Shown here: piece after piece, positions 1 to 64,000 of the stretch | Position numbering within the stretch: position 1 is the stretch's first letter | Layout: each line of letters starts with the position of its first letter | NCBI GenBank assembly: GCA_023403845.1 | Contig: JAEYDL010000016.1 | Coordinates: 5,315-69,314, forward strand | Origin: Pseudomonadota bacterium | Lineage (GTDB): Bacteria; Desulfobacterota; Desulfovibrionia; Desulfovibrionales; Desulfovibrionaceae | Length of the DNA stretch: 64,000 nucleotides | Direction of reading: 5' to 3' | Position numbers and translations under genes: made by a program | The notes under the pieces: model-generated | Database searches by the model: none | Told to the model about the DNA's origin: nothing | What the model saw: the letters and a program-made list of their open reading frames with translations, nothing else

Positions 1-1376
1 TCCCATACCGGAATAAGCGCAAATACGACAACAATGGGAATAATCACGGAGGTCATGCAGATGTCCGGGTAGGATTCCTTATGCGACAGACCGCAAATGG
101 CCAGAAGCGTAATGACCGCGCCGTTGTGGGGCAAGGTATCAAGGCCGCCGGAAGCCATGGCCGCCACACGATGGAGCATGCCGGGGTCGATACCGGCCTG
201 CTGGGCAATTTCCATGAAGTGGCTTCCCATGGCCTCAAGGGCGATGGACATGCCGCCGGATGCGGAACCGGAAATACCAGCAAGGATATTCACCATGATG
301 GCTTCAGAAAAGAGGGGATGACCGCCTCCGATACCCATCAGGAAATCACGCACGGCGGCAAAACCCGGTAACGAACTCACGATATTGCCGTAACCTGTCT
401 CAGAAGCCGTATTCATGATTGCCAGCAAGGAGCCAATGGTGCCGCCGTTGATGGCGGCGACCAGATTCCGCCGAACGCGGAACTGGCGATTGGAGATTAC
501 CACGGCAAGAATAGTACCAACGATCAGAGCCACAATCAGAGCCCAGGTAGGACCAGGAACAGTTGCCGAAGCCAGGGGATATTTGGCGGCAACGGCCATC
601 ACGCTGGGATCCCAGGTCTTGAACACCTGCGTCAACACGAAGTTGAGAACCAGAACGACGAGAAGGGGCAGGAAAGCCAGTCCAGCATTAACGTCCGGGA
701 TATCATTTTCGATAGTCGGAGCCGCATGGCGCGTATCCGGACGTCCGTAACCTTCTCCGGCAGCAAGCATCTTTCTCTTATGCCATTCGAGCCACAGCAG
801 AGACAAACCATAAATCAGGATTGCACCCGTGATGCCAAAACCGGGAGCGGCATAAGCATCCGTTCCAAAATATTTGGTGGGAATAAGATTCTGAATCTGC
901 GGGCTGCCGGGAAGCGCGGTCATGGTGCAGGCAAAGGCGCCCAGCGCAATGCAGCCAGGAATGAGCCGCCGCGGCGTTCCGGATTCCATAAACAGAGAAT
1001 TGGCAAACGGATAAACAGCAAAGGCAATGACGAACATGGAAACACCGCCGTATGCCAAAAGCGTCGAAGCCAGAATGATGGCAAGAATGGCCCGGCTGGG
1101 ACCGAGCTTCAGCACGACCCATTTGGCGATGGAACGAGCCATGCCGCTGTCTTCCATAACCTTGCCAAATACGGCGCCGAGCATGAACAGGGGGAAGAAG
1201 TTCTTGACGTATGCACCGGCAGAACTCATGAAGATTTCCGAGTACATGGGCAGAACATCGTAACCCGCAGTGAGGGCGGCCAACATGGCACAGAACGGTG
1301 CAAACAGGATGACGGAAAGTCCGCGGTAGGCAATCAGCATCAACAGAACAAGAGAAATCAGAATACCAATAACCAT
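1..1376 (-). CDS. GntP-family (organic acid/gluconate:H+ symporter-like) permease; the C-terminal end runs off the window
   Basis: Absent from the ORF track because it leaves the window. Minus-strand ATG at 1376 follows SD GGAGG (complement of 1387-1391). My translation (MVIGILISLVLLMLIAYRGLSVILFAPFCAMLAALTAGYDVLPMYSEIFMSSAGAYVKNFFPLFMLGAVFGKVMEDSGMA...) is polytopic; I checked the frame at both ends but not every codon. Confidence 0.75.
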   Translation of the reverse strand, partial: MVIGILISLVLLMLIAYRGLSVILFAPFCAMLAALTAGYDVLPMYSEIFMSSAGAYVKNFFPLFMLGAVFGKVMEDSGMARSIAKWVVLKLGPSRAILAIILASTLLAYGGVSMFVIAFAVYPFANSLFMESGTPRRLIPGCIALGAFACTMTALPGSPQIQNLIPTKYFGTDAYAAPGFGITGAILIYGLSLLWLEWHKRKMLAAGEGYGRPDTRHAAPTIENDIPDVNAGLAFLPLLVVLVLNFVLTQVFKTWDPSVMAVAAKYPLASATVPGPTWALIVALIVGTILAVVISNRQFRVRRNLVAAINGGTIGSLLAIMNTASETGYGNIVSSLPGFAAVRDFLMGIGGGHPLFSEAIMVNILAGISGSASGGMSIALEAMGSHFMEIAQQAGIDPGMLHRVAAMASGGLDTLPHNGAVITLLAICGLSHKESYPDICMTSVIIPIVVVFALIPVW

Positions 1377-2140
1377 AAAAATATCCCCTCCTAAAACTAA
1401 AAACGCTTCATGCACATATTGAGGAGCCTCTTCCTCAATAACGAATTGGCCCGACGGCATTTGGGCAGCAAAAAATGCGACTCGCGCCGCATCTCGAATA
1501 TGCCGTGGATTCGCCAACAGTACGGCTTGCAAGCCGATCCAGACGTGACGCCTCCTTACGATTTTGTTGTTTCAAATCAGGGCACTCCACACAGTCCGAT
1601 GCCGTCCGTAATCTCCCCGGGCGGCATCATGGCAATCTCTTTAGCAATAACCATACCAAAATCTACATCCCTCATCGAAAAAATTTATCTTGCGTCTTCC
1701 GTCCAGTCGATATGAATATAATGAAGCATAATTGTAACAAAAAAGAACAAATAAGTTCCCCTTGCGATATATCGTTCAAGAATGTTTATGATGCTATTTT
1801 ACATCAGTAAATTGATGCAAAACAGCATCATTTGTTGCAAAATCACATCATGTACCCAGATTTTCCTTCCTGAATAATATATTGTTTTAACCTGTTTTTT
1901 TATCAACAGGACCTCTAGAATCAATCCGGGCCACCTTGCAAAAAAATATGTGCAGGATCGTGCGTCTCAACTTTGCAATTTCCAGCAGTCAAAAACTGAA
2001 ACTGATAATGAACTGTCAGCCTCCATCTCAGCCTTCTGAAACCGCCTGAAAGAGAAAGCAGGAACAATGATCTCCGTGGCTCATCTTTTCTGCCCGAGGC
2101 CAGCCCCGTTCTTCTCGACAGGCAAGACAGCGGGGATACA

Positions 2141-2191
2141 GATAATGCAGGACACGTTTATTCCCCTGAAAAGGACGTGTCCTGCATTATC
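2141..2191. repeat. Perfect 17-bp inverted repeat (GATAATGCAGGACACGT / ACGTGTCCTGCATTATC) with a 17-nt spacer
   Basis: Read directly: arms at 2141-2157 and 2175-2191 are exact reverse complements. It lies in the gap between the permease start and the cfa stop. Confidence 0.8.
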
Positions 2192-2560
2192 TGTATTCGA
2201 ATTTTTGCCACGCTGCACAACCAAACTTTCCAGCCTTCAAAGACACCCCGGAAACATGCCCACGCAAATATCATTTCTCCTGTGCAACGGATCTGACCCA
2301 GTTCCACTCATGGAAAAAGACGTTCATGGCACCCCGCGCCTGGTTCCCCATCCAGGGGAGAAGGGAGACTTGCAGCAAGTTCAACCTGGTTGGCTTCTCT
2401 GCCCATAAAAAACGAGGACATTCGGGAAATGCCCAAATGCCCTCGCAGATTCCGGACGAAACATAGCGCTCATAACGCCCGGCGAAAAAATATATTTTTA
2501 TCATGAGCGCTACAGCAACGCTCCATTGGTAAACAAAATACCTCAGCCAGACTCGGAAAG

Positions 2561-3673
2561 CTAGCGGCAGGAAACGTACCCGCCCTTCACGCCGCGCGGA
2601 CTAAGCACTATCTGCCACAACTGAATATCCCGCGCTCTAAATGCGGCGGCGCAGCTCAACAGATAATAATCATACATGCGACGGATGCGCTCAGTACAAT
2701 GGAACGTGCCATCTGCGAATCCCTGTTCAAAACGCCGGTGCCAGGCCATCAGCGTCTTATCATAGTCAGCGCCGAAGTTGTGCCAGTCTTCCAAGATATA
2801 CTGCCCCATAATGGCCTTCGTAATGCTTGTCGGGGAAGGCAAGACCCCATTGGGGAAAATATACTTGCTGATCCACGGATCAGCACCGGCCTTCTGGACG
2901 CTGCTGCCGATAGTATGCAGCAGAAACAGTCCGTCATCATCCAGCAAGCGACGCGTCGTCTCGACATAGGTCCGATAGTTCTTTCGCCCCACATGCTCGA
3001 ACATGCCGACGGAAACGATCCGGTTGAACCGGCCAGTCAATGAACGGTAGTCTTCCAGCAGCCACTCAACCTTGTGCTCCGTGTCATGTTCCCTGGCATA
3101 GGCAATCTGTTCCGTGGACACCGAAATTCCTGTGACCTTCGCCTTGTACTTATCCGCCATATAGCGGGCCAGCCCCCCCCAGCCACAGCCGATATCCAGT
3201 ACGGTCATCCCCTCACGCAGCTGCAGCTTCCGGCAAATCAGCTCCATCTTGCTGGTTTCCGCCTCATCAAGGGAAGAGGCGTCTTTCCAATAACCGCAGC
3301 TGTAGTTCATGGTCGGTCCCAGCATGCAGGCAAACATGTCGTTGCTGAAATTGTAATGCTGTTCCGCCACCATGGAGGCACGACTCACACTCTGAAGATT
3401 GAACAAAGTCTGACAGAGCGCCAGCAGATACGAAGGGAGGTTGTTCTTGAGCCTGTCTTCGAGCCGTGCCCGGATGGCCTTACAAAACATGACGTCTAGA
3501 GCAGCGCAATCCCACCAGCCTTCCATGTAGGCTTCCCCGGCGCCAAGCGTGCCCTGCCTCATCACACGGGAGTACAGATTCTCATTGTGCACCTGGATAT
3601 CCCACGGCCTGTCTCCCCCGATGCGAATATCTGCCTCCGCCAGCATAGAAGAAATAAAAGATTTAGCGTCCAT
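2561..3673 (-). CDS. cfa: Cyclopropane-fatty-acyl-phospholipid synthase
   Basis: ORF 2561-3787. The protein resembles E. coli Cfa from MDAKSFISSMLAEADIRIGGDRPWDIQVHNENLYSRVMRQGTLGAGEAYMEGWW and has the SAM motif VLDIGCGWGG. Start trimmed to the ATG at 3673. Confidence 0.9.
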   Translation of the reverse strand: MDAKSFISSMLAEADIRIGGDRPWDIQVHNENLYSRVMRQGTLGAGEAYMEGWWDCAALDVMFCKAIRARLEDRLKNNLPSYLLALCQTLFNLQSVSRASMVAEQHYNFSNDMFACMLGPTMNYSCGYWKDASSLDEAETSKMELICRKLQLREGMTVLDIGCGWGGLARYMADKYKAKVTGISVSTEQIAYAREHDTEHKVEWLLEDYRSLTGRFNRIVSVGMFEHVGRKNYRTYVETTRRLLDDDGLFLLHTIGSSVQKAGADPWISKYIFPNGVLPSPTSITKAIMGQYILEDWHNFGADYDKTLMAWHRRFEQGFADGTFHCTERIRRMYDYYLLSCAAAFRARDIQLWQIVLSPRGVKGGYVSCR

Positions 3674-5021
3674 ACATCCACCATATTCGAAATGCTTTTC
3701 GTTATGGGAAAACGACGTGCCGCATCCCCCCCAGGACGCTGGCATCATAACCCCCTTTCCCGAGACAACGCCATGAAAAGAAAGCAATTTATTATTATCG
3801 ATTAGGGAAGTTTAGACTTCCAAACGACGCGCATTTCATGCTGTTGTCTCGCGAGCTGTTTTCTCAATTATTCGCTTGTCCAGGGAAGGTCAAGAATTAC
3901 GACCTTAGAAAAAAGGGGAATCCATGCAAGGAAGGGGAAACCAAAAAATCATGCAAGCTGAAAAACTCTTTCAGCAATACACTCCAATTTATCTCTGTCG
4001 ACAATAGTCAAAAGACATATACTGAAAAACCACCCTGATGGTGAAACACCATTTCCCATCTGCTCCTGTCCTATAAATCAACGCAATCCAATCTATGCCG
4101 TTTCCGTTTTTCATACCGTTCGTCCGGTCAGATCCCATGCCTGTTTGGAATGACATGCCTTGTGAGACTGAAAACGGATGAAAATTTTTCGAATGCAGCC
4201 ACTCAGGCTTGCTCCTCTCCAAAAGGGCTCCTCTGGAGCAAGTTTTCTAAAGGACGAGGCACTCCAGAGCCCAAACGATGCTCCGGAAAAATCTGTCACG
4301 ATCCCAAGCGGATCCGAATTAGGCTCCATAAATCGTGAATAAGGCCAGTCCTCCATCTTGTCCAAAGATTACATATAGTACCAGAGGTATATTCAACTAT
4401 TCGAGCTGTCACGAAATAGAATTATAGACAAGATCTGCCTCGGCAAGCTTATAAAAATTTCAGGGGGTACACATTCCAGTTTCAGCATCGGGTGCATATC
4501 GTGTTGGTGACAAAATTTTTTCAAAATATCTTGTGATCTTAATCTCATAATATTTTCTACTATCAGAAAGCCTTCACTTTCCTCCTGGCCCATTTCCTGC
4601 ATTCGAAAAAATGTATCATACTTGCTCCCATCTATCTGTAATCAAAAAACTATCATCTTATTCCTGCATATACCCTCCTCAGACAACCGGGAAAAATTTT
4701 CCGGAAATATCAGATCGGTGCGCACCGATCAAGAATATTCACCCTCCTCCATTGGCAGATCAAAAAATATTTTTTACACAATATCATTCAACTCATTGCG
4801 CAACTGGACATAACAAGCGCTCTCATTTCCAGAGCTGTTGCCAACACATGGAAAACCATGTAGGGTCTCTGATAGTCATTGTGTTTTCCGTGGGGTGAGT
4901 GCTTTGTCCCGGAAGACGGTAATGGCCAGAATGCCGTCCCGGAATCTGTCCCGGGCGGACGTGTGGAGAAAACCGCGACGGCCAACAGTCCGTTGCCTTT
5001 CACAGTCATAAGGAGGCGTAC

Positions 5022-6206
5022 ATGAGAGACGTGGTCATCTGCAGCGCGACCCGCACTGCCATCGGAGGGTTCAACGGAACGCTCTCCCCCCTCAAGGCTT
5101 CTGACCTTGGTTCCATCGTGATCAAGGCTGCTATTGAGCAGGCCGGTATCACTCCGGATCAGGTTGAAGAAGTCGTCATGGGCAATGTATTGCAGGCCGC
5201 CTGCGGTCAGGGACCGGGACGTCAGGCTGCCCTCGGTGCCGGCGTGCCGATCACTACCCCTGCCTATACTCTGAACATCATTTGCGGTTCCGGTCTCAAG
5301 ACCGTAGCCAACGCTTCTCAGGCCATCAAGTGCGGCGATGCCGACATCATGGTCGTCGGCGGCATGGAAAGCATGACCAACGCTCCCTTTGCCCTCACAA
5401 AGGCACGCTCCGGCTATCGCATGGGCGACGGCGTTCTCGTGGACACCATGATTCGCGACTCCCTCTGGGATGTGTACAATAACTATCATATGGGCATCAC
5501 CGCCGAAAACGTGGCTGCTCAGTACAACATCAGCCGGGAAGATCAGGACGCCTTTGCTCTCGCTTCCCAGAAAAATGCGGCCAAGGCCATCGCGGAAGGC
5601 TACTTCAAGGCTGAAATCACGCCCGTGACCATCTCCAGCAAGAAGGGTGACATCATCTTCGATACGGATGAACACGTCCGCCCCAATACGACTGCAGAAG
5701 GCCTCGCCAAACTGCGTCCCGCCTTCAAGAAAGACGGCGGCACAGTTACCGCGGGCAATGCCTCCGGAATCAATGACGGCGCAGCCGCGCTGGTCGTCAT
5801 GTCCGCCGACAAGGCGAAAGAACTCGGTCTGAAGCCCATGGCCCGCATTCTCGGTCACGGCACCGGTGGCGTTGATCCTTCCATCATGGGCGTCGGTCCC
5901 ATTCCCGCCACGCAGAAGGCCATGAAGATGGCCGGAATCAGCTCCGCCGATGAATTCGACCTCATCGAAGCCAATGAAGCCTTTGCGGCTCAGTGCCTCG
6001 CCGTCGCTCGTGAACTGAAGTTCCCCGCTGACCGGGTCAACGTTTCTGGCGGCGCCATCGCTCTCGGCCATCCCGTGGGCTGCTCCGGCGCGCGTATTCT
6101 GGTCACCTTGCTGCATGGTCTGAAGCGGACCGGCGGCAAGCGCGGCCTGGCCACGCTGTGCATCGGCGGCGGCATGGGTTGCTCTCTTATCGTGGAAATG
6201 CTCTAA
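5022..6206 (+). CDS. Acetyl-CoA C-acetyltransferase (thiolase II)
   Basis: 394 aa. [22 protein letters not shown]-terminus, a C-terminal GGGMG motif, and SD AAGGAGG 6 nt upstream of the ATG. Confidence 0.95.
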
Positions 6207-6233
6207 TCTTCCCTGACACTGAATAAAACCAAA

Positions 6234-6266
6234 CGCCCGTCTCTCTCAGAGAGGCGGGCGTTTTTC
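6234..6266 (+). terminator. Rho-independent terminator after the thiolase gene
   Basis: CGCCCGTCTCTC-TCAG-AGAGAGGCGGGCG hairpin followed by TTTTT. Confidence 0.8.
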
Positions 6267-6431
6267 ATATTTCATTCAGCGTATGAAAACGAAAGACTTC
6301 AGTACCAGGCTGAAGCATGTCCCTGTGGTCCGTACCTCAGCGCCACGGGTCAGATCAGCTCTGACGCCGGCTGCAGGGAAACACCGGTCCTGATATCCTA
6401 TACTAACATTGTGTTATTATTTAAAATTTTA

Positions 6432-7358
6432 TTAACTTTCTACCGACGCCATTTCCGCAGGAGGTTCTGTATCAAACAGGGTTTCAATTCCTGACAACAT
6501 ACGCAATACGCATGCCTTACCTTCCCTGATGCTCTCCTCCGCTTTATGAAAATCAAGCAGACCTATATGTCCAAGTCGAGGGGCAAGAATGACGTCGGGT
6601 GGATCTCCAGCCATACGCCCTCTTGTGATTCGATCCTGTACAATATCGAAAGCTCCGGCAGCCGTCGCAAACAGGCTTGGCGGCCTTTCCAGCACAGCAT
6701 GCCTCCGGAACATCGAGGCGAATCCTTCCGTCCACGAGTCCGTCCGCTTCCCCGTATGCCGGCCCAGCACATCTCCATTCAGGTTGACGGCAATGACCAC
6801 ATCAGCACCCAAAGCCCGACAGACCGAAACCGGCACCGGATTTACCAGCCCTCCGTCAAGCAGCCAGCTATCGTTCAAAGCGACCGGAGGAAACAATCCC
6901 GGCAGGGCGATGGATGCCCAAACGGCATCCAGCACAGGACCAGTGCGCAGCCAACGTTCCCGTCCCGTACCCATCTCTGCGGCTACGGCGGCATACTGCA
7001 ACGGCAATTCCTCAATCAGAGCGTTTTCCTCCGCTACGCAATCCGCAAGAAAGGCATGCAGCTTTTTCTTGTTTACGACCCCTCTGCCGGAAAATCTGAC
7101 ATGGAAATATGAGGCCATATTCAGACGCGTCAGCCCCAGCACGCGCTCCCGCAACCGTTCAAGGTTGCCCGCGGCATAGGCGGCGCCTACAAGAGCGCCA
7201 ATGGAACTGCCGCAAATCACATCAGGCCGGATTCCCAGCGCAGCAAGCCCCTCGATGATGCCGATATGCGACCATCCCCGTGCAGAACCGCTCCCTAGCG
7301 CCAACCCGGTTTTCACGCTATTCTCCCAAGATAGAAATTCATTATGACTCCTTTGCAT
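6432..7358 (-). CDS. Patatin-like phospholipase (RssA-like)
   Basis: 308 aa. GLALGSGSARG oxyanion motif (GxGxxG) and GSSIG nucleophile motif (GxSxG). Confidence 0.85.
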   Translation of the reverse strand: MQRSHNEFLSWENSVKTGLALGSGSARGWSHIGIIEGLAALGIRPDVICGSSIGALVGAAYAAGNLERLRERVLGLTRLNMASYFHVRFSGRGVVNKKKLHAFLADCVAEENALIEELPLQYAAVAAEMGTGRERWLRTGPVLDAVWASIALPGLFPPVALNDSWLLDGGLVNPVPVSVCRALGADVVIAVNLNGDVLGRHTGKRTDSWTEGFASMFRRHAVLERPPSLFATAAGAFDIVQDRITRGRMAGDPPDVILAPRLGHIGLLDFHKAEESIREGKACVLRMLSGIETLFDTEPPAEMASVES

Positions 7359-7771
7359 GCATACGCCTGAAGTCTGCCCCTCCTGTTTCCAAATGGGCAG
7401 CCGCTGGCAAACTGCCTTCTCGGGGAAACCTCTCCAAGCAGGAAGTTTTCAACATCTTACACGTTACCGACCATGCCCGCAGTGCCCCGGACACGCTCAA
7501 AGAAATAATCCCGGAGTCCAGCCTCCCGTCCTGCCTGACACAGTACAAGAAATATCTCATTATCGCATGAATTGGGAGCAAATGATTTCTCGGCCCCTTC
7601 TGCACGCTTAAACAGTGCCAGGGCAGACTCGCCCCCCCACGTCTCAGACAGAAGCTTCCATAACATACGGATGAGTCATTCTTTTCTTGGCTGAACCTGT
7701 TGCCGCTCGACGCATGCCGGAAGACTTCAGCCATTCCCCACATAACCGATCAGAAAGGAGTCAAACAGGGC

Positions 7772-7802
7772 ATGAAAAAAGGCGGCCCGCGGAACCGCCT
7801 TT
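7772..7802 (-). terminator. Orphan rho-independent terminator on the minus strand
   Basis: Minus-strand RNA AAAGGCGG-UUCCGCGGG-CCGCCUUU followed by UUUUUU. It sits about 420 nt downstream of the zur stop with no convincing ORF between. Confidence 0.6.
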
Positions 7803-8223
7803 ACAGGGCTGGCCGCCGAACTGTCACCGGCAGCTTGCCGCCCCCCCTTCGGATGCAGTATCTATCCTCACTCACAAAATGTCCAGCCTTATCTTCATAA
7901 AATCATGTTGTTAACGGTACTCTGCCGCAAAATTGCCGCACAATGCAACCGCAACAGCATAATCCACCTTTCCAAAATATTTTTTACTTCGTATCTGTCC
8001 TATTATCAGTCTTCGGGAATAACCGGGAAGCGATCCCGGAAACAACGGCAGGAATGAGCAACAGGAACAATACATTCAAAACGCATTTTGAAGGCGTGTG
8101 CAATACAAGAAAGTTCCTACTCAATGCTCCTCTTCACAAAGGTGAAGACATACCGAACTTTCCTTAAAAACGTAAACATTGCATTCTCCGGCAGAGAAGC
8201 GGCCATATGTCAACAGTCTGCAG

Positions 8224-8592
8224 CTATTGACACTCCGGACAAACTCCAAACAGAAAAAGTTCATGGTCTTCCACCCTGAATCCAGGAAGTCCCGGATCCT
8301 GTCCCTTTAACGGGCACCCCGGCAAATCATAGACCCTGTTACATACCCGACAATGAAAATGATGATGGTGTCCCTTGGCCGTCCGCTCATACAACGTCCC
8401 AAGCAAAGGATGACGAAACTGTCTGAGCCACCCATTTCCCAGCAGCAGTTTGATATTGCGGTAGACTGTGGCCTGATTCAGCGATTCGACCATGTCTCGA
8501 CCATATTCCAGAATTTCTTCAATGGTTAACGGCCTGTCCTGCTGGCAGAAGACCTGTTCGATAGCTGTCCGTTGCGTTGTCCTGCGTTTCAT
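8224..8592 (-). CDS. zur: Fur-family metalloregulator, probably Zur
   Basis: 122 aa. Winged-helix N-terminus, then [10 protein letters not shown]...CPEC metal sites typical of the Fur family. It is divergent from znuACB, so the zinc specificity is inferred from context. Confidence 0.8.
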
Positions 8593-8681
8593 ATTCGCCT
8601 CGCAGCTTCACTATACCCAAAGTCCTGTTCACCCGCAAAACGTTTCCTTCCGGTTGTCTCCCATGACCGAGTTGCTCTCTT

Positions 8682-8700
8682 ATTGCAAAAAGATTCGCAT
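8682..8700. promoter_or_regulatory. Candidate Zur operator (imperfect palindrome ATTGCAAAAAGATTCGCAT) next to a TTGACA hexamer (8705-8710)
   Basis: It lies in the zur/znuA divergent intergenic region. The palindrome is only imperfect and no matrix was scored. Confidence 0.25.
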
Positions 8701-8931
8701 TTTCTTGACAAGCCCAAACTGTTTCGGTAACCGCAACCGAAGCATTCTTCAATAGCTGCTGTTGCTCTGCACTTCCTTCTCTTCCGACACGCGTCGTCTT
8801 TTCAGTCCTTCGCAATGGAAAGATCCTGCAAGAGCCTGCATCTCATCCATATCAGCCGCAAGTCATTGACCGGGGCGACACCCTTTCAGCACATATTGTG
8901 CGGTCAAACCGACGAGCCCAAAGGACTCCCA

Positions 8932-9870
8932 ATGAAACGCCTTCTTGTCCTCTTCGTTCTCTGTCTGCTGACGATCGGCATCCCCTTATCCGCCAGGGCA
9001 GACAGCGCCGAACTGAAACTGCTGGCCACTACGTTTCCCATGCATCAGCTGGCCCGGCGTGTCGTGGAGGGACAAGCAGGGATTCAGCTCTCCCTCCTAC
9101 TTCCCGCTCAGGCCGGCTGTCCCCATGATTATGCTCTGACGCCTCAGGACATGCGCAAGCTGGCCGACGCCGACGTGCTGCTCGTCAACGGACTTGGTCT
9201 GGAGGAATTTCTGGGGGCGCCCATCCGCAAGGCGAATCCAAACCTGAAAATCATTGACGCCTCGCGCGGCGTGGACGGCATCCTCCCCTATGCAGCAGAC
9301 CGGGCAGATAAAGAAGGTTATCACCACGAAAGCGAGGGACGCCACACGGAAGCTAATCCGCATTTGTTCGCCAGTCCGCGCATGATGGCGCGCATGGCCG
9401 TGGCGCTGGCCGAAAAGCTGATTCCCCTGTTCCCCGAAGGAGCGGAACGCTTTCGAGCCAATGCGCAGTCCTATGCCAACGAGCTGAACTCGTTGGCCGA
9501 CAAATTTGCCGAGCTGAGCGGCAAAGTGAAAAATAATCGAATCGTAACCCAGCACGGCGTATTCGATTATCTTGCCCGAGACGCGGGCCTTGAGGTGATC
9601 GCCGTGGTACAGGCACACGCGGGGCAGGAACCCGCCGCAGCGGAAATGCTGCGTCTCATTCGGACTATTCGCACCAGACAGGCAGGTGCAATCTTTACGG
9701 AGCCGCAATATCCAGACAAAATAGGAAGAACCCTGTCCATGGAAACAGAAGTCCCGCTGGCCGTACTTGACCCTGTAGCCACGGGTCCGGAAAATGCGGC
9801 CCGCGACTACTATGTCACCACCATGCGCGGCAATCTCGCCGTACTGGAGAAGACACTTGGACTCCATTGA
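8932..9870 (+). CDS. znuA: Zinc ABC transporter substrate-binding protein
   Basis: ORF 8815-9870, trimmed to MKRLLVLFVLCLLTIGIPLSARA (signal peptide). It has a His/acidic loop (DKEGYHHESEGRHTEANPH) typical of ZnuA and cluster A-I binding proteins. Confidence 0.85.
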   Translation: MKRLLVLFVLCLLTIGIPLSARADSAELKLLATTFPMHQLARRVVEGQAGIQLSLLLPAQAGCPHDYALTPQDMRKLADADVLLVNGLGLEEFLGAPIRKANPNLKIIDASRGVDGILPYAADRADKEGYHHESEGRHTEANPHLFASPRMMARMAVALAEKLIPLFPEGAERFRANAQSYANELNSLADKFAELSGKVKNNRIVTQHGVFDYLARDAGLEVIAVVQAHAGQEPAAAEMLRLIRTIRTRQAGAIFTEPQYPDKIGRTLSMETEVPLAVLDPVATGPENAARDYYVTTMRGNLAVLEKTLGLH

Positions 9871-10633
9871 TTCTTCCCGCATTGATGCGGTGCTCTTCGA
9901 CAACGTGACCATACGGCGCGGCAGTCTCACCATTCTCGACCATGTCACAGCGCATGTGCCGCGCGGTGGCTGCACTGCGATCATCGGCCCTAATGGCGCG
10001 GGAAAAACATCCCTGCTTATGTCGCTACTTGGAGAAATGCCCCATGGCGGAACCGTCAGAATCCGTTCCGGACGGGACGGCGGCCCCTTGCGTTTGGGCT
10101 ATGTTCCCCAGCGCCTGAATATCGACCGGGGCATGCCGCTTACCGTAATCGAGTTTCTCGTCATGGGCGTCCAGCGCAAACCGCTGTGGCTGGGGGTGAC
10201 ACCTCATTTACGGGAAGAATCACTGCACCTCCTTTCGCTGGTGCATGCCGACGATCTCGGCACGCGCAGAGTCGGGGACCTGTCCGGCGGCGAACTCCAA
10301 CGCGTCCTGCTGGCGCTGGCGCTGCGGCAGGATCCGGAGTTGCTTGTCCTCGATGAGGCTTCGGCTGGAGTAGACTTCCGTGGCGAGCAACTGTTCTGCG
10401 AATTGCTGGAAGAACTTCGTGAGGAGCGAAAATTCACCCAGCTTATGGTCAGCCATGATCTCGGCATGGTCGCCCACCATGCCACGCACGTCATCTGCCT
10501 GAGCCGCCGCGTCGTGGCCGAGGGCTCCCCGGCGCAAGTGCTTACCAACGAAACGCTGATGGAGCTGTTCGGTATCCATATGGGGCTTATCAGCACAGCT
10601 TCAGACGTTCTCCATGGAGATATCCATGCCTGA
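9794..10633 (+). CDS. znuC: Zinc ABC transporter ATPase
   Basis: Walker A GPNGAGKTS, signature LSGGELQR, Walker B LLVLDEA. The start is uncertain: the ATG at 9794 overlaps znuA by 77 nt, and an in-frame TTG at 9857 is an alternative. Confidence 0.85.
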   Translation: MRPATTMSPPCAAISPYWRRHLDSIDSSRIDAVLFDNVTIRRGSLTILDHVTAHVPRGGCTAIIGPNGAGKTSLLMSLLGEMPHGGTVRIRSGRDGGPLRLGYVPQRLNIDRGMPLTVIEFLVMGVQRKPLWLGVTPHLREESLHLLSLVHADDLGTRRVGDLSGGELQRVLLALALRQDPELLVLDEASAGVDFRGEQLFCELLEELREERKFTQLMVSHDLGMVAHHATHVICLSRRVVAEGSPAQVLTNETLMELFGIHMGLISTASDVLHGDIHA

Positions 10634-11489
10634 TCTCTCTCCTCTCTATACGCTTGTAGCCATGCTGCCTTTCGAATGCCTGCAGGCCCGCTTCATGCAG
10701 CAGGCCATGCTGGGACTTGTTCTCCTTGCGCCCATGGCGGCGGTCATGGGTGTACAGGTCGTCAACTTCCGCATGGCCTTCTTCTCCGATGCAATCAGTC
10801 ACTCCGCCTTTGCCGGAGTCGCCCTCGGTCTTATCTTTTCAGTGGACCCTGCTCTTTCCATGCCCCTCTTCGGCGTTCTTGTGGGACTTTCCATCATGGG
10901 AGCGCTCAGGCACAGCGCCCTGTCCTCGGATACAGTAATCGGCGTTTTCTTTTCAGCCGTCATGGCCTTCGGCCTCGCCGTGGTCAGCCGCCATACGGCC
11001 GTGGCACGCGACCTGCAACAGTTTCTCTATGGAGACATTTTGACCATCGGGGAAAATGAACTCCGCTGGCTCATCATGTTATTCACGGCCCTGGCCCTCT
11101 TTCAGCTCTGGGGGTTCAACCGCCTGCTCTATGTAAGTCTTAATCCCGTGCTGGCCCGCGCCCATCGCATTCGTGTGGCTCTGCACCAGTATCTCTTTGC
11201 CGGACTGCTGGCGCTGGTCGTCATGTTTTCGGTCCGCGCCGTTGGCGTGCTTCTGGTCACTGCCATGCTCATCGTTCCGGCGGCCACAGCCCGTAATCTC
11301 GCCCGGTCGGCAGGCGGCATGTTCTGGTGGTCCATGCTTGTCGGAGCCTCTTCCGCCGTGGCCGGACTGATCCTTTCAGCTCAGGACTGGATGAGCACGG
11401 CCAGTGGAGCCACAATCATCCTCGTCAGTTGCGGATGGTTCCTCGTCAGTGCTGGATTCGCCTGGCTGCGCGGCGAGCGGACGCGCTGA
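10626..11489 (+). CDS. znuB: Zinc ABC transporter permease (ABC-3 family)
   Basis: ORF 10614-11489, a polytopic membrane protein. The ATG at 10626 overlaps the znuC stop (ATGCCTGA) and has GGAG upstream. Confidence 0.85.
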   Translation: MPDLSPLYTLVAMLPFECLQARFMQQAMLGLVLLAPMAAVMGVQVVNFRMAFFSDAISHSAFAGVALGLIFSVDPALSMPLFGVLVGLSIMGALRHSALSSDTVIGVFFSAVMAFGLAVVSRHTAVARDLQQFLYGDILTIGENELRWLIMLFTALALFQLWGFNRLLYVSLNPVLARAHRIRVALHQYLFAGLLALVVMFSVRAVGVLLVTAMLIVPAATARNLARSAGGMFWWSMLVGASSAVAGLILSAQDWMSTASGATIILVSCGWFLVSAGFAWLRGERTR

Positions 11490-11995
11490 CGGATCATTCA
11501 GCCCTGTCTCTCTCGCATATTCTGCAGTCGCGCGGGCGGGTCGCCATAACCAAGGGGATCCGCTTGTCCCTCCAAGCGCCATTCCTGTATCCGGGACATG
11601 GACGCAATGTCTTCAAGAGGCTGACGCCGCCGGATAAAAAACGATGTTTCCGTATCGGCGATTGAAGCCCGGAAAAACGACATTACCAAAACATTCCGCG
11701 CAAAAAGTTACGCCTCGTCAGCCATGACAGAGATGAGCGAATTCAGGGAGCGCTTTTTCTTCACTATCTTGTGATGAGACCCCGATGCCACGGGAGTCGT
11801 GCCTTCTGCCGGAAGAGCATGTCGCGCGTGCGGCTCCTGAAAACTTATCCGCCATTACCCCTGGGCTGTCCAGGAACTCCCGCTTCTTGACCCCGTTTAT
11901 CCCGCCACGGTGGACAGTGGCCGGCTCAAGACGTTATAAGCGAAAGACCGAAACGCCGTTCCAATTTCCTTACAACCCGATCCCGGAGGTCAAGC

Positions 11996-12790
11996 ATGGC
12001 AGTCAACCGCATTCGTCTGTTTTACTTCAGCCCTACGGGAGCGACCCGTTCCGTTCTTGAATCCGTTGCTGCCGGCATAGGCTGCGCACAAATCATTACT
12101 CAAGCCTGCGACTGGATCTCTCCGGAGTCACGGGAAACGATAATCGAATGTTCCTCCGATGATCTTGTCCTCGTAGGCATGCCTGTATACTACGGACGTA
12201 TCCCTTCTCTCTTCCACGCAGGGCTCCCCATACATGGCAATGGAGCACTCTTCGTGCCGATAGTCGTCTATGGCAATCGCCACTATGACGATGCTCTTCT
12301 TGAACTGAAAATACTGGGCGAAAACGCGGGCTGCACCTGTCTGGGGGCCGGAGCCTTCATCGCCCGGCACAGTCTGAATCCCACTATTGGATCAGGCCGA
12401 CCGGATGCCGAAGATCGCGCGGTTATGCACCGTTTCGGCAAGGCGCTGGCAAATAAACTTGAAACGTTTTCTCCGACCTCCTCATCAAGTGTCCCCGGCA
12501 AGTTTCCCTACGCACCTTATGGGAAAACACCCTTCACTCCAGCGTTGCTGAATCGGAGTGCCTGCATCGCGTGCGGCGCATGCGTCGAGGCATGTCCCGT
12601 GCGTCTTATAGATCCAGAGACATTCGAGCCTGCCAGCCCTGAAAAGTGCATTTTCTGTTACGGCTGCGTACGCAACTGTCCTGTTGGAGTGAGAGGCCCA
12701 ATTCCAGCCGTCGCAGAAATCTTTTCCCAGCGCATGAGCGGACTGGCCGCCAGCTGTACTGAACGCAGGTCTCCTGAAACCTTTGTCTAG
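11996..12790 (+). CDS. Flavodoxin-like domain fused to a 2x[4Fe-4S] ferredoxin domain
   Basis: 264 aa. N-terminus RIRLFYFSPTGATR is flavodoxin-like. Two CxxCxxCxxxCP motifs: CIACGACVEACP and CIFCYGCVRNCP. Confidence 0.75.
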   Translation: MAVNRIRLFYFSPTGATRSVLESVAAGIGCAQIITQACDWISPESRETIIECSSDDLVLVGMPVYYGRIPSLFHAGLPIHGNGALFVPIVVYGNRHYDDALLELKILGENAGCTCLGAGAFIARHSLNPTIGSGRPDAEDRAVMHRFGKALANKLETFSPTSSSSVPGKFPYAPYGKTPFTPALLNRSACIACGACVEACPVRLIDPETFEPASPEKCIFCYGCVRNCPVGVRGPIPAVAEIFSQRMSGLAASCTERRSPETFV

Positions 12791-12933
12791 CCCCTGTTCC
12801 AATATATTGGGCATCCCCCTGATTAGATGCTGCATCATGCTCTAGACACACTGCAGCATGTTAGATACGGTGCATCAGGTGCACAACAACCCCACGGCAG
12901 CCCTGCCTGTTTCACCATTTTTTGGAGTAGATT

Positions 12934-13452
12934 ATGCTCGTCTCTCTATCACCTGAAGAAGTCCGGCAGCGTCTGGAAACGGGAGACATACGGCTTATTG
13001 ATATTCGGGAGCCCGAAGAATACGCCGAGGTTTCCATCCCTGGAGCTCGCCTGATTCCCCTTTCCATCATCAAAAAACATCCATTAACGGAACCTGACTC
13101 AGTTTCGAAGCCTATCGTCTTCACCTGCCGCTCCGGAAATCGCACGAGAGAGGCAGCCCCTCTGCTCGAATCTCTGGTCAACGGAGAGGCCTATGTTCTT
13201 GACGGCGGAACATCCGGTTGGGAACAGGCCGGACTTCCTGTAGAACGAACACCTGTACCTCTGCCCATGTTCCGTCAAATTCAGATCGGGGCCGGGATAC
13301 TTGTGCTTGTCGGCGTGATCGGCAGCGCATTCTGGCATCCCCTGTACTGGTTAAGCGCCTTCGTGGGCGCAGGCCTTGTCTTTGCAGGAGTTACCGGTTT
13401 CTGCGGCCTGGGCGTGCTGCTGTCCAAAATGCCGTGGAACAAACGCAGCTGA
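12934..13452 (+). CDS. Membrane-anchored rhodanese (YgaP-like: rhodanese domain plus a C-terminal two-TM DUF2892-like domain)
   Basis: 172 aa. Active-site loop CRSGNRT and a hydrophobic C-terminus (IQIGAGILVLVGVIG...GLVFAGVTGFCGLGVLL). Confidence 0.8.
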   Translation: MLVSLSPEEVRQRLETGDIRLIDIREPEEYAEVSIPGARLIPLSIIKKHPLTEPDSVSKPIVFTCRSGNRTREAAPLLESLVNGEAYVLDGGTSGWEQAGLPVERTPVPLPMFRQIQIGAGILVLVGVIGSAFWHPLYWLSAFVGAGLVFAGVTGFCGLGVLLSKMPWNKRS

Positions 13453-13537
13453 CTCTGCGGGCAGACGCATTAGCGAAAAGACAGGCTCTCTTCAGCAAAT
13501 GAATACCGCAATCCGGTCCATATCCAAGGAACGCTCT

Positions 13538-13741
13538 ATGGATGTTTCACAAGTAAGTCTTCTGGCCGCAGCCATGACCGTCAATGCCAAATACGCCGCG
13601 TACGCCTTTTATCAGCAGAGGGAGGGACGCCCTCTTACGTCTGAGGAGATGGAAGAAATCGCTACCGGCATCATCAATGAAATCGGCACCACAACCAAAC
13701 AATTCGTTACCGCGCTCAGCGGCGGGGCCGATGTGGACTAA
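13538..13741 (+). CDS. Small hypothetical protein (67 aa; an alternative start at 13499 gives 80 aa)
   Basis: This is the inner part of ORF 13376-13741, which otherwise overlaps the rhodanese gene. AAGGA lies 7 nt before the ATG at 13538. No family recognised. Confidence 0.35.
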   Translation: MDVSQVSLLAAAMTVNAKYAAYAFYQQREGRPLTSEEMEEIATGIINEIGTTTKQFVTALSGGADVD

Positions 13742-13773
13742 AGACACGGTTCAGTACCCTCCAAGAGTGGACA

Positions 13774-13811
13774 GCCGGCAGGCGGACGATCGTGATCGTC
13801 CATCTGCCGGC
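13774..13811. terminator. Long imperfect palindrome between convergent genes (possible bidirectional terminator)
   Basis: GCCGGCAGGCGGACGATC-GT-GATCGTCCATCTGCCGGC gives 16 of 18 arm positions paired. There is no U-tract. Confidence 0.45.
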
Positions 13812-13872
13812 CGTCTGGCACGTCATAAAGACCATGCATCTGAAACCCAGCACTAAAATTGCCGGGATGAAA

Positions 13873-15108
13873 CTAGCGATACATGGGAAGCACGTTCAGA
13901 ACAAAAAGCACATGACATACGGCGGTTACGATGCCATAGGACAACAGAAGCGGAACGGTGAGCACACCGCCGGGAGCTTGATACGTCGAAAAGCCGAACT
14001 TGCGACGGCTGGCCCGCAACATCAGGGCAGGAACAATAACAGACCAGATCGTGGCCGCAAGTCCGGCCCAGCCAATGGCGGGAAGAAACCCCTCAGGCCA
14101 GAGCAACCCTCCGAGAAGAGGCGGAAGGAAGGTCACCAAAGCCGTTTTGGTTCTCCCCAGCCTGGAATCATCGAAACCGCACAGGTCGGCCATGTAATCA
14201 AATAGCCCCAGCCCAGCCCCAAGAAAGGACGTCGCCACAGCGAGACAGGTGAAGGCTTCCAGCACATGAATGATGAAATCGCTGTTAATGCCCGCTCCCG
14301 CGGCGCGCACGAGATCTCCCACATTGCCACCAGCCGCAATGACACCCTTGAACGCTTCCCGTGAAATAATTCCGTCGGCTGAAACAATCCAGATGACATA
14401 GCAGGCCAGAGCGATAATCGTCCCATTCCGTAAACATTTATTAATGATTACCGGCTCCCGGCCAAAATACTTGACCAGACTGGGAACCGAGGCATGAAAG
14501 CAAAATGAGGTCAGATAGGTGGACATCGCCCCCCAGATAAAAAGAACCGACCCTCCGGTTCCATCCGCATCAACAAGCACCGAAGTGCGAATATGGGAAA
14601 GCATGCCCGAAATCGAAAGCACAAAGGTCAGTACCATCCCGCCCATAAGGGCCACGGAAAAACGATCCACGGATCGGGCGCTCCACCAGACGCAGGCGGT
14701 GAGGAACAATGCGAAAAGAAGTCCCGTAAAGGCGGCGTTTGGTCTGTACCCCAGAGAAGACGACAAGGCCTGCTGAACCACCGATCCTCCACCGCTGACA
14801 TATGCGTAAACAAGCACATACAGGACGAAAGCTACTGAGAACCCATTGACGGCATTCCAGACAGGTCCAAGGGTGTCGCTCACCAGCGTATGAAAACTGC
14901 TGCCGGGAGCGTAATGCAGATTGACTTCCAGAATGGCCTGACTGGACCACAGCATGAGCAGCCAGGTGGCCGCGAGCAAAAACAGGGACCAATACAGCCA
15001 CATTCCTGCGGAAATCATAGGGAGAGCCAGCATTCCCGCACCGATGGCCGTCCCCGCAATGATCATGGACCCGCCGAGCACGCTGCGCCGGGTAATTATC
15101 CCTTCCAT
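13873..15108 (-). CDS. Aromatic amino acid permease (HAAAP family, TyrP/Mtr/TnaB-like)
   Basis: 411 aa. N-terminus GGSMIIAGTAIGAGMLALPMISAGMW is typical of this family, and the protein is polytopic. Confidence 0.85.
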   Translation of the reverse strand: MEGIITRRSVLGGSMIIAGTAIGAGMLALPMISAGMWLYWSLFLLAATWLLMLWSSQAILEVNLHYAPGSSFHTLVSDTLGPVWNAVNGFSVAFVLYVLVYAYVSGGGSVVQQALSSSLGYRPNAAFTGLLFALFLTACVWWSARSVDRFSVALMGGMVLTFVLSISGMLSHIRTSVLVDADGTGGSVLFIWGAMSTYLTSFCFHASVPSLVKYFGREPVIINKCLRNGTIIALACYVIWIVSADGIISREAFKGVIAAGGNVGDLVRAAGAGINSDFIIHVLEAFTCLAVATSFLGAGLGLFDYMADLCGFDDSRLGRTKTALVTFLPPLLGGLLWPEGFLPAIGWAGLAATIWSVIVPALMLRASRRKFGFSTYQAPGGVLTVPLLLSYGIVTAVCHVLFVLNVLPMYR

Positions 15109-15635
15109 AAATTCCTCCCTTTCCCGCGCCGTAACGCGAAACGTTAGTCCGTCGGTAATACCCGTTTTGTCCTCCTTTGGGAACGCCGCAGTCTCTCATC
15201 TCGCAACATACGGAACATTTTACCTTTCCCTGTTTTATCCTACCTTTTATTAAACACTTTCCGCATATCCTTAAAAAATTCCGTGCACTACAGACGGGCA
15301 GCGGTTCCAGATCGGCAGGAAGAATAAAACCATATAGTTTATGATACAGAACTTGAGACGTCCATATTCTCGCATTCGTCCCAACCATACGGCAGATTCG
15401 CCATGTTTTTGAAAACCGGCGCTTTTCTGAGTCCGCTCTGTTCATGCAAAAGGATCGTCTGTCTTCAAAACAGGTTGTCCAGCCTCATGTTATGGGCTAT
15501 ACTTTATTTCCATGTTACGCAGTCATTATAGAATTTCATTGTTCGCCATAAAATGAACGATTTCGCAACATACGGGAGAAAACGATGTACTGCATCCTGA
15601 ATGCCGGATCAGTCGGCCCGCTGGGCGAACGAGGA

Positions 15636-16547
15636 ATGAAGCTCACCAGCGAAATCATACACCATCACTACCGGCGCGAATCAGACTTCGTCTGGGAACA
15701 GATGGCGGACGACGTCATGTGGATAGGTCCACTGCGCATGCAGTTCACCAACGGCCTGAGCAAACTTGTCGAGCTGCTGCAGGGGGAACAGGAAGTTACA
15801 TGCAGCATGGAAAAAGAAGCCTATCAGGTCGTTCATGAAGATAATGAATCATGCCTCATCGTCGGCAGCTACTTCATCACGACCGATGCGGAAACGGGAC
15901 TGTTCATTCGTTGTCTCCAGCGTGTCACATTTTACTATCGTTTGTTCGACACTCGACTCAAGGTCGTCCACATGCACCTTTCCCAACCTTATGAAGTGCT
16001 CGAACAGGGGGAAGTTTTTCCGTTCCGTTTCGGTAAGGAAGCCTATGACTATATGACGCAAACCCATCAGATGGCCTTTGTGGACAGCCTGACGGGGCTT
16101 GGCAACCGTAATGCCTATGAAACCAGCCTGATGAACGCCGACGCCAATCTCGGCGGCATGAGTTCGCTCTGTTTCATTCTTTTCGATCTCAATGGACTCA
16201 AGGAAGTGAACGACAACCTCGGTCATCTTGCAGGAGATGGCCTTCTCAGGGAATTCGCCGCGCTTCTGCGCAAGGCCATGCCGAAAACGGCGGAACTCTA
16301 TCGCTATGGGGGAGACGAGTTTATCGCTTCACTGAAAAATACGTCCCGGGAAGATGTGGACTCCTCCCTGAAGAATCTTGAAAGACACTGCCGCAGACGT
16401 AACGAAGCGGCGCAGATTGCCCTCAGCTTTGCCCGAGGACTGGCTTTTCTCCAGCATGGCAGGGACAGAACAATAGCAGACGTCATCAGACGAGCCGATG
16501 CCATGCTGTATGCCCACAAGAAAGCCATGAAAGGCATATCGACATGA
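15636..16547 (+). CDS. Diguanylate cyclase (GGDEF) with an N-terminal sensory domain
   Basis: ORF 15585-16547, trimmed to the ATG at 15636 (GAGGA SD). GGDEF domain: DSLTGLGNRNAYE ... RYGGDEF. Confidence 0.85.
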   Translation: MKLTSEIIHHHYRRESDFVWEQMADDVMWIGPLRMQFTNGLSKLVELLQGEQEVTCSMEKEAYQVVHEDNESCLIVGSYFITTDAETGLFIRCLQRVTFYYRLFDTRLKVVHMHLSQPYEVLEQGEVFPFRFGKEAYDYMTQTHQMAFVDSLTGLGNRNAYETSLMNADANLGGMSSLCFILFDLNGLKEVNDNLGHLAGDGLLREFAALLRKAMPKTAELYRYGGDEFIASLKNTSREDVDSSLKNLERHCRRRNEAAQIALSFARGLAFLQHGRDRTIADVIRRADAMLYAHKKAMKGIST

Positions 16548-16888
16548 TCCCCATGTTTATGGCGTGACATTTTCCTGTTACGCCCACCAGAGATGCCACC
16601 CGCGAAAGGCAAAAGACTAACCATGCGTCATATTTTTCAATCAAAAAACTGAAACCCCAATATACTGCATCTTCTTGAAGACGCTTGAACAGAAGAACGA
16701 GTGCCTTAACGGTATGTTGCAAAAATGGCCGGGCACTCGATCAGGGGCTTCTCCTCCAGCTGTGCGCAGGTCTGAAGTCAATACTGCCGAGCAGGCAGTA
16801 TCCCTTTTCCCGGACAGTAATCCACCGCCGCCCAAAACCTTGCCCCATTTCATGCTCTTCGCTATTCTTTCCCTCACGGAGGAATTTA

Positions 16889-17080
16889 ATGGCCAAAAAA
16901 GATTTTCACTGTCCGCACGCCCGTTGGGTGGGCGATCTGGTTCTGTGCTCGCAATCGTGTGAAAAGACAGGAGCCAAAGAAGTCTGGCGCGCTCGGGATT
17001 CTCAAGAATACATCCACGAGCAATGGTGGTGTGAGCACAAGTGTCTGTGGTGGGCGAAAGAGCATCCGAATTACGACTGA
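16889..17080 (+). CDS. Small Cys/Trp-rich hypothetical protein (63 aa)
   Basis: Embedded in ORF 16685-17080. Strong SD GGAGGAATTTA before the ATG. Sequence: MAKKDFHCPHARWVGDLVLCSQSCEKTGAKEVWRARDSQEYIHEQWWCEHKCLWWAKEHPNYD. Confidence 0.45.
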   Translation: MAKKDFHCPHARWVGDLVLCSQSCEKTGAKEVWRARDSQEYIHEQWWCEHKCLWWAKEHPNYD

Positions 17081-17840
17081 GAACGATATGGGTAAAGGTT
17101 CCTTTCCCGGCGTGTCCCTGCCGGGCGAGCTTTCAGCCTGATTCATCGTGCCTTTCTCTCAATCGTGCTGTTCTTCCATGCCTGTGGGTGGTGGAAGCAT
17201 ACATGACATAGAACCTTTCCCCCTCAGAGCATTACGGTATCAGAATTCAGCTGCATCGGGAAAGGTCGTCCGTTGGGATTCACTGAACACATCTCACAGA
17301 GGAAGCTGAAAAACAAAAGATCTCTCTGAGTCATACTCATATTTGCTTTGCCAAAGTTGGACGCTCAGCCTCTGCAACCTGCAGCGAAGGAACTGTGGCA
17401 ACATACCGTAGCCCCTTAAGGAAAGGAAGGCGCAAGAATGCTTGAGGCGGGCTCATTGCCCTGACAGGTCCATATGCTGATCCAGATAACGTCCAGAATG
17501 GAGATACTGTTTTTATTGGCGGGCCGGAAAAACGCCTGATGCGTGTGAATGCTCTGCCGTCCGAAGTCCAGACAGCACGATCGAGAGTCAGGTATCGGGA
17601 TACGCCATGGACACGGCAGGCCAGATGCAGCATGCCCCGGTTCAATGAGGACACCACAAGGGAAAGCTGAATCTCCCATATCCGTCCCCGTGCACGGACT
17701 GCGAGTCATAAAATATGGATGGCAGGTTGTGCACAAGCCGCAGAACACGATCGGGGGAGAAGCCCATATAAGAACCCCACCACTTTGGACGGAGGATTCC
17801 TTTTCGCCTGCTGGAGTCGCAGCAAGCCAAACTCCCTAAT

Positions 17841-17871
17841 AAAAAAGCAGACCGGTATGCCCGTCCTGCTT
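17841..17871 (-). terminator. Rho-independent terminator of the lipoprotein gene
   Basis: Minus-strand AAGCAGGACGG-GCAUA-CCGGUCUGCUU followed by UUUU. Confidence 0.65.
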
Positions 17872-17895
17872 TCCGAAAAATAGTTGCCGATAAGG

Positions 17896-18210
17896 CTACT
17901 TGCAATAAAATGAAACCGTCGCGGAACCACCCCGCCACGTCGTTTGAGAAACAAGATCAACAATATCTGTTTGCTTACCCATTGCCTCGCAAATCTTCTG
18001 CGCCTGCGCGGAAACGAAAGCGCGGGCTCCCGTTGAGCCTCCCTCATACGTCGCAAGTTCAGCGGACAGGGTATGCATATCAGAATCGGCCTTCAGGGGT
18101 GCGTTCGTCGCGGCAGGTTCGTCCGAAGGCACCTCGGGCCGTGGGCTGTCGGTAGCCGCACAGCCGGGAACAAGCAGCAACCCCATGCACAGAAAAAACG
18201 CTTTCCACAT
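17896..18210 (-). CDS. Small lipoprotein, function unknown
   Basis: ORF 17896-18222, trimmed to the first ATG (18210). MWKAFFLCMGLLLVPGC carries a lipobox (L-V-P-G-C). Confidence 0.6.
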   Translation of the reverse strand: MWKAFFLCMGLLLVPGCAATDSPRPEVPSDEPAATNAPLKADSDMHTLSAELATYEGGSTGARAFVSAQAQKICEAMGKQTDIVDLVSQTTWRGGSATVSFYCK

Positions 18211-18342
18211 GATGTTATCCAAGTTTTAAAGTTGATATGCTGCGAAACGACGTTCTCTTCCTCGCATCCATGCAGAAGCATAATCGGCATCGGAAGTTCA
18301 AGCAATGAAAAAGTAGTATTCCCTCTGCTTGAAGACGAAAAT

Positions 18343-18368
18343 TCAAACGGACCCCGAAGGGTCCGTTT
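18343..18368 (-). terminator. Rho-independent terminator after the HesB-like selenoprotein gene
   Basis: Minus-strand AAACGGACCC-UUCG-GGGUCCGUUU (10-bp stem, UUCG loop) followed by the U-rich GAAUUUUCGUCUUC. Confidence 0.75.
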
Positions 18369-18384
18369 CATTCGTTAATCCATG

Positions 18385-18708
18385 TCAGATGCTGCAGCTG
18401 CCGGAGGAACAACCGCCGCATCCTCCCTCGCCCCCACCACCAAATGGGTTAGCAGATTCAATCACAAACCCCATGTAGGTGAGATCAATGGAAATATCTC
18501 CTGCCTGCGTTGCCAGATCCTTGGCAATGCAGAAGGTAAATCCATTCACATCAAGCGTATCATCTTCGGGAGTAGGCTCGTCCAGAGCCAGCGCAAGACG
18601 CGGCCCCTGTCAGCCTCCGGCGGCAAGATATACCCGAATGGGAGTCTTTTCCCGTTCCGCAAAAAACGATTCCAGCTCCTGCCGAGCTGTTTCACTCAAA
18701 GTAATCAT
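18385..18708 (-). CDS. HesB/IscA-like protein with an in-frame UGA (putative selenocysteine, codon 33); 107 codons
   Basis: Not in the ORF track because it is split by the TGA at 18610-18612. GGAGGAATTCT precedes the ATG at 18708. Translation: MITLSETARQELESFFAEREKTPIRVYLAAGG[U]QGPRLALALDEPTPEDDTLDVNGFTFCIAKDLATQAGDISIDLTYMGFVIESANPFGGGGEGGCGGCSSGSCSI, stop at 18385-18387. The paralog at 19221-19556 has Cys at the aligned position. Confidence 0.8.
18580..18609 (-). promoter_or_regulatory. Candidate SECIS-like hairpin 3' of the UGA
   Basis: mRNA UGA-CAG-GGGGCCGCG-UCUUG-CGC(U)GGCUCU gives a 9-bp stem (2 G-U pairs, one bulged U) and a 5-nt loop, starting 4 nt after the UGA. Folded by hand only. 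Confidence 0.4.
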
Positions 18709-19185
18709 AGAATTCCTCCGGTATGGTTTTACGCAGCCTGCAGCTTTGAAGAGCAGGACTGTGAAGGGAGAGGTCCAAATACATGCTCATCCGGCTGTCC
18801 CAAGCGACTTGATCCGAACGGGCCTCCTTGAAAAGGAGCGTCCGCATTGGAACTCCGCCGCGGCTCCGGTACAGAGCAAGTATTCAGTTCTTGTTCTCAA
18901 TTAAGCGCTCTTGAAAGCAAAGACAAGGGGAAAAGAAATAAAAGCTCTCTTTAGGAAAATATACACAAGTCTTATAGTTTGAAAATCTATATACAATTTT
19001 TTATTAAAAATATTTATAATATATTTTTTAATGTATTACGCAAACAATACCAAGATGCAGACCGCAGAGAGTCCTGCTCAGGCTCCTGTTTGTTCCCATC
19101 GTGATTTAAAAGATCGCAGCTGCCTTTGAAACTGTCGCCAGAATCGGAATACCTTTCTGGTTCTGTTGCCATATCCAGCGGAGCC

Positions 19186-19215
19186 GAAAAAAGGCGTCCG
19201 TCCCCGAACGCCCTT
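19186..19215 (-). terminator. Rho-independent terminator after the Cys-type HesB-like gene
   Basis: Minus-strand AAGGGCGU-UCGGGGACGG-ACGCCUU followed by UUUU. Confidence 0.6.
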
Positions 19216-19220
19216 CATTT

Positions 19221-19556
19221 CTAGTGGCAGCCGCCGCAGCAACCACCGCACCCGCTGCTGCCGCAACCTTCCCCCTCGCCGCTATCGGGAAGGGGAACTC
19301 TGGGAATCGGCAGGAATCCCATGGGAGTGAGCTGAATGGACACAGCCTCCACGGCGGTCAACAAGTCCTTGTTGATGCAATATGTAATGCCGTGATCCTC
19401 AACGCTCATATCCTCTTCACCGGGTTCATCCAGCGCCAAGGCGAGACGGGGACCTCCACACCCGCCGGGGGCAAGGTACACTCGAATAGGGGTCTTTTCC
19501 TTGTCCGCAAAGTATGCTTCAAGTTCCCTGCGGGCTTCATCGCTGACCGTGATCAT
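19221..19556 (-). CDS. HesB/IscA-like protein, Cys-containing paralog of the gene at 18385-18708 (111 aa)
   Basis: ORF 19221-19595, trimmed to the ATG at 19556 (SD AGGAGGAAGC). MITVSDEARRELEAYFADKEKTPIRVYLAPGGCGGPRLALALDEP..., with a Cys/Gly-rich tail GCGSSGCGGCCGGCH. Confidence 0.85.
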   Translation of the reverse strand: MITVSDEARRELEAYFADKEKTPIRVYLAPGGCGGPRLALALDEPGEEDMSVEDHGITYCINKDLLTAVEAVSIQLTPMGFLPIPRVPLPDSGEGEGCGSSGCGGCCGGCH

Positions 19557-19937
19557 GCTTCCTCCTGAGGGGTGATATTCAAACCGGCAGCACACGCCAA
19601 TATCGGCATGCCAAGTCCGAAACCGGGTACCTGCCCGGCGCAGGAGCTACCATAGGGTTCTCTGTCCTGTTGTCAAGTTTTCTCTCCAACTGCGGCAGCC
19701 AGCCGGCGGCTTCTTCTCATTTCGACTGCCCAGCCCGGAATGCTCTTTGCGTATATGAACAAGACATGCGGATTTTCCCTTTCGAGAGTACTCTTCCCAG
19801 AAGAAGGGGAATAGGCTATTCTTTCTTCCATCGGGAGAAGAGAGGCGGTCTGCCTTGCCTGCTTCGCTTCACAAAACGCGCAACCGGGACCATGCCGGGA
19901 CGGTCAACTCCCTAATTCATTTCGAAAGGTTTTTTCC

Positions 19938-20474
19938 ATGAAGACGACGAAACTGCTCAATGCCGACGAAATAACCCGTATTCTCGATCGGTTGGCTTTT
20001 CAAATCATTGAACGGCACGGCAACTGCGAACAGACCGTTCTTCTGGGCATTCAGCGCCGAGGAGCGGATCTTGCCCTGCGTCTGGAAAAGATGCTTGAGG
20101 AAAAACTTGGACGCCGGATTCCCTTCGGCACGCTGGATATCAACCTGTATCGGGACGACTGGACTACCTCCAGCGCCAGACCGACCATAGGGGAATCCAA
20201 CATCACGACACCGCTGGACGGCAAAAAGGTTATTCTCGTGGACGATGTGCTGTACACGGGCCGGACCATCCGGGCAGCGCTGGAAGCCATTCTGGATTAT
20301 GGCCGTCCCAGTCAGGTGGAGCTGCTCGTTCTGGTGGACCGCGGTCATCGCGAACTGCCCATTCATGGAGACTATGTGGGACGCACGGTAAATACTGCCA
20401 GAGCGGAAAAGGTCAATGTGCTCCTTGCCGAACGCGACGGCATGGATGAAGTCACGCTGGAAAGCGCTGAGTAG
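19938..20474 (+). CDS. pyrR: Bifunctional pyrimidine operon regulator / uracil phosphoribosyltransferase
   Basis: 178 aa. PRPP-binding motif VILVDDVLYTGRTIRAA, and the N-terminus is PyrR-like. Confidence 0.9.
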   Translation: MKTTKLLNADEITRILDRLAFQIIERHGNCEQTVLLGIQRRGADLALRLEKMLEEKLGRRIPFGTLDINLYRDDWTTSSARPTIGESNITTPLDGKKVILVDDVLYTGRTIRAALEAILDYGRPSQVELLVLVDRGHRELPIHGDYVGRTVNTARAEKVNVLLAERDGMDEVTLESAE

Positions 20475-20477
20475 CCC

Positions 20478-21692
20478 ATGCCCCTGTCCCAGCCCCTGCC
20501 GGAACGCCTGCGTCCCACGGAGCTTTCTCTCTTTGTGGGTCAAAGCCACTTGGCCGAGCGTCTGGAAACGCTCTTGAAGGCTCCGCGGCTCCCCAGCCTT
20601 CTGCTGTTCGGACCTCCCGGCTGCGGCAAATCGACGCTTGCCCTTCTGCTTGCGCACGCCCGGGGCGGGAACGTTCTCCGTCTGAGCGCCCCTGAAGCGG
20701 GACTTCAGCAATTACGCCGGCGCCTTACCGGGATAGATATTCTGGTTCTTGATGAACTGCACCGCTTTTCCAAGGCTCAGCAGGATTTTTTCCTTCCCCT
20801 TCTGGAATCCGGCGAACTGACAATGATCGCCACGACGACGGAAAATCCCTCGTTCAGTGTCACGCGTCAGCTGCTTTCACGACTTCACGTACTGAGGCTG
20901 CGCCAGCTGGGGCGAAACGAGCTGCTGGAGCTTGGCAAACGCGGCGCGGCATCCCTCAATGCCCTTCTGGATGACGAAATTCTTGACTTTCTGGCATCGG
21001 CGGCTCACGGAGACGCGCGCACTCTGCTGAATCTGGTGGAATATGCGGCCTCGCTTCCTGAGGAAAAGCGGACGCTCGTCCATGTCAAGGCTACCTTGCC
21101 CGAAGTTATTGCCCGCCATGACAAGGACGGTGACAGTCACTACGAATATGCCTCGGCTCTGATCAAATCCATTCGTGGAAGCGATCCCGATGCGGCTTTG
21201 TACTATCTGGCCTGTCTTCTGGAAGGAGGAGAGGACCCACGGTTCATCTGCCGGCGTCTGATTCTTTCAGCTTCGGAAGATGTGGGACTTGCCGATCCTC
21301 AGGCGCTTCCGCTGGCTGTGGCATGTCAGCAGGCCGTGGAATTCGTAGGGATGCCTGAGGGATACATTCCTCTGGCAGAAACGACAGTCTATCTGGCTCT
21401 GGCGCGCAAGAGCAACTCCACTTACGCTGCCTATGCCAATGCAGCCCGTGAAGTGAAACTTAACGGCCCCCAGGCCGTTCCTCTGCACCTGCGCAATGCC
21501 TCCACCCTGCTCCAGAAGGAATGGGGCTACGGCAAAGATTACAAATATCCCCATAATTTTCCGCAAGGCTGGGTCGAGCAGGACTACCTGCCTCCTTCCG
21601 TGCGGAATCGAGTATTCTATCAGCCCAAGGAGTACGGCGAAGAGCCGCGGCTGGCGAGCTGGAACCGTCGCCTGAAAAAAAACTCCCGTTGA
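20478..21692 (+). CDS. rarA: Replication-associated recombination protein A (AAA+ ATPase)
   Basis: 404 aa. Walker A GPPGCGKST and a C-terminal MgsA-type domain (YKYPHNFPQGWVEQDYLP). Confidence 0.9.
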   Translation: MPLSQPLPERLRPTELSLFVGQSHLAERLETLLKAPRLPSLLLFGPPGCGKSTLALLLAHARGGNVLRLSAPEAGLQQLRRRLTGIDILVLDELHRFSKAQQDFFLPLLESGELTMIATTTENPSFSVTRQLLSRLHVLRLRQLGRNELLELGKRGAASLNALLDDEILDFLASAAHGDARTLLNLVEYAASLPEEKRTLVHVKATLPEVIARHDKDGDSHYEYASALIKSIRGSDPDAALYYLACLLEGGEDPRFICRRLILSASEDVGLADPQALPLAVACQQAVEFVGMPEGYIPLAETTVYLALARKSNSTYAAYANAAREVKLNGPQAVPLHLRNASTLLQKEWGYGKDYKYPHNFPQGWVEQDYLPPSVRNRVFYQPKEYGEEPRLASWNRRLKKNSR

Positions 21693-21785
21693 AGGAACAT
21701 ATTCCCACCCATGGACGAAAGATGTCCCTTCCCCCTCAAGGCGAAGAAATCCGCGTCCAGCATGGCAATCACAAAGGTCTGAACG

Positions 21786-22592
21786 ATGACAACAGCTCCT
21801 TATATTTTTGAAAAAATGACTTATGCTTCATCCGCTCCGGCTCCCGGCTGGTTCCGAAAAAACTTCCCGGATATGGGCTTCTACGCGCCCCTTCTCCTGA
21901 TCGTGCTCAGAGCGGGGCTGAAGGCCGGCAAGGGCATCTACGACGGAGAAGCCTGGGCCCGCAGCAGCGAAGAGGTCGTAGCCAATCTTGAAGCCAGCGG
22001 ATGTCGTATCGAGGCAACGGGAATGGAACATTTTCGCATGCTCGACGAACCCTGCATCTTCATCGGCAACCACATGAGCACGCTGGAAACCTTCGTTCTG
22101 CCTTCGATCATTCAGCCTTGGAGGGACGTCACCTTCGTCGTCAAGGAAAGCCTGCTCAAATACCCCTTCTTCGGCAAGGTGCTGGGAGCGCGCGAACCCA
22201 TCGTGGTGGGCCGGACCAATCCTCGCGAGGATCTCTCCGCCGTCATGGAAGGCGGAAGCGAACGCCTCAAGGCGGGGCGTTCTCTGATCATCTTTCCCCA
22301 GAGTACCCGTACGCCGATTTTTGACCCCGCGCACTTCAATACCATCGGTGTCAAACTGGCTAGAAGAACCGGCGCTCCGGTAATTCCTGTTGCGCTCAAG
22401 ACCGACGCATGGGGTAACGGTCTGCGGCTCAAGGATTTCGGCCCCATCGATCCCCATAAAACCATCCATTTCGAATTTGGAGAAGCGCTGAAAATTTCCG
22501 GGACGGGCAAGGAAGAACATCAGCATATTTCGGACTTCATCATGTCTCGGCTTGAACGCTGGGAAAAGGAAGACAAGATGCTGCCCCGCTAG
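21786..22592 (+). CDS. Lysophospholipid (1-acyl-sn-glycerol-3-phosphate-type) acyltransferase
   Basis: 268 aa. NHMSTLE (HxxxxD/E-type acyltransferase motif) and a downstream FPQSTRT block. Confidence 0.7.
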   Translation: MTTAPYIFEKMTYASSAPAPGWFRKNFPDMGFYAPLLLIVLRAGLKAGKGIYDGEAWARSSEEVVANLEASGCRIEATGMEHFRMLDEPCIFIGNHMSTLETFVLPSIIQPWRDVTFVVKESLLKYPFFGKVLGAREPIVVGRTNPREDLSAVMEGGSERLKAGRSLIIFPQSTRTPIFDPAHFNTIGVKLARRTGAPVIPVALKTDAWGNGLRLKDFGPIDPHKTIHFEFGEALKISGTGKEEHQHISDFIMSRLERWEKEDKMLPR

Positions 22593-22651
22593 CGACCACC
22601 TCCATTCCGGGCCGGTCCGTTTCCTGACGGCGAGTTCGGCACATTGCGAAA

Positions 22652-22687
22652 AAGCCCTCCGAGAACGATGCTGCTCCCGGAGGGCTT
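22652..22687. terminator. Bidirectional terminator hairpin between convergent genes
   Basis: AAGCCCTCCG (22652-22661) and CGGAGGGCTT (22678-22687) form a perfect 10-bp stem with a 16-nt loop. Confidence 0.65.
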
Positions 22688-22731
22688 GCTTTCTCGTCAT
22701 TCCGGCAATATCCACAGACACGCCCGCGCAG

Positions 22732-23613
22732 TCAGCGTATCGAAACCCTCTGCACGAGTCCCATCAGAGCGTAGACAAGTCGCGCCGCCGTAAAATCCGC
22801 CATATGCATCCCCGGGACAGGGGCCAGTTCCACCACGTCCATCCCAAGAACTCTTCTCCCGCGCAAGGCCCTTTCTGCCAGCCGCAGGGCCTCGTACCAT
22901 CCAAGACCTCCCGGTACAGGGGTTCCGGTTGCGGGCATGATGGAGGGATCAAGACCGTCCACGTCGAAAGTCAGATAGATCCGTTCTGGAAAATCAGGCG
23001 GCAAGAGCTCCTCCGGCATAGACGAAGCGGCGAGGGTCGCGGCATCAAGGAATTCAACGCCGTGCTCCCTGCGAGTGGCAACTTCTTCAAGGCAAAGCGC
23101 CCGGACTCCAAACTGCACCAAAGGCAGGCCGAGTTCCTTTACAGCACGGCACATGACGCATGCATGACTCCAGCGATTCCCCTCATAGCTATCACGCAGG
23201 TCGGCATGGGCATCGAACTGCACTACACCGAATCGCCCATACTTCTCCGCAAGGGCTGCGAGCGCCCCATACGTTACAGTATGTTCGCCCCCAAGAATGA
23301 TCGGCAATCCTCCATAATCCAGAATACGGGCTACAGCGGACTCAATTCGTCCCAGAACAGTCTGAATTTCTCCGGAACAGTCCACGGCAGGCCAGGTGTG
23401 AATGCCAAGTTCGGCAGGGACGGATTCCCCATCCCAGAGCTCCAGCTGGTCGGACGCTTCAAGAATGGCGCACGGTCCTTTCGCCGTCCCTCCACCATAG
23501 GAAACGGAGGCTTCCAGCGGCACAGGCAACATGTGAAAAAAAGCCGAATCAGGCGTACCGGGTGCCAGTTCGGAAGCAAGAAAACGGGCATGGTCGATGG
23601 CGACGACAGACAT
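22732..23613 (-). CDS. speB: Agmatinase (ureohydrolase family)
   Basis: ORF 22732-23688, trimmed to the ATG at 23613 (SD GAGGGGG). Arginase-family Mn sites include GGEHTVT, DAHADL and SFDVDGLDP-like (TFDVDGLDP). Confidence 0.85.
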   Translation of the reverse strand: MSVVAIDHARFLASELAPGTPDSAFFHMLPVPLEASVSYGGGTAKGPCAILEASDQLELWDGESVPAELGIHTWPAVDCSGEIQTVLGRIESAVARILDYGGLPIILGGEHTVTYGALAALAEKYGRFGVVQFDAHADLRDSYEGNRWSHACVMCRAVKELGLPLVQFGVRALCLEEVATRREHGVEFLDAATLAASSMPEELLPPDFPERIYLTFDVDGLDPSIMPATGTPVPGGLGWYEALRLAERALRGRRVLGMDVVELAPVPGMHMADFTAARLVYALMGLVQRVSIR

Positions 23614-24100
23614 GATACCCCCTCTGGTTAACAATACATTTCGGTATGATCGTCTTTTGGCTTCCCCAAAAATATTCTTCCCGCACAACAGGGGAGTCGT
23701 GTCGTTCTATGCCGCAGGTCATCCCGACAGCCTCTCCCCTCATCCACTATGAAAATGACCTTGTTCAAGGTATTGGATCGATCATCATAGAGGGCAACCC
23801 CGATGCCTGCCCCTATCCGATCAGAAGTCCCCGCCTCGATACAGTCTTCGGAATCCTTGCCTGAACGGGCTGGATGTTTCCTGTACAGCCCTTTTCCTGG
23901 GATGACTCTGCTCATCTCTGGCATGCCCACAGCTTCAGCAAAGGATGAACGTGCCTTCGCACATGCTTGAAGGCGGCGTATTAGTCAAGCGTTCCATTTC
24001 CTTTTTCCCGAATCGTTTTTCGCTCCCCATGCCGTTTGCCCGGGGCAGACCAATATGACTACAGCAGCATTTTCCACCTGTTATCAATTGACATTTCTGA

Positions 24101-24146
24101 TGGTTCCTCCTAAAAATCATCAAACGATGATTTTTAGGAGGAACCA
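24101..24146. promoter_or_regulatory. Perfect 21+21 nt palindrome (4-nt centre) covering the putative -10 region and the SD of the MFS gene
   Basis: TGGTTCCTCCTAAAAATCATC-AAAC-GATGATTTTTAGGAGGAACCA, verified base by base. TTGACA at 24088-24093 plus a 17-nt spacer gives TAAAAA at 24111-24116. The right arm contains AGGAGG, about 11 nt before the ATG at 24153. Confidence 0.7.
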
Positions 24147-24152
24147 TACCTC

Positions 24153-25406
24153 ATGTCTCTGTCAACAAACAACCGGTTCACCGGCCCTGGATCGACGCTA
24201 CCCCGCTCCAGGCGGCTCTATCTCGCTCTGGTGCTTGGTATGATGGCGGCTTTTGGCCCCCTGTGCACGGATACCTATCTCCCTTCCCTGCCCGATCTCG
24301 CCTCTGATCTTGAAATATCCACAACGATGACCCAACTGACCATAACGGCCTGTCTGCTTGGAATGGCGCTGGGACAAATTTTTGTCGGTCCCATTTCCGA
24401 CACCAAGGGACGCCGCTGGCCTCTGTTCATCTCTCTGATTCTGTTTACAGCCGCATCCATTTCATGCGCCTTCGCGAATTCCGGAAACGCCTTCATCCTT
24501 CTGCGCCTTGCGCAGGGACTGGGGGGAGCCGGAGGCATCGTTCTCTCCCGCGCCATTGCCTGCGACCTGTTCCGAGGGGCGGAACTCACCAGTTTCATGA
24601 GTCTGCTCATGTCCGTACAGGGGATTGCGCCCATTCTGGGTCCCATTGTAGGAGGCGGCATCGCAAGTCTCGGAAGCTGGCGGCTTATTTTTGCAGCCCT
24701 CGCACTTTTCGGCGTCATTCTGTTTCTCATGACCATTCGCGGCCTCCCGGAAACGCTGTCCACGGAGCCAAAACACGGAGGCGGCATTCTCTCCTCAATC
24801 CGGGGCATGGGAGTCCTGTTCCAGGAAAAGGCCTTCTTATGCTATGCAGGAGTTCAGGGATTCACCATGGCCGGATTCTTCGGCTACGTCGCCGCCTCTC
24901 CGTTCATCATCCAGAATATCTACGGACTTTCGGTCACAGCCTACAGCGTCATCTTTGCCGTCAACGCATTCAGCATCATGCTTGCAGCCCTGCTTACCGG
25001 GCACCTCTCCCGTCGCTTCAAGGATACTACGGTGCTGCGAATCGGCGACACCCTGCGGTGTCTGGCCTGTCTGGCCGTTCTGGCGGTGTCCGTATGCGCG
25101 CCAGCCTCGCCCCTGCCTCTTCTGCTGGCGCTCTTCGGCATGGTGGCTCTGCAGGGCGTAACTCTTACGGTCAGCTTTACTTTGGCCATTGGAGCGCAAA
25201 AGGTAGGCGCCGGCGCGGCTTCGGGAATTCTTGGAGTCGCGGTCTTCATCTTCGGCGCCTTTTCCTCTCCTCTGGTTGGGCTTGCCGGACCAGATACCGC
25301 CGTACCGCTCGGCGTAGTCAGCGCCATGACCGGAATGATTTCTCTTGCCCTGACCATCAGAGGCAACCGGTCCCTGGCGCGAATGCAGTCGCCGGGGAAC
25401 GCGTAA
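24153..25406 (+). CDS. MFS drug efflux transporter, Bcr/CflA subfamily
   Basis: 417 aa with about 12 TM segments. It carries the motifs GPISDTKGRRWPL (MFS motif A-like) and LPSLPDLASDL, typical of Bcr/CflA. Confidence 0.85.
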   Translation: MSLSTNNRFTGPGSTLPRSRRLYLALVLGMMAAFGPLCTDTYLPSLPDLASDLEISTTMTQLTITACLLGMALGQIFVGPISDTKGRRWPLFISLILFTAASISCAFANSGNAFILLRLAQGLGGAGGIVLSRAIACDLFRGAELTSFMSLLMSVQGIAPILGPIVGGGIASLGSWRLIFAALALFGVILFLMTIRGLPETLSTEPKHGGGILSSIRGMGVLFQEKAFLCYAGVQGFTMAGFFGYVAASPFIIQNIYGLSVTAYSVIFAVNAFSIMLAALLTGHLSRRFKDTTVLRIGDTLRCLACLAVLAVSVCAPASPLPLLLALFGMVALQGVTLTVSFTLAIGAQKVGAGAASGILGVAVFIFGAFSSPLVGLAGPDTAVPLGVVSAMTGMISLALTIRGNRSLARMQSPGNA

Positions 25407-25565
25407 CGCCCGAGTGCGCCCTTCCGGCGCCTACGCATCACACTGGTCTCATATGACGAAAATTCGTAAAATCCCCATCGGTCGTCTGTCCCTTTCCTGC
25501 CCTCCAAACATAGCCAAAAAGGAGGCGTCCGATGGGGATCGAACTCCAGAACATACGGAGAAATC

Positions 25566-26201
25566 ATGAAACCGACGAAATATAGAGCCGATTCCCGTCC
25601 ACGTCGAGGGCGCAGACCCGCAGGATCACCCCCGGGACGCGAAGCGCTCATCAAGGCCGCGAATCTTTGTTTCATGCGCCGTGGCTATGGCGCGAGTCTC
25701 AGGGCTATTTCGGCCGCTGCGGGGGTTGATATGGCTCTTGCGGCACGCCTGTTCGGCTCCAAGGAAAAACTCTGGGAAGCGGTCATCACCTGGCACGAAA
25801 CAGTCCTGGAGCGCCATTTTCGTGCAGTAGGCGAACTTGAACGGCGCAATCTGCCGCCTGACGAGGCTCTCCGCCGATTGATAGCCCTGCACGCCGCCCA
25901 TTGTATCACTTTTCCCGGATTTCTTGCCTTTTTCATGCATGAAGCCGTCAATCCGGGACCGCGACTGGACAGTATCGTTGAAAGGCTGGTCGTCCCCATG
26001 CGCCAACATTACCTTCCCTTCATGAAAAGGGCGCGGGACGCGGGCGTCATACAGGTCGTTGATTCCGACCTGGCCCTGACCATCCTTATTACAGGAATCA
26101 GCCTGCCGATGATAGCCCCCATGCTATGCGAGGAGATACACGGAAGAACCAGACTGGCCCGCAAACTGGTCGCCGAAGCGACCCAACTGCTGCTCCATTG
26201 A
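25566..26201 (+). CDS. TetR/AcrR-family transcriptional regulator
   Basis: 211 aa. N-terminal HTH: LIKAANLCFMRRGYGASLRAISAAAGVDMALAARLFGSKEKLWEAV. Confidence 0.85.
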   Translation: MKPTKYRADSRPRRGRRPAGSPPGREALIKAANLCFMRRGYGASLRAISAAAGVDMALAARLFGSKEKLWEAVITWHETVLERHFRAVGELERRNLPPDEALRRLIALHAAHCITFPGFLAFFMHEAVNPGPRLDSIVERLVVPMRQHYLPFMKRARDAGVIQVVDSDLALTILITGISLPMIAPMLCEEIHGRTRLARKLVAEATQLLLH

Positions 26202-26623
26202 TGTCTCGGTTCCTGGGATCCCCTTTAGCGAGGTACGGCAATTCATATCCTGCCAGACACAGCCTTTCCGACCATATACATGGTAATTAACATATAATAT
26301 TTTGAAATAATTATATAACAATACAAAACGCTAACTTCCATGAAACATCATTCGTTGTTTCCGTCGTCCTCGGAAAAACCTAGGATGCCAGCCAATACAG
26401 CGCGAGAGGATGGAAAGAGAAAGTTCATCTTGTTCAACAGACGTATCACGGAACCCGCTTTCCTTCTAAATCCGCAGTGAACACCAGTTCGGCATAAATG
26501 CAGAACCGCCTTGACAGGCCCACGCTGTACGGTAGAAAAGATACAAACCTCATGACGTGGACGTGTTTCGGGCCTGTCCAGCAAAACCCGCGACAGGCGC
26601 ATTCCGAAACCGAAGGAGGCTGT

Positions 26624-27277
26624 ATGCATTCGTTCAGACGACAAACCTACAGCGCTCAGGTGGTCGATTTTATCAAACGCTGCATCCTTGAAGGAGAGCT
26701 GGCTCCCGGCGAACAGGTCAAAGAAGTGCTTCTTGCCGAACGCCTTGGAATCAGTCGTGCTCCTATTCGGGAAGCACTTCAGATTCTTGTACAGGACGGA
26801 CTTATCACTTCCGAGCCGCAAAAAGGAAAATTCATCCGCAAAATGAGCGGACAGGATATTGAAAATGAGTACGCCATCGGCGGCATCCTTGAAGGGGCCG
26901 GAGTGAGTTCGGCGCTTCCACATCTGACCCGTGACGACATGGTCAGGCTGGAAGGCATAGTGAAGCACATGGAGCTTAAGGCCGTCCATGCTGGGGGTCT
27001 CTACGAGCTGGCGGCACTTGACGATATGTTTCACGATGCGCTGCTTGCCCGGTGCGCCAATAGGCGACTCGTGGAAATGGCTCGTACCGCTTGTACCAAC
27101 ATCTCGAAGTTCCTCTTCTACAATTACTGGAACACGCTGTACACACCGATGGAATTCGTTCAGAGACACAAACGGATTCTCGAAGCATTGCGTACACGGG
27201 ACCCTGTTATAGTGGAACGTATGCTTCGCGAGCATTATTGCGAATCGGGTAAAAGAATGTCGCAATATGGCCAATAG
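26624..27277 (+). CDS. GntR-family regulator (FadR/FCD subfamily)
   Basis: ORF 26498-27277, trimmed to the ATG at 26624 (SD GGAGG). wHTH LAERLGISRAPIREALQILVQDGLI plus a C-terminal helical FCD-like domain. Confidence 0.85.
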   Translation: MHSFRRQTYSAQVVDFIKRCILEGELAPGEQVKEVLLAERLGISRAPIREALQILVQDGLITSEPQKGKFIRKMSGQDIENEYAIGGILEGAGVSSALPHLTRDDMVRLEGIVKHMELKAVHAGGLYELAALDDMFHDALLARCANRRLVEMARTACTNISKFLFYNYWNTLYTPMEFVQRHKRILEALRTRDPVIVERMLREHYCESGKRMSQYGQ

Positions 27278-27353
27278 CCGCCAGCAACACAGGTATTTTT
27301 GACACCGCACTTCCCCGGACATCTGCTGAACAACGCCTGAAGGAGCAAGCATT

Positions 27354-29405
27354 ATGAACAACGCCCCTCTCGACGCGGAACATCCCTCCGCCATCGAGTC
27401 TACCCCTCCAAAACAAACTCTGTCGGCAGACGCCAGCGCTTCCGGCGAAACATCTCCTTCCGCTGGAACAGAGGCGGATCCGTCCGGCATGGAAACATCT
27501 GTTCCCACGCAACCTGAGACTTTGCTTTCTGAACAGCCGGCCAGTTCCAGACAGAGTGAACAATCCTGGCCGGATGAAGTCAGGGAAGAATCCCCATCTC
27601 CAACAGAGGATTCCGTCTCTTCTCCGGAAACAACCGGGCACCGGCCGGGAGTTGCAGCACGCTGCTTTACCGGGCTGTCTTTCGCAGGACCGCTCGTTCT
27701 GCTTGTTCTTTGGGCCATACAGGCCATCCCCAATCTGCTCGGACGGGAACCACGCGCGTTGCATGAACTTGCCGCCGGACTCCAGACCTGCTATCTCGGC
27801 GTCGACCCGTGGCTGGCGGAACAGCTGGCTTCGCATCCCATGTCCGACATGACGCCGGTTTACACATGGTTTCTCAAGGGTCTGAGTCTGATTCCCGGCC
27901 TTGACGGTCTGCTCTCCGCCATCCCCTGTGTGATCCCCGCCGGAGCTGCCGGGATTTCCCCCTATCCCGAATTGCTGCCTCTGGGGACAGCCCTGGCTTC
28001 TCTTTTCCTCGTTCTGCTGACATGGTGTCTGGCCCGGGCCACCGGCAATGACCGCAAGACGGCCTTCGCTTCCGGACTTGTTCTGCTTGCGGGACTGGCA
28101 TGGATGGGTCTCCCCTGCCTTGCCGGGGATGAGCTGCTTGGTGCTGCGCTCATGACTCTGACTTCCATTTGTCTGTACCGCGGCTGGCGTAAGGACTTTG
28201 CTCCGCTCTGGCTGCTGTGCGGCTTTGCTCTGGTTGCGGTTTCTACATTGGCTGTGGGACTGCCCGGACTGGTCTTTCCTCTGCTTACCAGCCTGTTCTT
28301 CCTGATCTGGCGCGGCACATTCCGCCGGGCCGGAGCCAGAGACGGGGCTCTCGCCTTCGGCGTAATGCTTATTCTCCTGTGCGCATGGGGTACGCTCATA
28401 GCCTTCTCCGATGGCGGCCGCGAACTGCTCAGAACAGAACTTGAGGCCCAGTTCCTTGCTCCCATCCTTTATGGACTGGAACTTCAGGGGCGAGATTCAT
28501 GGATCATCCCTGCAACTCTGGCTCTGATCTGGTTGCCGTGGACGCTCCTGATTCTTTTTCTTCCCTGGGAACGCATCGGAGGCTTCCTGCGCCGTATCGG
28601 TTCCAACCGTCGGGAACGCCCCGGTCAGGGCTGGCTCTGGTGCTCTCTGCTCGTAGGTCTGATCGTGTTTGCGCTTCTCGGCGCCGTTTCGCCCCTGCTC
28701 CTCCCCCCTCTGCTGCCGCCCCTGGCCGTGTTGACGGCTCAAGGACTGCTCAGCATTGGAGAACGGCGCAGCCGGGCCTTCTTCCTGCTGCTGGCCATTC
28801 TCCTTGCCTTGCTCGGCCTGTTCTATGCCGTGGTCGCCTTCTACCCGCTGATCAGCACTCTGCCTCCAGCACTGGTGGCCGTCCGCCCCGTACCACTCCC
28901 GCTTGCCGAGGCAGCAATCCCTGTAGCAGGCTTCATTCTCTTTGCTCTGCTGCTCTGGAAAGCTGTGGATCGCACCCGTTCAGACGGATCATTACTGGTG
29001 TTCACTATTCTGGCTCTGCTGCTTGCGGCGCCTCTGGCCTGCCTTACGGAACATCCGGCCGCCCCTCTCCCTGCATCTCGGGATAGTTCTCCCATTCAGG
29101 CGGAACCCAATTCTTCGGAGGATTCGCAGCCTTCCGATATGAACTCCAAGGTCGACACACTGCCCGAACAGTCTGCCGTTTCTGAAGACACCACAGAACC
29201 GCCTGCCATTACGGACACCGCTCCGGTCGCCCTGCCTGATGAAAAGCCTGCGGAACCCCTGACTCCAGCCGCTCCGGCTCCTTCTGAAGAGAAACTTCCC
29301 AGCCCGATTCAGAGTTCCGTACCCGCTCAGGAAGTACCCGCTTCCCCGGTCCCGCAGCCAGCCACTCCGGACACTCCGGAAGCGCAGGCAATATCAACCC
29401 GATAA
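27354..29405 (+). CDS. Polytopic membrane protein, GT-C (ArnT/PMT_2-like) glycosyltransferase fold suspected, with long low-complexity termini
   Basis: 683 aa with SD GAAGGAG. The core has many TM helices and an ArnT/PMT_2-like segment (LPLGTALASLFLVLLTWCLARATGNDRKTAFASGLVLLAGLAW). About 100 aa at the N-terminus and about 120 aa at the C-terminus are Pro/Ser/Glu/Ala-rich. Confidence 0.5.
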   Translation: MNNAPLDAEHPSAIESTPPKQTLSADASASGETSPSAGTEADPSGMETSVPTQPETLLSEQPASSRQSEQSWPDEVREESPSPTEDSVSSPETTGHRPGVAARCFTGLSFAGPLVLLVLWAIQAIPNLLGREPRALHELAAGLQTCYLGVDPWLAEQLASHPMSDMTPVYTWFLKGLSLIPGLDGLLSAIPCVIPAGAAGISPYPELLPLGTALASLFLVLLTWCLARATGNDRKTAFASGLVLLAGLAWMGLPCLAGDELLGAALMTLTSICLYRGWRKDFAPLWLLCGFALVAVSTLAVGLPGLVFPLLTSLFFLIWRGTFRRAGARDGALAFGVMLILLCAWGTLIAFSDGGRELLRTELEAQFLAPILYGLELQGRDSWIIPATLALIWLPWTLLILFLPWERIGGFLRRIGSNRRERPGQGWLWCSLLVGLIVFALLGAVSPLLLPPLLPPLAVLTAQGLLSIGERRSRAFFLLLAILLALLGLFYAVVAFYPLISTLPPALVAVRPVPLPLAEAAIPVAGFILFALLLWKAVDRTRSDGSLLVFTILALLLAAPLACLTEHPAAPLPASRDSSPIQAEPNSSEDSQPSDMNSKVDTLPEQSAVSEDTTEPPAITDTAPVALPDEKPAEPLTPAAPAPSEEKLPSPIQSSVPAQEVPASPVPQPATPDTPEAQAISTR

Positions 29406-29479
29406 CCCATGCAGGCCCTGGAAAATATCCGGGGCCTTTTCTTCCATATTCGCCCCGAACCGTTCTCAAGGAGTTTCTT

Positions 29480-29830
29480 ATGAACAAGTGCAAAATTACG
29501 GTCCTCAAAAAGACATTTGATGCGGAACTGGTTAGAGAATATGGAGCAGAAGGCCTGAGCGCATGTCCCATGCTCAGGGAAGGACAGGAATTTCTTGCCG
29601 ATTACGCCTGTCCCCAAGGCTTCTGCGATGAAGCCTGGAAGGCGATCTACCAATATGTATTCGCCATCGCGCATGGAGCCGGTTCCGATGGAAGTCTTTT
29701 TTATTACGGGGACTGGATTCGCAAGCCGGGCATCGCGATCTGCAGCTGCAACGACGGACTGCGCCCCGTCATCTTCAAGATAGAACGAACTGATCAGGAA
29801 GCGGAAATTGATTATGAACCGGTAAAATAA
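29480..29830 (+). CDS. Small Cys-containing protein resembling the TIGR04076 family
   Basis: 116 aa: MNKCKITVLKKTFDAELVREYGAEGLSACPMLREGQEFLADYACPQGFCDEAW... It matches my memory of the TIGR04076 N-terminal pattern; not verified. Confidence 0.6.
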   Translation: MNKCKITVLKKTFDAELVREYGAEGLSACPMLREGQEFLADYACPQGFCDEAWKAIYQYVFAIAHGAGSDGSLFYYGDWIRKPGIAICSCNDGLRPVIFKIERTDQEAEIDYEPVK

Positions 29831-30034
29831 TCTTCTTCCTGTCACGGCCCTTCGGGTTCTCTCAAGGAGAACCACGAGGGGCGCTCCCAATCCGTCTGCA
29901 ACAGGCGTCCCACTTGGGAACGCTTCAGGTCTGCTCCGAAATTCATCGCCGCGCTGCGCGGAGTGAATGGAAACGACGAAAGCGTTCTACTGGGTACGGT
30001 TGTCGAGGTCTGCTCCATCATGGCTGGTTATCCG

Positions 30035-30553
30035 CTACAGCCTGTACAGTGCAGCCTCGCGGCAAGGCAGCCCCGCGGCAGGCACAAGTACGGGAACAGC
30101 CATGGCAATTATGGAAAACTCGCGGAATGCGCCCTGCCTGACGATTTCGGGTACGAATGGACCTCCATGGCCTTTCAGGAGCAGAGCGCTTCCGGTCAGG
30201 CCGACCTGATTGGCGTTCCGGCCATCGTGCTTGTCTACCTTATCCCGGTCTTCGCCGTAGGCGCCATTCCTCTGCCCAGGATCCCGAAGCCGGAGGACCG
30301 ACGTCTTCAGCGGTATGATGGCCACGACTCTCCTGATGGTCTTCTGTGCACCGTTCTTCCTTGCTGTATTCACCGGACTGAATGAACACTTCCACGGGAC
30401 CAGCCGATCGATGGCGGCAGCGAGAGGAAAACGGTCCTTCTGAACAAGGCCCTTCTGGAACGGATCAGGCGAAAAAACTTCCAGCAAGGACAAAAACCGT
30501 GTCGCCGCCCCCCCTTCCTTTCCTGCTCCGGAAAAGCACTCTGATGCGAGCAA
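30035..30553 (-). CDS. Hypothetical ORF abutting the IS200-like element (strand ambiguous)
   Basis: 172 aa. Codon third-position G+C is similarly high for this ORF and for the opposite-strand ORF 29963-30385, so the strand cannot be decided by eye. No family recognised. Confidence 0.3.
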   Translation of the reverse strand: MLASECFSGAGKEGGAATRFLSLLEVFSPDPFQKGLVQKDRFPLAAAIDRLVPWKCSFSPVNTARKNGAQKTIRRVVAIIPLKTSVLRLRDPGQRNGAYGEDRDKVDKHDGRNANQVGLTGSALLLKGHGGPFVPEIVRQGAFREFSIIAMAVPVLVPAAGLPCREAALYRL

Positions 30554-30556
30554 ATC

Positions 30557-31237
30557 ACAACCACCCGCTTAGCAGGCGGTTTGCTCCAGCCCTATAAGGG
30601 CTTGCTACCGACCGGCGCCTAAATGGCACAGGCTTTCACTTTGTTCAAGCCCAGTGCCGTTGTCACCTGGCTTACCCCTTGAAGGGGTCGGCATACTCAC
30701 AAGTTGTCAATTTTTCTTGCATGATATCATGCCGTTCCTATTGCTGGATATATTTTTTGATAATGTCTTCGCTCAAGCCTGCGGTGCTTGCATAATATCC
30801 CTCTGCCCAAAATTTTCTGTTGTCAAACTTATAGTTGAGATTGGCATGCCTATCGAAAATCATCAGAGAACTTTTCCCTCTCAGGTACCCCATGAAACTC
30901 GACACGCTGATTTTGGGTGGAATACTCACCAACAGATGTACGTGGTCCGGCATCAAATGGCCTTCTAAAATTTCCACGCCTTTGTATCTCCACAAGTCGC
31001 GCAGGATTTCTCCTATGCTCGTTCGCAGTTCTGCAAAGATTATCCTTCTCCTGTAGTTAGGGGTAAAAACGATATGGTACCTGCACAACCATTTCGTATG
31101 ATCCAGGATCAGAGCCTTCAATCTCATAAAAAACACCTTTCCTTTCTTTTGTACGCTGAGCCTGAACAACTTCAGGCGTAGGGGAAAAGTGTTTTTTGTG
31201 TAGAACTGTTGTCGCCACCCACATAGCGGGTGGTTGT
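30557..31237 (-). mobile_element. IS200-like insertion sequence (IS200/IS605 family), about 0.68 kb
   Basis: It contains a Y1 (HUH) transposase gene. Subterminal hairpins lie at 30559-30581 (AACCACC..GGCGGTT) and 31215-31233 (CCACCC-ACATAGC-GGGTGG). The 13-mer AGCGGGTGGTTGT at 31225-31237 recurs as its reverse complement at 30557-30569. The exact ends are approximate. Confidence 0.75.
30738..31127 (-). CDS. tnpA: IS200-type Y1 transposase, ending at an in-frame TAG about 21 codons before the family-typical C-terminus
   Basis: ORF 30738-31169, with a likely start at MRLKALILDHTKWLCRYHIVF (31127). HUH motif PDHVHLLVSIPP; the catalytic-Tyr region is KKYIQQ. After the TAG the same frame reads ERHDIMQEKLTTCEYADPFKG to a TAA at 30672-30674. 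Confidence 0.85.
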   Translation of the reverse strand: MRLKALILDHTKWLCRYHIVFTPNYRRRIIFAELRTSIGEILRDLWRYKGVEILEGHLMPDHVHLLVSIPPKISVSSFMGYLRGKSSLMIFDRHANLNYKFDNRKFWAEGYYASTAGLSEDIIKKYIQQ

Positions 31238-31684
31238 CCGTTTCAGAAGCTACGCTTCCTCAACTGGCTGAAGCCTTAATCTGAGCCGTGGTCGCTCCTG
31301 TTGGAGCGGACGCGATTCTCATTCATAAACGTCGACACCGTCCCGTTTCCCCGCTTGCAGGATCTGTGAACACCTCACGGGGCTTGCCAAAACAACTTCG
31401 TCCGGCTATCGTTTCCGCATGTTCGTCGCACAATCGACACATAGCCTTCTCTCTGTTTCCGAAGACGCTCTTTTCCAGAGCGCCGTCGTTCCCTTCGCCC
31501 TTTCCGGGGCAGCCCTTCCTCCCTGACTGCGCTCATACGCCGCACGCTGACCCCGGCGGGGCAGCCTCCCATTTGTTTTCTGACCGTGTGTTACGGGCAA
31601 TGCCCGACTTTGGGTCGCACCATACCGTATTTGTAACGGTAAGGTTCGCCATATATATCCATATCCAGCATCAGGAGATCTGTC

Positions 31685-32518
31685 ATGAAGAAACTGTTTT
31701 CACCGGCCTCGGCCCTGCTGGCGACGCTGCTTATTACAGCCGTCGCGACGGCTGCCCCTCTCGACGCCTTCAAGGGCCAGAAAGGAGCTCTCGACATCGC
31801 CGGAGGCACAGCCCATATTCCGGTGATGAAGGAGGCAGCCAAACGCATCATGACGACCAACCCCGACATCCGCATCAGCGTTGCGGGCGGTGGTTCGGGC
31901 GTCGGCGTTCAGCAGGTGGGCGAAGGACTCGTCCAGATAGGGAATACAGGACGGGCGTTGAAGGATACCGAAATAACCAAATATGGCCTGAAGACCTTCC
32001 CGTTCGCCATTGACGGCGTTGCCCTCGTAGTGAATCCGGCCAACCGGGTCTCCGAAGTCACTGCGGAACAGGCCGTTGCCATTTACAACGGCAAGATCAC
32101 CAACTGGAAGGAACTCGGTGGCGATGACGCCCCCATTACCCTGTACACTCGCGAAGACGGCAGCGGCACGCGCGAAACCTTTGTCGAACGCGCGCTGAAA
32201 AAAGGCTCCATCGTCCAGTCCGCCAATGTGGTAAACTCCAACGGTGCCATGAAGACAGCCGTGGCTCAGGACAGGCAGGCCATCGGCTATGTGGGCATCG
32301 GACATCTGGACAAGAGCGTCAAAGGACTTGTCTTCAACAAGATGGTGCCCTCCCAAGAAAACGCCGCCTCCGGAGACTACAAGGTTACCCGCCTGCTCTA
32401 CATGAATACCAAAGGCGAACCCTCCGGGCTGACCAGGCTGTTCATCGACTACGTATACTCGCCTGAAGGCGCTGACATCATCAAGCACAGCGGGTACATC
32501 CCCACTGGCAGAAAGTAG
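31685..32518 (+). CDS. pstS: Phosphate ABC transporter substrate-binding protein
   Basis: 277 aa. Signal peptide MKKLFSPASALLATLLITAVATAAP and a PstS-family block (ISVAGGGSGVGVQQV). Confidence 0.85.
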   Translation: MKKLFSPASALLATLLITAVATAAPLDAFKGQKGALDIAGGTAHIPVMKEAAKRIMTTNPDIRISVAGGGSGVGVQQVGEGLVQIGNTGRALKDTEITKYGLKTFPFAIDGVALVVNPANRVSEVTAEQAVAIYNGKITNWKELGGDDAPITLYTREDGSGTRETFVERALKKGSIVQSANVVNSNGAMKTAVAQDRQAIGYVGIGHLDKSVKGLVFNKMVPSQENAASGDYKVTRLLYMNTKGEPSGLTRLFIDYVYSPEGADIIKHSGYIPTGRK

Positions 32519-32525
32519 TTCCATC

Positions 32526-32549
32526 GCGGGCTTCCTTCTGGAAGCCCGC
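32526..32549 (+). terminator. Intercistronic hairpin after pstS (attenuator or terminator)
   Basis: GCGGGCTTCC-TTCT-GGAAGCCCGC forms a perfect 10-bp stem, followed by CCTTTCC. Confidence 0.55.
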
Positions 32550-32580
32550 CCTTTCCAGGGGGTCCGCCCCAAGGACTCCC

Positions 32581-34392
32581 GTGTCTTCAGCCGCTCAATC
32601 CCTCATGCGAAGCAACACCTCTTCCGACCGTCCCGGACTCCTCACACTTGCAACCGTCTGTCTGGCCGGTCTGGCTGTCTGCGCCGTTTTTCTGCTGATC
32701 GCCCGCTTTGCCCTTCCCGTCGTATTCGGCGCACAGCGGGAGTTGATCTTTTCCTGGACATGGCGACCCGATAGCGGCGAATTCGGTATTCTGCCCATGA
32801 TCATCGGGTCTCTTCTGCTGTCGTCATCCGCCATGCTTCTAAGCTGGCCTCTGGCCGTGGGGGCGACCTGTTTCATGCACGGCTGCAGCGGACCAGGAGC
32901 AAGACAGCTTGCCGCAATCATTCGCTTCATGACGACGATTCCCACTGTGGTGTATGGTTTCGCTGCCACCTTTCTGCTGGTTCCTCTTGTGCGCGAGGCG
33001 GCAGGCAGAGGGTCTGGCCTGTGCTGGCTTTCGGCCATGCTCATTCTCGCTCTGCTTGTTCTGCCCACCATGGTTCTGATCATGGACGCAGCCATGCGCA
33101 CGTTGAACGAACGGCTTGGCCTTACGGCGGCGGCTCTCGGCCTTTCACGTTCCCAGACGCTGGCCTGCCTGCTTCTTCCCGCCTCACGGCGCTGGCTGCT
33201 CGCGGCGGGCATCCTCGGCTTCGGTCGCGCCATAGGAGATACCCTTATTCCTCTCATGCTGACCGGAAACGCGCCGCATATTCCGGACTCCCTGTTCTCC
33301 AGCCTGCGCACTCTGACGGCGCACATGGGACTCGTAACGGCTACGGAAGTCGGCGGTCCAGCCTATAATTCCCTGTTCGCGGCAGGCGGAATACTCCTGT
33401 TCACCAGCGCCAGCGTCAGTCTTATTCTGCGCCGCGTGGGGAAAAATACGGACGACGCCGAACTGCAACTACCCGCCCTGCCGTCGTTCTGGGGCCGACA
33501 TGGGCCTGCATGCCTGCAAGTTCTTTCCCTGCTGTCCGCCGTCGTCATTTTTCTTTCGATCTGTCTCCTTCTGGGCATTCTGCTTCGGCGCGGCCTGCCA
33601 GTTCTGACCCCCGAACTCTTTTTCGGTTCCACGCCGCCCTGGGCGGCTCTTACCGGACGGTTACCCGTCTGGGAAGGGATCTGGCCTGCATGTGCAGGGA
33701 CCCTTGCCCTTGTCGCGGTCACCATGTTGCTGGTTACCGGCCCCGGCATCGGCTGCGGCGTCTATCTTGCCGTCTACGCCCCTCCGCGTATGCGCCGTCT
33801 GCTTGGTTTCAGCATGGACATGCTGGCCGGAATCCCTTCCATCGTTATGGGCATTTTCGGCTTTACCCTGATTATCTTTCTCCGCCATACGGCTTTTCCG
33901 GAGGCCAGTCCCGGCATCCTTCTGGCAGCCGGCTGCCTGAGTCTACTCGTTCTGCCATCCCTCACCGTGGCGACCCGCTCAGCCATCGAAGGCCTGCCCC
34001 CATCCCTGCGCCTGACCGGTGCCGCGCTGGGACTCTCCACGGAACAGACTCTGCGCCATATTCTCCTGCCGCAGGCCAGCCGGGGCATCCTTGGCGGCGT
34101 CATGCTGGCCATGGGACGTGCGGCTGAAGATACAGCCGTCATCCTGCTTACCGGGGTAGTGGCCAATGGAGGCCTGCCTTCAGGACTCGGAACCCGTTTT
34201 GAGGCTCTTCCCTTTTCCATCTATTATACCGCCGCACAATATCAGTCGCAGGAAGAGCTGGCCCGAGGTTTCGGAGCCGCTCTGGTCCTGCTCCTGCTTT
34301 CCGGCGGCCTGCTGCTTCTGGCCTGGGGCCTGCACGGCCGCTTCCTGCGACGCTGGGAAACCGGCGCGGCGCAGCCAGGAGTCCGCATATGA
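32581..34392 (+). CDS. Fused phosphate ABC permease (PstC-like plus PstA-like halves in one polypeptide)
   Basis: 603 aa with a GTG start. Two ABC permease EAA-type loops: AAALGLSRSQTLACLLLPASRRWLLAAGILGFGRAIGDT and GAALGLSTEQTLRHILLPQASRGILGGVMLAMGRAAEDT. Confidence 0.8.
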   Translation: MSSAAQSLMRSNTSSDRPGLLTLATVCLAGLAVCAVFLLIARFALPVVFGAQRELIFSWTWRPDSGEFGILPMIIGSLLLSSSAMLLSWPLAVGATCFMHGCSGPGARQLAAIIRFMTTIPTVVYGFAATFLLVPLVREAAGRGSGLCWLSAMLILALLVLPTMVLIMDAAMRTLNERLGLTAAALGLSRSQTLACLLLPASRRWLLAAGILGFGRAIGDTLIPLMLTGNAPHIPDSLFSSLRTLTAHMGLVTATEVGGPAYNSLFAAGGILLFTSASVSLILRRVGKNTDDAELQLPALPSFWGRHGPACLQVLSLLSAVVIFLSICLLLGILLRRGLPVLTPELFFGSTPPWAALTGRLPVWEGIWPACAGTLALVAVTMLLVTGPGIGCGVYLAVYAPPRMRRLLGFSMDMLAGIPSIVMGIFGFTLIIFLRHTAFPEASPGILLAAGCLSLLVLPSLTVATRSAIEGLPPSLRLTGAALGLSTEQTLRHILLPQASRGILGGVMLAMGRAAEDTAVILLTGVVANGGLPSGLGTRFEALPFSIYYTAAQYQSQEELARGFGAALVLLLLSGGLLLLAWGLHGRFLRRWETGAAQPGVRI

Positions 34393-35144
34393 CCATAGCA
34401 GCCGACATCAAGGGACTTACCGTCTGTTTCGGCAAACGAACAGTCGTCAGGAATCTGACGCTAAAACTGCCCGCCGAAGGTGTTACCGTGCTCATCGGGC
34501 GTTCGGGTTCGGGTAAAACCACATTTCTTCGGGCTCTGAACAGACTGAACGAATGTCTGCCCGGCAGCCGGACGGTCGGGACAGTTCAACTGCTCATCGG
34601 CGGCAGGCTCATGTCGGTCTATGCTCCCGACGTGAATCTTTCCCTGCTGCGTCGCCGGGTCGGCATGGTCTTTCAGACGCCCAACGTGTTACCCGCATCC
34701 ATCCGCCAGAACATGCTGCTCCCTTTACAGCTCACCACGGGCCTTCTCCCCGGAGAACGGGAAGAGCGTATCCGGCATGCACTGGAAGCCGTGGGGCTGT
34801 GGGAGGCCGTGCGCGATCGTCTCGACGAATCGGCCGCCGCACTTTCAGGAGGCCAGCAGCAACGGCTATGTCTCGCCCGCACACTGGCCCTGGAACCGGA
34901 AATCATCTTGCTTGATGAACCGACGGCTTCCCTTGATCCCGCAACCACACAAGACATTGAGCTGCTGCTGCAACGGCTGGCCGAACGATATGCCCTCATC
35001 ATGGTTTCGCACGGTCTGTCTCAGGCCCGACGTCTCGGATCCCGCATGGTCCTGTTCGGAGACAACCACAGATACGCGGTGCTCAAACCGGAAGACCTGC
35101 CGCAGGAACACGAGCTTAATGAACTTTTTGGAGGAGAAATATAA
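34389..35144 (+). CDS. pstB: Phosphate ABC transporter ATPase
   Basis: 251 aa. Walker A GRSGSGKTT, signature LSGGQQQRL, Walker B IILLDEPT. The start overlaps the stop of the permease gene. Confidence 0.85.
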   Translation: MTIAADIKGLTVCFGKRTVVRNLTLKLPAEGVTVLIGRSGSGKTTFLRALNRLNECLPGSRTVGTVQLLIGGRLMSVYAPDVNLSLLRRRVGMVFQTPNVLPASIRQNMLLPLQLTTGLLPGEREERIRHALEAVGLWEAVRDRLDESAAALSGGQQQRLCLARTLALEPEIILLDEPTASLDPATTQDIELLLQRLAERYALIMVSHGLSQARRLGSRMVLFGDNHRYAVLKPEDLPQEHELNELFGGEI

Positions 35145-35227
35145 CCTCAGGGCAGTCCGGAAGGGAAAAGAGCACTCTATCTTCCCCCAGACCCCTCCCA
35201 AAGGAAAACTCGGAGAGCCGTACTATT

Positions 35228-35926
35228 TCAGATGGACAAAACGCCTTTCAACCAGTTCCGCAGCATACTTTGTCCGGCTTCCCGCACGGCGGCCCCATAC
35301 TTCAGAGCATCGGCTCTGACGATACGGGGATCAATCCCTGCCTGGGCGAGTTCGCAGGCATGTCCGATAAGCCAGGTTTCCAGTCGCTCAGCGTCCACTT
35401 CGGGGTGAAACTGCAGGGCCAACGCCCTCTCGGAAGCAAACGCCTGATGCGGTGTAAGCGGCGTCGAGGCCAACAGCCTCGTTCCCTTCGGCAAGTCAAA
35501 CGTGTCTCCGTGCCAATGCAGTACGGGGATGCTGTGTAAAAAACGCAAAGGTGAACACAACCCCTCCTCCGTCAATTCCACCGGACTCCATCCAATTTCC
35601 TTGCCCCTGCCCCGATGTACGGATACGCCCAGTGCGGCGGCCATCAGCTGAGCACCAAGACAGATACCTAAAAGAGGTCTCCGGGCGGCGAGGCGAAGCC
35701 GGATCATCTCCAGCTCTCGCGCCAGAAAGGGGTACCCAGCCGAATCATTTACACCGATGGGACCACCCAGCACGATGACCAGAGCAGCATTCGCCCACTC
35801 CCCGGCATCAAATGGATCAACCCCGGCCTGACGAAAGCGCACTTCAAATCCGGCTTCGACAAGCACGGTCCGAAATGTGCCCAGGTCCTCAAAGGCGACA
35901 TGCCGTATGACCAGACACTGTTTCAT
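35228..35926 (-). CDS. Class I glutamine amidotransferase-like protein
   Basis: ORF 35228-36073, trimmed to the ATG at 35926 (SD GAAGGAGAA). Nucleophile elbow GICLGAQL and a later HWHGD. Confidence 0.75.
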   Translation of the reverse strand: MKQCLVIRHVAFEDLGTFRTVLVEAGFEVRFRQAGVDPFDAGEWANAALVIVLGGPIGVNDSAGYPFLARELEMIRLRLAARRPLLGICLGAQLMAAALGVSVHRGRGKEIGWSPVELTEEGLCSPLRFLHSIPVLHWHGDTFDLPKGTRLLASTPLTPHQAFASERALALQFHPEVDAERLETWLIGHACELAQAGIDPRIVRADALKYGAAVREAGQSMLRNWLKGVLSI

Positions 35927-36032
35927 CGTTTTCTCCTTCAGTTCCGCTGCGCCAGTTTGACTTGTTCCCCTCCTTCGGAGAGAATACGCCCCATCCGCAA
36001 CACGCTGCGGCAATATGCACCAGAGGCCTGTC

Positions 36033-36485
36033 ATGTCAAACATATTGGTAATGCACGGCGTCAATCTGAACATGTTCGGAATGCGGGATCCCCTCCATTA
36101 TGGAACGGAGACCCTTGAGGACATCAACCGAAAACTCTCGGCGCTGGCGAACGAGCTGGAAGTACATGTGGATTTCTTCCAGTCCAATTGCGAAGGCGCA
36201 TTTGTGGAACGCATTCAGCAGGCCCATACGGACGGTACGGATGCACTGGTCGTCAATGCCGGGGCCTGGACTCACTACAGTTATGCAATCATGGACGCAC
36301 TGGCCATTCTGCGTATTCCAGTCATAGAAGTGCACATGTCCAACGTGCACGCTCGCGAGCCATTCAGGCACAACTCGGTACTCGCATCCGTAAGCAAGGG
36401 GTCCATCGCCGGATTCGGAGCGGACAGCTATCTGCTGGGTCTGCGCGCCGCCTGCGGCCTGCTTTCATCCATTCCTGCGGCATGA
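36033..36485 (+). CDS. aroQ: Type II 3-dehydroquinate dehydratase
   Basis: ORF 36015-36485. MSNILVMHGVNLNMFGMRDPLHYG ... NAGAWTHYSYAIMDAL ... EVHMSNVHAREPFRH, all hallmark AroQ blocks. Confidence 0.9.
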   Translation: MSNILVMHGVNLNMFGMRDPLHYGTETLEDINRKLSALANELEVHVDFFQSNCEGAFVERIQQAHTDGTDALVVNAGAWTHYSYAIMDALAILRIPVIEVHMSNVHAREPFRHNSVLASVSKGSIAGFGADSYLLGLRAACGLLSSIPAA

Positions 36486-36492
36486 GGTCAAA

Positions 36493-37092
36493 ATGAAACT
36501 GTTTTTCTTCTTCGGCGACTCGATCACACTCGGAGTCAATGACCCGCAGGGCGGGGGCTGGGTCGGACGCTTCGCCATGCGCAGCACCGAAATGCAGGGA
36601 ATGCCCATTCCCCCTACCACCTTTTATAATCTGGGCGTCCGCAAGCAATCGAGCAAGGCGGTCTCTTCCCGCTGGGAAGCCGAATACATGCAACGCCGTA
36701 TTGAAAACGCTTCTCCACACCTGATCTTTTGTTTCGGAACGGTAGACATGGCCGCGCCTTCGGGAATCCCCGTCATGTCCGTGGAAGATTCCACAGTCAC
36801 GGCCCGGGATATCCTGCAACGTGCGAAGGACGAGGCCCCGGTGCTGCTCATGAGTCCCCCTCCTGTCCTCCAGACCGCACACAGGGAAAGAATAGGCGTT
36901 CTTTCAGCGGCCTACGCCGAGCTCTGCAATGCCATAAGCATTCCTCATCTGAATCTGTTCGAGCTGCTGCGTTCTTCAGACGCGTTCATGAACGACCTGT
37001 CCGACGGCGTTCACCCAGGAGCCCTCGGCAACTCGCTCATCGCCGATCTGTTACTGAATTTCCCTCCTATGCAGGAGTGGATGCAGAGCTAG
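36493..37092 (+). CDS. SGNH/GDSL-family hydrolase
   Basis: 199 aa. N-terminal FFFGDSITLG (block I, Ser nucleophile) and C-terminal DGVHP (block V). Confidence 0.75.
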   Translation: MKLFFFFGDSITLGVNDPQGGGWVGRFAMRSTEMQGMPIPPTTFYNLGVRKQSSKAVSSRWEAEYMQRRIENASPHLIFCFGTVDMAAPSGIPVMSVEDSTVTARDILQRAKDEAPVLLMSPPPVLQTAHRERIGVLSAAYAELCNAISIPHLNLFELLRSSDAFMNDLSDGVHPGALGNSLIADLLLNFPPMQEWMQS

Positions 37093-37126
37093 CCTTTCCA
37101 CCGCGATGAATGCGGAAATCATGCGG

Positions 37127-37170
37127 GGCCGTTCAAACCGTCTGGATACAGCCGGTACGAACGGCCTTGT
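37127..37170 (+). terminator. Hairpin after the SGNH hydrolase gene (probable terminator)
   Basis: GGCCGTTC...GAACGGCC forms an 8-bp outer stem (37127-37134 / 37159-37166) with an inner ACCG/CGGT helix, followed by TTGTGGTGCGTTTC. Confidence 0.5.
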
Positions 37171-37338
37171 GGTGCGTTTCTGAGCAGCTGCCAAAGCGGA
37201 TCCCCTTGGGCATTGTGTCGAAAAATAAGCCAGGCATCTTGCCGCAGGCTTGCCACCACACACAGACCGTGTTACAAATTTTATCTTTATAACACAAGAC
37301 AGGTCCGAACCTGTACCTTTCGACCCCAAGGAGTCTCC

Positions 37339-38523
37339 ATGCTCAAGCGACTGCTGCTTCTGTTCTGTCTCTCCCTCGGTCTCTGCATGCTGGCCGCATT
37401 CTCCGCTACCGCCAGAACAGTCGTGGACATGCGCGGCAAATCCATTGAGCTCCCCGACAGGCTTACCCGCATCGCCACCATTGACGATGGATTCGTCGAA
37501 GGAGTTCTCACGCATCTGGGAAAAATCCATACCGTGGACGTCATCGGCTCGTGGAGCATGAAACGGGACTACCTCTACGCCTTTGAATCAGATACAGGAG
37601 AACGTTGGGAGCATCGGGGCTGGAATACCATGAAGGTTCTTCATCCCTGGCTGGACGAAAAGCTGTGCATCAACTCGCCTCAGGGCAACGTCATCAACTT
37701 CGAAGCTCTGGCCGCCAGCAATCCGGAAGCTGTAGTCCTCCGGGTCGGCGACTGCACCGTCGGTGCGGGCAACAAGGAGGCGGTGGCCAAAACAATCGGA
37801 ACCATCGAGGCCCTCGGGTTGCCTCTCGTGGTCATCTATGCGCCAGGCTGGTACAAGTCGGCCGATCTTTCCTCCATGAAAAGGGAAGGACGCATCATCG
37901 GAGCCATGTACGGTCTGGAAGACAAGGCAGCAGCACTTATGGAAAAGCTGGCCTCTACCGAACGTCTTGTCAGGGAACGTACGGCGAATATTCCCGATTC
38001 CCAGAAGACCAGGGTCCTGTACATGGGACTTAACCCCAACATTCGCAAACAGGGGGGCGCAGGAACGGCACACGGTGTCGATACGCCCGAATCCTACATC
38101 ATCGAGAGCGTTGCCGGGGCCAAAAACGCCTTTTCCGGAAAAGGCGCGGGAGTGCCCATGAGCGCGGAACAGATCTATGCGCTTGATCCCGACGTGATCC
38201 TGTTGCCGACGTCAAACGGCTACCATCCCCCACGGGAACTGATGGAAGCCCCCTATTTCGCCAATCTCAGGGAATTGCGGGCGGTCCGGGAAAAACGCAT
38301 CTATGCCATGCCGTGGTCGCCCATGAACTGTTCCCGCCGGGTCGAATACCCGCTGGACATGCTCATTATCGCCAAGGCAGCCTATCCCGATCGCTTTGCC
38401 GATATCAACGTATATGAATTCGCTCTTGACTTCTATCAGGACGTTTACGGTGTGGATGAGGAAAAGGCGCGGGAACTGCGCTCCCACCAGCTTCTTGACT
38501 GGATGCGAGATATCCGGTTTTAA
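37339..38523 (+). CDS. ABC importer substrate-binding protein (cluster A-II / type 8, Fe-siderophore or cobalamin class)
   Basis: ORF 37213-38523, trimmed to the ATG at 37339 (SD AAGGAG). Signal peptide MLKRLLLLFCLSLGLCMLAAFSATA. It forms an operon with a FecCD-type permease. Confidence 0.75.
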   Translation: MLKRLLLLFCLSLGLCMLAAFSATARTVVDMRGKSIELPDRLTRIATIDDGFVEGVLTHLGKIHTVDVIGSWSMKRDYLYAFESDTGERWEHRGWNTMKVLHPWLDEKLCINSPQGNVINFEALAASNPEAVVLRVGDCTVGAGNKEAVAKTIGTIEALGLPLVVIYAPGWYKSADLSSMKREGRIIGAMYGLEDKAAALMEKLASTERLVRERTANIPDSQKTRVLYMGLNPNIRKQGGAGTAHGVDTPESYIIESVAGAKNAFSGKGAGVPMSAEQIYALDPDVILLPTSNGYHPPRELMEAPYFANLRELRAVREKRIYAMPWSPMNCSRRVEYPLDMLIIAKAAYPDRFADINVYEFALDFYQDVYGVDEEKARELRSHQLLDWMRDIRF

Positions 38524-38549
38524 CGTGTCGAATCGAGGATCGCGTCATC

Positions 38550-39599
38550 ATGCCTGCATTCCGCCCCCTTAGCCGATCCGGACCTCTGATGCCCCTTCTG
38601 CTGCTTGTCGGAGGATTGGCTCTCCTTTCCATCTGGGCTCTGACCATGGGAGACTACGCCATAACTGCGGAAAAGGCATGGCAAACAGTCTGGGCCAAAT
38701 TATGGCGTCTGGACGCCCAGACCATGCAAGCAGCCGGCATCAGCCGGATGGATGAGGTCATCATCTGGAATATCCGCCTGCCGCGGCTCCTGCTGACCAT
38801 TCTGGCGGGAATGGCGCTTGCCTCCTCTGGAGCGGCCTATCAGGGCTGTTTTCGCAATCCGCTCGTTGAACCCTATCTGTTGGGTGTCTCTTCAGGAGCC
38901 GCCTGGGGGGCATCCCTCGCCATCGTCTTTCCAGGTCTCTTTCCTCAGGGACAGCTGGCGGCCTTCGCCTTTGCCCTGCTGGCGGTTTTTCTCTCCTATT
39001 TCCTTGCAAGAAGAGATGGGGAAAACCCTCCGGTAACACTTATTCTGTCCGGAATTATCGTGGGAGCCATATTTTCCGCATTGGTCAGCATAATGAAATA
39101 TATGGCGGCGGATACGGAACTCAGGGAAATAACCTTCTGGATGATGGGCGGCTTCTATTATGCCACATGGCATGACGTCCTGCTCAACGCAGTCGCCGTG
39201 CTTCCGTGCGTTCTGCTTATTTCTCTGCTGGGCTGGAAGCTCAATCTGCTTTCCCTTGGCGACGAAGAAGCGCGCAGCCTCGGTCTGCACCCGGACAGAA
39301 CCCGTCTCATCTTCCTCACATTGGCTACATTCGCTGCGGCCGTCTGTGTTTCTACGGTGGGAATCGTGGCCTGGGTCGGACTCATGATGCCCCACGCCGC
39401 CCGCATGCTGCTAGGACCGGATAATCGCTACGCTGTTCCTGGAGCTGCGCTGCTCGGGGCCATGTACATGCTGCTCTGCGACACTCTCGCCAGAACCCTT
39501 ACGGGGGCTGAAATCCCCGTCGCCATCATTACCTCCATCCTCGGCGCGCCCTATCTGCTCTGGCTTCTGCGCAGCAAAGGCAGGGAACTTTATGCATGA
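38550..39599 (+). CDS. FecCD/BtuC-family ABC permease
   Basis: 349 aa, polytopic. The C-terminus AIITSILGAPYLLWLLR is typical of the FecCD family. Confidence 0.85.
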   Translation: MPAFRPLSRSGPLMPLLLLVGGLALLSIWALTMGDYAITAEKAWQTVWAKLWRLDAQTMQAAGISRMDEVIIWNIRLPRLLLTILAGMALASSGAAYQGCFRNPLVEPYLLGVSSGAAWGASLAIVFPGLFPQGQLAAFAFALLAVFLSYFLARRDGENPPVTLILSGIIVGAIFSALVSIMKYMAADTELREITFWMMGGFYYATWHDVLLNAVAVLPCVLLISLLGWKLNLLSLGDEEARSLGLHPDRTRLIFLTLATFAAAVCVSTVGIVAWVGLMMPHAARMLLGPDNRYAVPGAALLGAMYMLLCDTLARTLTGAEIPVAIITSILGAPYLLWLLRSKGRELYA

Positions 39600-40383
39600 G
39601 ACAGGTAACAGTCCGGCGCTGGAAGTCCGCAACCTTTCCTGCCGCTACGGCAATCATGAAATTCTGAGAGAAATATCCCTTCAGGTAAGGCCCGGCACGA
39701 TATGCGGCCTGTTCGGCCCCAACGGTTCAGGGAAAACGACGCTGTTCCGCTGCTGTCTGAACTTTCTTTCCCCCTCTTCAGGCCAAATCTTTATGAGCGG
39801 GCAGTCAACGACGCGGATGGCCCCTCCCCTTCTGTCCAGACTTGCCTCATATGTACCGCAGGAGCATCGAACGGCCTTTCCCTTTCCCGTTCGGGACATC
39901 GTTCGCATGGGGCGCAGCCCCCGCATGTCCGGGTTGTTCAGACTCAACAGCAGGGATGATGAGGCCGTTGAAGATGCCCTGAAAAAAACCGGGGTACTGC
40001 ATCTGGCTGACCGACCCTGCAACAGACTGAGCGGCGGCCAGCGCCAGCTTGTCCTCATTGCCCGGGCTCTCGCCCAAAATGCACCACTGATGCTGCTGGA
40101 TGAACCTACCTCCGCTCTGGATTTCCAGAATCAGCTTGAAGTATGGAAAATATTGCGCGATATCGCAAGACAGGGCTATGCCGTGCTGGTCTGCTGTCAC
40201 GACCCCAACCATATTCTGTGGTTCTGCGACCAGGTTGTCATGCTGAAGGAGGGACAGATCATCCGCAGTGGAACGCCCGGCGAAGTCATGACCACGGAAG
40301 CCTTGAAAAGACTCTACGGCGACGCCTGCGCTCGCGGGGAACTTGCAACAGGGCTGCTGCCAGTGGTCTATCCTGTGTTTTGA
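39592..40383 (+). CDS. ABC importer ATPase (FecE/BtuD-like)
   Basis: 263 aa. Walker A GPNGSGKTT, signature LSGGQRQLV, Walker B LMLLDEPT. Confidence 0.85.
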   Translation: MHETGNSPALEVRNLSCRYGNHEILREISLQVRPGTICGLFGPNGSGKTTLFRCCLNFLSPSSGQIFMSGQSTTRMAPPLLSRLASYVPQEHRTAFPFPVRDIVRMGRSPRMSGLFRLNSRDDEAVEDALKKTGVLHLADRPCNRLSGGQRQLVLIARALAQNAPLMLLDEPTSALDFQNQLEVWKILRDIARQGYAVLVCCHDPNHILWFCDQVVMLKEGQIIRSGTPGEVMTTEALKRLYGDACARGELATGLLPVVYPVF

Positions 40384-40407
40384 ACCACATATCGGGAGAC
40401 ATACATC

Positions 40408-41010
40408 ATGATTACTCAAGAACAAAAAGCCGATGCCATCCGTTTCCACGGACACTTCTGCCCGGGGCTTGCCATCGGACTCCGCGCCGCGGACTGGGCC
40501 TTGAACACGCTCGGACACGCCGGAGATGAAGATATTGTCGTCGTTACCGAAACGGACATGTGCGGCGTGGACGCCATTCAGGCTCTTGTGGGATGCACTT
40601 TCGGCAAAGGCAATCTTGTCTACCGGGACTACGGGAAAACGGCATTCAGTTTTTATTGCCGCAACAGTGGCCGATCGGCCAGACTGGTGCTCAACCCATT
40701 CTTTTCTTCCGACGCGGCAGGGGAAGAACGCCACAGGCTGCAAAAAAAAGCCGCCGAAGGTCAACTGAGTCGGGAAGAGGCACAGCTCCTCGACGACCTG
40801 CGGGAACAGCAAGCGGAACGGGTGCTCTCCGCGCAGCTGGAACAGCTGTTCATCATCGGTACGGTGCGTGAGCCTCTGCCCCGGCGAGCCCGTATTCTGG
40901 GAACGATCCTGTGCGAGAAATGCGGTGAAGGCGTCATGGAAAGCCGAATTCGTCGCCTCGGCGGAAAAAACCTGTGCCTTCCCTGCTTCAATGCGGAAGA
41001 ACAAAGCTGA
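40408..41010 (+). CDS. FmdE-domain protein with a C-terminal zinc ribbon
   Basis: 200 aa. FHGHFCPGLAIGLRA and TDMCGVDAIQ are FmdE-family blocks. The C-terminus has CEKCGE...CLPC. Confidence 0.75.
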   Translation: MITQEQKADAIRFHGHFCPGLAIGLRAADWALNTLGHAGDEDIVVVTETDMCGVDAIQALVGCTFGKGNLVYRDYGKTAFSFYCRNSGRSARLVLNPFFSSDAAGEERHRLQKKAAEGQLSREEAQLLDDLREQQAERVLSAQLEQLFIIGTVREPLPRRARILGTILCEKCGEGVMESRIRRLGGKNLCLPCFNAEEQS

Positions 41011-41133
41011 AGTCGCGTCCGTACATTCCCCGAGGTCTTTCCGGTCGACCTTTCTCCGGGCAGCTCCAGCGCATGAGCGGGCGGAAACGGATCAGACGGA
41101 TCATGCCGGCGCGGCAAGAGACACGATGACAAA

Positions 41134-41166
41134 GAAACGCCGGAACGACCTGTCCCGGCGTTTCTA
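41134..41166. terminator. Hairpin between convergent genes (bidirectional terminator candidate)
   Basis: AGAAACGCCGG (41134-41144) and CCGGCGTTTCT (41156-41166) form a perfect 11-bp stem. Confidence 0.55.
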
Positions 41167-41325
41167 TCCCTGTGCGAATCCGTATTTATCCGACTCATGC
41201 CGCACATGAAAACCATTCCGGCCCCATGTGTTTCGAATCTCTTCCGCCTCTCGGCAATATTGCGCGGCAAGTTTTGCATTCATAGAGAGGAGGAAGAGGC
41301 GCCGCCCCTTTCTCCTGCATCCATA

Positions 41326-41631
41326 CTAATCTTCGTCGAATTCTTCGCCGTTCAGTTCGGCACGGAACTTCCGGGAAAGACGAAACACGACGACTCTCCG
41401 CGGAGGCAGCGTGATGGCTTCATCGGTCTGCGGATTGCGTCCCTTGCGGGCATCCTTATCATATGCCTCGAATTTGCCGAATCCGCTGATTAACAGCGCG
41501 TTATCCTCTTTTATGGCTTTTTTCATGAGTCCGAGCAGAATTTCGACCGTATTCTTGACGTCGGCACGATTCCTGTCGGTTTTTTCATAAATGGCTTCAA
41601 CGATGTCTGCCTTCGTGAGAGCCCTGTTCAT
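41326..41631 (-). CDS. HU/IHF-family DNA-binding protein (IHF alpha-like)
   Basis: 101 aa: LTKADIVEAIYEKT...GFGKFEAYDKDARKGRNPQTDEAITLPPRRVVVFRLSRKF, with an acidic tail. Confidence 0.85.
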   Translation of the reverse strand: MNRALTKADIVEAIYEKTDRNRADVKNTVEILLGLMKKAIKEDNALLISGFGKFEAYDKDARKGRNPQTDEAITLPPRRVVVFRLSRKFRAELNGEEFDED

Positions 41632-41980
41632 CTCGTTCCTCCCTGCTCTTCCCAGCGTTTGCTAAAGGCCGAATGCGCTGTTTCCCAGAACACCGCTGCC
41701 GTTTTTCCAACGGAATTCGCGCATCTTGCTTCCTTTTTCACACCATAAAGCAGACCGGCAATCCCCCTGCCGATCAGCTCCTCCTAGAACATGCGGGCCA
41801 TCGACCTGCAATCTCTGACAAATGTCCGTCTCGCGAAAAGCATGCCTTCCACGGGCCATCCCATTCTCCAGCGCACCCCCGCTTTCCCTTGATTCTCCGA
41901 GCCAATCCATCTTCGGTTCAAGGCACTTACAGAATAACGCCCTTTTACGGCAACGGCAAGTTTCTTTTTTCACGGCACGG

Positions 41981-42409
41981 TTACAGTGAAGCCCTGATCT
42001 TTTCCGCAAGACTGGTCATCTCCTGTCCGTCAGCGTAGCCCTTTGGATTCCAGGGCAAAAGCCCGTCCCCGGCAAAGCGCGGAATCAGGTGCCAGTGCAC
42101 GTGGGGTACAGCCTGTCCGGCATCCGCATAATTATTCTGCAACACATTCAGCCCAGTAGCACCTGTAGCCTCCATAATGGCGCGTCCCACCCTGCGCATG
42201 ACACCGACCAGCTCCTCGCCACAGCCGGATTCCAGATCAAAAACCGTTTCCATGTGCCGCTTCGGGATAATCAGAGCATGCCCCTTGTTTACCGGATTGA
42301 TATCAAGAAACACAAGAAAGGCATCGGACTCAAACAGAACCGTAGACGGAATCTGTCCCTGCAGGATCTTGCAGAAGATACAATTTTCATCGTAATAAGC
42401 CGTGGACAT
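41981..42409 (-). CDS. HIT-family nucleotide hydrolase/transferase
   Basis: ORF 41981-42472, trimmed to MSTAYYDENCIFCKI (ATG at 42409). Histidine triad HVHWHLIPR. Confidence 0.85.
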   Translation of the reverse strand: MSTAYYDENCIFCKILQGQIPSTVLFESDAFLVFLDINPVNKGHALIIPKRHMETVFDLESGCGEELVGVMRRVGRAIMEATGATGLNVLQNNYADAGQAVPHVHWHLIPRFAGDGLLPWNPKGYADGQEMTSLAEKIRASL

Positions 42410-43655
42410 GAAGATACTCCCTTCCGCCGAAAACTTTTCAGAACCCCATTGCCACGCCCCCCGTACGGACACGCGGCATTACTCCACTGCGGCACAATCG
42501 CTTTCCGCCCGGTCCTGGCACGGAGAAGGCATTCCAATCGGCAATCCACCGGAAACACCATTCGCTTCGAAGCAGGAAGGACGAAAGCGAACGCCCATCA
42601 TTCCCCTGTTCATCCCTTTTGCAGGTTGCCCGTATCGTTGCATCTATTGTGCGCAAGACAAACAGACGGGATTGACGACGCCGCAATCTCCTATAGCACT
42701 CCTTGAATCCCTTGCCAAGATTCTTGATGGGAAAAATGGCGAGAACACAGGAGAAAATGATGGATTACCGCCTCATTTCGAGTTCGCTTTCTATGGAGGA
42801 ACCTTCACGGCCCTCCCTGAATCAATCCAGTTGCGCTGTCTTGAAATGCTGGCCCCCTACAAGGCATGCGGCAGACTTTCCCGCATTCGCTGCTCTACCC
42901 GCCCGGATACGCTTGATCCGGCGCATCTGCTTCGTCTGAGAAAAGCAGGACTCGACCTTGTGGAGCTGGGCATCCAGAGTTTCAACGATACGGCATTGCG
43001 CGTCTCTTCGCGCGGCTATGACGGGAATACGGCACTGTCCGGTTGCCGCATGATTCAGGACTCGGGACTTGCGCTGGGCATTCAGCTGCTTCCAGGCATG
43101 CCCGGCGTGACTCCAGACATCTTTCTTGAAGACGCCTGCCGTTCCCTGGAACTGAGTCCGGCCTGTCTGCGCTGGTATCCATGCCTTGTGGTCGAGGAAA
43201 CGCCTCTTGCCCTTCTCTGGAGGAAAAAACTGTATCACCCATGGGACACCGGCACGACAGTGGCCACACTGGGTAAGGCGCTGGCACTGGCATGGACCCG
43301 AAGGGTACCTGTCATCCGGCTGAGCCTCGCCCCGGAAAACGAACTGGATGCAGCCGTTCTCGCAGGACCGCGCCACCCAGCTCTCGGCAACCTCATTCAG
43401 GGGGAAGCGCTCTACCTGACCCTCCTTGATCGGCTGAAGGACCTTCCCCTCCCCGTTGAAGCGGACCTCCCCAGTTTCTGCCAGGGCTTTTTCTACGGCG
43501 ATGGAGGCGCACTTCGACCGCGCTGGGAAAGCTTGGGACTGACGCCCGGACGCATACGCTGGATACCGGGGCACGAAGCCTTTGTCCGGTCTGTCACGCC
43601 TCGGTCGCCCGGGAAGAAAGAACAAGCGAATCCAATATCTAACATACGGTTATGA
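42402..43655 (+). CDS. Radical SAM protein (ELP3-like core); start uncertain
   Basis: CX3CX2C motif in IPLFIPFAGCPYRCIYCAQ. The only ATG/GTG/TTG starts upstream of the motif (42402/42408) give a roughly 70-aa extension and overlap the 5' end of the divergent HIT gene. Confidence 0.7.
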   Translation: MDMKILPSAENFSEPHCHAPRTDTRHYSTAAQSLSARSWHGEGIPIGNPPETPFASKQEGRKRTPIIPLFIPFAGCPYRCIYCAQDKQTGLTTPQSPIALLESLAKILDGKNGENTGENDGLPPHFEFAFYGGTFTALPESIQLRCLEMLAPYKACGRLSRIRCSTRPDTLDPAHLLRLRKAGLDLVELGIQSFNDTALRVSSRGYDGNTALSGCRMIQDSGLALGIQLLPGMPGVTPDIFLEDACRSLELSPACLRWYPCLVVEETPLALLWRKKLYHPWDTGTTVATLGKALALAWTRRVPVIRLSLAPENELDAAVLAGPRHPALGNLIQGEALYLTLLDRLKDLPLPVEADLPSFCQGFFYGDGGALRPRWESLGLTPGRIRWIPGHEAFVRSVTPRSPGKKEQANPISNIRL

Positions 43656-43793
43656 CATATTTATTTTAACCCCTTGCCATGTTCGGCAACTTTGCTACTA
43701 TTCATTTCTTATGACAACTTTTTCGTCGGGCCGTTCCGAACGGAACGTTCCGAAGCGGTGAATTTCGCCCTTACTTCTTACTCTGGAATACAC

Positions 43794-45401
43794 ATGACCG
43801 ATCAATCTCCAGCCGCGGCCGTCAGCACGGCTGCCGAACAGCCCAAGACCAAACCGCAGGCCTCCGATCCCCTTTCCGATATCATCTCCGTAGAAGAGCC
43901 TGAAAACGCGCTTCCTTCCGTCAAACTCGAAAATCTTCCTCAACCGCTGCAGGACGGCTGCGCCAGAGTCGGCTGGACCAGCCTTATGCCGGTTCAGGAA
44001 CGGGCGCTTCCCTACCTTCTGGAAGGCCGTGACATCATGGTTCAGTCCCGTACCGGCAGCGGAAAGACCGGAACCTACCTGTTGCCGTTGCTGGCCCGAC
44101 TCAACCCGGCTCTTCCTGCAGTGCAGGCCCTGATCCTCGTACCCACGCGGGAACTGGCCGTGCAGGTGGAACAGGAGGCACGCGCTCTCTTTAAAAGCAG
44201 CGGCCTTACCGTGGCCGCCGTCTATGGCGGCGTCGGCTATGGAAAGCAGATGGAAGCGCTGCGGCAGGGAGTTTCCGTAGTCGTCGGCACTCCCGGACGT
44301 GTGCTGGATCACCTGCTGCGCCGTACCCTGCATCTTGACCGGCTCGCCTCTCTCGTCTTCGACGAGGCGGACCGCATGCTCTCCATCGGCTTCTATCCCG
44401 ACATGAAGGAAATCCAGCGCTATCTTCCGGATGCGCCGATCCACGCCACGCTCTTTTCCGCAACCTATCCTCCGCATGTGCTCAGGCTGGCTGGCGAGTT
44501 CCTCAATTCTCCCCAGCTGCTGTCCCTGTCCACCAGGCAGATTCATGTCGCGGAGGTCCAGCACATGTATTGCGAATGCAAAAGCATGGACAAGGACCGC
44601 ACCTTGCTGCGCATTCTCGAAGTGGAAAACCCCACTTCCGGCATCATCTTCTGCAACACCAAGGCGACCGTCCACTATGTGACCGCCGTGCTTCAGGGAT
44701 TCGGCTTCAACGCGGACGAACTTTCCGCGGATCTCTCCCAGAGCAAACGCGAAGATGTGCTTTCCCGTCTCCGCAATGGAGCAGTCCGTTTTCTCGTCGC
44801 CACGGATGTGGCTGCCCGCGGCATCGATATTCCTGAACTGTCCCATGTTTTCCTGTATGAACCGCCGGATGATCGGGAATCCTACATCCATCGGGCCGGC
44901 CGCACGGGTCGCGCGGGAGCGGCAGGCGTCGTCATCTCTCTGGTAGACATCATGGAAAAAATGGAACTGCAGCGGATCGCGGCCTACTTCAAGGTGCCTC
45001 TTATTCCGCACCCAGCCCCGACGGATGAAGAAGTCGCCAAGGCCGTGGGAGTGCGCGTTACCGCTCTGCTTGAGGCGCGCTTCCGTCAGCTCACAGGACT
45101 GGAGGCGGAGAGGCTGAAACGTTTCGATGCTCTGGTAAAAGAACTTGCCTCCGATCCGGATCAGCTTCACTTGCTGACGTTGCTCGTGGACGATTGCTAT
45201 CAGCAGAATTTGAATCCTTCACGCTTCATTCCCGCCGGATCGGCCCGTCGATCCGAAAGTCAGGGAAAGTCCTCCCGCTCTTCCAGAGGCAGCAAACGCG
45301 CACCGAAGGAAGAACGCCACGAGGAGGCTCCCAAGGAAAACAGGAATCGCAGAGGCGGCAGAAACCGCAGACGCTCTTCCGGTGGAAAACATGCCGAATG
45401 A
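43794..45401 (+). CDS. DEAD-box ATP-dependent RNA helicase with a basic C-terminal tail
   Basis: ORF 43674-45401 (TTG start), trimmed to the ATG at 43794. Motifs: SRTGSGKT, PTRELA, DEAD (FDEADRM), SAT, HRAGRTGRAG. Confidence 0.9.
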   Translation: MTDQSPAAAVSTAAEQPKTKPQASDPLSDIISVEEPENALPSVKLENLPQPLQDGCARVGWTSLMPVQERALPYLLEGRDIMVQSRTGSGKTGTYLLPLLARLNPALPAVQALILVPTRELAVQVEQEARALFKSSGLTVAAVYGGVGYGKQMEALRQGVSVVVGTPGRVLDHLLRRTLHLDRLASLVFDEADRMLSIGFYPDMKEIQRYLPDAPIHATLFSATYPPHVLRLAGEFLNSPQLLSLSTRQIHVAEVQHMYCECKSMDKDRTLLRILEVENPTSGIIFCNTKATVHYVTAVLQGFGFNADELSADLSQSKREDVLSRLRNGAVRFLVATDVAARGIDIPELSHVFLYEPPDDRESYIHRAGRTGRAGAAGVVISLVDIMEKMELQRIAAYFKVPLIPHPAPTDEEVAKAVGVRVTALLEARFRQLTGLEAERLKRFDALVKELASDPDQLHLLTLLVDDCYQQNLNPSRFIPAGSARRSESQGKSSRSSRGSKRAPKEERHEEAPKENRNRRGGRNRRRSSGGKHAE

Positions 45402-45891
45402 TTCCGGCTGCCCGTCCGGGATATCCGGGCATTCTCCCTATACAATCGAAGAAGTTCTGGATAATTTTGTCGTTCTCCTGGAAGGAGAAACATTTGAACA
45501 GGAACTTCGGGCTCTAGGCATAGGGAGAATGCGCTTTCTGTATCGAGGACGGGCTATTGCGTCATTACGCGCTCTGCATGTCGCCCTGTGGAGACTGGCT
45601 CTTCTGCGCTCATTCCCGAAAGAAGGCGAGCACATCTGTTCCCTGTTTCTCGAGTCCTTGCGCAATCGGGCAAAAACAGACCGTGAACGTACCCGTTTCG
45701 AGGCATTTGAGCAGGAAGTTCTATCTTACAGAGAACTGCTGAAAGAGCGCGGCGCTGACGATTTCACCGCCGTCGCCGCGCATCTGGTTTCCCGCTTCAG
45801 ACCGGGAGCGTCCGACAGCGCGGCGATTCGCCTCAGGCTCATTCTGCTTATCCGCAATGCCTATACCGTCATTTTCGATCGTCTTATCTGA
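45391..45891 (+). CDS. Hypothetical protein
   Basis: ORF 45382-45891 overlaps the helicase stop. No family recognised. The sequence looks helical and Arg/Leu-rich. Confidence 0.45.
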   Translation: MPNDSGCPSGISGHSPYTIEEVLDNFVVLLEGETFEQELRALGIGRMRFLYRGRAIASLRALHVALWRLALLRSFPKEGEHICSLFLESLRNRAKTDRERTRFEAFEQEVLSYRELLKERGADDFTAVAAHLVSRFRPGASDSAAIRLRLILLIRNAYTVIFDRLI

Positions 45892-45912
45892 CCCCCACAC
45901 GCCGGAGCAGCC

Positions 45913-46986
45913 ATGCGCATCATCATCATGACCGATTCGAACAGCCGCAGCGGTGGCGTTCGCCAGGCCGTCTATCAAAGTCAGGGGCTTGCGGACCGGG
46001 GACATGACGTCACACTGTGTCTGCCTTACGACTCATCCCTCTGGGAACTGCCCGAAGCGGCAGCCAATCCGCTCTGGCACCGTCTCCCTCCGTCCGTAGC
46101 AGAACACCGCGCTGCTGTGGAAAACCTGCTGCCTGCTGATTTCGCCACGCCGACGGTCATCCACGCCTTTCATAACAGAGCGGTCAAAAGAGTAGCCTGG
46201 TGGGGACTGTTCTGGCGACGTCGCAATCTTGTCTGCGTGGCGCATCGCGGGGTCATTTTCCGGCCCGGCAACCCCTTGCCGTACTGGTCGCCTGCCATGA
46301 AGGCCTTCATCGTCAATTCGCACGCCTGTGCCAGGGCCATCAGCTGGCATTGCCCCGCACACAAAATTTTCTTCGTGCCCAATGGAGTTCCGGATTCTAG
46401 AATCACTCCACGCCGAACTATCAGGGAGGTGCAGATCGAACTGGGGCTTCCCGAACATGCATTCACCTTCGTCTATGTCGGCAACAATAACCCGGTCAAG
46501 GGAACGGACACCCTGCTCGAGGCTTTTGCCAAGGCTGATCTGCCCGATGCACGTCTGATCACTGTCGGCGTTTCGGCGGACAAATGGACCCCCATAACCC
46601 GGAAACTGGGTATTGAAAAACAGGTGCTGTATGTGGGCCAGACGGAAGATGTCTGCGACTATCTCCAACTTGGCCATGCGTTTGTCTTCCCTTCCCGCGG
46701 CATGGACTCCGCGCCGAATACCCTTATGGAGGCAATCCGCATGGGACTGCCTACAATTTCCACGACCGTGGGAGGCGCGCCGGACCTTGCTGAAAACAGC
46801 GGGCTTCTCGTCCCTCCCGATAATCCGAACAGCATGGCTGAAGCCATGCGGACCATGGCCAGGGATGACTCTCAGCGAAAAATCTGGGCAGCCAACAGCC
46901 GCAGGCTCGGAGCAGGCTATTCTGTGGAGGTTCGCTGCGAAGCACTGGAAGCCATCTATTCTTCCCTGCTCTCACAAGGCGTCTGA
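45913..46986 (+). CDS. Glycosyltransferase family 4 (GT-B fold)
   Basis: 357 aa. The N-terminus MRIIIMTDSNSRSGGVRQAV is GT4-like. The C-terminal half has an E-x7-E-like region (FVFPSRGMDSAPNTLMEAIRMGLP). Confidence 0.8.
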   Translation: MRIIIMTDSNSRSGGVRQAVYQSQGLADRGHDVTLCLPYDSSLWELPEAAANPLWHRLPPSVAEHRAAVENLLPADFATPTVIHAFHNRAVKRVAWWGLFWRRRNLVCVAHRGVIFRPGNPLPYWSPAMKAFIVNSHACARAISWHCPAHKIFFVPNGVPDSRITPRRTIREVQIELGLPEHAFTFVYVGNNNPVKGTDTLLEAFAKADLPDARLITVGVSADKWTPITRKLGIEKQVLYVGQTEDVCDYLQLGHAFVFPSRGMDSAPNTLMEAIRMGLPTISTTVGGAPDLAENSGLLVPPDNPNSMAEAMRTMARDDSQRKIWAANSRRLGAGYSVEVRCEALEAIYSSLLSQGV

Positions 46987-47318
46987 GCTTCAGGGCCTCC
47001 CCTGCGCCACATGCACCTCCCAACATCCATTCTGCAACCCGGGGCAGGAGAACCGCCTCCCGCCTGTCCCGCAGCGACGGATCATCGCCCGCGGACAACC
47101 CCTTGACAGGACTTCTCCGGGATTCGGCGGGATGATTCCTTCGGCCTTTTCAGAGCAGGAAACATTGACTCGCCGCATCCATGGACGCAATACTATCCCC
47201 GATCGGGGCCGTTCATAATGCGAAATTCCGATTTCGCCTCAAGAAAGAATTTTCCCGCATCATTCTCGTCGTCTGATTCATCTGCCTGTCATAAGAAATA
47301 TAATAAAGGAGCAACAGA

Positions 47319-48224
47319 ATGAATCTTCTGGAGAGCATCGGATCTACCCCCCTTGTCCGCCTTGAGCGCATCAGGGAAGCTCAGGACGCCGAAATTCTTG
47401 TAAAGCTCGAGTCCCGTAATCCCGGCGGCTCCATCAAGGATCGTGCCGCGCTGCAGATGGTACGGGGCGCACTGAAAAACGGAAGGCTGAAACCAGGCGG
47501 AACGCTGGTCGAACCCACCAGCGGCAACACAGGCATAGGTCTTGCCGTAGCTGCGACCTGGCTAAACCTGAAGCTGGTGCTGACCATGCCGGAATCCATG
47601 AGCGAAGAACGGAAGGCCTTGTTACGCGGTTTCGGCGCCCGCCTTGTGCTGACGCCCGCCGCTGACGGCATGGCTGGTTCTGTGGCTGAAGCGCAACGGT
47701 TGGCTGAAGAATATGGCTATGTTCTTTTGGATCAGTTTTCCAATCCTGATAACGCCTATGCCCATTATCTATCCACCGGACCAGAAATTCTGCGTGAAAC
47801 GGAAACACTGGATGCCTTCGTTGCTGGTGTAGGCACAGGAGGCACCCTTACCGGCATCGGCCGCTTTCTCCGCGAACGGCTGCCTTCTGTCGCGCTCTAT
47901 GCCGTGGAACCGGCTGAATCAGCCGTTCTGTCCGGAAAACCCGCCGGGGCGCACCTAATTCAGGGAATCGGAGCCGGATTCGTGCCGAAACTTCTCGACC
48001 GCTCCATCCTGACCGGCATCTTGCCCATCCCCGGAGAGGAGGCTATTCGAACGGCCCGACGTCTGCTCACCGAGGAAGGCATCTCCTGCGGCATCTCCTC
48101 CGGAGCCAACGTGGCAGGAGCGCTCATGCTTGCGGCACGCCCTGAATTCAAGGGCAAACGTATTGTGACCGTCCTGCCGGATACCGGCGAACGTTACCTC
48201 TCCACACGTTTGTTTCAGAACTGA
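47319..48224 (+). CDS. cysK: Cysteine synthase A (O-acetylserine sulfhydrylase)
   Basis: 301 aa. PLP-lysine block NPGGSIKDRAA and the TSGNTGIGLA loop. Confidence 0.9.
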   Translation: MNLLESIGSTPLVRLERIREAQDAEILVKLESRNPGGSIKDRAALQMVRGALKNGRLKPGGTLVEPTSGNTGIGLAVAATWLNLKLVLTMPESMSEERKALLRGFGARLVLTPAADGMAGSVAEAQRLAEEYGYVLLDQFSNPDNAYAHYLSTGPEILRETETLDAFVAGVGTGGTLTGIGRFLRERLPSVALYAVEPAESAVLSGKPAGAHLIQGIGAGFVPKLLDRSILTGILPIPGEEAIRTARRLLTEEGISCGISSGANVAGALMLAARPEFKGKRIVTVLPDTGERYLSTRLFQN

Positions 48225-48364
48225 AAGAGAATACATGCCAGTTAAGCTGACATGCTATGGTTGAAGAATTACACTTGACTTCGATTATTTTTAGCATATT
48301 TTTTATTAAAAATAACTGGTAATAGAGTATTCTGCATCACAGTTCCAATATACTGGAATTTATT

Positions 48365-48796
48365 ATGAGAATAAATACAAAGTGTTCTATTGCCTTACAT
48401 TGTATCCTATTTATAGCAATATATGAAAATAATCTTAAAATAACCAGTGAAGTACTTGCAAAAAGCACAGGCTGTAATGCTGTAATTATCAGAAACATCC
48501 TTAGCCTGCTGCAAAAAGCAGGAATTATTTCAATTACTCGGGGGATGGGTGGGGCTCATCTCCTCAAGGAAGCATGTGATTTAACTCTGTGGGATATTTA
48601 TAGATCTCTTGAACCAAATGGCCTTGGGCATCTTATGGGCGTTCATCCCGAACCCTCCCCGGACTGCCCTGTCGGGAAAAATATAGAAACAATATTAAGA
48701 AAATCATACGCGGAAATTGAAAACTCCGTAAAAACAGCGATGAACAACATCACGCTGCAACATCTGTTAGACCAATACAATACTTTTCAGTATTAA
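48365..48796 (+). CDS. Rrf2-family transcriptional regulator (on a low-GC islet)
   Basis: 143 aa. The wHTH (ITSEVLAKSTGCNAVIIRNILSLLQKAGIISITRGMGG) is typical of Rrf2. The region is visibly AT-rich compared with its flanks. Confidence 0.8.
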   Translation: MRINTKCSIALHCILFIAIYENNLKITSEVLAKSTGCNAVIIRNILSLLQKAGIISITRGMGGAHLLKEACDLTLWDIYRSLEPNGLGHLMGVHPEPSPDCPVGKNIETILRKSYAEIENSVKTAMNNITLQHLLDQYNTFQY

Positions 48797-48825
48797 TATA
48801 TTGATATGATTTATTATTTTTATAG

Positions 48826-48846
48826 TTGTAACTATTGACATTACAA
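48826..48846. promoter_or_regulatory. Palindrome TTGTAA-N9-TTACAA (candidate Rrf2 operator 1)
   Basis: TTGTAACTATTGACATTACAA, read directly, in the rrf2-flavodoxin intergenic region. Confidence 0.45.
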
Positions 48847-48869
48847 TAAGTGATAGTATACATCTGAGA

Positions 48870-48888
48870 TGTAACACATAAACTTACA
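48870..48888. promoter_or_regulatory. Palindrome TGTAA-N9-TTACA (candidate Rrf2 operator 2)
   Basis: TGTAACACATAAACTTACA has the same half-sites and spacing as 48826-48846. It ends 20 nt upstream of the flavodoxin ATG. Confidence 0.45.
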
Positions 48889-48907
48889 ACGCAGTCAGAG
48901 GTATGCT

Positions 48908-49405
48908 ATGAGAATGACCGTACTCTACTATTCAAAAACAGGAAACACGCTTAAAATGGCTGAAGCGATAGCAACTGGTATGCAGTCCATTGCGAAAGCA
49001 GAAGCCAAATCTTTTTCTATTGAAAGAATTGATGAGGACTGGCTCAAGACAAGTAAATGCGTTGTCGTAGGTTCTCCCATCTATATGGCCAGTGTATCCG
49101 GAAAAGTAAAAGAATGGCTTGAAGGTCCTTGTCTGAAATACGGACTATCAGGAAAACTTGGAGGCGCATTTGCCACTGCAGATTATATTCACGGTGGTGG
49201 CGAACTGGGAATCCGTACCATTTTGGACCATATGATGGTCCTTGGCATGCTCACTTTTTCCGGGGGAGGGGCATTTGGAAAACCGGTTATTCATTTAGGG
49301 CCTGTCGCCATCAATAAAAATCTGGAGGCCAGCAGAGAACTTTTTGAAATATACGGCAAGCGTATGGCATCAGAAGCCCTGAAACTTTTTACCCCAACGT
49401 GTTAA
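48908..49405 (+). CDS. Flavodoxin-family protein
   Basis: 165 aa. MTVLYYSKTGNTLKMAEAIA is an FMN phosphate-binding loop of the S/T-x-T-G-x-T type. Confidence 0.8.
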   Translation: MRMTVLYYSKTGNTLKMAEAIATGMQSIAKAEAKSFSIERIDEDWLKTSKCVVVGSPIYMASVSGKVKEWLEGPCLKYGLSGKLGGAFATADYIHGGGELGIRTILDHMMVLGMLTFSGGGAFGKPVIHLGPVAINKNLEASRELFEIYGKRMASEALKLFTPTC

Positions 49406-49461
49406 GCCGATTCTATTGCCTTTATGCCAACAGACAATGATGATTTTTAATCATCAAAAAA

Positions 49462-49507
49462 CCGTCCCTCAAGCTGCTGAGAAGCCGCTTGGGGGACGGC
49501 CATTTTA
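49462..49507 (+). terminator. Terminator after the flavodoxin gene
   Basis: CCGTCCC(49463-49469)...GGGACGG(49493-49499) with an inner CAAGC/GCTTG helix, then CATTTT. Confidence 0.55.
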
Positions 49508-49604
49508 CTGATAGGTGAATTGTGTGATGCACTCAGTTCCCCAATAGTCCGTAACCGGACCCCTATGGGAAAAATCTCTCTGTCAAAGAGAATCTCATAA
49601 AGAA

Positions 49605-50075
49605 TTACCCAGAAAATTCCGCAGAATCCAACAAGATGGTAACGGGACCCCAGTTGGTCAGTCCTACATCCATATCAGCTGCAAAAATACCCTGTTGTAC
49701 CCGCCCCGGAAGCCGTTCCTCCACGGCCCGCACGAAACGCGCATAAAGCTCGGCGGCGATGTCGGGATGGCAGGCCAGATGAAAGGAAGGACGCTTGCCC
49801 TTTCTGCAGTCCGCATAGAGGGTGAACTGCGATACCAGCAGGATTTCTCCGCCGCAATCCTCCAGGCTCAGGTTCATCTTGCCTGCATCATCCTGAAAAA
49901 TCCGCAGACCGACCAGTTTTTCGACCAGAGCCGACCAGATATGACTTCCCGGCAGCTCTGGTCCATCCATACTGCCGAATCCCACCAGAACCAGCAGTCC
50001 AGGACCTATCGCCGCCACACGGTCGTCAGCAACCGTTACATGTGCCTCGCGGACACGCTGAATCAGTAATCGCAT
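49605..50075 (-). CDS. dtd: D-aminoacyl-tRNA deacylase
   Basis: ORF 49605-50255, trimmed to MRLLIQRVREAHVTV (ATG at 50075). SQFTLYAD block and GPVTILLDS C-terminus. Confidence 0.9.
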   Translation of the reverse strand: MRLLIQRVREAHVTVADDRVAAIGPGLLVLVGFGSMDGPELPGSHIWSALVEKLVGLRIFQDDAGKMNLSLEDCGGEILLVSQFTLYADCRKGKRPSFHLACHPDIAAELYARFVRAVEERLPGRVQQGIFAADMDVGLTNWGPVTILLDSAEFSG

Positions 50076-50079
50076 AGGC

Positions 50080-51867
50080 TCAGACAGCCTTTTTGTCCTG
50101 ATCTGAAACGGATTCCTCTTCCTTTTGAACACAGGAAGCCGCGACCGTTTCATCCGTCTTTTTCGAAGGTTCTCCCGCGGTGCTTTTGCCCAGCTCCTCC
50201 TCACGCAGAATACGGCGCAGGACCTTGCCGACCATACTCTTCGGAAGCTCCTCACGGAACTCGATCAGTCTGGGCACCTTGAACGACGCCAGTTTCTGAC
50301 GGCAGTAGGCAACCACCTCCGGCACGGTCAGATTGGCCCCCTCCTCGGGAACGATATAGGCCTTGATGGTTTCGCCCCGCGAACGATGATTGACGCCCAC
50401 GGTGACAGCTTCGCGAATTTTGGGATGCGAATGCAGCACTTCATCGATTTCACGCGGGTATACGTTGTATCCACCGACGATGATCAGATCCTTCTTGCGA
50501 TCGACGATATAAAAATAGCCATCATCATCCATATAGGCGATGTCGCCCGTATACAGCCAGCCGTCACGCAGAGTCCGTTCCGTTTCCTCGGGACGTTGCC
50601 AGTATCCGGCCATGACCTGCGGGCCGTGAATTACCAGTTCACCGATCTCATTGGGACCAAGGGTGCGTGTTCCCGTTTCCGTATCCACGATACGGGCCAG
50701 AGTACCCGGCAGAGGAACGCCGATGGACCCCGGTTTCTGCAGTCCGAACACCGGATTGGCGTGCGTCACGGGCGAAGCCTCGGTCAGACCGAATCCTTCC
50801 GTAATAGGCGTGCCGGTGACTTCCTCGAATCGTTTGAGCCATTCCACCGGCATGGGCGCGGAACCGGAAATGCAGAAAACGATGTGATGCAGGTCGTACT
50901 GCGCCAAATTCTTTTGCTGCAACAGGGAAATATATACGGAAGGCGCGCCAATGAAGGCCGTGAATCTGTACTTTTTGAACGCCTCCAGCATATCGCCGGG
51001 CACATAGCGCGGCATGGGCACCACCCTGGCTCCCATCCGGGCGGGCAACAACAGCGTGATGGTCAGACCGAAAACATGAAAAAGTGGCAACAACGCCAGA
51101 AAAACATGCTCGCGGTCCGGAGGCTGCTGGACGAGTTCCACGAGCTGAGTCAGATTGGCCATCAGATTATAATGCGTCAGCATGGCCCCCTTGGCCACGC
51201 CGGTCGTTCCTCCGGTATACTGGAGAATGGCGATCCGTTCACGCGGATTTTTCACCTCGACACTCAGCCGCTCCCCGCTGCGGAACAGATCGGACCAGGC
51301 TACAACTTTCCGTCCATCAAACGGAACGGAAACCCATGTTCCCTGACGTCTGGCAGAAAAAGGCTGGAGCCAGCTCAACGGAAAGCGCAAAGCGTCCCGA
51401 ATCCGGGTCACATAACAGACATCCAGATCAAGCCGATCCAGCAACGGAGCCAGCTTGGGCCAAAAGATATCCAACGTAACGAGATGTTTTACCCCGGCAT
51501 CATGAATCTGATGCGTCAGCTCGGACTCCATGTACAAGGGATTGGTCATGACCGCGATGGCTCCCGCCTTGATCACGCCCCAGAAGGCGATGAACGTCTG
51601 CGGCAGGTTGGGCAGCATTATGGATACCCGATCCCCTTCTCTCACACCGCGTCTGCGCAATGCGGCAGCCAGCCGTTCAGCCTGAATCTGCAGTTCCAGA
51701 TAACTGATCCGCGTATTTTGAAAAAGAATGGCGTCACGCTTGCCGTATTCGGCGGCGGTCCGGTCAAGCACAGTGGCAAGGCCCATTTCAGGAATGTCAA
51801 CGGTATGCGCGACACCTTCATCATAACTGGAGAACCAGGGATACTCGGTAGGATACTGTTGGCTCAT
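50080..51867 (-). CDS. Long-chain-fatty-acid--CoA ligase (AMP-forming, ANL superfamily)
   Basis: ORF 50080-51996, trimmed to MSQQYPTEYPWFSSYDEGV (ATG at 51867). AMP-binding motif YTGGTTGVAKGAMLTH; later GWLYTGD and the PKSMVGKVLRR lysine block. Confidence 0.9.
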   Translation of the reverse strand: MSQQYPTEYPWFSSYDEGVAHTVDIPEMGLATVLDRTAAEYGKRDAILFQNTRISYLELQIQAERLAAALRRRGVREGDRVSIMLPNLPQTFIAFWGVIKAGAIAVMTNPLYMESELTHQIHDAGVKHLVTLDIFWPKLAPLLDRLDLDVCYVTRIRDALRFPLSWLQPFSARRQGTWVSVPFDGRKVVAWSDLFRSGERLSVEVKNPRERIAILQYTGGTTGVAKGAMLTHYNLMANLTQLVELVQQPPDREHVFLALLPLFHVFGLTITLLLPARMGARVVPMPRYVPGDMLEAFKKYRFTAFIGAPSVYISLLQQKNLAQYDLHHIVFCISGSAPMPVEWLKRFEEVTGTPITEGFGLTEASPVTHANPVFGLQKPGSIGVPLPGTLARIVDTETGTRTLGPNEIGELVIHGPQVMAGYWQRPEETERTLRDGWLYTGDIAYMDDDGYFYIVDRKKDLIIVGGYNVYPREIDEVLHSHPKIREAVTVGVNHRSRGETIKAYIVPEEGANLTVPEVVAYCRQKLASFKVPRLIEFREELPKSMVGKVLRRILREEELGKSTAGEPSKKTDETVAASCVQKEEESVSDQDKKAV

Positions 51868-52068
51868 GTCGATCCGCAGTGCAAAGAAGGTTAAGCCGGA
51901 AGGAATGCAGACAATATTCCTGACTGATAGCATGTACGGTACGGGAGGACAAGGGCAATATCCTGCAGCAATGCGCATCCCGTCATACAGGCCCACCTCC
52001 GCCTTTCCGGCCCCCGCGTTCCGGAACGGGAATCAACAGAAACCACAAACCGACGACTGTCCCCTGTT

Positions 52069-53274
52069 TCAGCGCAAGGCGGAAACGACGGCTACAGCCT
52101 TGATGCCAAGACCTTCTCCGGTAAAACCAAGCCCCTCTTCCGTGGTCGCTTTCACATTGACCCGGGAGACCTCTATTCCCAGCAGTCGCGCCACATTCCG
52201 TCGAATGGCCTCTCTATGGGGACCGATGCGGGGAATCTGAGCAATGATCGTCAGATCAGCATGAACGATGCGCACCCCCTCTTCACGCACTCGTCCAACG
52301 ACGTCGTCCAGAACAACGGCGGAATTCATATTGTCGAATGCGGGATCGGCATCAGGAAACAACAATCCGATATCCCCCCCCCCAATGCACCCCAAAAGGG
52401 CATCCATCAACGCATGCAGAAGCACATCCCCATCCGAATGGGCCAGAACTTCAGGGGAATCTGGAATATGCACGCCACCAAGCCGCATGGGGCGGGCAGG
52501 CTGGGACGAGGCGCTTTCCTGTGCATATCTGTGGACGTCATATCCATATCCTGCACAAGGTTCCGCGATATTTTTTTCCTGCAGCATCTCAAGATCCTCC
52601 GGCGAAGTTATCTTGCGGTTCTCCGGCTCTCCCTCCACCAGCCATACGGGAAAACCGGCCCGTTCAAGCACGCTGGCGTCGTCGGTCACGACCCATCCCT
52701 CCGTCCGCGCCCGTGCATGAGCCGCGCGAAGCGTTCGCAGATCAAATCCCTGTGGCGTCTGCACGGCGGCCAGCGCAGCCCGGTCCGGAGTCATGGAAAC
52801 CAGGCCGTCCGCAACGATCTTGATCGTATCCGTCACCGGAAGGCCGGGAATGATCCCGCCCGACGTCCCGGAATCTTCCTGCCTTTCCAGTGCGTCCAGC
52901 ACTCGATTGACCAACAGGGGGGAAACGAAAGGACGAGCGGCGTCATGGACAAGCACCCTGGAGCAGTCACGAGGCAAGGCATCCAATCCATTGCATACGG
53001 AATGTTGCCTCAGCTTTCCTCCGGGTACGACGCGCCAGGCAAGGCCGGAGGTCTCCTTCCGCATCAGTTCGGATACGCGCTCCCGCTCGGCCTCAAGAAC
53101 GTTTTCGGGGAAAACGAATACAATGCCGCCAAGCCGGGCACACCGGGAAAAAGTCCGGACGGATTCCCAGTACAGGGGATTGCCGTGCCACTCCAGAAAC
53201 TGTTTCGGCATGCCGCCCGTTGCGGAAGCCAGACGCGCGCCCTGCCCCGCGGCAAGAAGAACTGTCCAGATCAT
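52069..53274 (-). CDS. ispDF: Bifunctional 2-C-methyl-D-erythritol 4-phosphate cytidylyltransferase / MEcPP synthase
   Basis: 401 aa. IspD N-terminus VLLAAGQGARL. IspF half GYGYDVHRY ... LAHSDGDVLLHALMDALLG. Confidence 0.9.
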   Translation of the reverse strand: MIWTVLLAAGQGARLASATGGMPKQFLEWHGNPLYWESVRTFSRCARLGGIVFVFPENVLEAERERVSELMRKETSGLAWRVVPGGKLRQHSVCNGLDALPRDCSRVLVHDAARPFVSPLLVNRVLDALERQEDSGTSGGIIPGLPVTDTIKIVADGLVSMTPDRAALAAVQTPQGFDLRTLRAAHARARTEGWVVTDDASVLERAGFPVWLVEGEPENRKITSPEDLEMLQEKNIAEPCAGYGYDVHRYAQESASSQPARPMRLGGVHIPDSPEVLAHSDGDVLLHALMDALLGCIGGGDIGLLFPDADPAFDNMNSAVVLDDVVGRVREEGVRIVHADLTIIAQIPRIGPHREAIRRNVARLLGIEVSRVNVKATTEEGLGFTGEGLGIKAVAVVSALR

Positions 53275-53340
53275 GTCTGCTTTCCTGATGATGGTAAAAG
53301 GCTCCGGCGCGCTCTTTGCAAAACGCCGGAGCCGAAAAAA

Positions 53341-53721
53341 TCGGGAGTCGGACTGTAAGCCGGGTTTTGTACCCGCTCCGACAGCGGTCGAAACAGGCGG
53401 TCGTCATTCCTCTAGGAACGCAGTTACCCGCGCTCTCAAGCAACCTACCCGGAAGCGTTGGCCGGGCCGGCCCGCTTCCCTATTTGGTCTTGCTTCGAAT
53501 GGGGCTTGCCTAGCTCGGCACGTCACCGTGCCGACTGGTGGTCTCTTACTCCACCGTTTCACCCTTACCACCCGGGGGTGGCGGTTTGCTTTCTGTGGCG
53601 CTCTCCGAGGATCGCTCCTCCTGGATGTTATCCAGCATTCCGCCCTGTGAAGCCCGGACTTTCCTCCCCGTTATCCCCGCACAGGCGGAGAATAACGCAG
53701 CGACGACCCGTCCGGCTCCCG
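53341..53721 (-). ncRNA. rnpB: RNase P RNA, bacterial type A
   Basis: The minus strand has the conserved blocks GGAGGAAAGTCCGGGC, ACAGAAAGCAAACCGCC, GGTAAGGGTGAAACGGTGGAGTAAGAGACCACC, AGCAAGACCAAATAGGG, GGGTAGGTTGCTTGAG, AGAGGAATGAC and ACAAAACCCGGCTTAC. P1 pairs GGGAGCCGGAC with GTCCGACTCCC. The ends are accurate to a few nt. Confidence 0.93.
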
Positions 53722-53822
53722 AAATTCATGCGGCCTTCCACGAAACTTGTGTTTCCCGGCATGAGGCCGTGTCTTCCCATATGAAAGTCTAGAGAACCCG
53801 GCCCTTCATACCCGGAAAATCC

Positions 53823-54587
53823 CTATTCTTCCGTTCCAGCCTTGGATTCGGGCTGTTCCGTCTCATCCTTGAAGTGCTCCACCCAGTAAATAAGGCGTTG
53901 GCAGTTGGGACAATTGATGATCTTGTGCCCGCTCTGCAACTCGATGAAGGTCTGCGGAGGAATGGAAATCTGGCACCCCGAGCAGACGCCGGCCGTTACG
54001 GAAACTATTACGGGATGCGGCAGACGACGCCGGATGAACTCGTAACGATCAAGGACGGGCCGGGGCACCTCAGAGCCGGTAACCTTGCGTACGTCTTCCA
54101 GTTCGGTCCGCCTTTGCCGGGCCGCCTCAAGACGAGCGTCAAGGTTCACCTGTTTGGTTTCCACCTCGGCCTTGAGATCCGCCCAGATGGCATCAACGTC
54201 GCGCAGGGCGGCGTCCTGACGCAGCTTTTCCTCCAGCAGTGCGGCCTTTTCTTCCTCGCGGGAACGGTTCACGCGCTCCATGTTGTCCATCTCCCGGGCC
54301 ATAGCCTGATATTCGCGGGAATTGGACACCTGCATCATCTTGTTCTTGCTTTTCTTGATCCGGCTGCTGTCATCGTCAATCTCGCCATTGATGCGCTTTT
54401 CCTGCTCTTTCAGATGCGCGAGCTTTTCCAGCACGCGCTCGCGCTGCGCATCAACGGTCGCGAATCTAGCCTTGAGCGTTTCCAGCTCCTTCGGCGCCTG
54501 TTCGAGTTCCGTTTCCACATCATGAATGGCGTCGTCCACACGCTGCAGAGACACAAGCTGCCGGATCTGTTCGAGATAAAGGCTCAC
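53823..54587 (-). CDS. Coiled-coil protein with a C-terminal C4 zinc ribbon (COG1579/DUF164-like)
   Basis: ORF 53823-54671, trimmed to the GTG at 54587 (GGAG SD, 4 nt after the Nif3 stop). Long heptad-like region, then CSGCQISIPPQ...CPNCQRL. Confidence 0.75.
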   Translation of the reverse strand: MSLYLEQIRQLVSLQRVDDAIHDVETELEQAPKELETLKARFATVDAQRERVLEKLAHLKEQEKRINGEIDDDSSRIKKSKNKMMQVSNSREYQAMAREMDNMERVNRSREEEKAALLEEKLRQDAALRDVDAIWADLKAEVETKQVNLDARLEAARQRRTELEDVRKVTGSEVPRPVLDRYEFIRRRLPHPVIVSVTAGVCSGCQISIPPQTFIELQSGHKIINCPNCQRLIYWVEHFKDETEQPESKAGTEE

Positions 54588-54591
54588 AAGT

Positions 54592-55446
54592 CTACTCCTG
54601 AAAGTCTGGTGCTCCGGCTGACCAAGGCCGGTGCGTTGCAAAAAAAGGACGCAAGGGATCCTGCGCTTCAAGAAATTTCACGTCCACGCCGGGCAACGAA
54701 TCCTTCAGACACAGGGAAAAACGGCGCATCATTTCTTCCTCAAGGCTGAAATGCCCCACATCAAGCACGGGAAGGGGCATTTCCAGCGCCGGATGATACT
54801 TGAGATCTCCCGTAATCAACAAGTCCGCCCCCAGCGCAAAGGCTTCTTCCGCCAACGAACCGCCGGAACCGGGACAAATGGCGATCCGCTCCAGCTGTTC
54901 CGGCAGTTTTCCTACCAGCCGGGGGCAGCTCCCCTCAAGCCACGGGGCCAGGGTATTCCGCAAGTCATCCGGCGAAAGGGGCGCTCTGTTTCCGATCACG
55001 CCGAACCCGCAATCCCACCGTCTGCCTTCGCATTCCATTTCACCGGTCTTCTCCAGCACCTCAAGAGGTCCCGAGACGCCTTCAGGACGCCTCAGAACGA
55101 GTTCTTCCGCCAGCCAGCCCACGGGACCGACCGGGTTGGCATCCAGCGACGTATGCGCGGCGTACAACGGCACGTCGGCCCGAAACAGCAGAAAGAGAAC
55201 CTCCCGATAGGCATCCAGACGATCCGTGAAGCGAGGCTCAAGCGTCAGAGGGTGATGCGACAAAATCATGTCCGCGCCCTCATCCAGCGCGCGGCTTACC
55301 GAAGCCGGGGTAGGATCCAGACAAACCGCCAGTCTGCGTATCTCTTCCCGCCCTGAGGCGACCTGCACTCCCGAACGATCCCAGGAAGCGGCTATGGACA
55401 GCGGCGCTGTCCGCTCGATGTGATGAATGACGTCCGCCAGCTTCAT
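54592..55446 (-). CDS. Nif3-family dinuclear metal centre protein (GTP cyclohydrolase 1 type 2 homolog)
   Basis: ORF 54592-55491, trimmed to MKLADVIHHIE (ATG at 55446). WDRSGVQV and ILSHHPL blocks are typical of Nif3/YbgI. Confidence 0.8.
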   Translation of the reverse strand: MKLADVIHHIERTAPLSIAASWDRSGVQVASGREEIRRLAVCLDPTPASVSRALDEGADMILSHHPLTLEPRFTDRLDAYREVLFLLFRADVPLYAAHTSLDANPVGPVGWLAEELVLRRPEGVSGPLEVLEKTGEMECEGRRWDCGFGVIGNRAPLSPDDLRNTLAPWLEGSCPRLVGKLPEQLERIAICPGSGGSLAEEAFALGADLLITGDLKYHPALEMPLPVLDVGHFSLEEEMMRRFSLCLKDSLPGVDVKFLEAQDPLRPFFATHRPWSAGAPDFQE

Positions 55447-55612
55447 GCCTTTTTCCTCTTCGTCACGACAAGGGGCGCCACGCCGCCACACGGGCGGGGC
55501 GCCCCGGATATTTCGAATTCGGCGGTTACGGCGTTATTCAAAGGCCAGTCGCTCCTGTTTCGTCGCTGCCGCTTCCGGCAGATGCGAAACCGATAAAAAA
55601 CAAGAGAGCAGC

Positions 55613-56446
55613 TCAATTACGACCGACGGGATGTTCCCGCAAGTAACGGACTGCATTGGTGAACAGCGCCGTTCCGGGTACGGCGACCTCGCCGCGCGTC
55701 CACCCGGGATGATTGGTCGCGTGATGGAAAGCCTCCGGATGCGGCATCAGACCAAGCACGCGCCCGGTAGTGTCGGTAAGTCCGGCGATGGCGCACGGCG
55801 ATCCGTTGGGATTCCAAGGATAAGTCTGCGTAGGTTCGCCGGTTTCAGGGTCGGCATACTGAAGGGCGATCAGATTCTCTTCCACCAGCCGCCGCATGGT
55901 TTCCTCATCCCGGGCCACGAGCTTTCCTTCTCCGTGGCGGACCGGCATGGGCAGCAGGCCGTATTCAGCAAGACCTGCAGTAAAGACGCACGGACTTTTT
56001 GGATTGGGCTTCAGCTGAACCCAACGGTCCTCGTACCGGGCGGAGTCGTTATGGCTCAGGGAAACCTGCCGCTCGAAACGCTTGCCGTCCAGAGCGGGCA
56101 AGATTCCCAGCTTCACCAGCAGCTGAAAACCGTTGCAGATACCAAGTACAAGACCGCCGGCGTCGACGAATTCCCGCAGGCTGTCCAGCAGCGGACGCCC
56201 GGCGGCGTCGGCAAGGTGCAGCCAGCGCTGCGCGGCTGCCTGCCCCGCCCCAAGATCATCCCCGTCAAGAAAACCGCCGGGGAACACAAGAAACTGATAG
56301 TCGCTCAGCCGGACTTCCGCGGCCACGATATCGGAAAAATGCACCACATCCGCCCTGTCCGCTCCGGCAAGGCGCGCGGCATGCGCCGTTTCCTTATGGG
56401 AATTGGTGCCGTATCCGGTAATGACCAGCGTATTGACCTGACTCAT
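55613..56446 (-). CDS. purQ: Phosphoribosylformylglycinamidine synthase, glutaminase subunit
   Basis: 277 aa. Class I GATase triad context: GICNGFQLL (Cys) and MPHPE (His/Glu). Confidence 0.8.
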   Translation of the reverse strand: MSQVNTLVITGYGTNSHKETAHAARLAGADRADVVHFSDIVAAEVRLSDYQFLVFPGGFLDGDDLGAGQAAAQRWLHLADAAGRPLLDSLREFVDAGGLVLGICNGFQLLVKLGILPALDGKRFERQVSLSHNDSARYEDRWVQLKPNPKSPCVFTAGLAEYGLLPMPVRHGEGKLVARDEETMRRLVEENLIALQYADPETGEPTQTYPWNPNGSPCAIAGLTDTTGRVLGLMPHPEAFHHATNHPGWTRGEVAVPGTALFTNAVRYLREHPVGRN

Positions 56447-56787
56447 CGTCCACCCTTTTCCTGTCTCTAGAATTATGGCGTCCTGCCGGACTTGCCCGCA
56501 CCTGTTTCATGGCGTGGCAGTCGTCCCCGATTCATGTGGGGGATTCACTTTAAGCGGCACGGCTCTTCCAGTCAATGCCTGTTTTTTTTCCGCGAACAGG
56601 ATATTCTTGCCGGATAATGTTTGCAAGCATGGTTGACGCGAGAGACAACAAGCGCCATTGTAACAGGGATCGAAAACAGGGATTCTTCTCCACCCGGTCA
56701 GGTTCGACGCCCCAATGGGCCGGACGGAAGTTCATTCTGTTTTTCCTGCGGGAGCGCCTCGCGTCCGTTTCGTTTTTATCCCGCTGA

Positions 56788-58485
<1,698 letters not shown>

Positions 58486-58536
58486 TTGACCCGCGGCCGG
58501 GAAACCGGCCGCGATCAGCCTCTACCCCGAAGCCAT

Positions 58537-59361
58537 ATGAGCACCCCTATGACGCCAGATCAACTTTATGCGCAACTGACGCAAGATCACTTCATTTTTG
58601 CCGGCCCCTGCGTTCTGGAAAGCTTCGAGCTTGCCCTGGATACGGCATGGGCGGTCAAGGAGGCGGCCGAAGCGGCCGGCCTCTTTGCTGTCTTCAAAAG
58701 CTCATGGGACAAGGCCAACCGTACCTCCGGCAAAGGTTTTCGCGGTTACGGACTCAGCCAGGGACTGGAGTGGCTCGCCCGCATTAAGCAAGAAACTGGT
58801 CTGCCGGTCGTCACGGACATCCACCTGCCCGATCAGGCGGCCCCTGTAGCCGGGGTTGCGGACATTCTCCAGATTCCCGCCTTTCTTTGCCGCCAAACCG
58901 ACCTGCTGCTCGCTGCGGCGGCCACGGGTCGCGTAATCAACGTCAAGAAGGGACAATTCGTCGCACCCTGGGATATGGGGCAGGTCAAGGCCAAAATCCT
59001 CTCCGCCGGGAATCCCAGAGTGCTGCTCACCGAACGGGGAAGCTCCTTCGGCTACAACAATTTGGTCGTGGACTTCCGTTCCATTCCCATCATGCAGGAA
59101 CAGGGCGTTCCGGTCATTTTCGACGCCACCCACTCGGTTCAGCTGCCGGGAGGACAGGGAACCTGTTCCGGCGGAGACCGCCGGCATGTGCCGCATCTGG
59201 CCCGTGCGGCAGCCGCAGCGGGAGCCGACGGCATTTTCATGGAGTGTCACCCCGATCCGGACAAGGCTCTGTGCGACGGCCCCAACAGCTGGCCCGTCGA
59301 CAAACTTCCCGCTCTTCTTCGACAACTTGCCGCCATCTGGAGACTGCCCAATGACCTGTAA
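58537..59361 (+). CDS. kdsA: 3-deoxy-8-phosphooctulonate synthase
   Basis: ORF 58486-59361 (TTG start), trimmed to the ATG at 58537. [24 protein letters not shown] and [11 protein letters not shown] blocks. Confidence 0.9.
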
Positions 59362-59947
59362 TCTGTTGCAGCCCGAAGGTTCAGAAACCGCCGCTCCCTT
59401 CTCCCGTCCTCCACGCAGGCTTCCCGTAGAAACCCTTGCCCGCGATATTCGTCTGCTTGTACTTGATGTGGATGGCGTCATGACGGACGGAGGTCTGTAC
59501 TATGACGCAACCGGCCTGATCATTAAACGCTTCCATGTACACGACGGCATCGGCATCCGGCTGGCCAAAAGCGCCGGTCTTGAAATCGCGGTCATTTCCG
59601 GCATGGACGTGCCCTGTGTGGCCAAACGTCTTCAGGAACTCGGCGTAACCGAATATTACGGAGGAAGGGACAACAAGGCCACCATTCTTGACGAAATCCG
59701 CAGTCGTCTCGGCCTTGAATGGGAAGAAATCGCCTACCTCGGCGACGACTGGGTAGATCTTGCCCCTATGAGCAAGGTAGGACTTCCCGTGGCCGTGGCC
59801 AATGCCCTGCCCGATGTGAAGGATGCGGCCCGCCTGGTCCTGCAGAAGGAAGGCGGCAACGGAGCCGTTCGCGAACTCATCGATCTGCTGCTTACCTGTC
59901 AGGGCAAACGGGACTCCATGCTTGAACAATGGAAGCACCTCGCATGA
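59351..59947 (+). CDS. kdsC: KDO 8-phosphate phosphatase (HAD superfamily)
   Basis: ORF 59186-59947, trimmed to the ATG at 59351, which overlaps the kdsA stop. HAD motif [13 protein letters not shown], later GDDWVDL. Confidence 0.85.
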
Positions 59948-60672
59948 AAAAAGCGCCTCTTCTGGTCGCCACGGTCATCGTTCTCGTCCTGGCTGGAGGC
60001 TGGTACCTCTCCCGCAGCGGAAGCGTTTCCCTTCTGGGAAAAATGGCGGAGGTGGCCAGGCAGGAAGCCATCTCGACACTTGACGGAGCCGCGACCGAAG
60101 ACGGCAATCCGCTGGAGGAAGCCGCCGGACTGGCTATCAAGGGCATTAACCTGTTTCAGGGAGACAAGGGCATCGAACTCTGGCGTCTGAAGGCCTCCTG
60201 GGCTCATCTGACGCGGGAGGGAGGCGACATCAACGTGGAGAAGCCCGTGGTCCGGTATGCTCTGGGAGAAGCTTCCGCCGCCAATCCCGATGACGATGTG
60301 CTCGACGTCAAGGCGCTCAAGGGACAGGTCACCGACAATCAGCGTCATCTGTCCCTGTGGGACGACGTGGTCATCACCCGGTACGACGACACCATCACCG
60401 CGCCGCGCATGAATTACGATACGGGTACCCGCACCATGACATTCCCCGAGGGAGCCGCTCTGGACAGCCCCCAGGCCTCGGGGACGGCTGGTGTATTCAC
60501 CTGGGATCTCGCCAGCAACACCATGGTCGGCACCAATGGCGTGGTCGTCATCCTCAAGCCCCGCACCGAAACATCTGATTCCGGACAGGCTCTCCCCACG
60601 GAAACACTCCCCCCTTCTGTTTCCGAACAATCCGGAACCCAAGCCGGGAAACCGGCTTCCACGGCTTCCTGA
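59944..60672 (+). CDS. lptC: LPS export protein LptC-like (N-terminal membrane anchor)
   Basis: The ATG at 59944 overlaps the kdsC stop (ATGA). [22 protein letters not shown] anchor. The call rests mainly on its position between kdsC and lptA. Confidence 0.7.
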   Translation: MKKAPLLVATVIVLVLAGGWYLSRSGSVSLLGKMAEVARQEAISTLDGAATEDGNPLEEAAGLAIKGINLFQGDKGIELWRLKASWAHLTREGGDINVEKPVVRYALGEASAANPDDDVLDVKALKGQVTDNQRHLSLWDDVVITRYDDTITAPRMNYDTGTRTMTFPEGAALDSPQASGTAGVFTWDLASNTMVGTNGVVVILKPRTETSDSGQALPTETLPPSVSEQSGTQAGKPASTAS

Positions 60673-60822
60673 ATATAAAGGAAAACCTTCAAATTTCAGC
60701 CACGTCCCCATCGATTTCATTGTCTGATCGGTCCGACGCGGCCCTTGTGCACAAAAAACGTCATCGGCTTTCTTCCGTCCATGCCACGCGCTTTCCGGAC
60801 GAATGGAGCCAAGGAACATCCG

Positions 60823-61386
60823 ATGAAACATTCTCTGTTTGCCATAACCGCTCTGACGTGCGCCCTGTTTACGGCTTCCGCCTCAGCCGCTCCCATTGCC
60901 CCGCCCAAGCCGGCCAAAAACGTGGAAACCCGCATAACCTCGGACAAGATGACCTACCTTGCCGACCAGCAACGCGTTCTCTTTGAAAACAATGTTCATG
61001 TGGAACGCCCGGATTTCGAACTCTGGTCATCCAGACTCACTGTATACATGAAGCCGGCGAACAAGGACGACGACCAGAAAAAAGGCAGCCTGCCTTCCGG
61101 AATGGCCGCCGGTGATGTCGACAAGATCGTCGCCGAACAGAATGTCCGCATGAAAAGCGAAAATCGTACGGGAACCTGCAGTAGGGCCACCTATACCGTG
61201 GATGACGGCGTACTGGTCATGGACGGCAACCCACGCCTGACTGACGGCGAAAATACGATTTCCGGCGAAGTCATTCGCTACTTCACCGAAGAAAACCGCA
61301 GCGAGGTTCAGGGCGGTGCCAAAAAACGGGTGGAAGCCGTTTTTTCGAGTCCCGACAAACCCGCTACGGTCAAAGGAGGCCGCTGA
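60823..61386 (+). CDS. lptA: LPS transport periplasmic protein LptA (OstA-like)
   Basis: ORF 60745-61386, trimmed to MKHSLFAITALTCALFTASASA (signal peptide). ITSDKMTY ... NVHVERPDFELWSSRLTVY is an OstA-type fold sequence. Confidence 0.8.
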   Translation: MKHSLFAITALTCALFTASASAAPIAPPKPAKNVETRITSDKMTYLADQQRVLFENNVHVERPDFELWSSRLTVYMKPANKDDDQKKGSLPSGMAAGDVDKIVAEQNVRMKSENRTGTCSRATYTVDDGVLVMDGNPRLTDGENTISGEVIRYFTEENRSEVQGGAKKRVEAVFSSPDKPATVKGGR

Positions 61387-62108
61387 TGGCCACGCTCGCC
61401 GGCGTAGATCTCAAGAAGTGGTACGGCCAGCGCGAGGTCGTGCGCGGCGTATCCCCTCAGGTCAGTCAGGGAGAAATTGTCGGGCTGCTTGGACCCAACG
61501 GAGCAGGCAAGACGACATCCTTTTATATGCTTACGGGAATCATCAAGCCTTCATCCGGACGTGTGCTGCTGGAAGATCAGGATATCGGCACCTGGCCCCT
61601 TCATGAACGGGCACGGGTAGGCATTTCATATCTTCCACAGGAAAGCTCAGTTTTCCGCAGACTTACAGTGCGTCAGAATCTCCAGATTATTCTGGAACAT
61701 ACTGGACTTTCCCACAGCGAACAAAAAAAACGTGCGGATATGCTGCTCTCTGATTTCGGCCTGACCCGTCTGGAAAAATCGCACGCCATGCATCTGTCCG
61801 GGGGTGAAAGGCGACGCCTGGAAATTGCCCGCGCCCTGATCCGCGAACCCAAGTTCGTCCTGCTCGACGAGCCTTTCGCGGGCATCGACCCTCTGGCTGT
61901 AGGAGACATTCAGGGGCTGGTCCGCGCCCTGCGTGAACGGGGAATCGGCGTATTGATTTCCGACCATAACGTCCGGGAAACCCTTCATATCTGCGACCGA
62001 GCCTACCTCATGGTTCAGGGGCAGGTCATCTTGTCCGGAACCCCCGAGTACATCGTGACCAGTGAACAGGCTCGCAATCTTTACCTTGGCGAGAGCTTTT
62101 CGCTCTAG
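61386..62108 (+). CDS. lptB: LPS export ABC transporter ATPase
   Basis: 240 aa. Walker A GPNGAGKTT, signature LSGGERRRLEIARAL, Walker B FVLLDEPFAGIDP. Confidence 0.9.
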   Translation: MATLAGVDLKKWYGQREVVRGVSPQVSQGEIVGLLGPNGAGKTTSFYMLTGIIKPSSGRVLLEDQDIGTWPLHERARVGISYLPQESSVFRRLTVRQNLQIILEHTGLSHSEQKKRADMLLSDFGLTRLEKSHAMHLSGGERRRLEIARALIREPKFVLLDEPFAGIDPLAVGDIQGLVRALRERGIGVLISDHNVRETLHICDRAYLMVQGQVILSGTPEYIVTSEQARNLYLGESFSL

Positions 62109-62769
62109 CCCGGGCACGACAGCGTTCACAGGAGGGCGGCAGGCAGGCAAAGCCGAACGCGACATGCAGGCCTCCGCCCCTCTTTCTTAATAAGGACTTC
62201 TCCGCAAGGATCCGATCCGGCATTTTCGGCTGAACTTCGTTCAGACTTTCCACTTGTGCTGTTTTTCTTTTGCTTCTCCCCTCAGCTAGCCCCTGCCTCA
62301 TCCATTTTGCTCGCAAATATGATCCCGGTGATTCCACCACTTCTTTCTATTTCTGTCGAAAAATACACGTAATTTCCGTGTTATTCTCTTGTTATATGGT
62401 TACAGTGGCATTTTAAAACATATATCGAAACTATTTACACTTCATGAGTGCAGGAATACAATGGATATCTTCACAGTAAATGATTTATTATGCAGTTACA
62501 ATATCTTTTTATACGAAACAAAAATTCAATGAATACTATGCAATAGATAATGATGCTCAAAATAAAACTGTCCATGCAGGAAATTTTTATTCCTACAATA
62601 CCGGATCTGCTTCTGAAATATGCCTTTATGGAATATGTTGCTATAAATCGACATTTTCACTGCATGTCACCGGATGGGATGGAACACGGCCTGTGCTAAA
62701 AACTGGAGCATCCGGAAAAATGCATTGTTACGAAAAATACGAGAGTTTCTTGCAACAAAACAGCTTATC

Positions 62770-62785
62770 TGGCATAATCCCTGCA
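62770..62785 (+). promoter_or_regulatory. Sigma-54-like -24/-12 motif TGGCAT-N5-CTGCA about 100 nt upstream of rpoN
   Basis: TGGCATAATCCCTGCA read directly; the remembered consensus is TGGCAC-N5-TTGCW. Function is doubtful because the predicted start site falls inside the next hairpin. Confidence 0.25.
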
Positions 62786-62792
62786 TGGGATT

Positions 62793-62822
62793 GGACGGAA
62801 ATCCGCATTCCGTCCCTTTTTT
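62793..62822 (+). terminator. Rho-independent terminator-like hairpin inside the lptB-rpoN spacer
   Basis: GGACGG-AAATCCGCATT-CCGTCC followed by C and TTTTTT (62817-62822). Confidence 0.55.
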
Positions 62823-62885
62823 GGCCTTGCGCAGGCTCGTGGAAAACAGTTTTTGCGGGCGACACAAAAGACGGGAAGTGCTCCA

Positions 62886-64000
62886 ATGGTACTGGAACTC
62901 AGACAACAGCTCAAACTATCTCAACAACTTGTCATGACCCCCCAACTGCAGCAAGCTATCCGGCTGTTGCAGCTCTCCCGTCTGGAGCTGGTGGAAACGG
63001 TACAACGTGAGCTGCTGGAAAATCCCTTTCTGGAGGAAGTTCAGGAAGAACCTGTCCCCACTGAACAAAACGAAGTCCGCAAGGAAGTCCAGCAGCCTGA
63101 TGAAACGTATGACCGCGAGGTAGCCCGTTCCGAAGACTGGGAAGACTATCTGGGAGAATTTGCCAGCACCCCTCAGTCCATGCAGCCGCGAGACCATGAG
63201 CTTCCAGAGGAAATGAGTTCTCTGGAGGCCAGATATGCATCCAGTCCCACGCTGGAAAGTCACCTCATGTGGCAGTTGCGCCTCTCCTCCCTGACCGACG
63301 AGCAGAAGGAAATCGGGGAAATCATCATCGGCAATCTCTCATCCTCCGGTTATCTTCAGGCTTCTCTGGAAGAAATAGCGGACATGGTCAACACCGATGC
63401 GGTGGGCGAACACCCGGAAAAGGTTCCTTTTACGCCCGAGGATGTGGAACCGGTTCTCCGTGCCATTCAGCTTTTCGATCCCATCGGCGTGGCATCCAGG
63501 ACGCCGAGCGAGTGCCTGCTCGTTCAGATCAGGGCGCTTGGTTATGACCGGGACGCCACACTTGTAGATCTGGTTTCCAATCACCTTGAAGATCTGGAAG
63601 CCCATCGCTACAAGCCGCTCATGCGCAAATTTCATCTGGATACGGAAGGCCTCAAGGAATATCTGGATATCATTCAGTCTCTTGATCCCATGCCGGGAGC
63701 GAGCTTCGGAGATGGGGTACCCACCTACGTCAGTCCGGACGCCTTCGTCTATAAGGTGGACGGAGACTTTCTCATCATTCTGAATGAGGAAGGCCTCCCC
63801 AACCTTCACCTCAATCCTGCCTACGAGGCCGTAGCCGAATCCGCCGAAGGCAAGGAAAGGGATTATTTCGCCGACAAGATCCGCTCCGCCTCATGGCTGA
63901 TCAAAAGTCTGCACCAGCGCCAGCGTACCCTGTACAAGGTCGTGGAAAGCATCGTCAAGCATCAGCGTGGCTTCTTTGAGGGCGGGGTGAGCAAGTTTCG
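62886..64000 (+). CDS. rpoN: RNA polymerase sigma-54 factor; the 3' end runs off the window
   Basis: Not in the ORF track because it leaves the window. My translation is MVLELRQQLKLSQQLVMTPQLQQAIRLLQLSRLELVETVQRELLENPFLEE..., the canonical RpoN region I, then an acidic region II. My translation stayed open to 64000. Confidence 0.9.
   Translation, partial: MVLELRQQLKLSQQLVMTPQLQQAIRLLQLSRLELVETVQRELLENPFLEEVQEEPVPTEQNEVRKEVQQPDETYDREVARSEDWEDYLGEFASTPQSMQPRDHELPEEMSSLEARYASSPTLESHLMWQLRLSSLTDEQKEIGEIIIGNLSSSGYLQASLEEIADMVNTDAVGEHPEKVPFTPEDVEPVLRAIQLFDPIGVASRTPSECLLVQIRALGYDRDATLVDLVSNHLEDLEAHRYKPLMRKFHLDTEGLKEYLDIIQSLDPMPGASFGDGVPTYVSPDAFVYKVDGDFLIILNEEGLPNLHLNPAYEAVAESAEGKERDYFADKIRSASWLIKSLHQRQRTLYKVVESIVKHQRGFFEGGVSKF

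Follow-up and report, generated by a model that had tools for sequence, protein, structure and literature searches.

We propose that positions 18708..18385 on the minus strand of a 64,000-nucleotide stretch of Desulfovibrionaceae DNA (hereafter the window) very probably constitute an intact gene for a selenoprotein of 107 amino acids, which belongs to the NF038090 subfamily of the IscA/HesB (A-type Fe-S carrier-like) superfamily and whose in-frame UGA would be decoded as selenocysteine (Sec) by way of a hairpin in the message. The two parts of this explanation are held with different strength. That the product is a selenoprotein appears highly likely; that it has an iron or Fe-S role, with the adjacent paralog acting as an isoform or partner, is uncertain, and we see the considerations for and against such a function as about evenly balanced.

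Reading frame and conservation across the UGA

The coding region (18385..18708, minus strand) opens with an ATG at 18708-18706, runs through 32 sense codons to a TGA at 18610..18612 (codon 33), and continues through 74 further sense codons to the stop TGA at 18387-18385. A Shine-Dalgarno sequence, GGAGGA, can be read directly at 18714..18719 on the same strand, 5 nt ahead of the ATG, and the upstream regions of the orthologs likewise hold GGAGG. On the 3' side an intrinsic terminator with a 10-bp stem, a UUCG loop and a T-rich tail occupies 18345..18368 (minus strand). This arrangement of ribosome-binding site, start, 32 codons, TGA, 74 codons, stop and UUCG-loop terminator had been described in an earlier interpretation made from the letters alone (the sequence-only reading), and every element was recovered as claimed when the region was read again. 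Translation with Sec at residue 33 yields a protein in which the Sec belongs to a U-Q-G-P motif and whose C-terminal tail, CGGCSSGSC, is rich in Cys; its designation as a HesB/IscA-family selenoprotein is based on this translation, on the match to NF038090, on the orthologs and on dN/dS. The same reading had held that the gene is missed or truncated by gene callers, and this is what the public gene calls display: for the window species they contain, in place of the 107-aa selenoprotein, either a stub of 32 aa or, on the opposite strand, a spurious ORF of 149 aa, and in the relative L001 the gene is annotated as separate ORFs of 32 and 68 aa.

A paralog of 111 aa with Cys in place of Sec lies upstream of the Sec gene in head-to-tail orientation (19221..19556, minus strand), and the two products align without gaps over their first ~90 residues. 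A recount from the translations gives 36 identities in 49 positions, and 13 in the 16 positions right after the UGA, in agreement with the hand count of the sequence-only reading; the UGA also falls, as that reading had it, exactly on a Cys of the paralog, namely Cys33, encoded by TGT at 19460-19458. The predicted selenocysteine codon thus stands opposite Cys in the paralog, and likewise opposite Cys in 28 distinct Cys forms of the family and opposite Cys35 of E. coli IscA.

A metagenome scan brought the number of distinct ortholog sequences with TGA at codon 33 to 26, alongside the 28 distinct forms with Cys, and the G and P of the U-x-G-P motif are invariant in all 26 Sec forms. In a collection of species-representative genomes, TGA occupies codon 33 in a Lawsonia-labelled MAG (79% identity), in Bilophila wadsworthia ATCC 49260, in another Bilophila and in two genomes of uncultured bacteria labelled Desulfovibrio; in Desulfovibrio copies at a greater distance the codon is TGC or TGT. 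TGA is also seen in dozens of gut metagenome contigs. Hence both of the states anticipated by the sequence-only reading for this codon, UGA and Cys, are present among orthologs, and coding continues downstream. These distributions bear on the idea that a TGC or TGT was turned into TGA by an error of sequencing or assembly, which might be entertained on the grounds that the assembly is metagenome-derived and that a single base separates TGA from either Cys codon. However, five independent metagenome assemblies of the window species (L012-L016), drawn from different samples and each with one substitution relative to the window, all carry the identical TGA, as do the cultured B. wadsworthia ATCC 49260 and the dozens of gut contigs; the probability of such an error is negligible.

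Estimates by the Nei-Gojobori method, in ortholog comparisons whose synonymous sites are close to saturation, gave dN/dS of 0.13-0.30 for codons 2-32, before the UGA (6 of 7 orthologs), and of 0.11-0.26 for codons 34-89, after it (the 5 of 7 orthologs with estimable dS). Given that the values after the UGA are comparable to those before it, the part beyond the UGA must be translated in the same frame. There is no reassignment of UGA in this organism: as an ordinary stop it is more frequent in the window than any other codon, ending 23 of the 42 predicted genes, the Sec gene included. A codon-usage scan of the window for further TGA-interrupted genes, which has low sensitivity for short genes and missed the positive control, returned two hits that were discarded, one being an ordinary stop followed by an in-frame neighbor (56833-59361) and the other resembling a shadow frame (63339-63962), so that neither gives grounds for a second selenoprotein.

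A candidate SECIS hairpin and the proposed decoding of the UGA

The sequence-only reading had pointed to the stretch downstream of the UGA as the place for a SECIS element, and there the Sec forms, and only they, indeed share a conserved hairpin. This candidate bacterial SECIS hairpin, GGCUC-UGGAC-GAGCC (18575..18589, minus strand), begins 20 nt after the UGA, has a 5-bp stem and a 5-nt loop containing GG, and lies inside the codons for Ala-Leu-Asp-Glu-Pro. A perfect GGCYC-UGGAY-GRGCC stem is found in 26 of 26 distinct Sec forms and in 0 of 28 Cys forms (Fisher p = 7.6e-15), a contrast that is partly phylogenetic if, as may be the case, the Sec forms are one clade. Most of the Cys forms without the complete stem still encode the same amino acids as the hairpin stretch. 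Across an alignment of 25 sequences the five core stem pairs are intact in 125 of 125 cells, and one pair displays a compensatory change from U-A (20 sequences) to C-G (5 sequences) that costs a Glu to Gly substitution in the protein; this covariation concerns a single pair and may reflect no more than one or two independent events, and it offers an example of RNA pairing preserved at the price of an amino-acid change. The four-fold third positions in stem and loop (Leu CUG, Ala GCY, Leu CUG), together with the third base of GAG/GGG, are invariant or covarying in the Sec forms and free in the Cys forms, whereas flanking four-fold sites (Gly, Pro, Arg, Ala, Pro) vary freely in Sec and Cys sets alike. 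Orthologs likewise differ in the base directly after the UGA (C, A, G or U), but not in the hairpin. Judging from these comparisons, the hairpin is kept by selection at the RNA level, in the Sec forms only. Two additional outer stem pairs were dropped, being paired in only 10-11 of 25 sequences, and neither RNAalifold nor the 25-sequence alignment gave a conserved lower stem.

Taken alone, the hairpin folds with -8.1 kcal/mol (z = -2.7), as against -0.9 kcal/mol for the corresponding segment of the Cys paralog in the window, and it is part of the minimum-energy fold in 24 of 26 Sec forms, but not in that of the window's own sequence. There, a segment of 76 nt around the UGA has a minimum-energy fold no better than that of shuffles (z = 0.25), and a competing GGGGCCGCG hairpin nearer the UGA is chosen; minimum-energy folding of a single sequence is uninformative in this case, the element having been identified by comparative analysis. 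We infer that a ribosome pausing at the UGA would unwind this competitor and thereby free the conserved hairpin. Rfam gave nothing relevant around the locus, whether searched at the gathering threshold or with a permissive E-value. The paradigm of bacterial SECIS elements is that of E. coli fdhF, and in the minimal E. coli element the spacing is 11 nt; the window element differs from it in its longer spacing of 20 nt, in its conserved 5-bp stem and in being without a conserved lower stem or bulged U. The bSECISearch consensus model put forward by Zhang and Gladyshev in 2005 reportedly calls for a stem of 4 bp or more whose apical loop has a G at a distance of 16-37 nt from the UGA, and the loop of the window hairpin, at ~25 nt after the UGA, lies inside this range. 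For the subfamily as a whole, the SECIS can be written as the search pattern TGA-N20-GGCYCTGGAYGRGCC, a compact and unusually clean signature.

The hairpin also has a bearing on whether the locus is a pseudogene, i.e. a duplicated IscA/HesB copy that was inactivated by a nonsense mutation and retains residual similarity downstream. The functional Cys paralog only 0.5 kb away could make a Sec copy dispensable, and TGA variants at the Cys-paralog position that arise by nonsense mutation or error do occur, as in contig L042, which has a TGA there, no hairpin and an assembly coverage of about 2.6x. These features are what an error or a true nonsense allele would be expected to show, and the contig provides a natural negative control for the hairpin. 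Against inactivation of the window gene stand its intact start codon, Shine-Dalgarno sequence, stop and terminator, the occurrence of TGA at codon 33 in 26 distinct sequences from species with saturated synonymous sites, the similarity of dN/dS after the UGA (0.11-0.26) to that before it, and the restriction of RNA-level selection on the hairpin to Sec forms. A pseudogene is already contradicted by these data and is a very improbable account of the locus.

Decoding of the UGA as Sec further presupposes the corresponding machinery in the host. The host is an uncultured Bilophila-like member of the Desulfovibrionaceae, as judged from the occurrence of the proteins in metagenome or MAG sources only, from the RarA encoded in the window, which shares 92% identity with B. 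wadsworthia RarA, and from the synteny of the locus with its counterpart in that species: genes for an acyltransferase, RarA and a phosphoribosyltransferase lie on one strand, followed by the Cys and Sec paralogs on the other. The phosphoribosyltransferase, which looks PyrR-like by eye, is the divergent upstream gene that had been considered as a regulator of the pair, and it is treated here as a marker of synteny only. Synteny is absent between the window and the closest ortholog locus, L001 in the Lawsonia-labelled MAG, where only the 104-aa neighbor recurs, at another place. Within the 64-kb window, ARAGORN and comparison of 30 ORFs with NCBIfam or Pfam identified no selA, selB, selC or selD, and the window contains no tRNA genes. 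Bilophila genomes are reported to have the full Sec machinery and a Sec-dependent glycine betaine reductase (PMC7593587), and by analogy with these relatives the machinery is expected in the genome from which the window derives.

It could still be argued that the UGA is read through without Sec, either by near-cognate insertion of Trp or Cys or by Cys carried on tRNA(Sec) at low selenium. In E. coli, UGA followed by C is a leaky context; a C follows the UGA of the window gene, and the Sec machinery is ascribed to this genome only by way of its relatives. On the other hand, UGA serves as the main true stop (23 of the 42 window genes), the base that follows it varies among orthologs when the hairpin does not, and the aligned residue is Cys in all paralogs, a classic Sec/Cys pair. 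Moreover, a member of the family has been confirmed by 75Se labelling (work cited in PMC11097638), and relatives of the host have the full machinery (PMC7593587). Read-through of this kind is therefore quite unlikely, and insertion of Sec is the preferred reading.

Family, fold and ligand positions of the predicted protein

Profile searches with the Sec gene product were run with U written as C. NCBIfam NF038090 ('IscA_HesB_Se') matches the Sec protein over residues 1-98 with 98.9 bits and the Cys paralog with 90.1 bits, both above the cutoff of 85; Pfam PF01521 (Fe-S_biosyn) matches the Sec protein with 30.1 bits against a cutoff of 26.3, and the Cys paralog scores 23.6, below it. With TIGR01911 (HesB_rel_seleno) the Sec protein obtains 42.4 bits, under the cutoff of 66.35, and by this score it is best placed as a relative of that subfamily, not a member; its scores with the equivalog models for IscA, SufA and ErpA are far under their cutoffs. 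In a phmmer search of PDB sequences, residues 2-61 matched E. coli IscA (1s98, 1r94), and in this alignment residue 33 coincides with IscA Cys35. The Cys paralog was modelled with AlphaFold2 (mean pLDDT 82.7; below 50 in the tail, residues 93-111), and the best structural matches of the model are the Thermosynechococcus IscA that carries a [2Fe-2S] cluster (1x0g), IscA of E. coli (1r94/1s98), SufA (2d2a), HI1723, AQ_1857 and DsrR, the Foldseek E-values against the IscA/SufA structures being 1e-6 to 3e-5. The Sec/Cys residue sits in the loop between strands 24-29 and 37-42 of the predicted fold. In the sequence-only reading the gene had been assigned to the HesB/IscA-like proteins and its UGA to the position of the first IscA ligand Cys: the former is upheld by the PF01521 and NF038090 scores and by the resemblance of the paralog model to IscA and SufA, the latter by the alignment of residue 33 with Cys35.

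The fold, the PF01521 domain, the aligned first ligand position and the presence of C-terminal cysteines are thus common to the window protein and IscA, SufA and ErpA. The ligands of E. coli IscA are Cys35 and a C-terminal C-G-C (Cys99, Cys101), whereas the window protein has Sec33 and a CGGC-x4-C in a Gly-rich tail; these C-terminal residues, C97, C100 and C105, are conserved across the family, with a spacing that differs from the CGC of IscA and in a tail modelled with pLDDT below 50. The window gene differs from those for the classical carriers also in not being part of an isc or suf operon, as no isc, suf or nif genes occur among its neighbors, which code for the PyrR-like phosphoribosyltransferase, RarA, the acyltransferase, a GGDEF protein and the 104-aa protein of unknown function.

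The protein-level evidence similarly speaks to the alternative that the UGA is a true stop, with a 32-residue peptide ahead of it and a downstream part that is a separate small gene or goes untranslated. Such a division is what the gene callers annotate, in the form of a 32-aa ORF and, in one relative, a downstream ORF of 68 aa. Nevertheless, both halves together form one IscA fold and one full-length HMM match (residues 1-98), the window has no in-frame ATG, GTG or TTG between the UGA and codon 54 and no Shine-Dalgarno sequence there, and the start of the 68-aa ORF of L001 is not conserved. Termination at codon 33 is accordingly extremely unlikely, and a single selenoprotein chain is the reading retained below.

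HesB-like proteins count among the standard selenoprotein families of prokaryotes and have been published as such since 2006-2007 (PMC1794560, PMC1914089), in line with the mention of them in deltaproteobacteria by the sequence-only reading. The 11 bacterial members include those of D. vulgaris, D. desulfuricans, Geobacter, Syntrophus and Syntrophobacter (PMC1794560, Tables 1 and 3), and the motif at the Sec site of the family is UxGP (PMC13188914, Table 1). In D. vulgaris, DVU_1382 has been named as the HesB selenoprotein (PMC1914089); from the family model and the taxonomy, the window gene is probably its ortholog. The HesB groups of Desulfovibrio and Methanococcus were found too diverged to cluster together (PMC1914089), and the separation of NF038090 from TIGR01911 observed here parallels this. 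The M. maripaludis member (MMP0252 / MMJJ_08070), on the TIGR01911 side, is of the same superfamily as the window protein and has the same Sec position and UxGP motif, both being small single-domain proteins. In contrast to the window hairpin, which is inside the coding sequence, the SECIS elements of archaeal TIGR01911 members are in the 3'-UTR (PMC9312934). The M. maripaludis protein has been confirmed by 75Se labelling in work cited in PMC11097638; its disruption mutant fixes nitrogen normally (PMC11097638), and the function of HesB-like selenoproteins is described as unclear (PMC11097638, PMC13188914). With the Desulfovibrionaceae proteins of NF038090 the window protein shares the UGA at the first conserved Cys, the UxGP motif and the Cys/Gly-rich tail, and nothing essential is different. 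The gene therefore belongs to a catalogued subfamily, and what is new is only the unannotated copy of this species.

The tandem Cys and Sec paralogs

Just 3' of the Cys paralog, at 19187..19212 on the minus strand, a GC-rich inverted repeat, GGCGTTC-GGGGAC-GGACGCC, is followed by T6 and is a probable terminator by inspection only, the repeat being absent from the list produced by a consensus terminator scan. If functional, it would give each of the two paralogs a transcription unit of its own. A promoter-like site, TTGACA-16-TATGGT (19649..19676, minus strand), lies upstream of the Cys paralog; it agrees with the consensus at 10 of 12 positions and is proposed on this match only. Sigma-70-like promoters also appear upstream of the Sec genes, with TTGACA ~70-90 nt upstream in many loci according to our own reading of these regions. 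The presence of own promoters and of a terminator suggests Cys and Sec isoforms that are separately regulated, and Sec/Cys isoenzymes with separate regulation have a known precedent in Methanococcus (PMC11097638).

Cys and Sec paralogs occur head-to-tail on the same strand in 61 of 94 fetched family-member loci, in addition to the window, a count that includes many redundant B. wadsworthia contigs. The Bilophila group has the order Cys-Sec, several other lineages have Sec-Cys, and one group has Cys-Cys-Sec. The head-to-tail Cys/Sec pair is conserved and syntenic across the Desulfovibrionaceae.

With regard to mechanism, SelB carrying Sec-tRNA(Sec) would bind the hairpin at the UGA and deliver selenocysteine, giving rise to the full-length protein. 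In this protein, Sec33 might, together with C97, C100 and C105 of the tail, bind iron or an Fe-S cluster, or act in a redox or transfer step, such that selenium would take the place that the thiolate of the first ligand has in IscA-type proteins. The neighboring Cys paralog could then be a selenium-independent isoform for conditions of selenium limitation, or else a partner subunit. A more speculative extension, which we consider rather doubtful, is that the conserved pair is a functional module and not a leftover duplication, either as a selenium-responsive switch between A-type-carrier isoforms or as a Sec/Cys heterodimer holding a selenolate-ligated Fe-S cluster; the asymmetric binding of the cluster between protomers in the IscA structure 1x0g may be adduced for the heterodimer. 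If true, an Fe-S carrier with a selenium ligand would represent a new use of selenocysteine.

The window gene leaves the knowledge of selenoproteins in general unchanged, and its main value concerns annotation, as the same miscall will recur in Desulfovibrionaceae from gut metagenomes. Beyond this, the Cys/Sec tandem makes selenium-dependent use of isoforms testable in the cultivable Bilophila wadsworthia, a clinically relevant gut sulfidogen.

The opposite strand of the selenoprotein gene

Antisense to the HesB/IscA-family selenoprotein gene, and covering all of it, lies a 149-aa ORF (18382-18831, forward strand). Almost certainly a shadow ORF, it is annotated instead of the selenoprotein gene in two publicly available assemblies of this species (L012 and L013).

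Other genes and RNAs of the window

Immediately 3' of the selenoprotein gene is an ORF of 104-108 aa (17896-18222, minus strand), which matched no Pfam family and shares 61% identity with an ORF of a MAG labelled as Lawsonia, where the counterpart is situated about 4 kb from that MAG's selenoprotein gene and on the opposite strand. A larger ORF of 683 aa with good codon usage (27354-29405, forward strand) likewise matched no family in NCBIfam and Pfam at E <= 1e-5. The window also encodes a full-length bacterial RNase P RNA of class A (53340-53719, minus strand; 310 bits). Sulfur-transfer genes occur at a distance of about 5 kb from the HesB-like genes (11996-13452, forward strand): the first codes for a 4Fe-4S ferredoxin-domain protein, the next for a rhodanese that carries a YgaP-like transmembrane domain.

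A TGA codon in a Cys paralog

In a gut-metagenome contig with about 2.6x coverage (L042), the Cys paralog has a TGA in place of its Cys codon (position about 1030), without the hairpin that follows the UGA in the selenocysteine forms. This TGA is likely to be a sequencing error or a nonsense allele, and the locus provides the SECIS rule with a naturally occurring negative control.

The Cys/Sec tandem pair

Of the 94 sources with a HesB/IscA family member (93 fetched loci and the window), 61 have Cys and Sec paralogs that share a strand and are arranged head-to-tail, a count to which redundant B. wadsworthia contigs contribute many loci. In the window the pair spans 18385-19556 on the minus strand, and it is also seen in L003-L006, L010 and L023-L099. 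The Cys paralog precedes the Sec paralog in Bilophila, while the order is reversed in other lineages; one group displays a Cys-Cys-Sec arrangement. The 512-bp intergenic spacer of the window pair (18709-19220) contains a section of 31% GC at about 18900-19100, and a search of it for a repeat or known RNA family recovered neither. At one place in the paralog spacer, the L013 strain (3337-3681) has 16 bp, as against 183 bp in the other strains. The Bilophila pair is syntenic, adjoining genes for RarA and a phosphoribosyltransferase, which we read as PyrR-like. We propose that the Cys/Sec tandem may constitute a selenium-dependent pair of isoforms.
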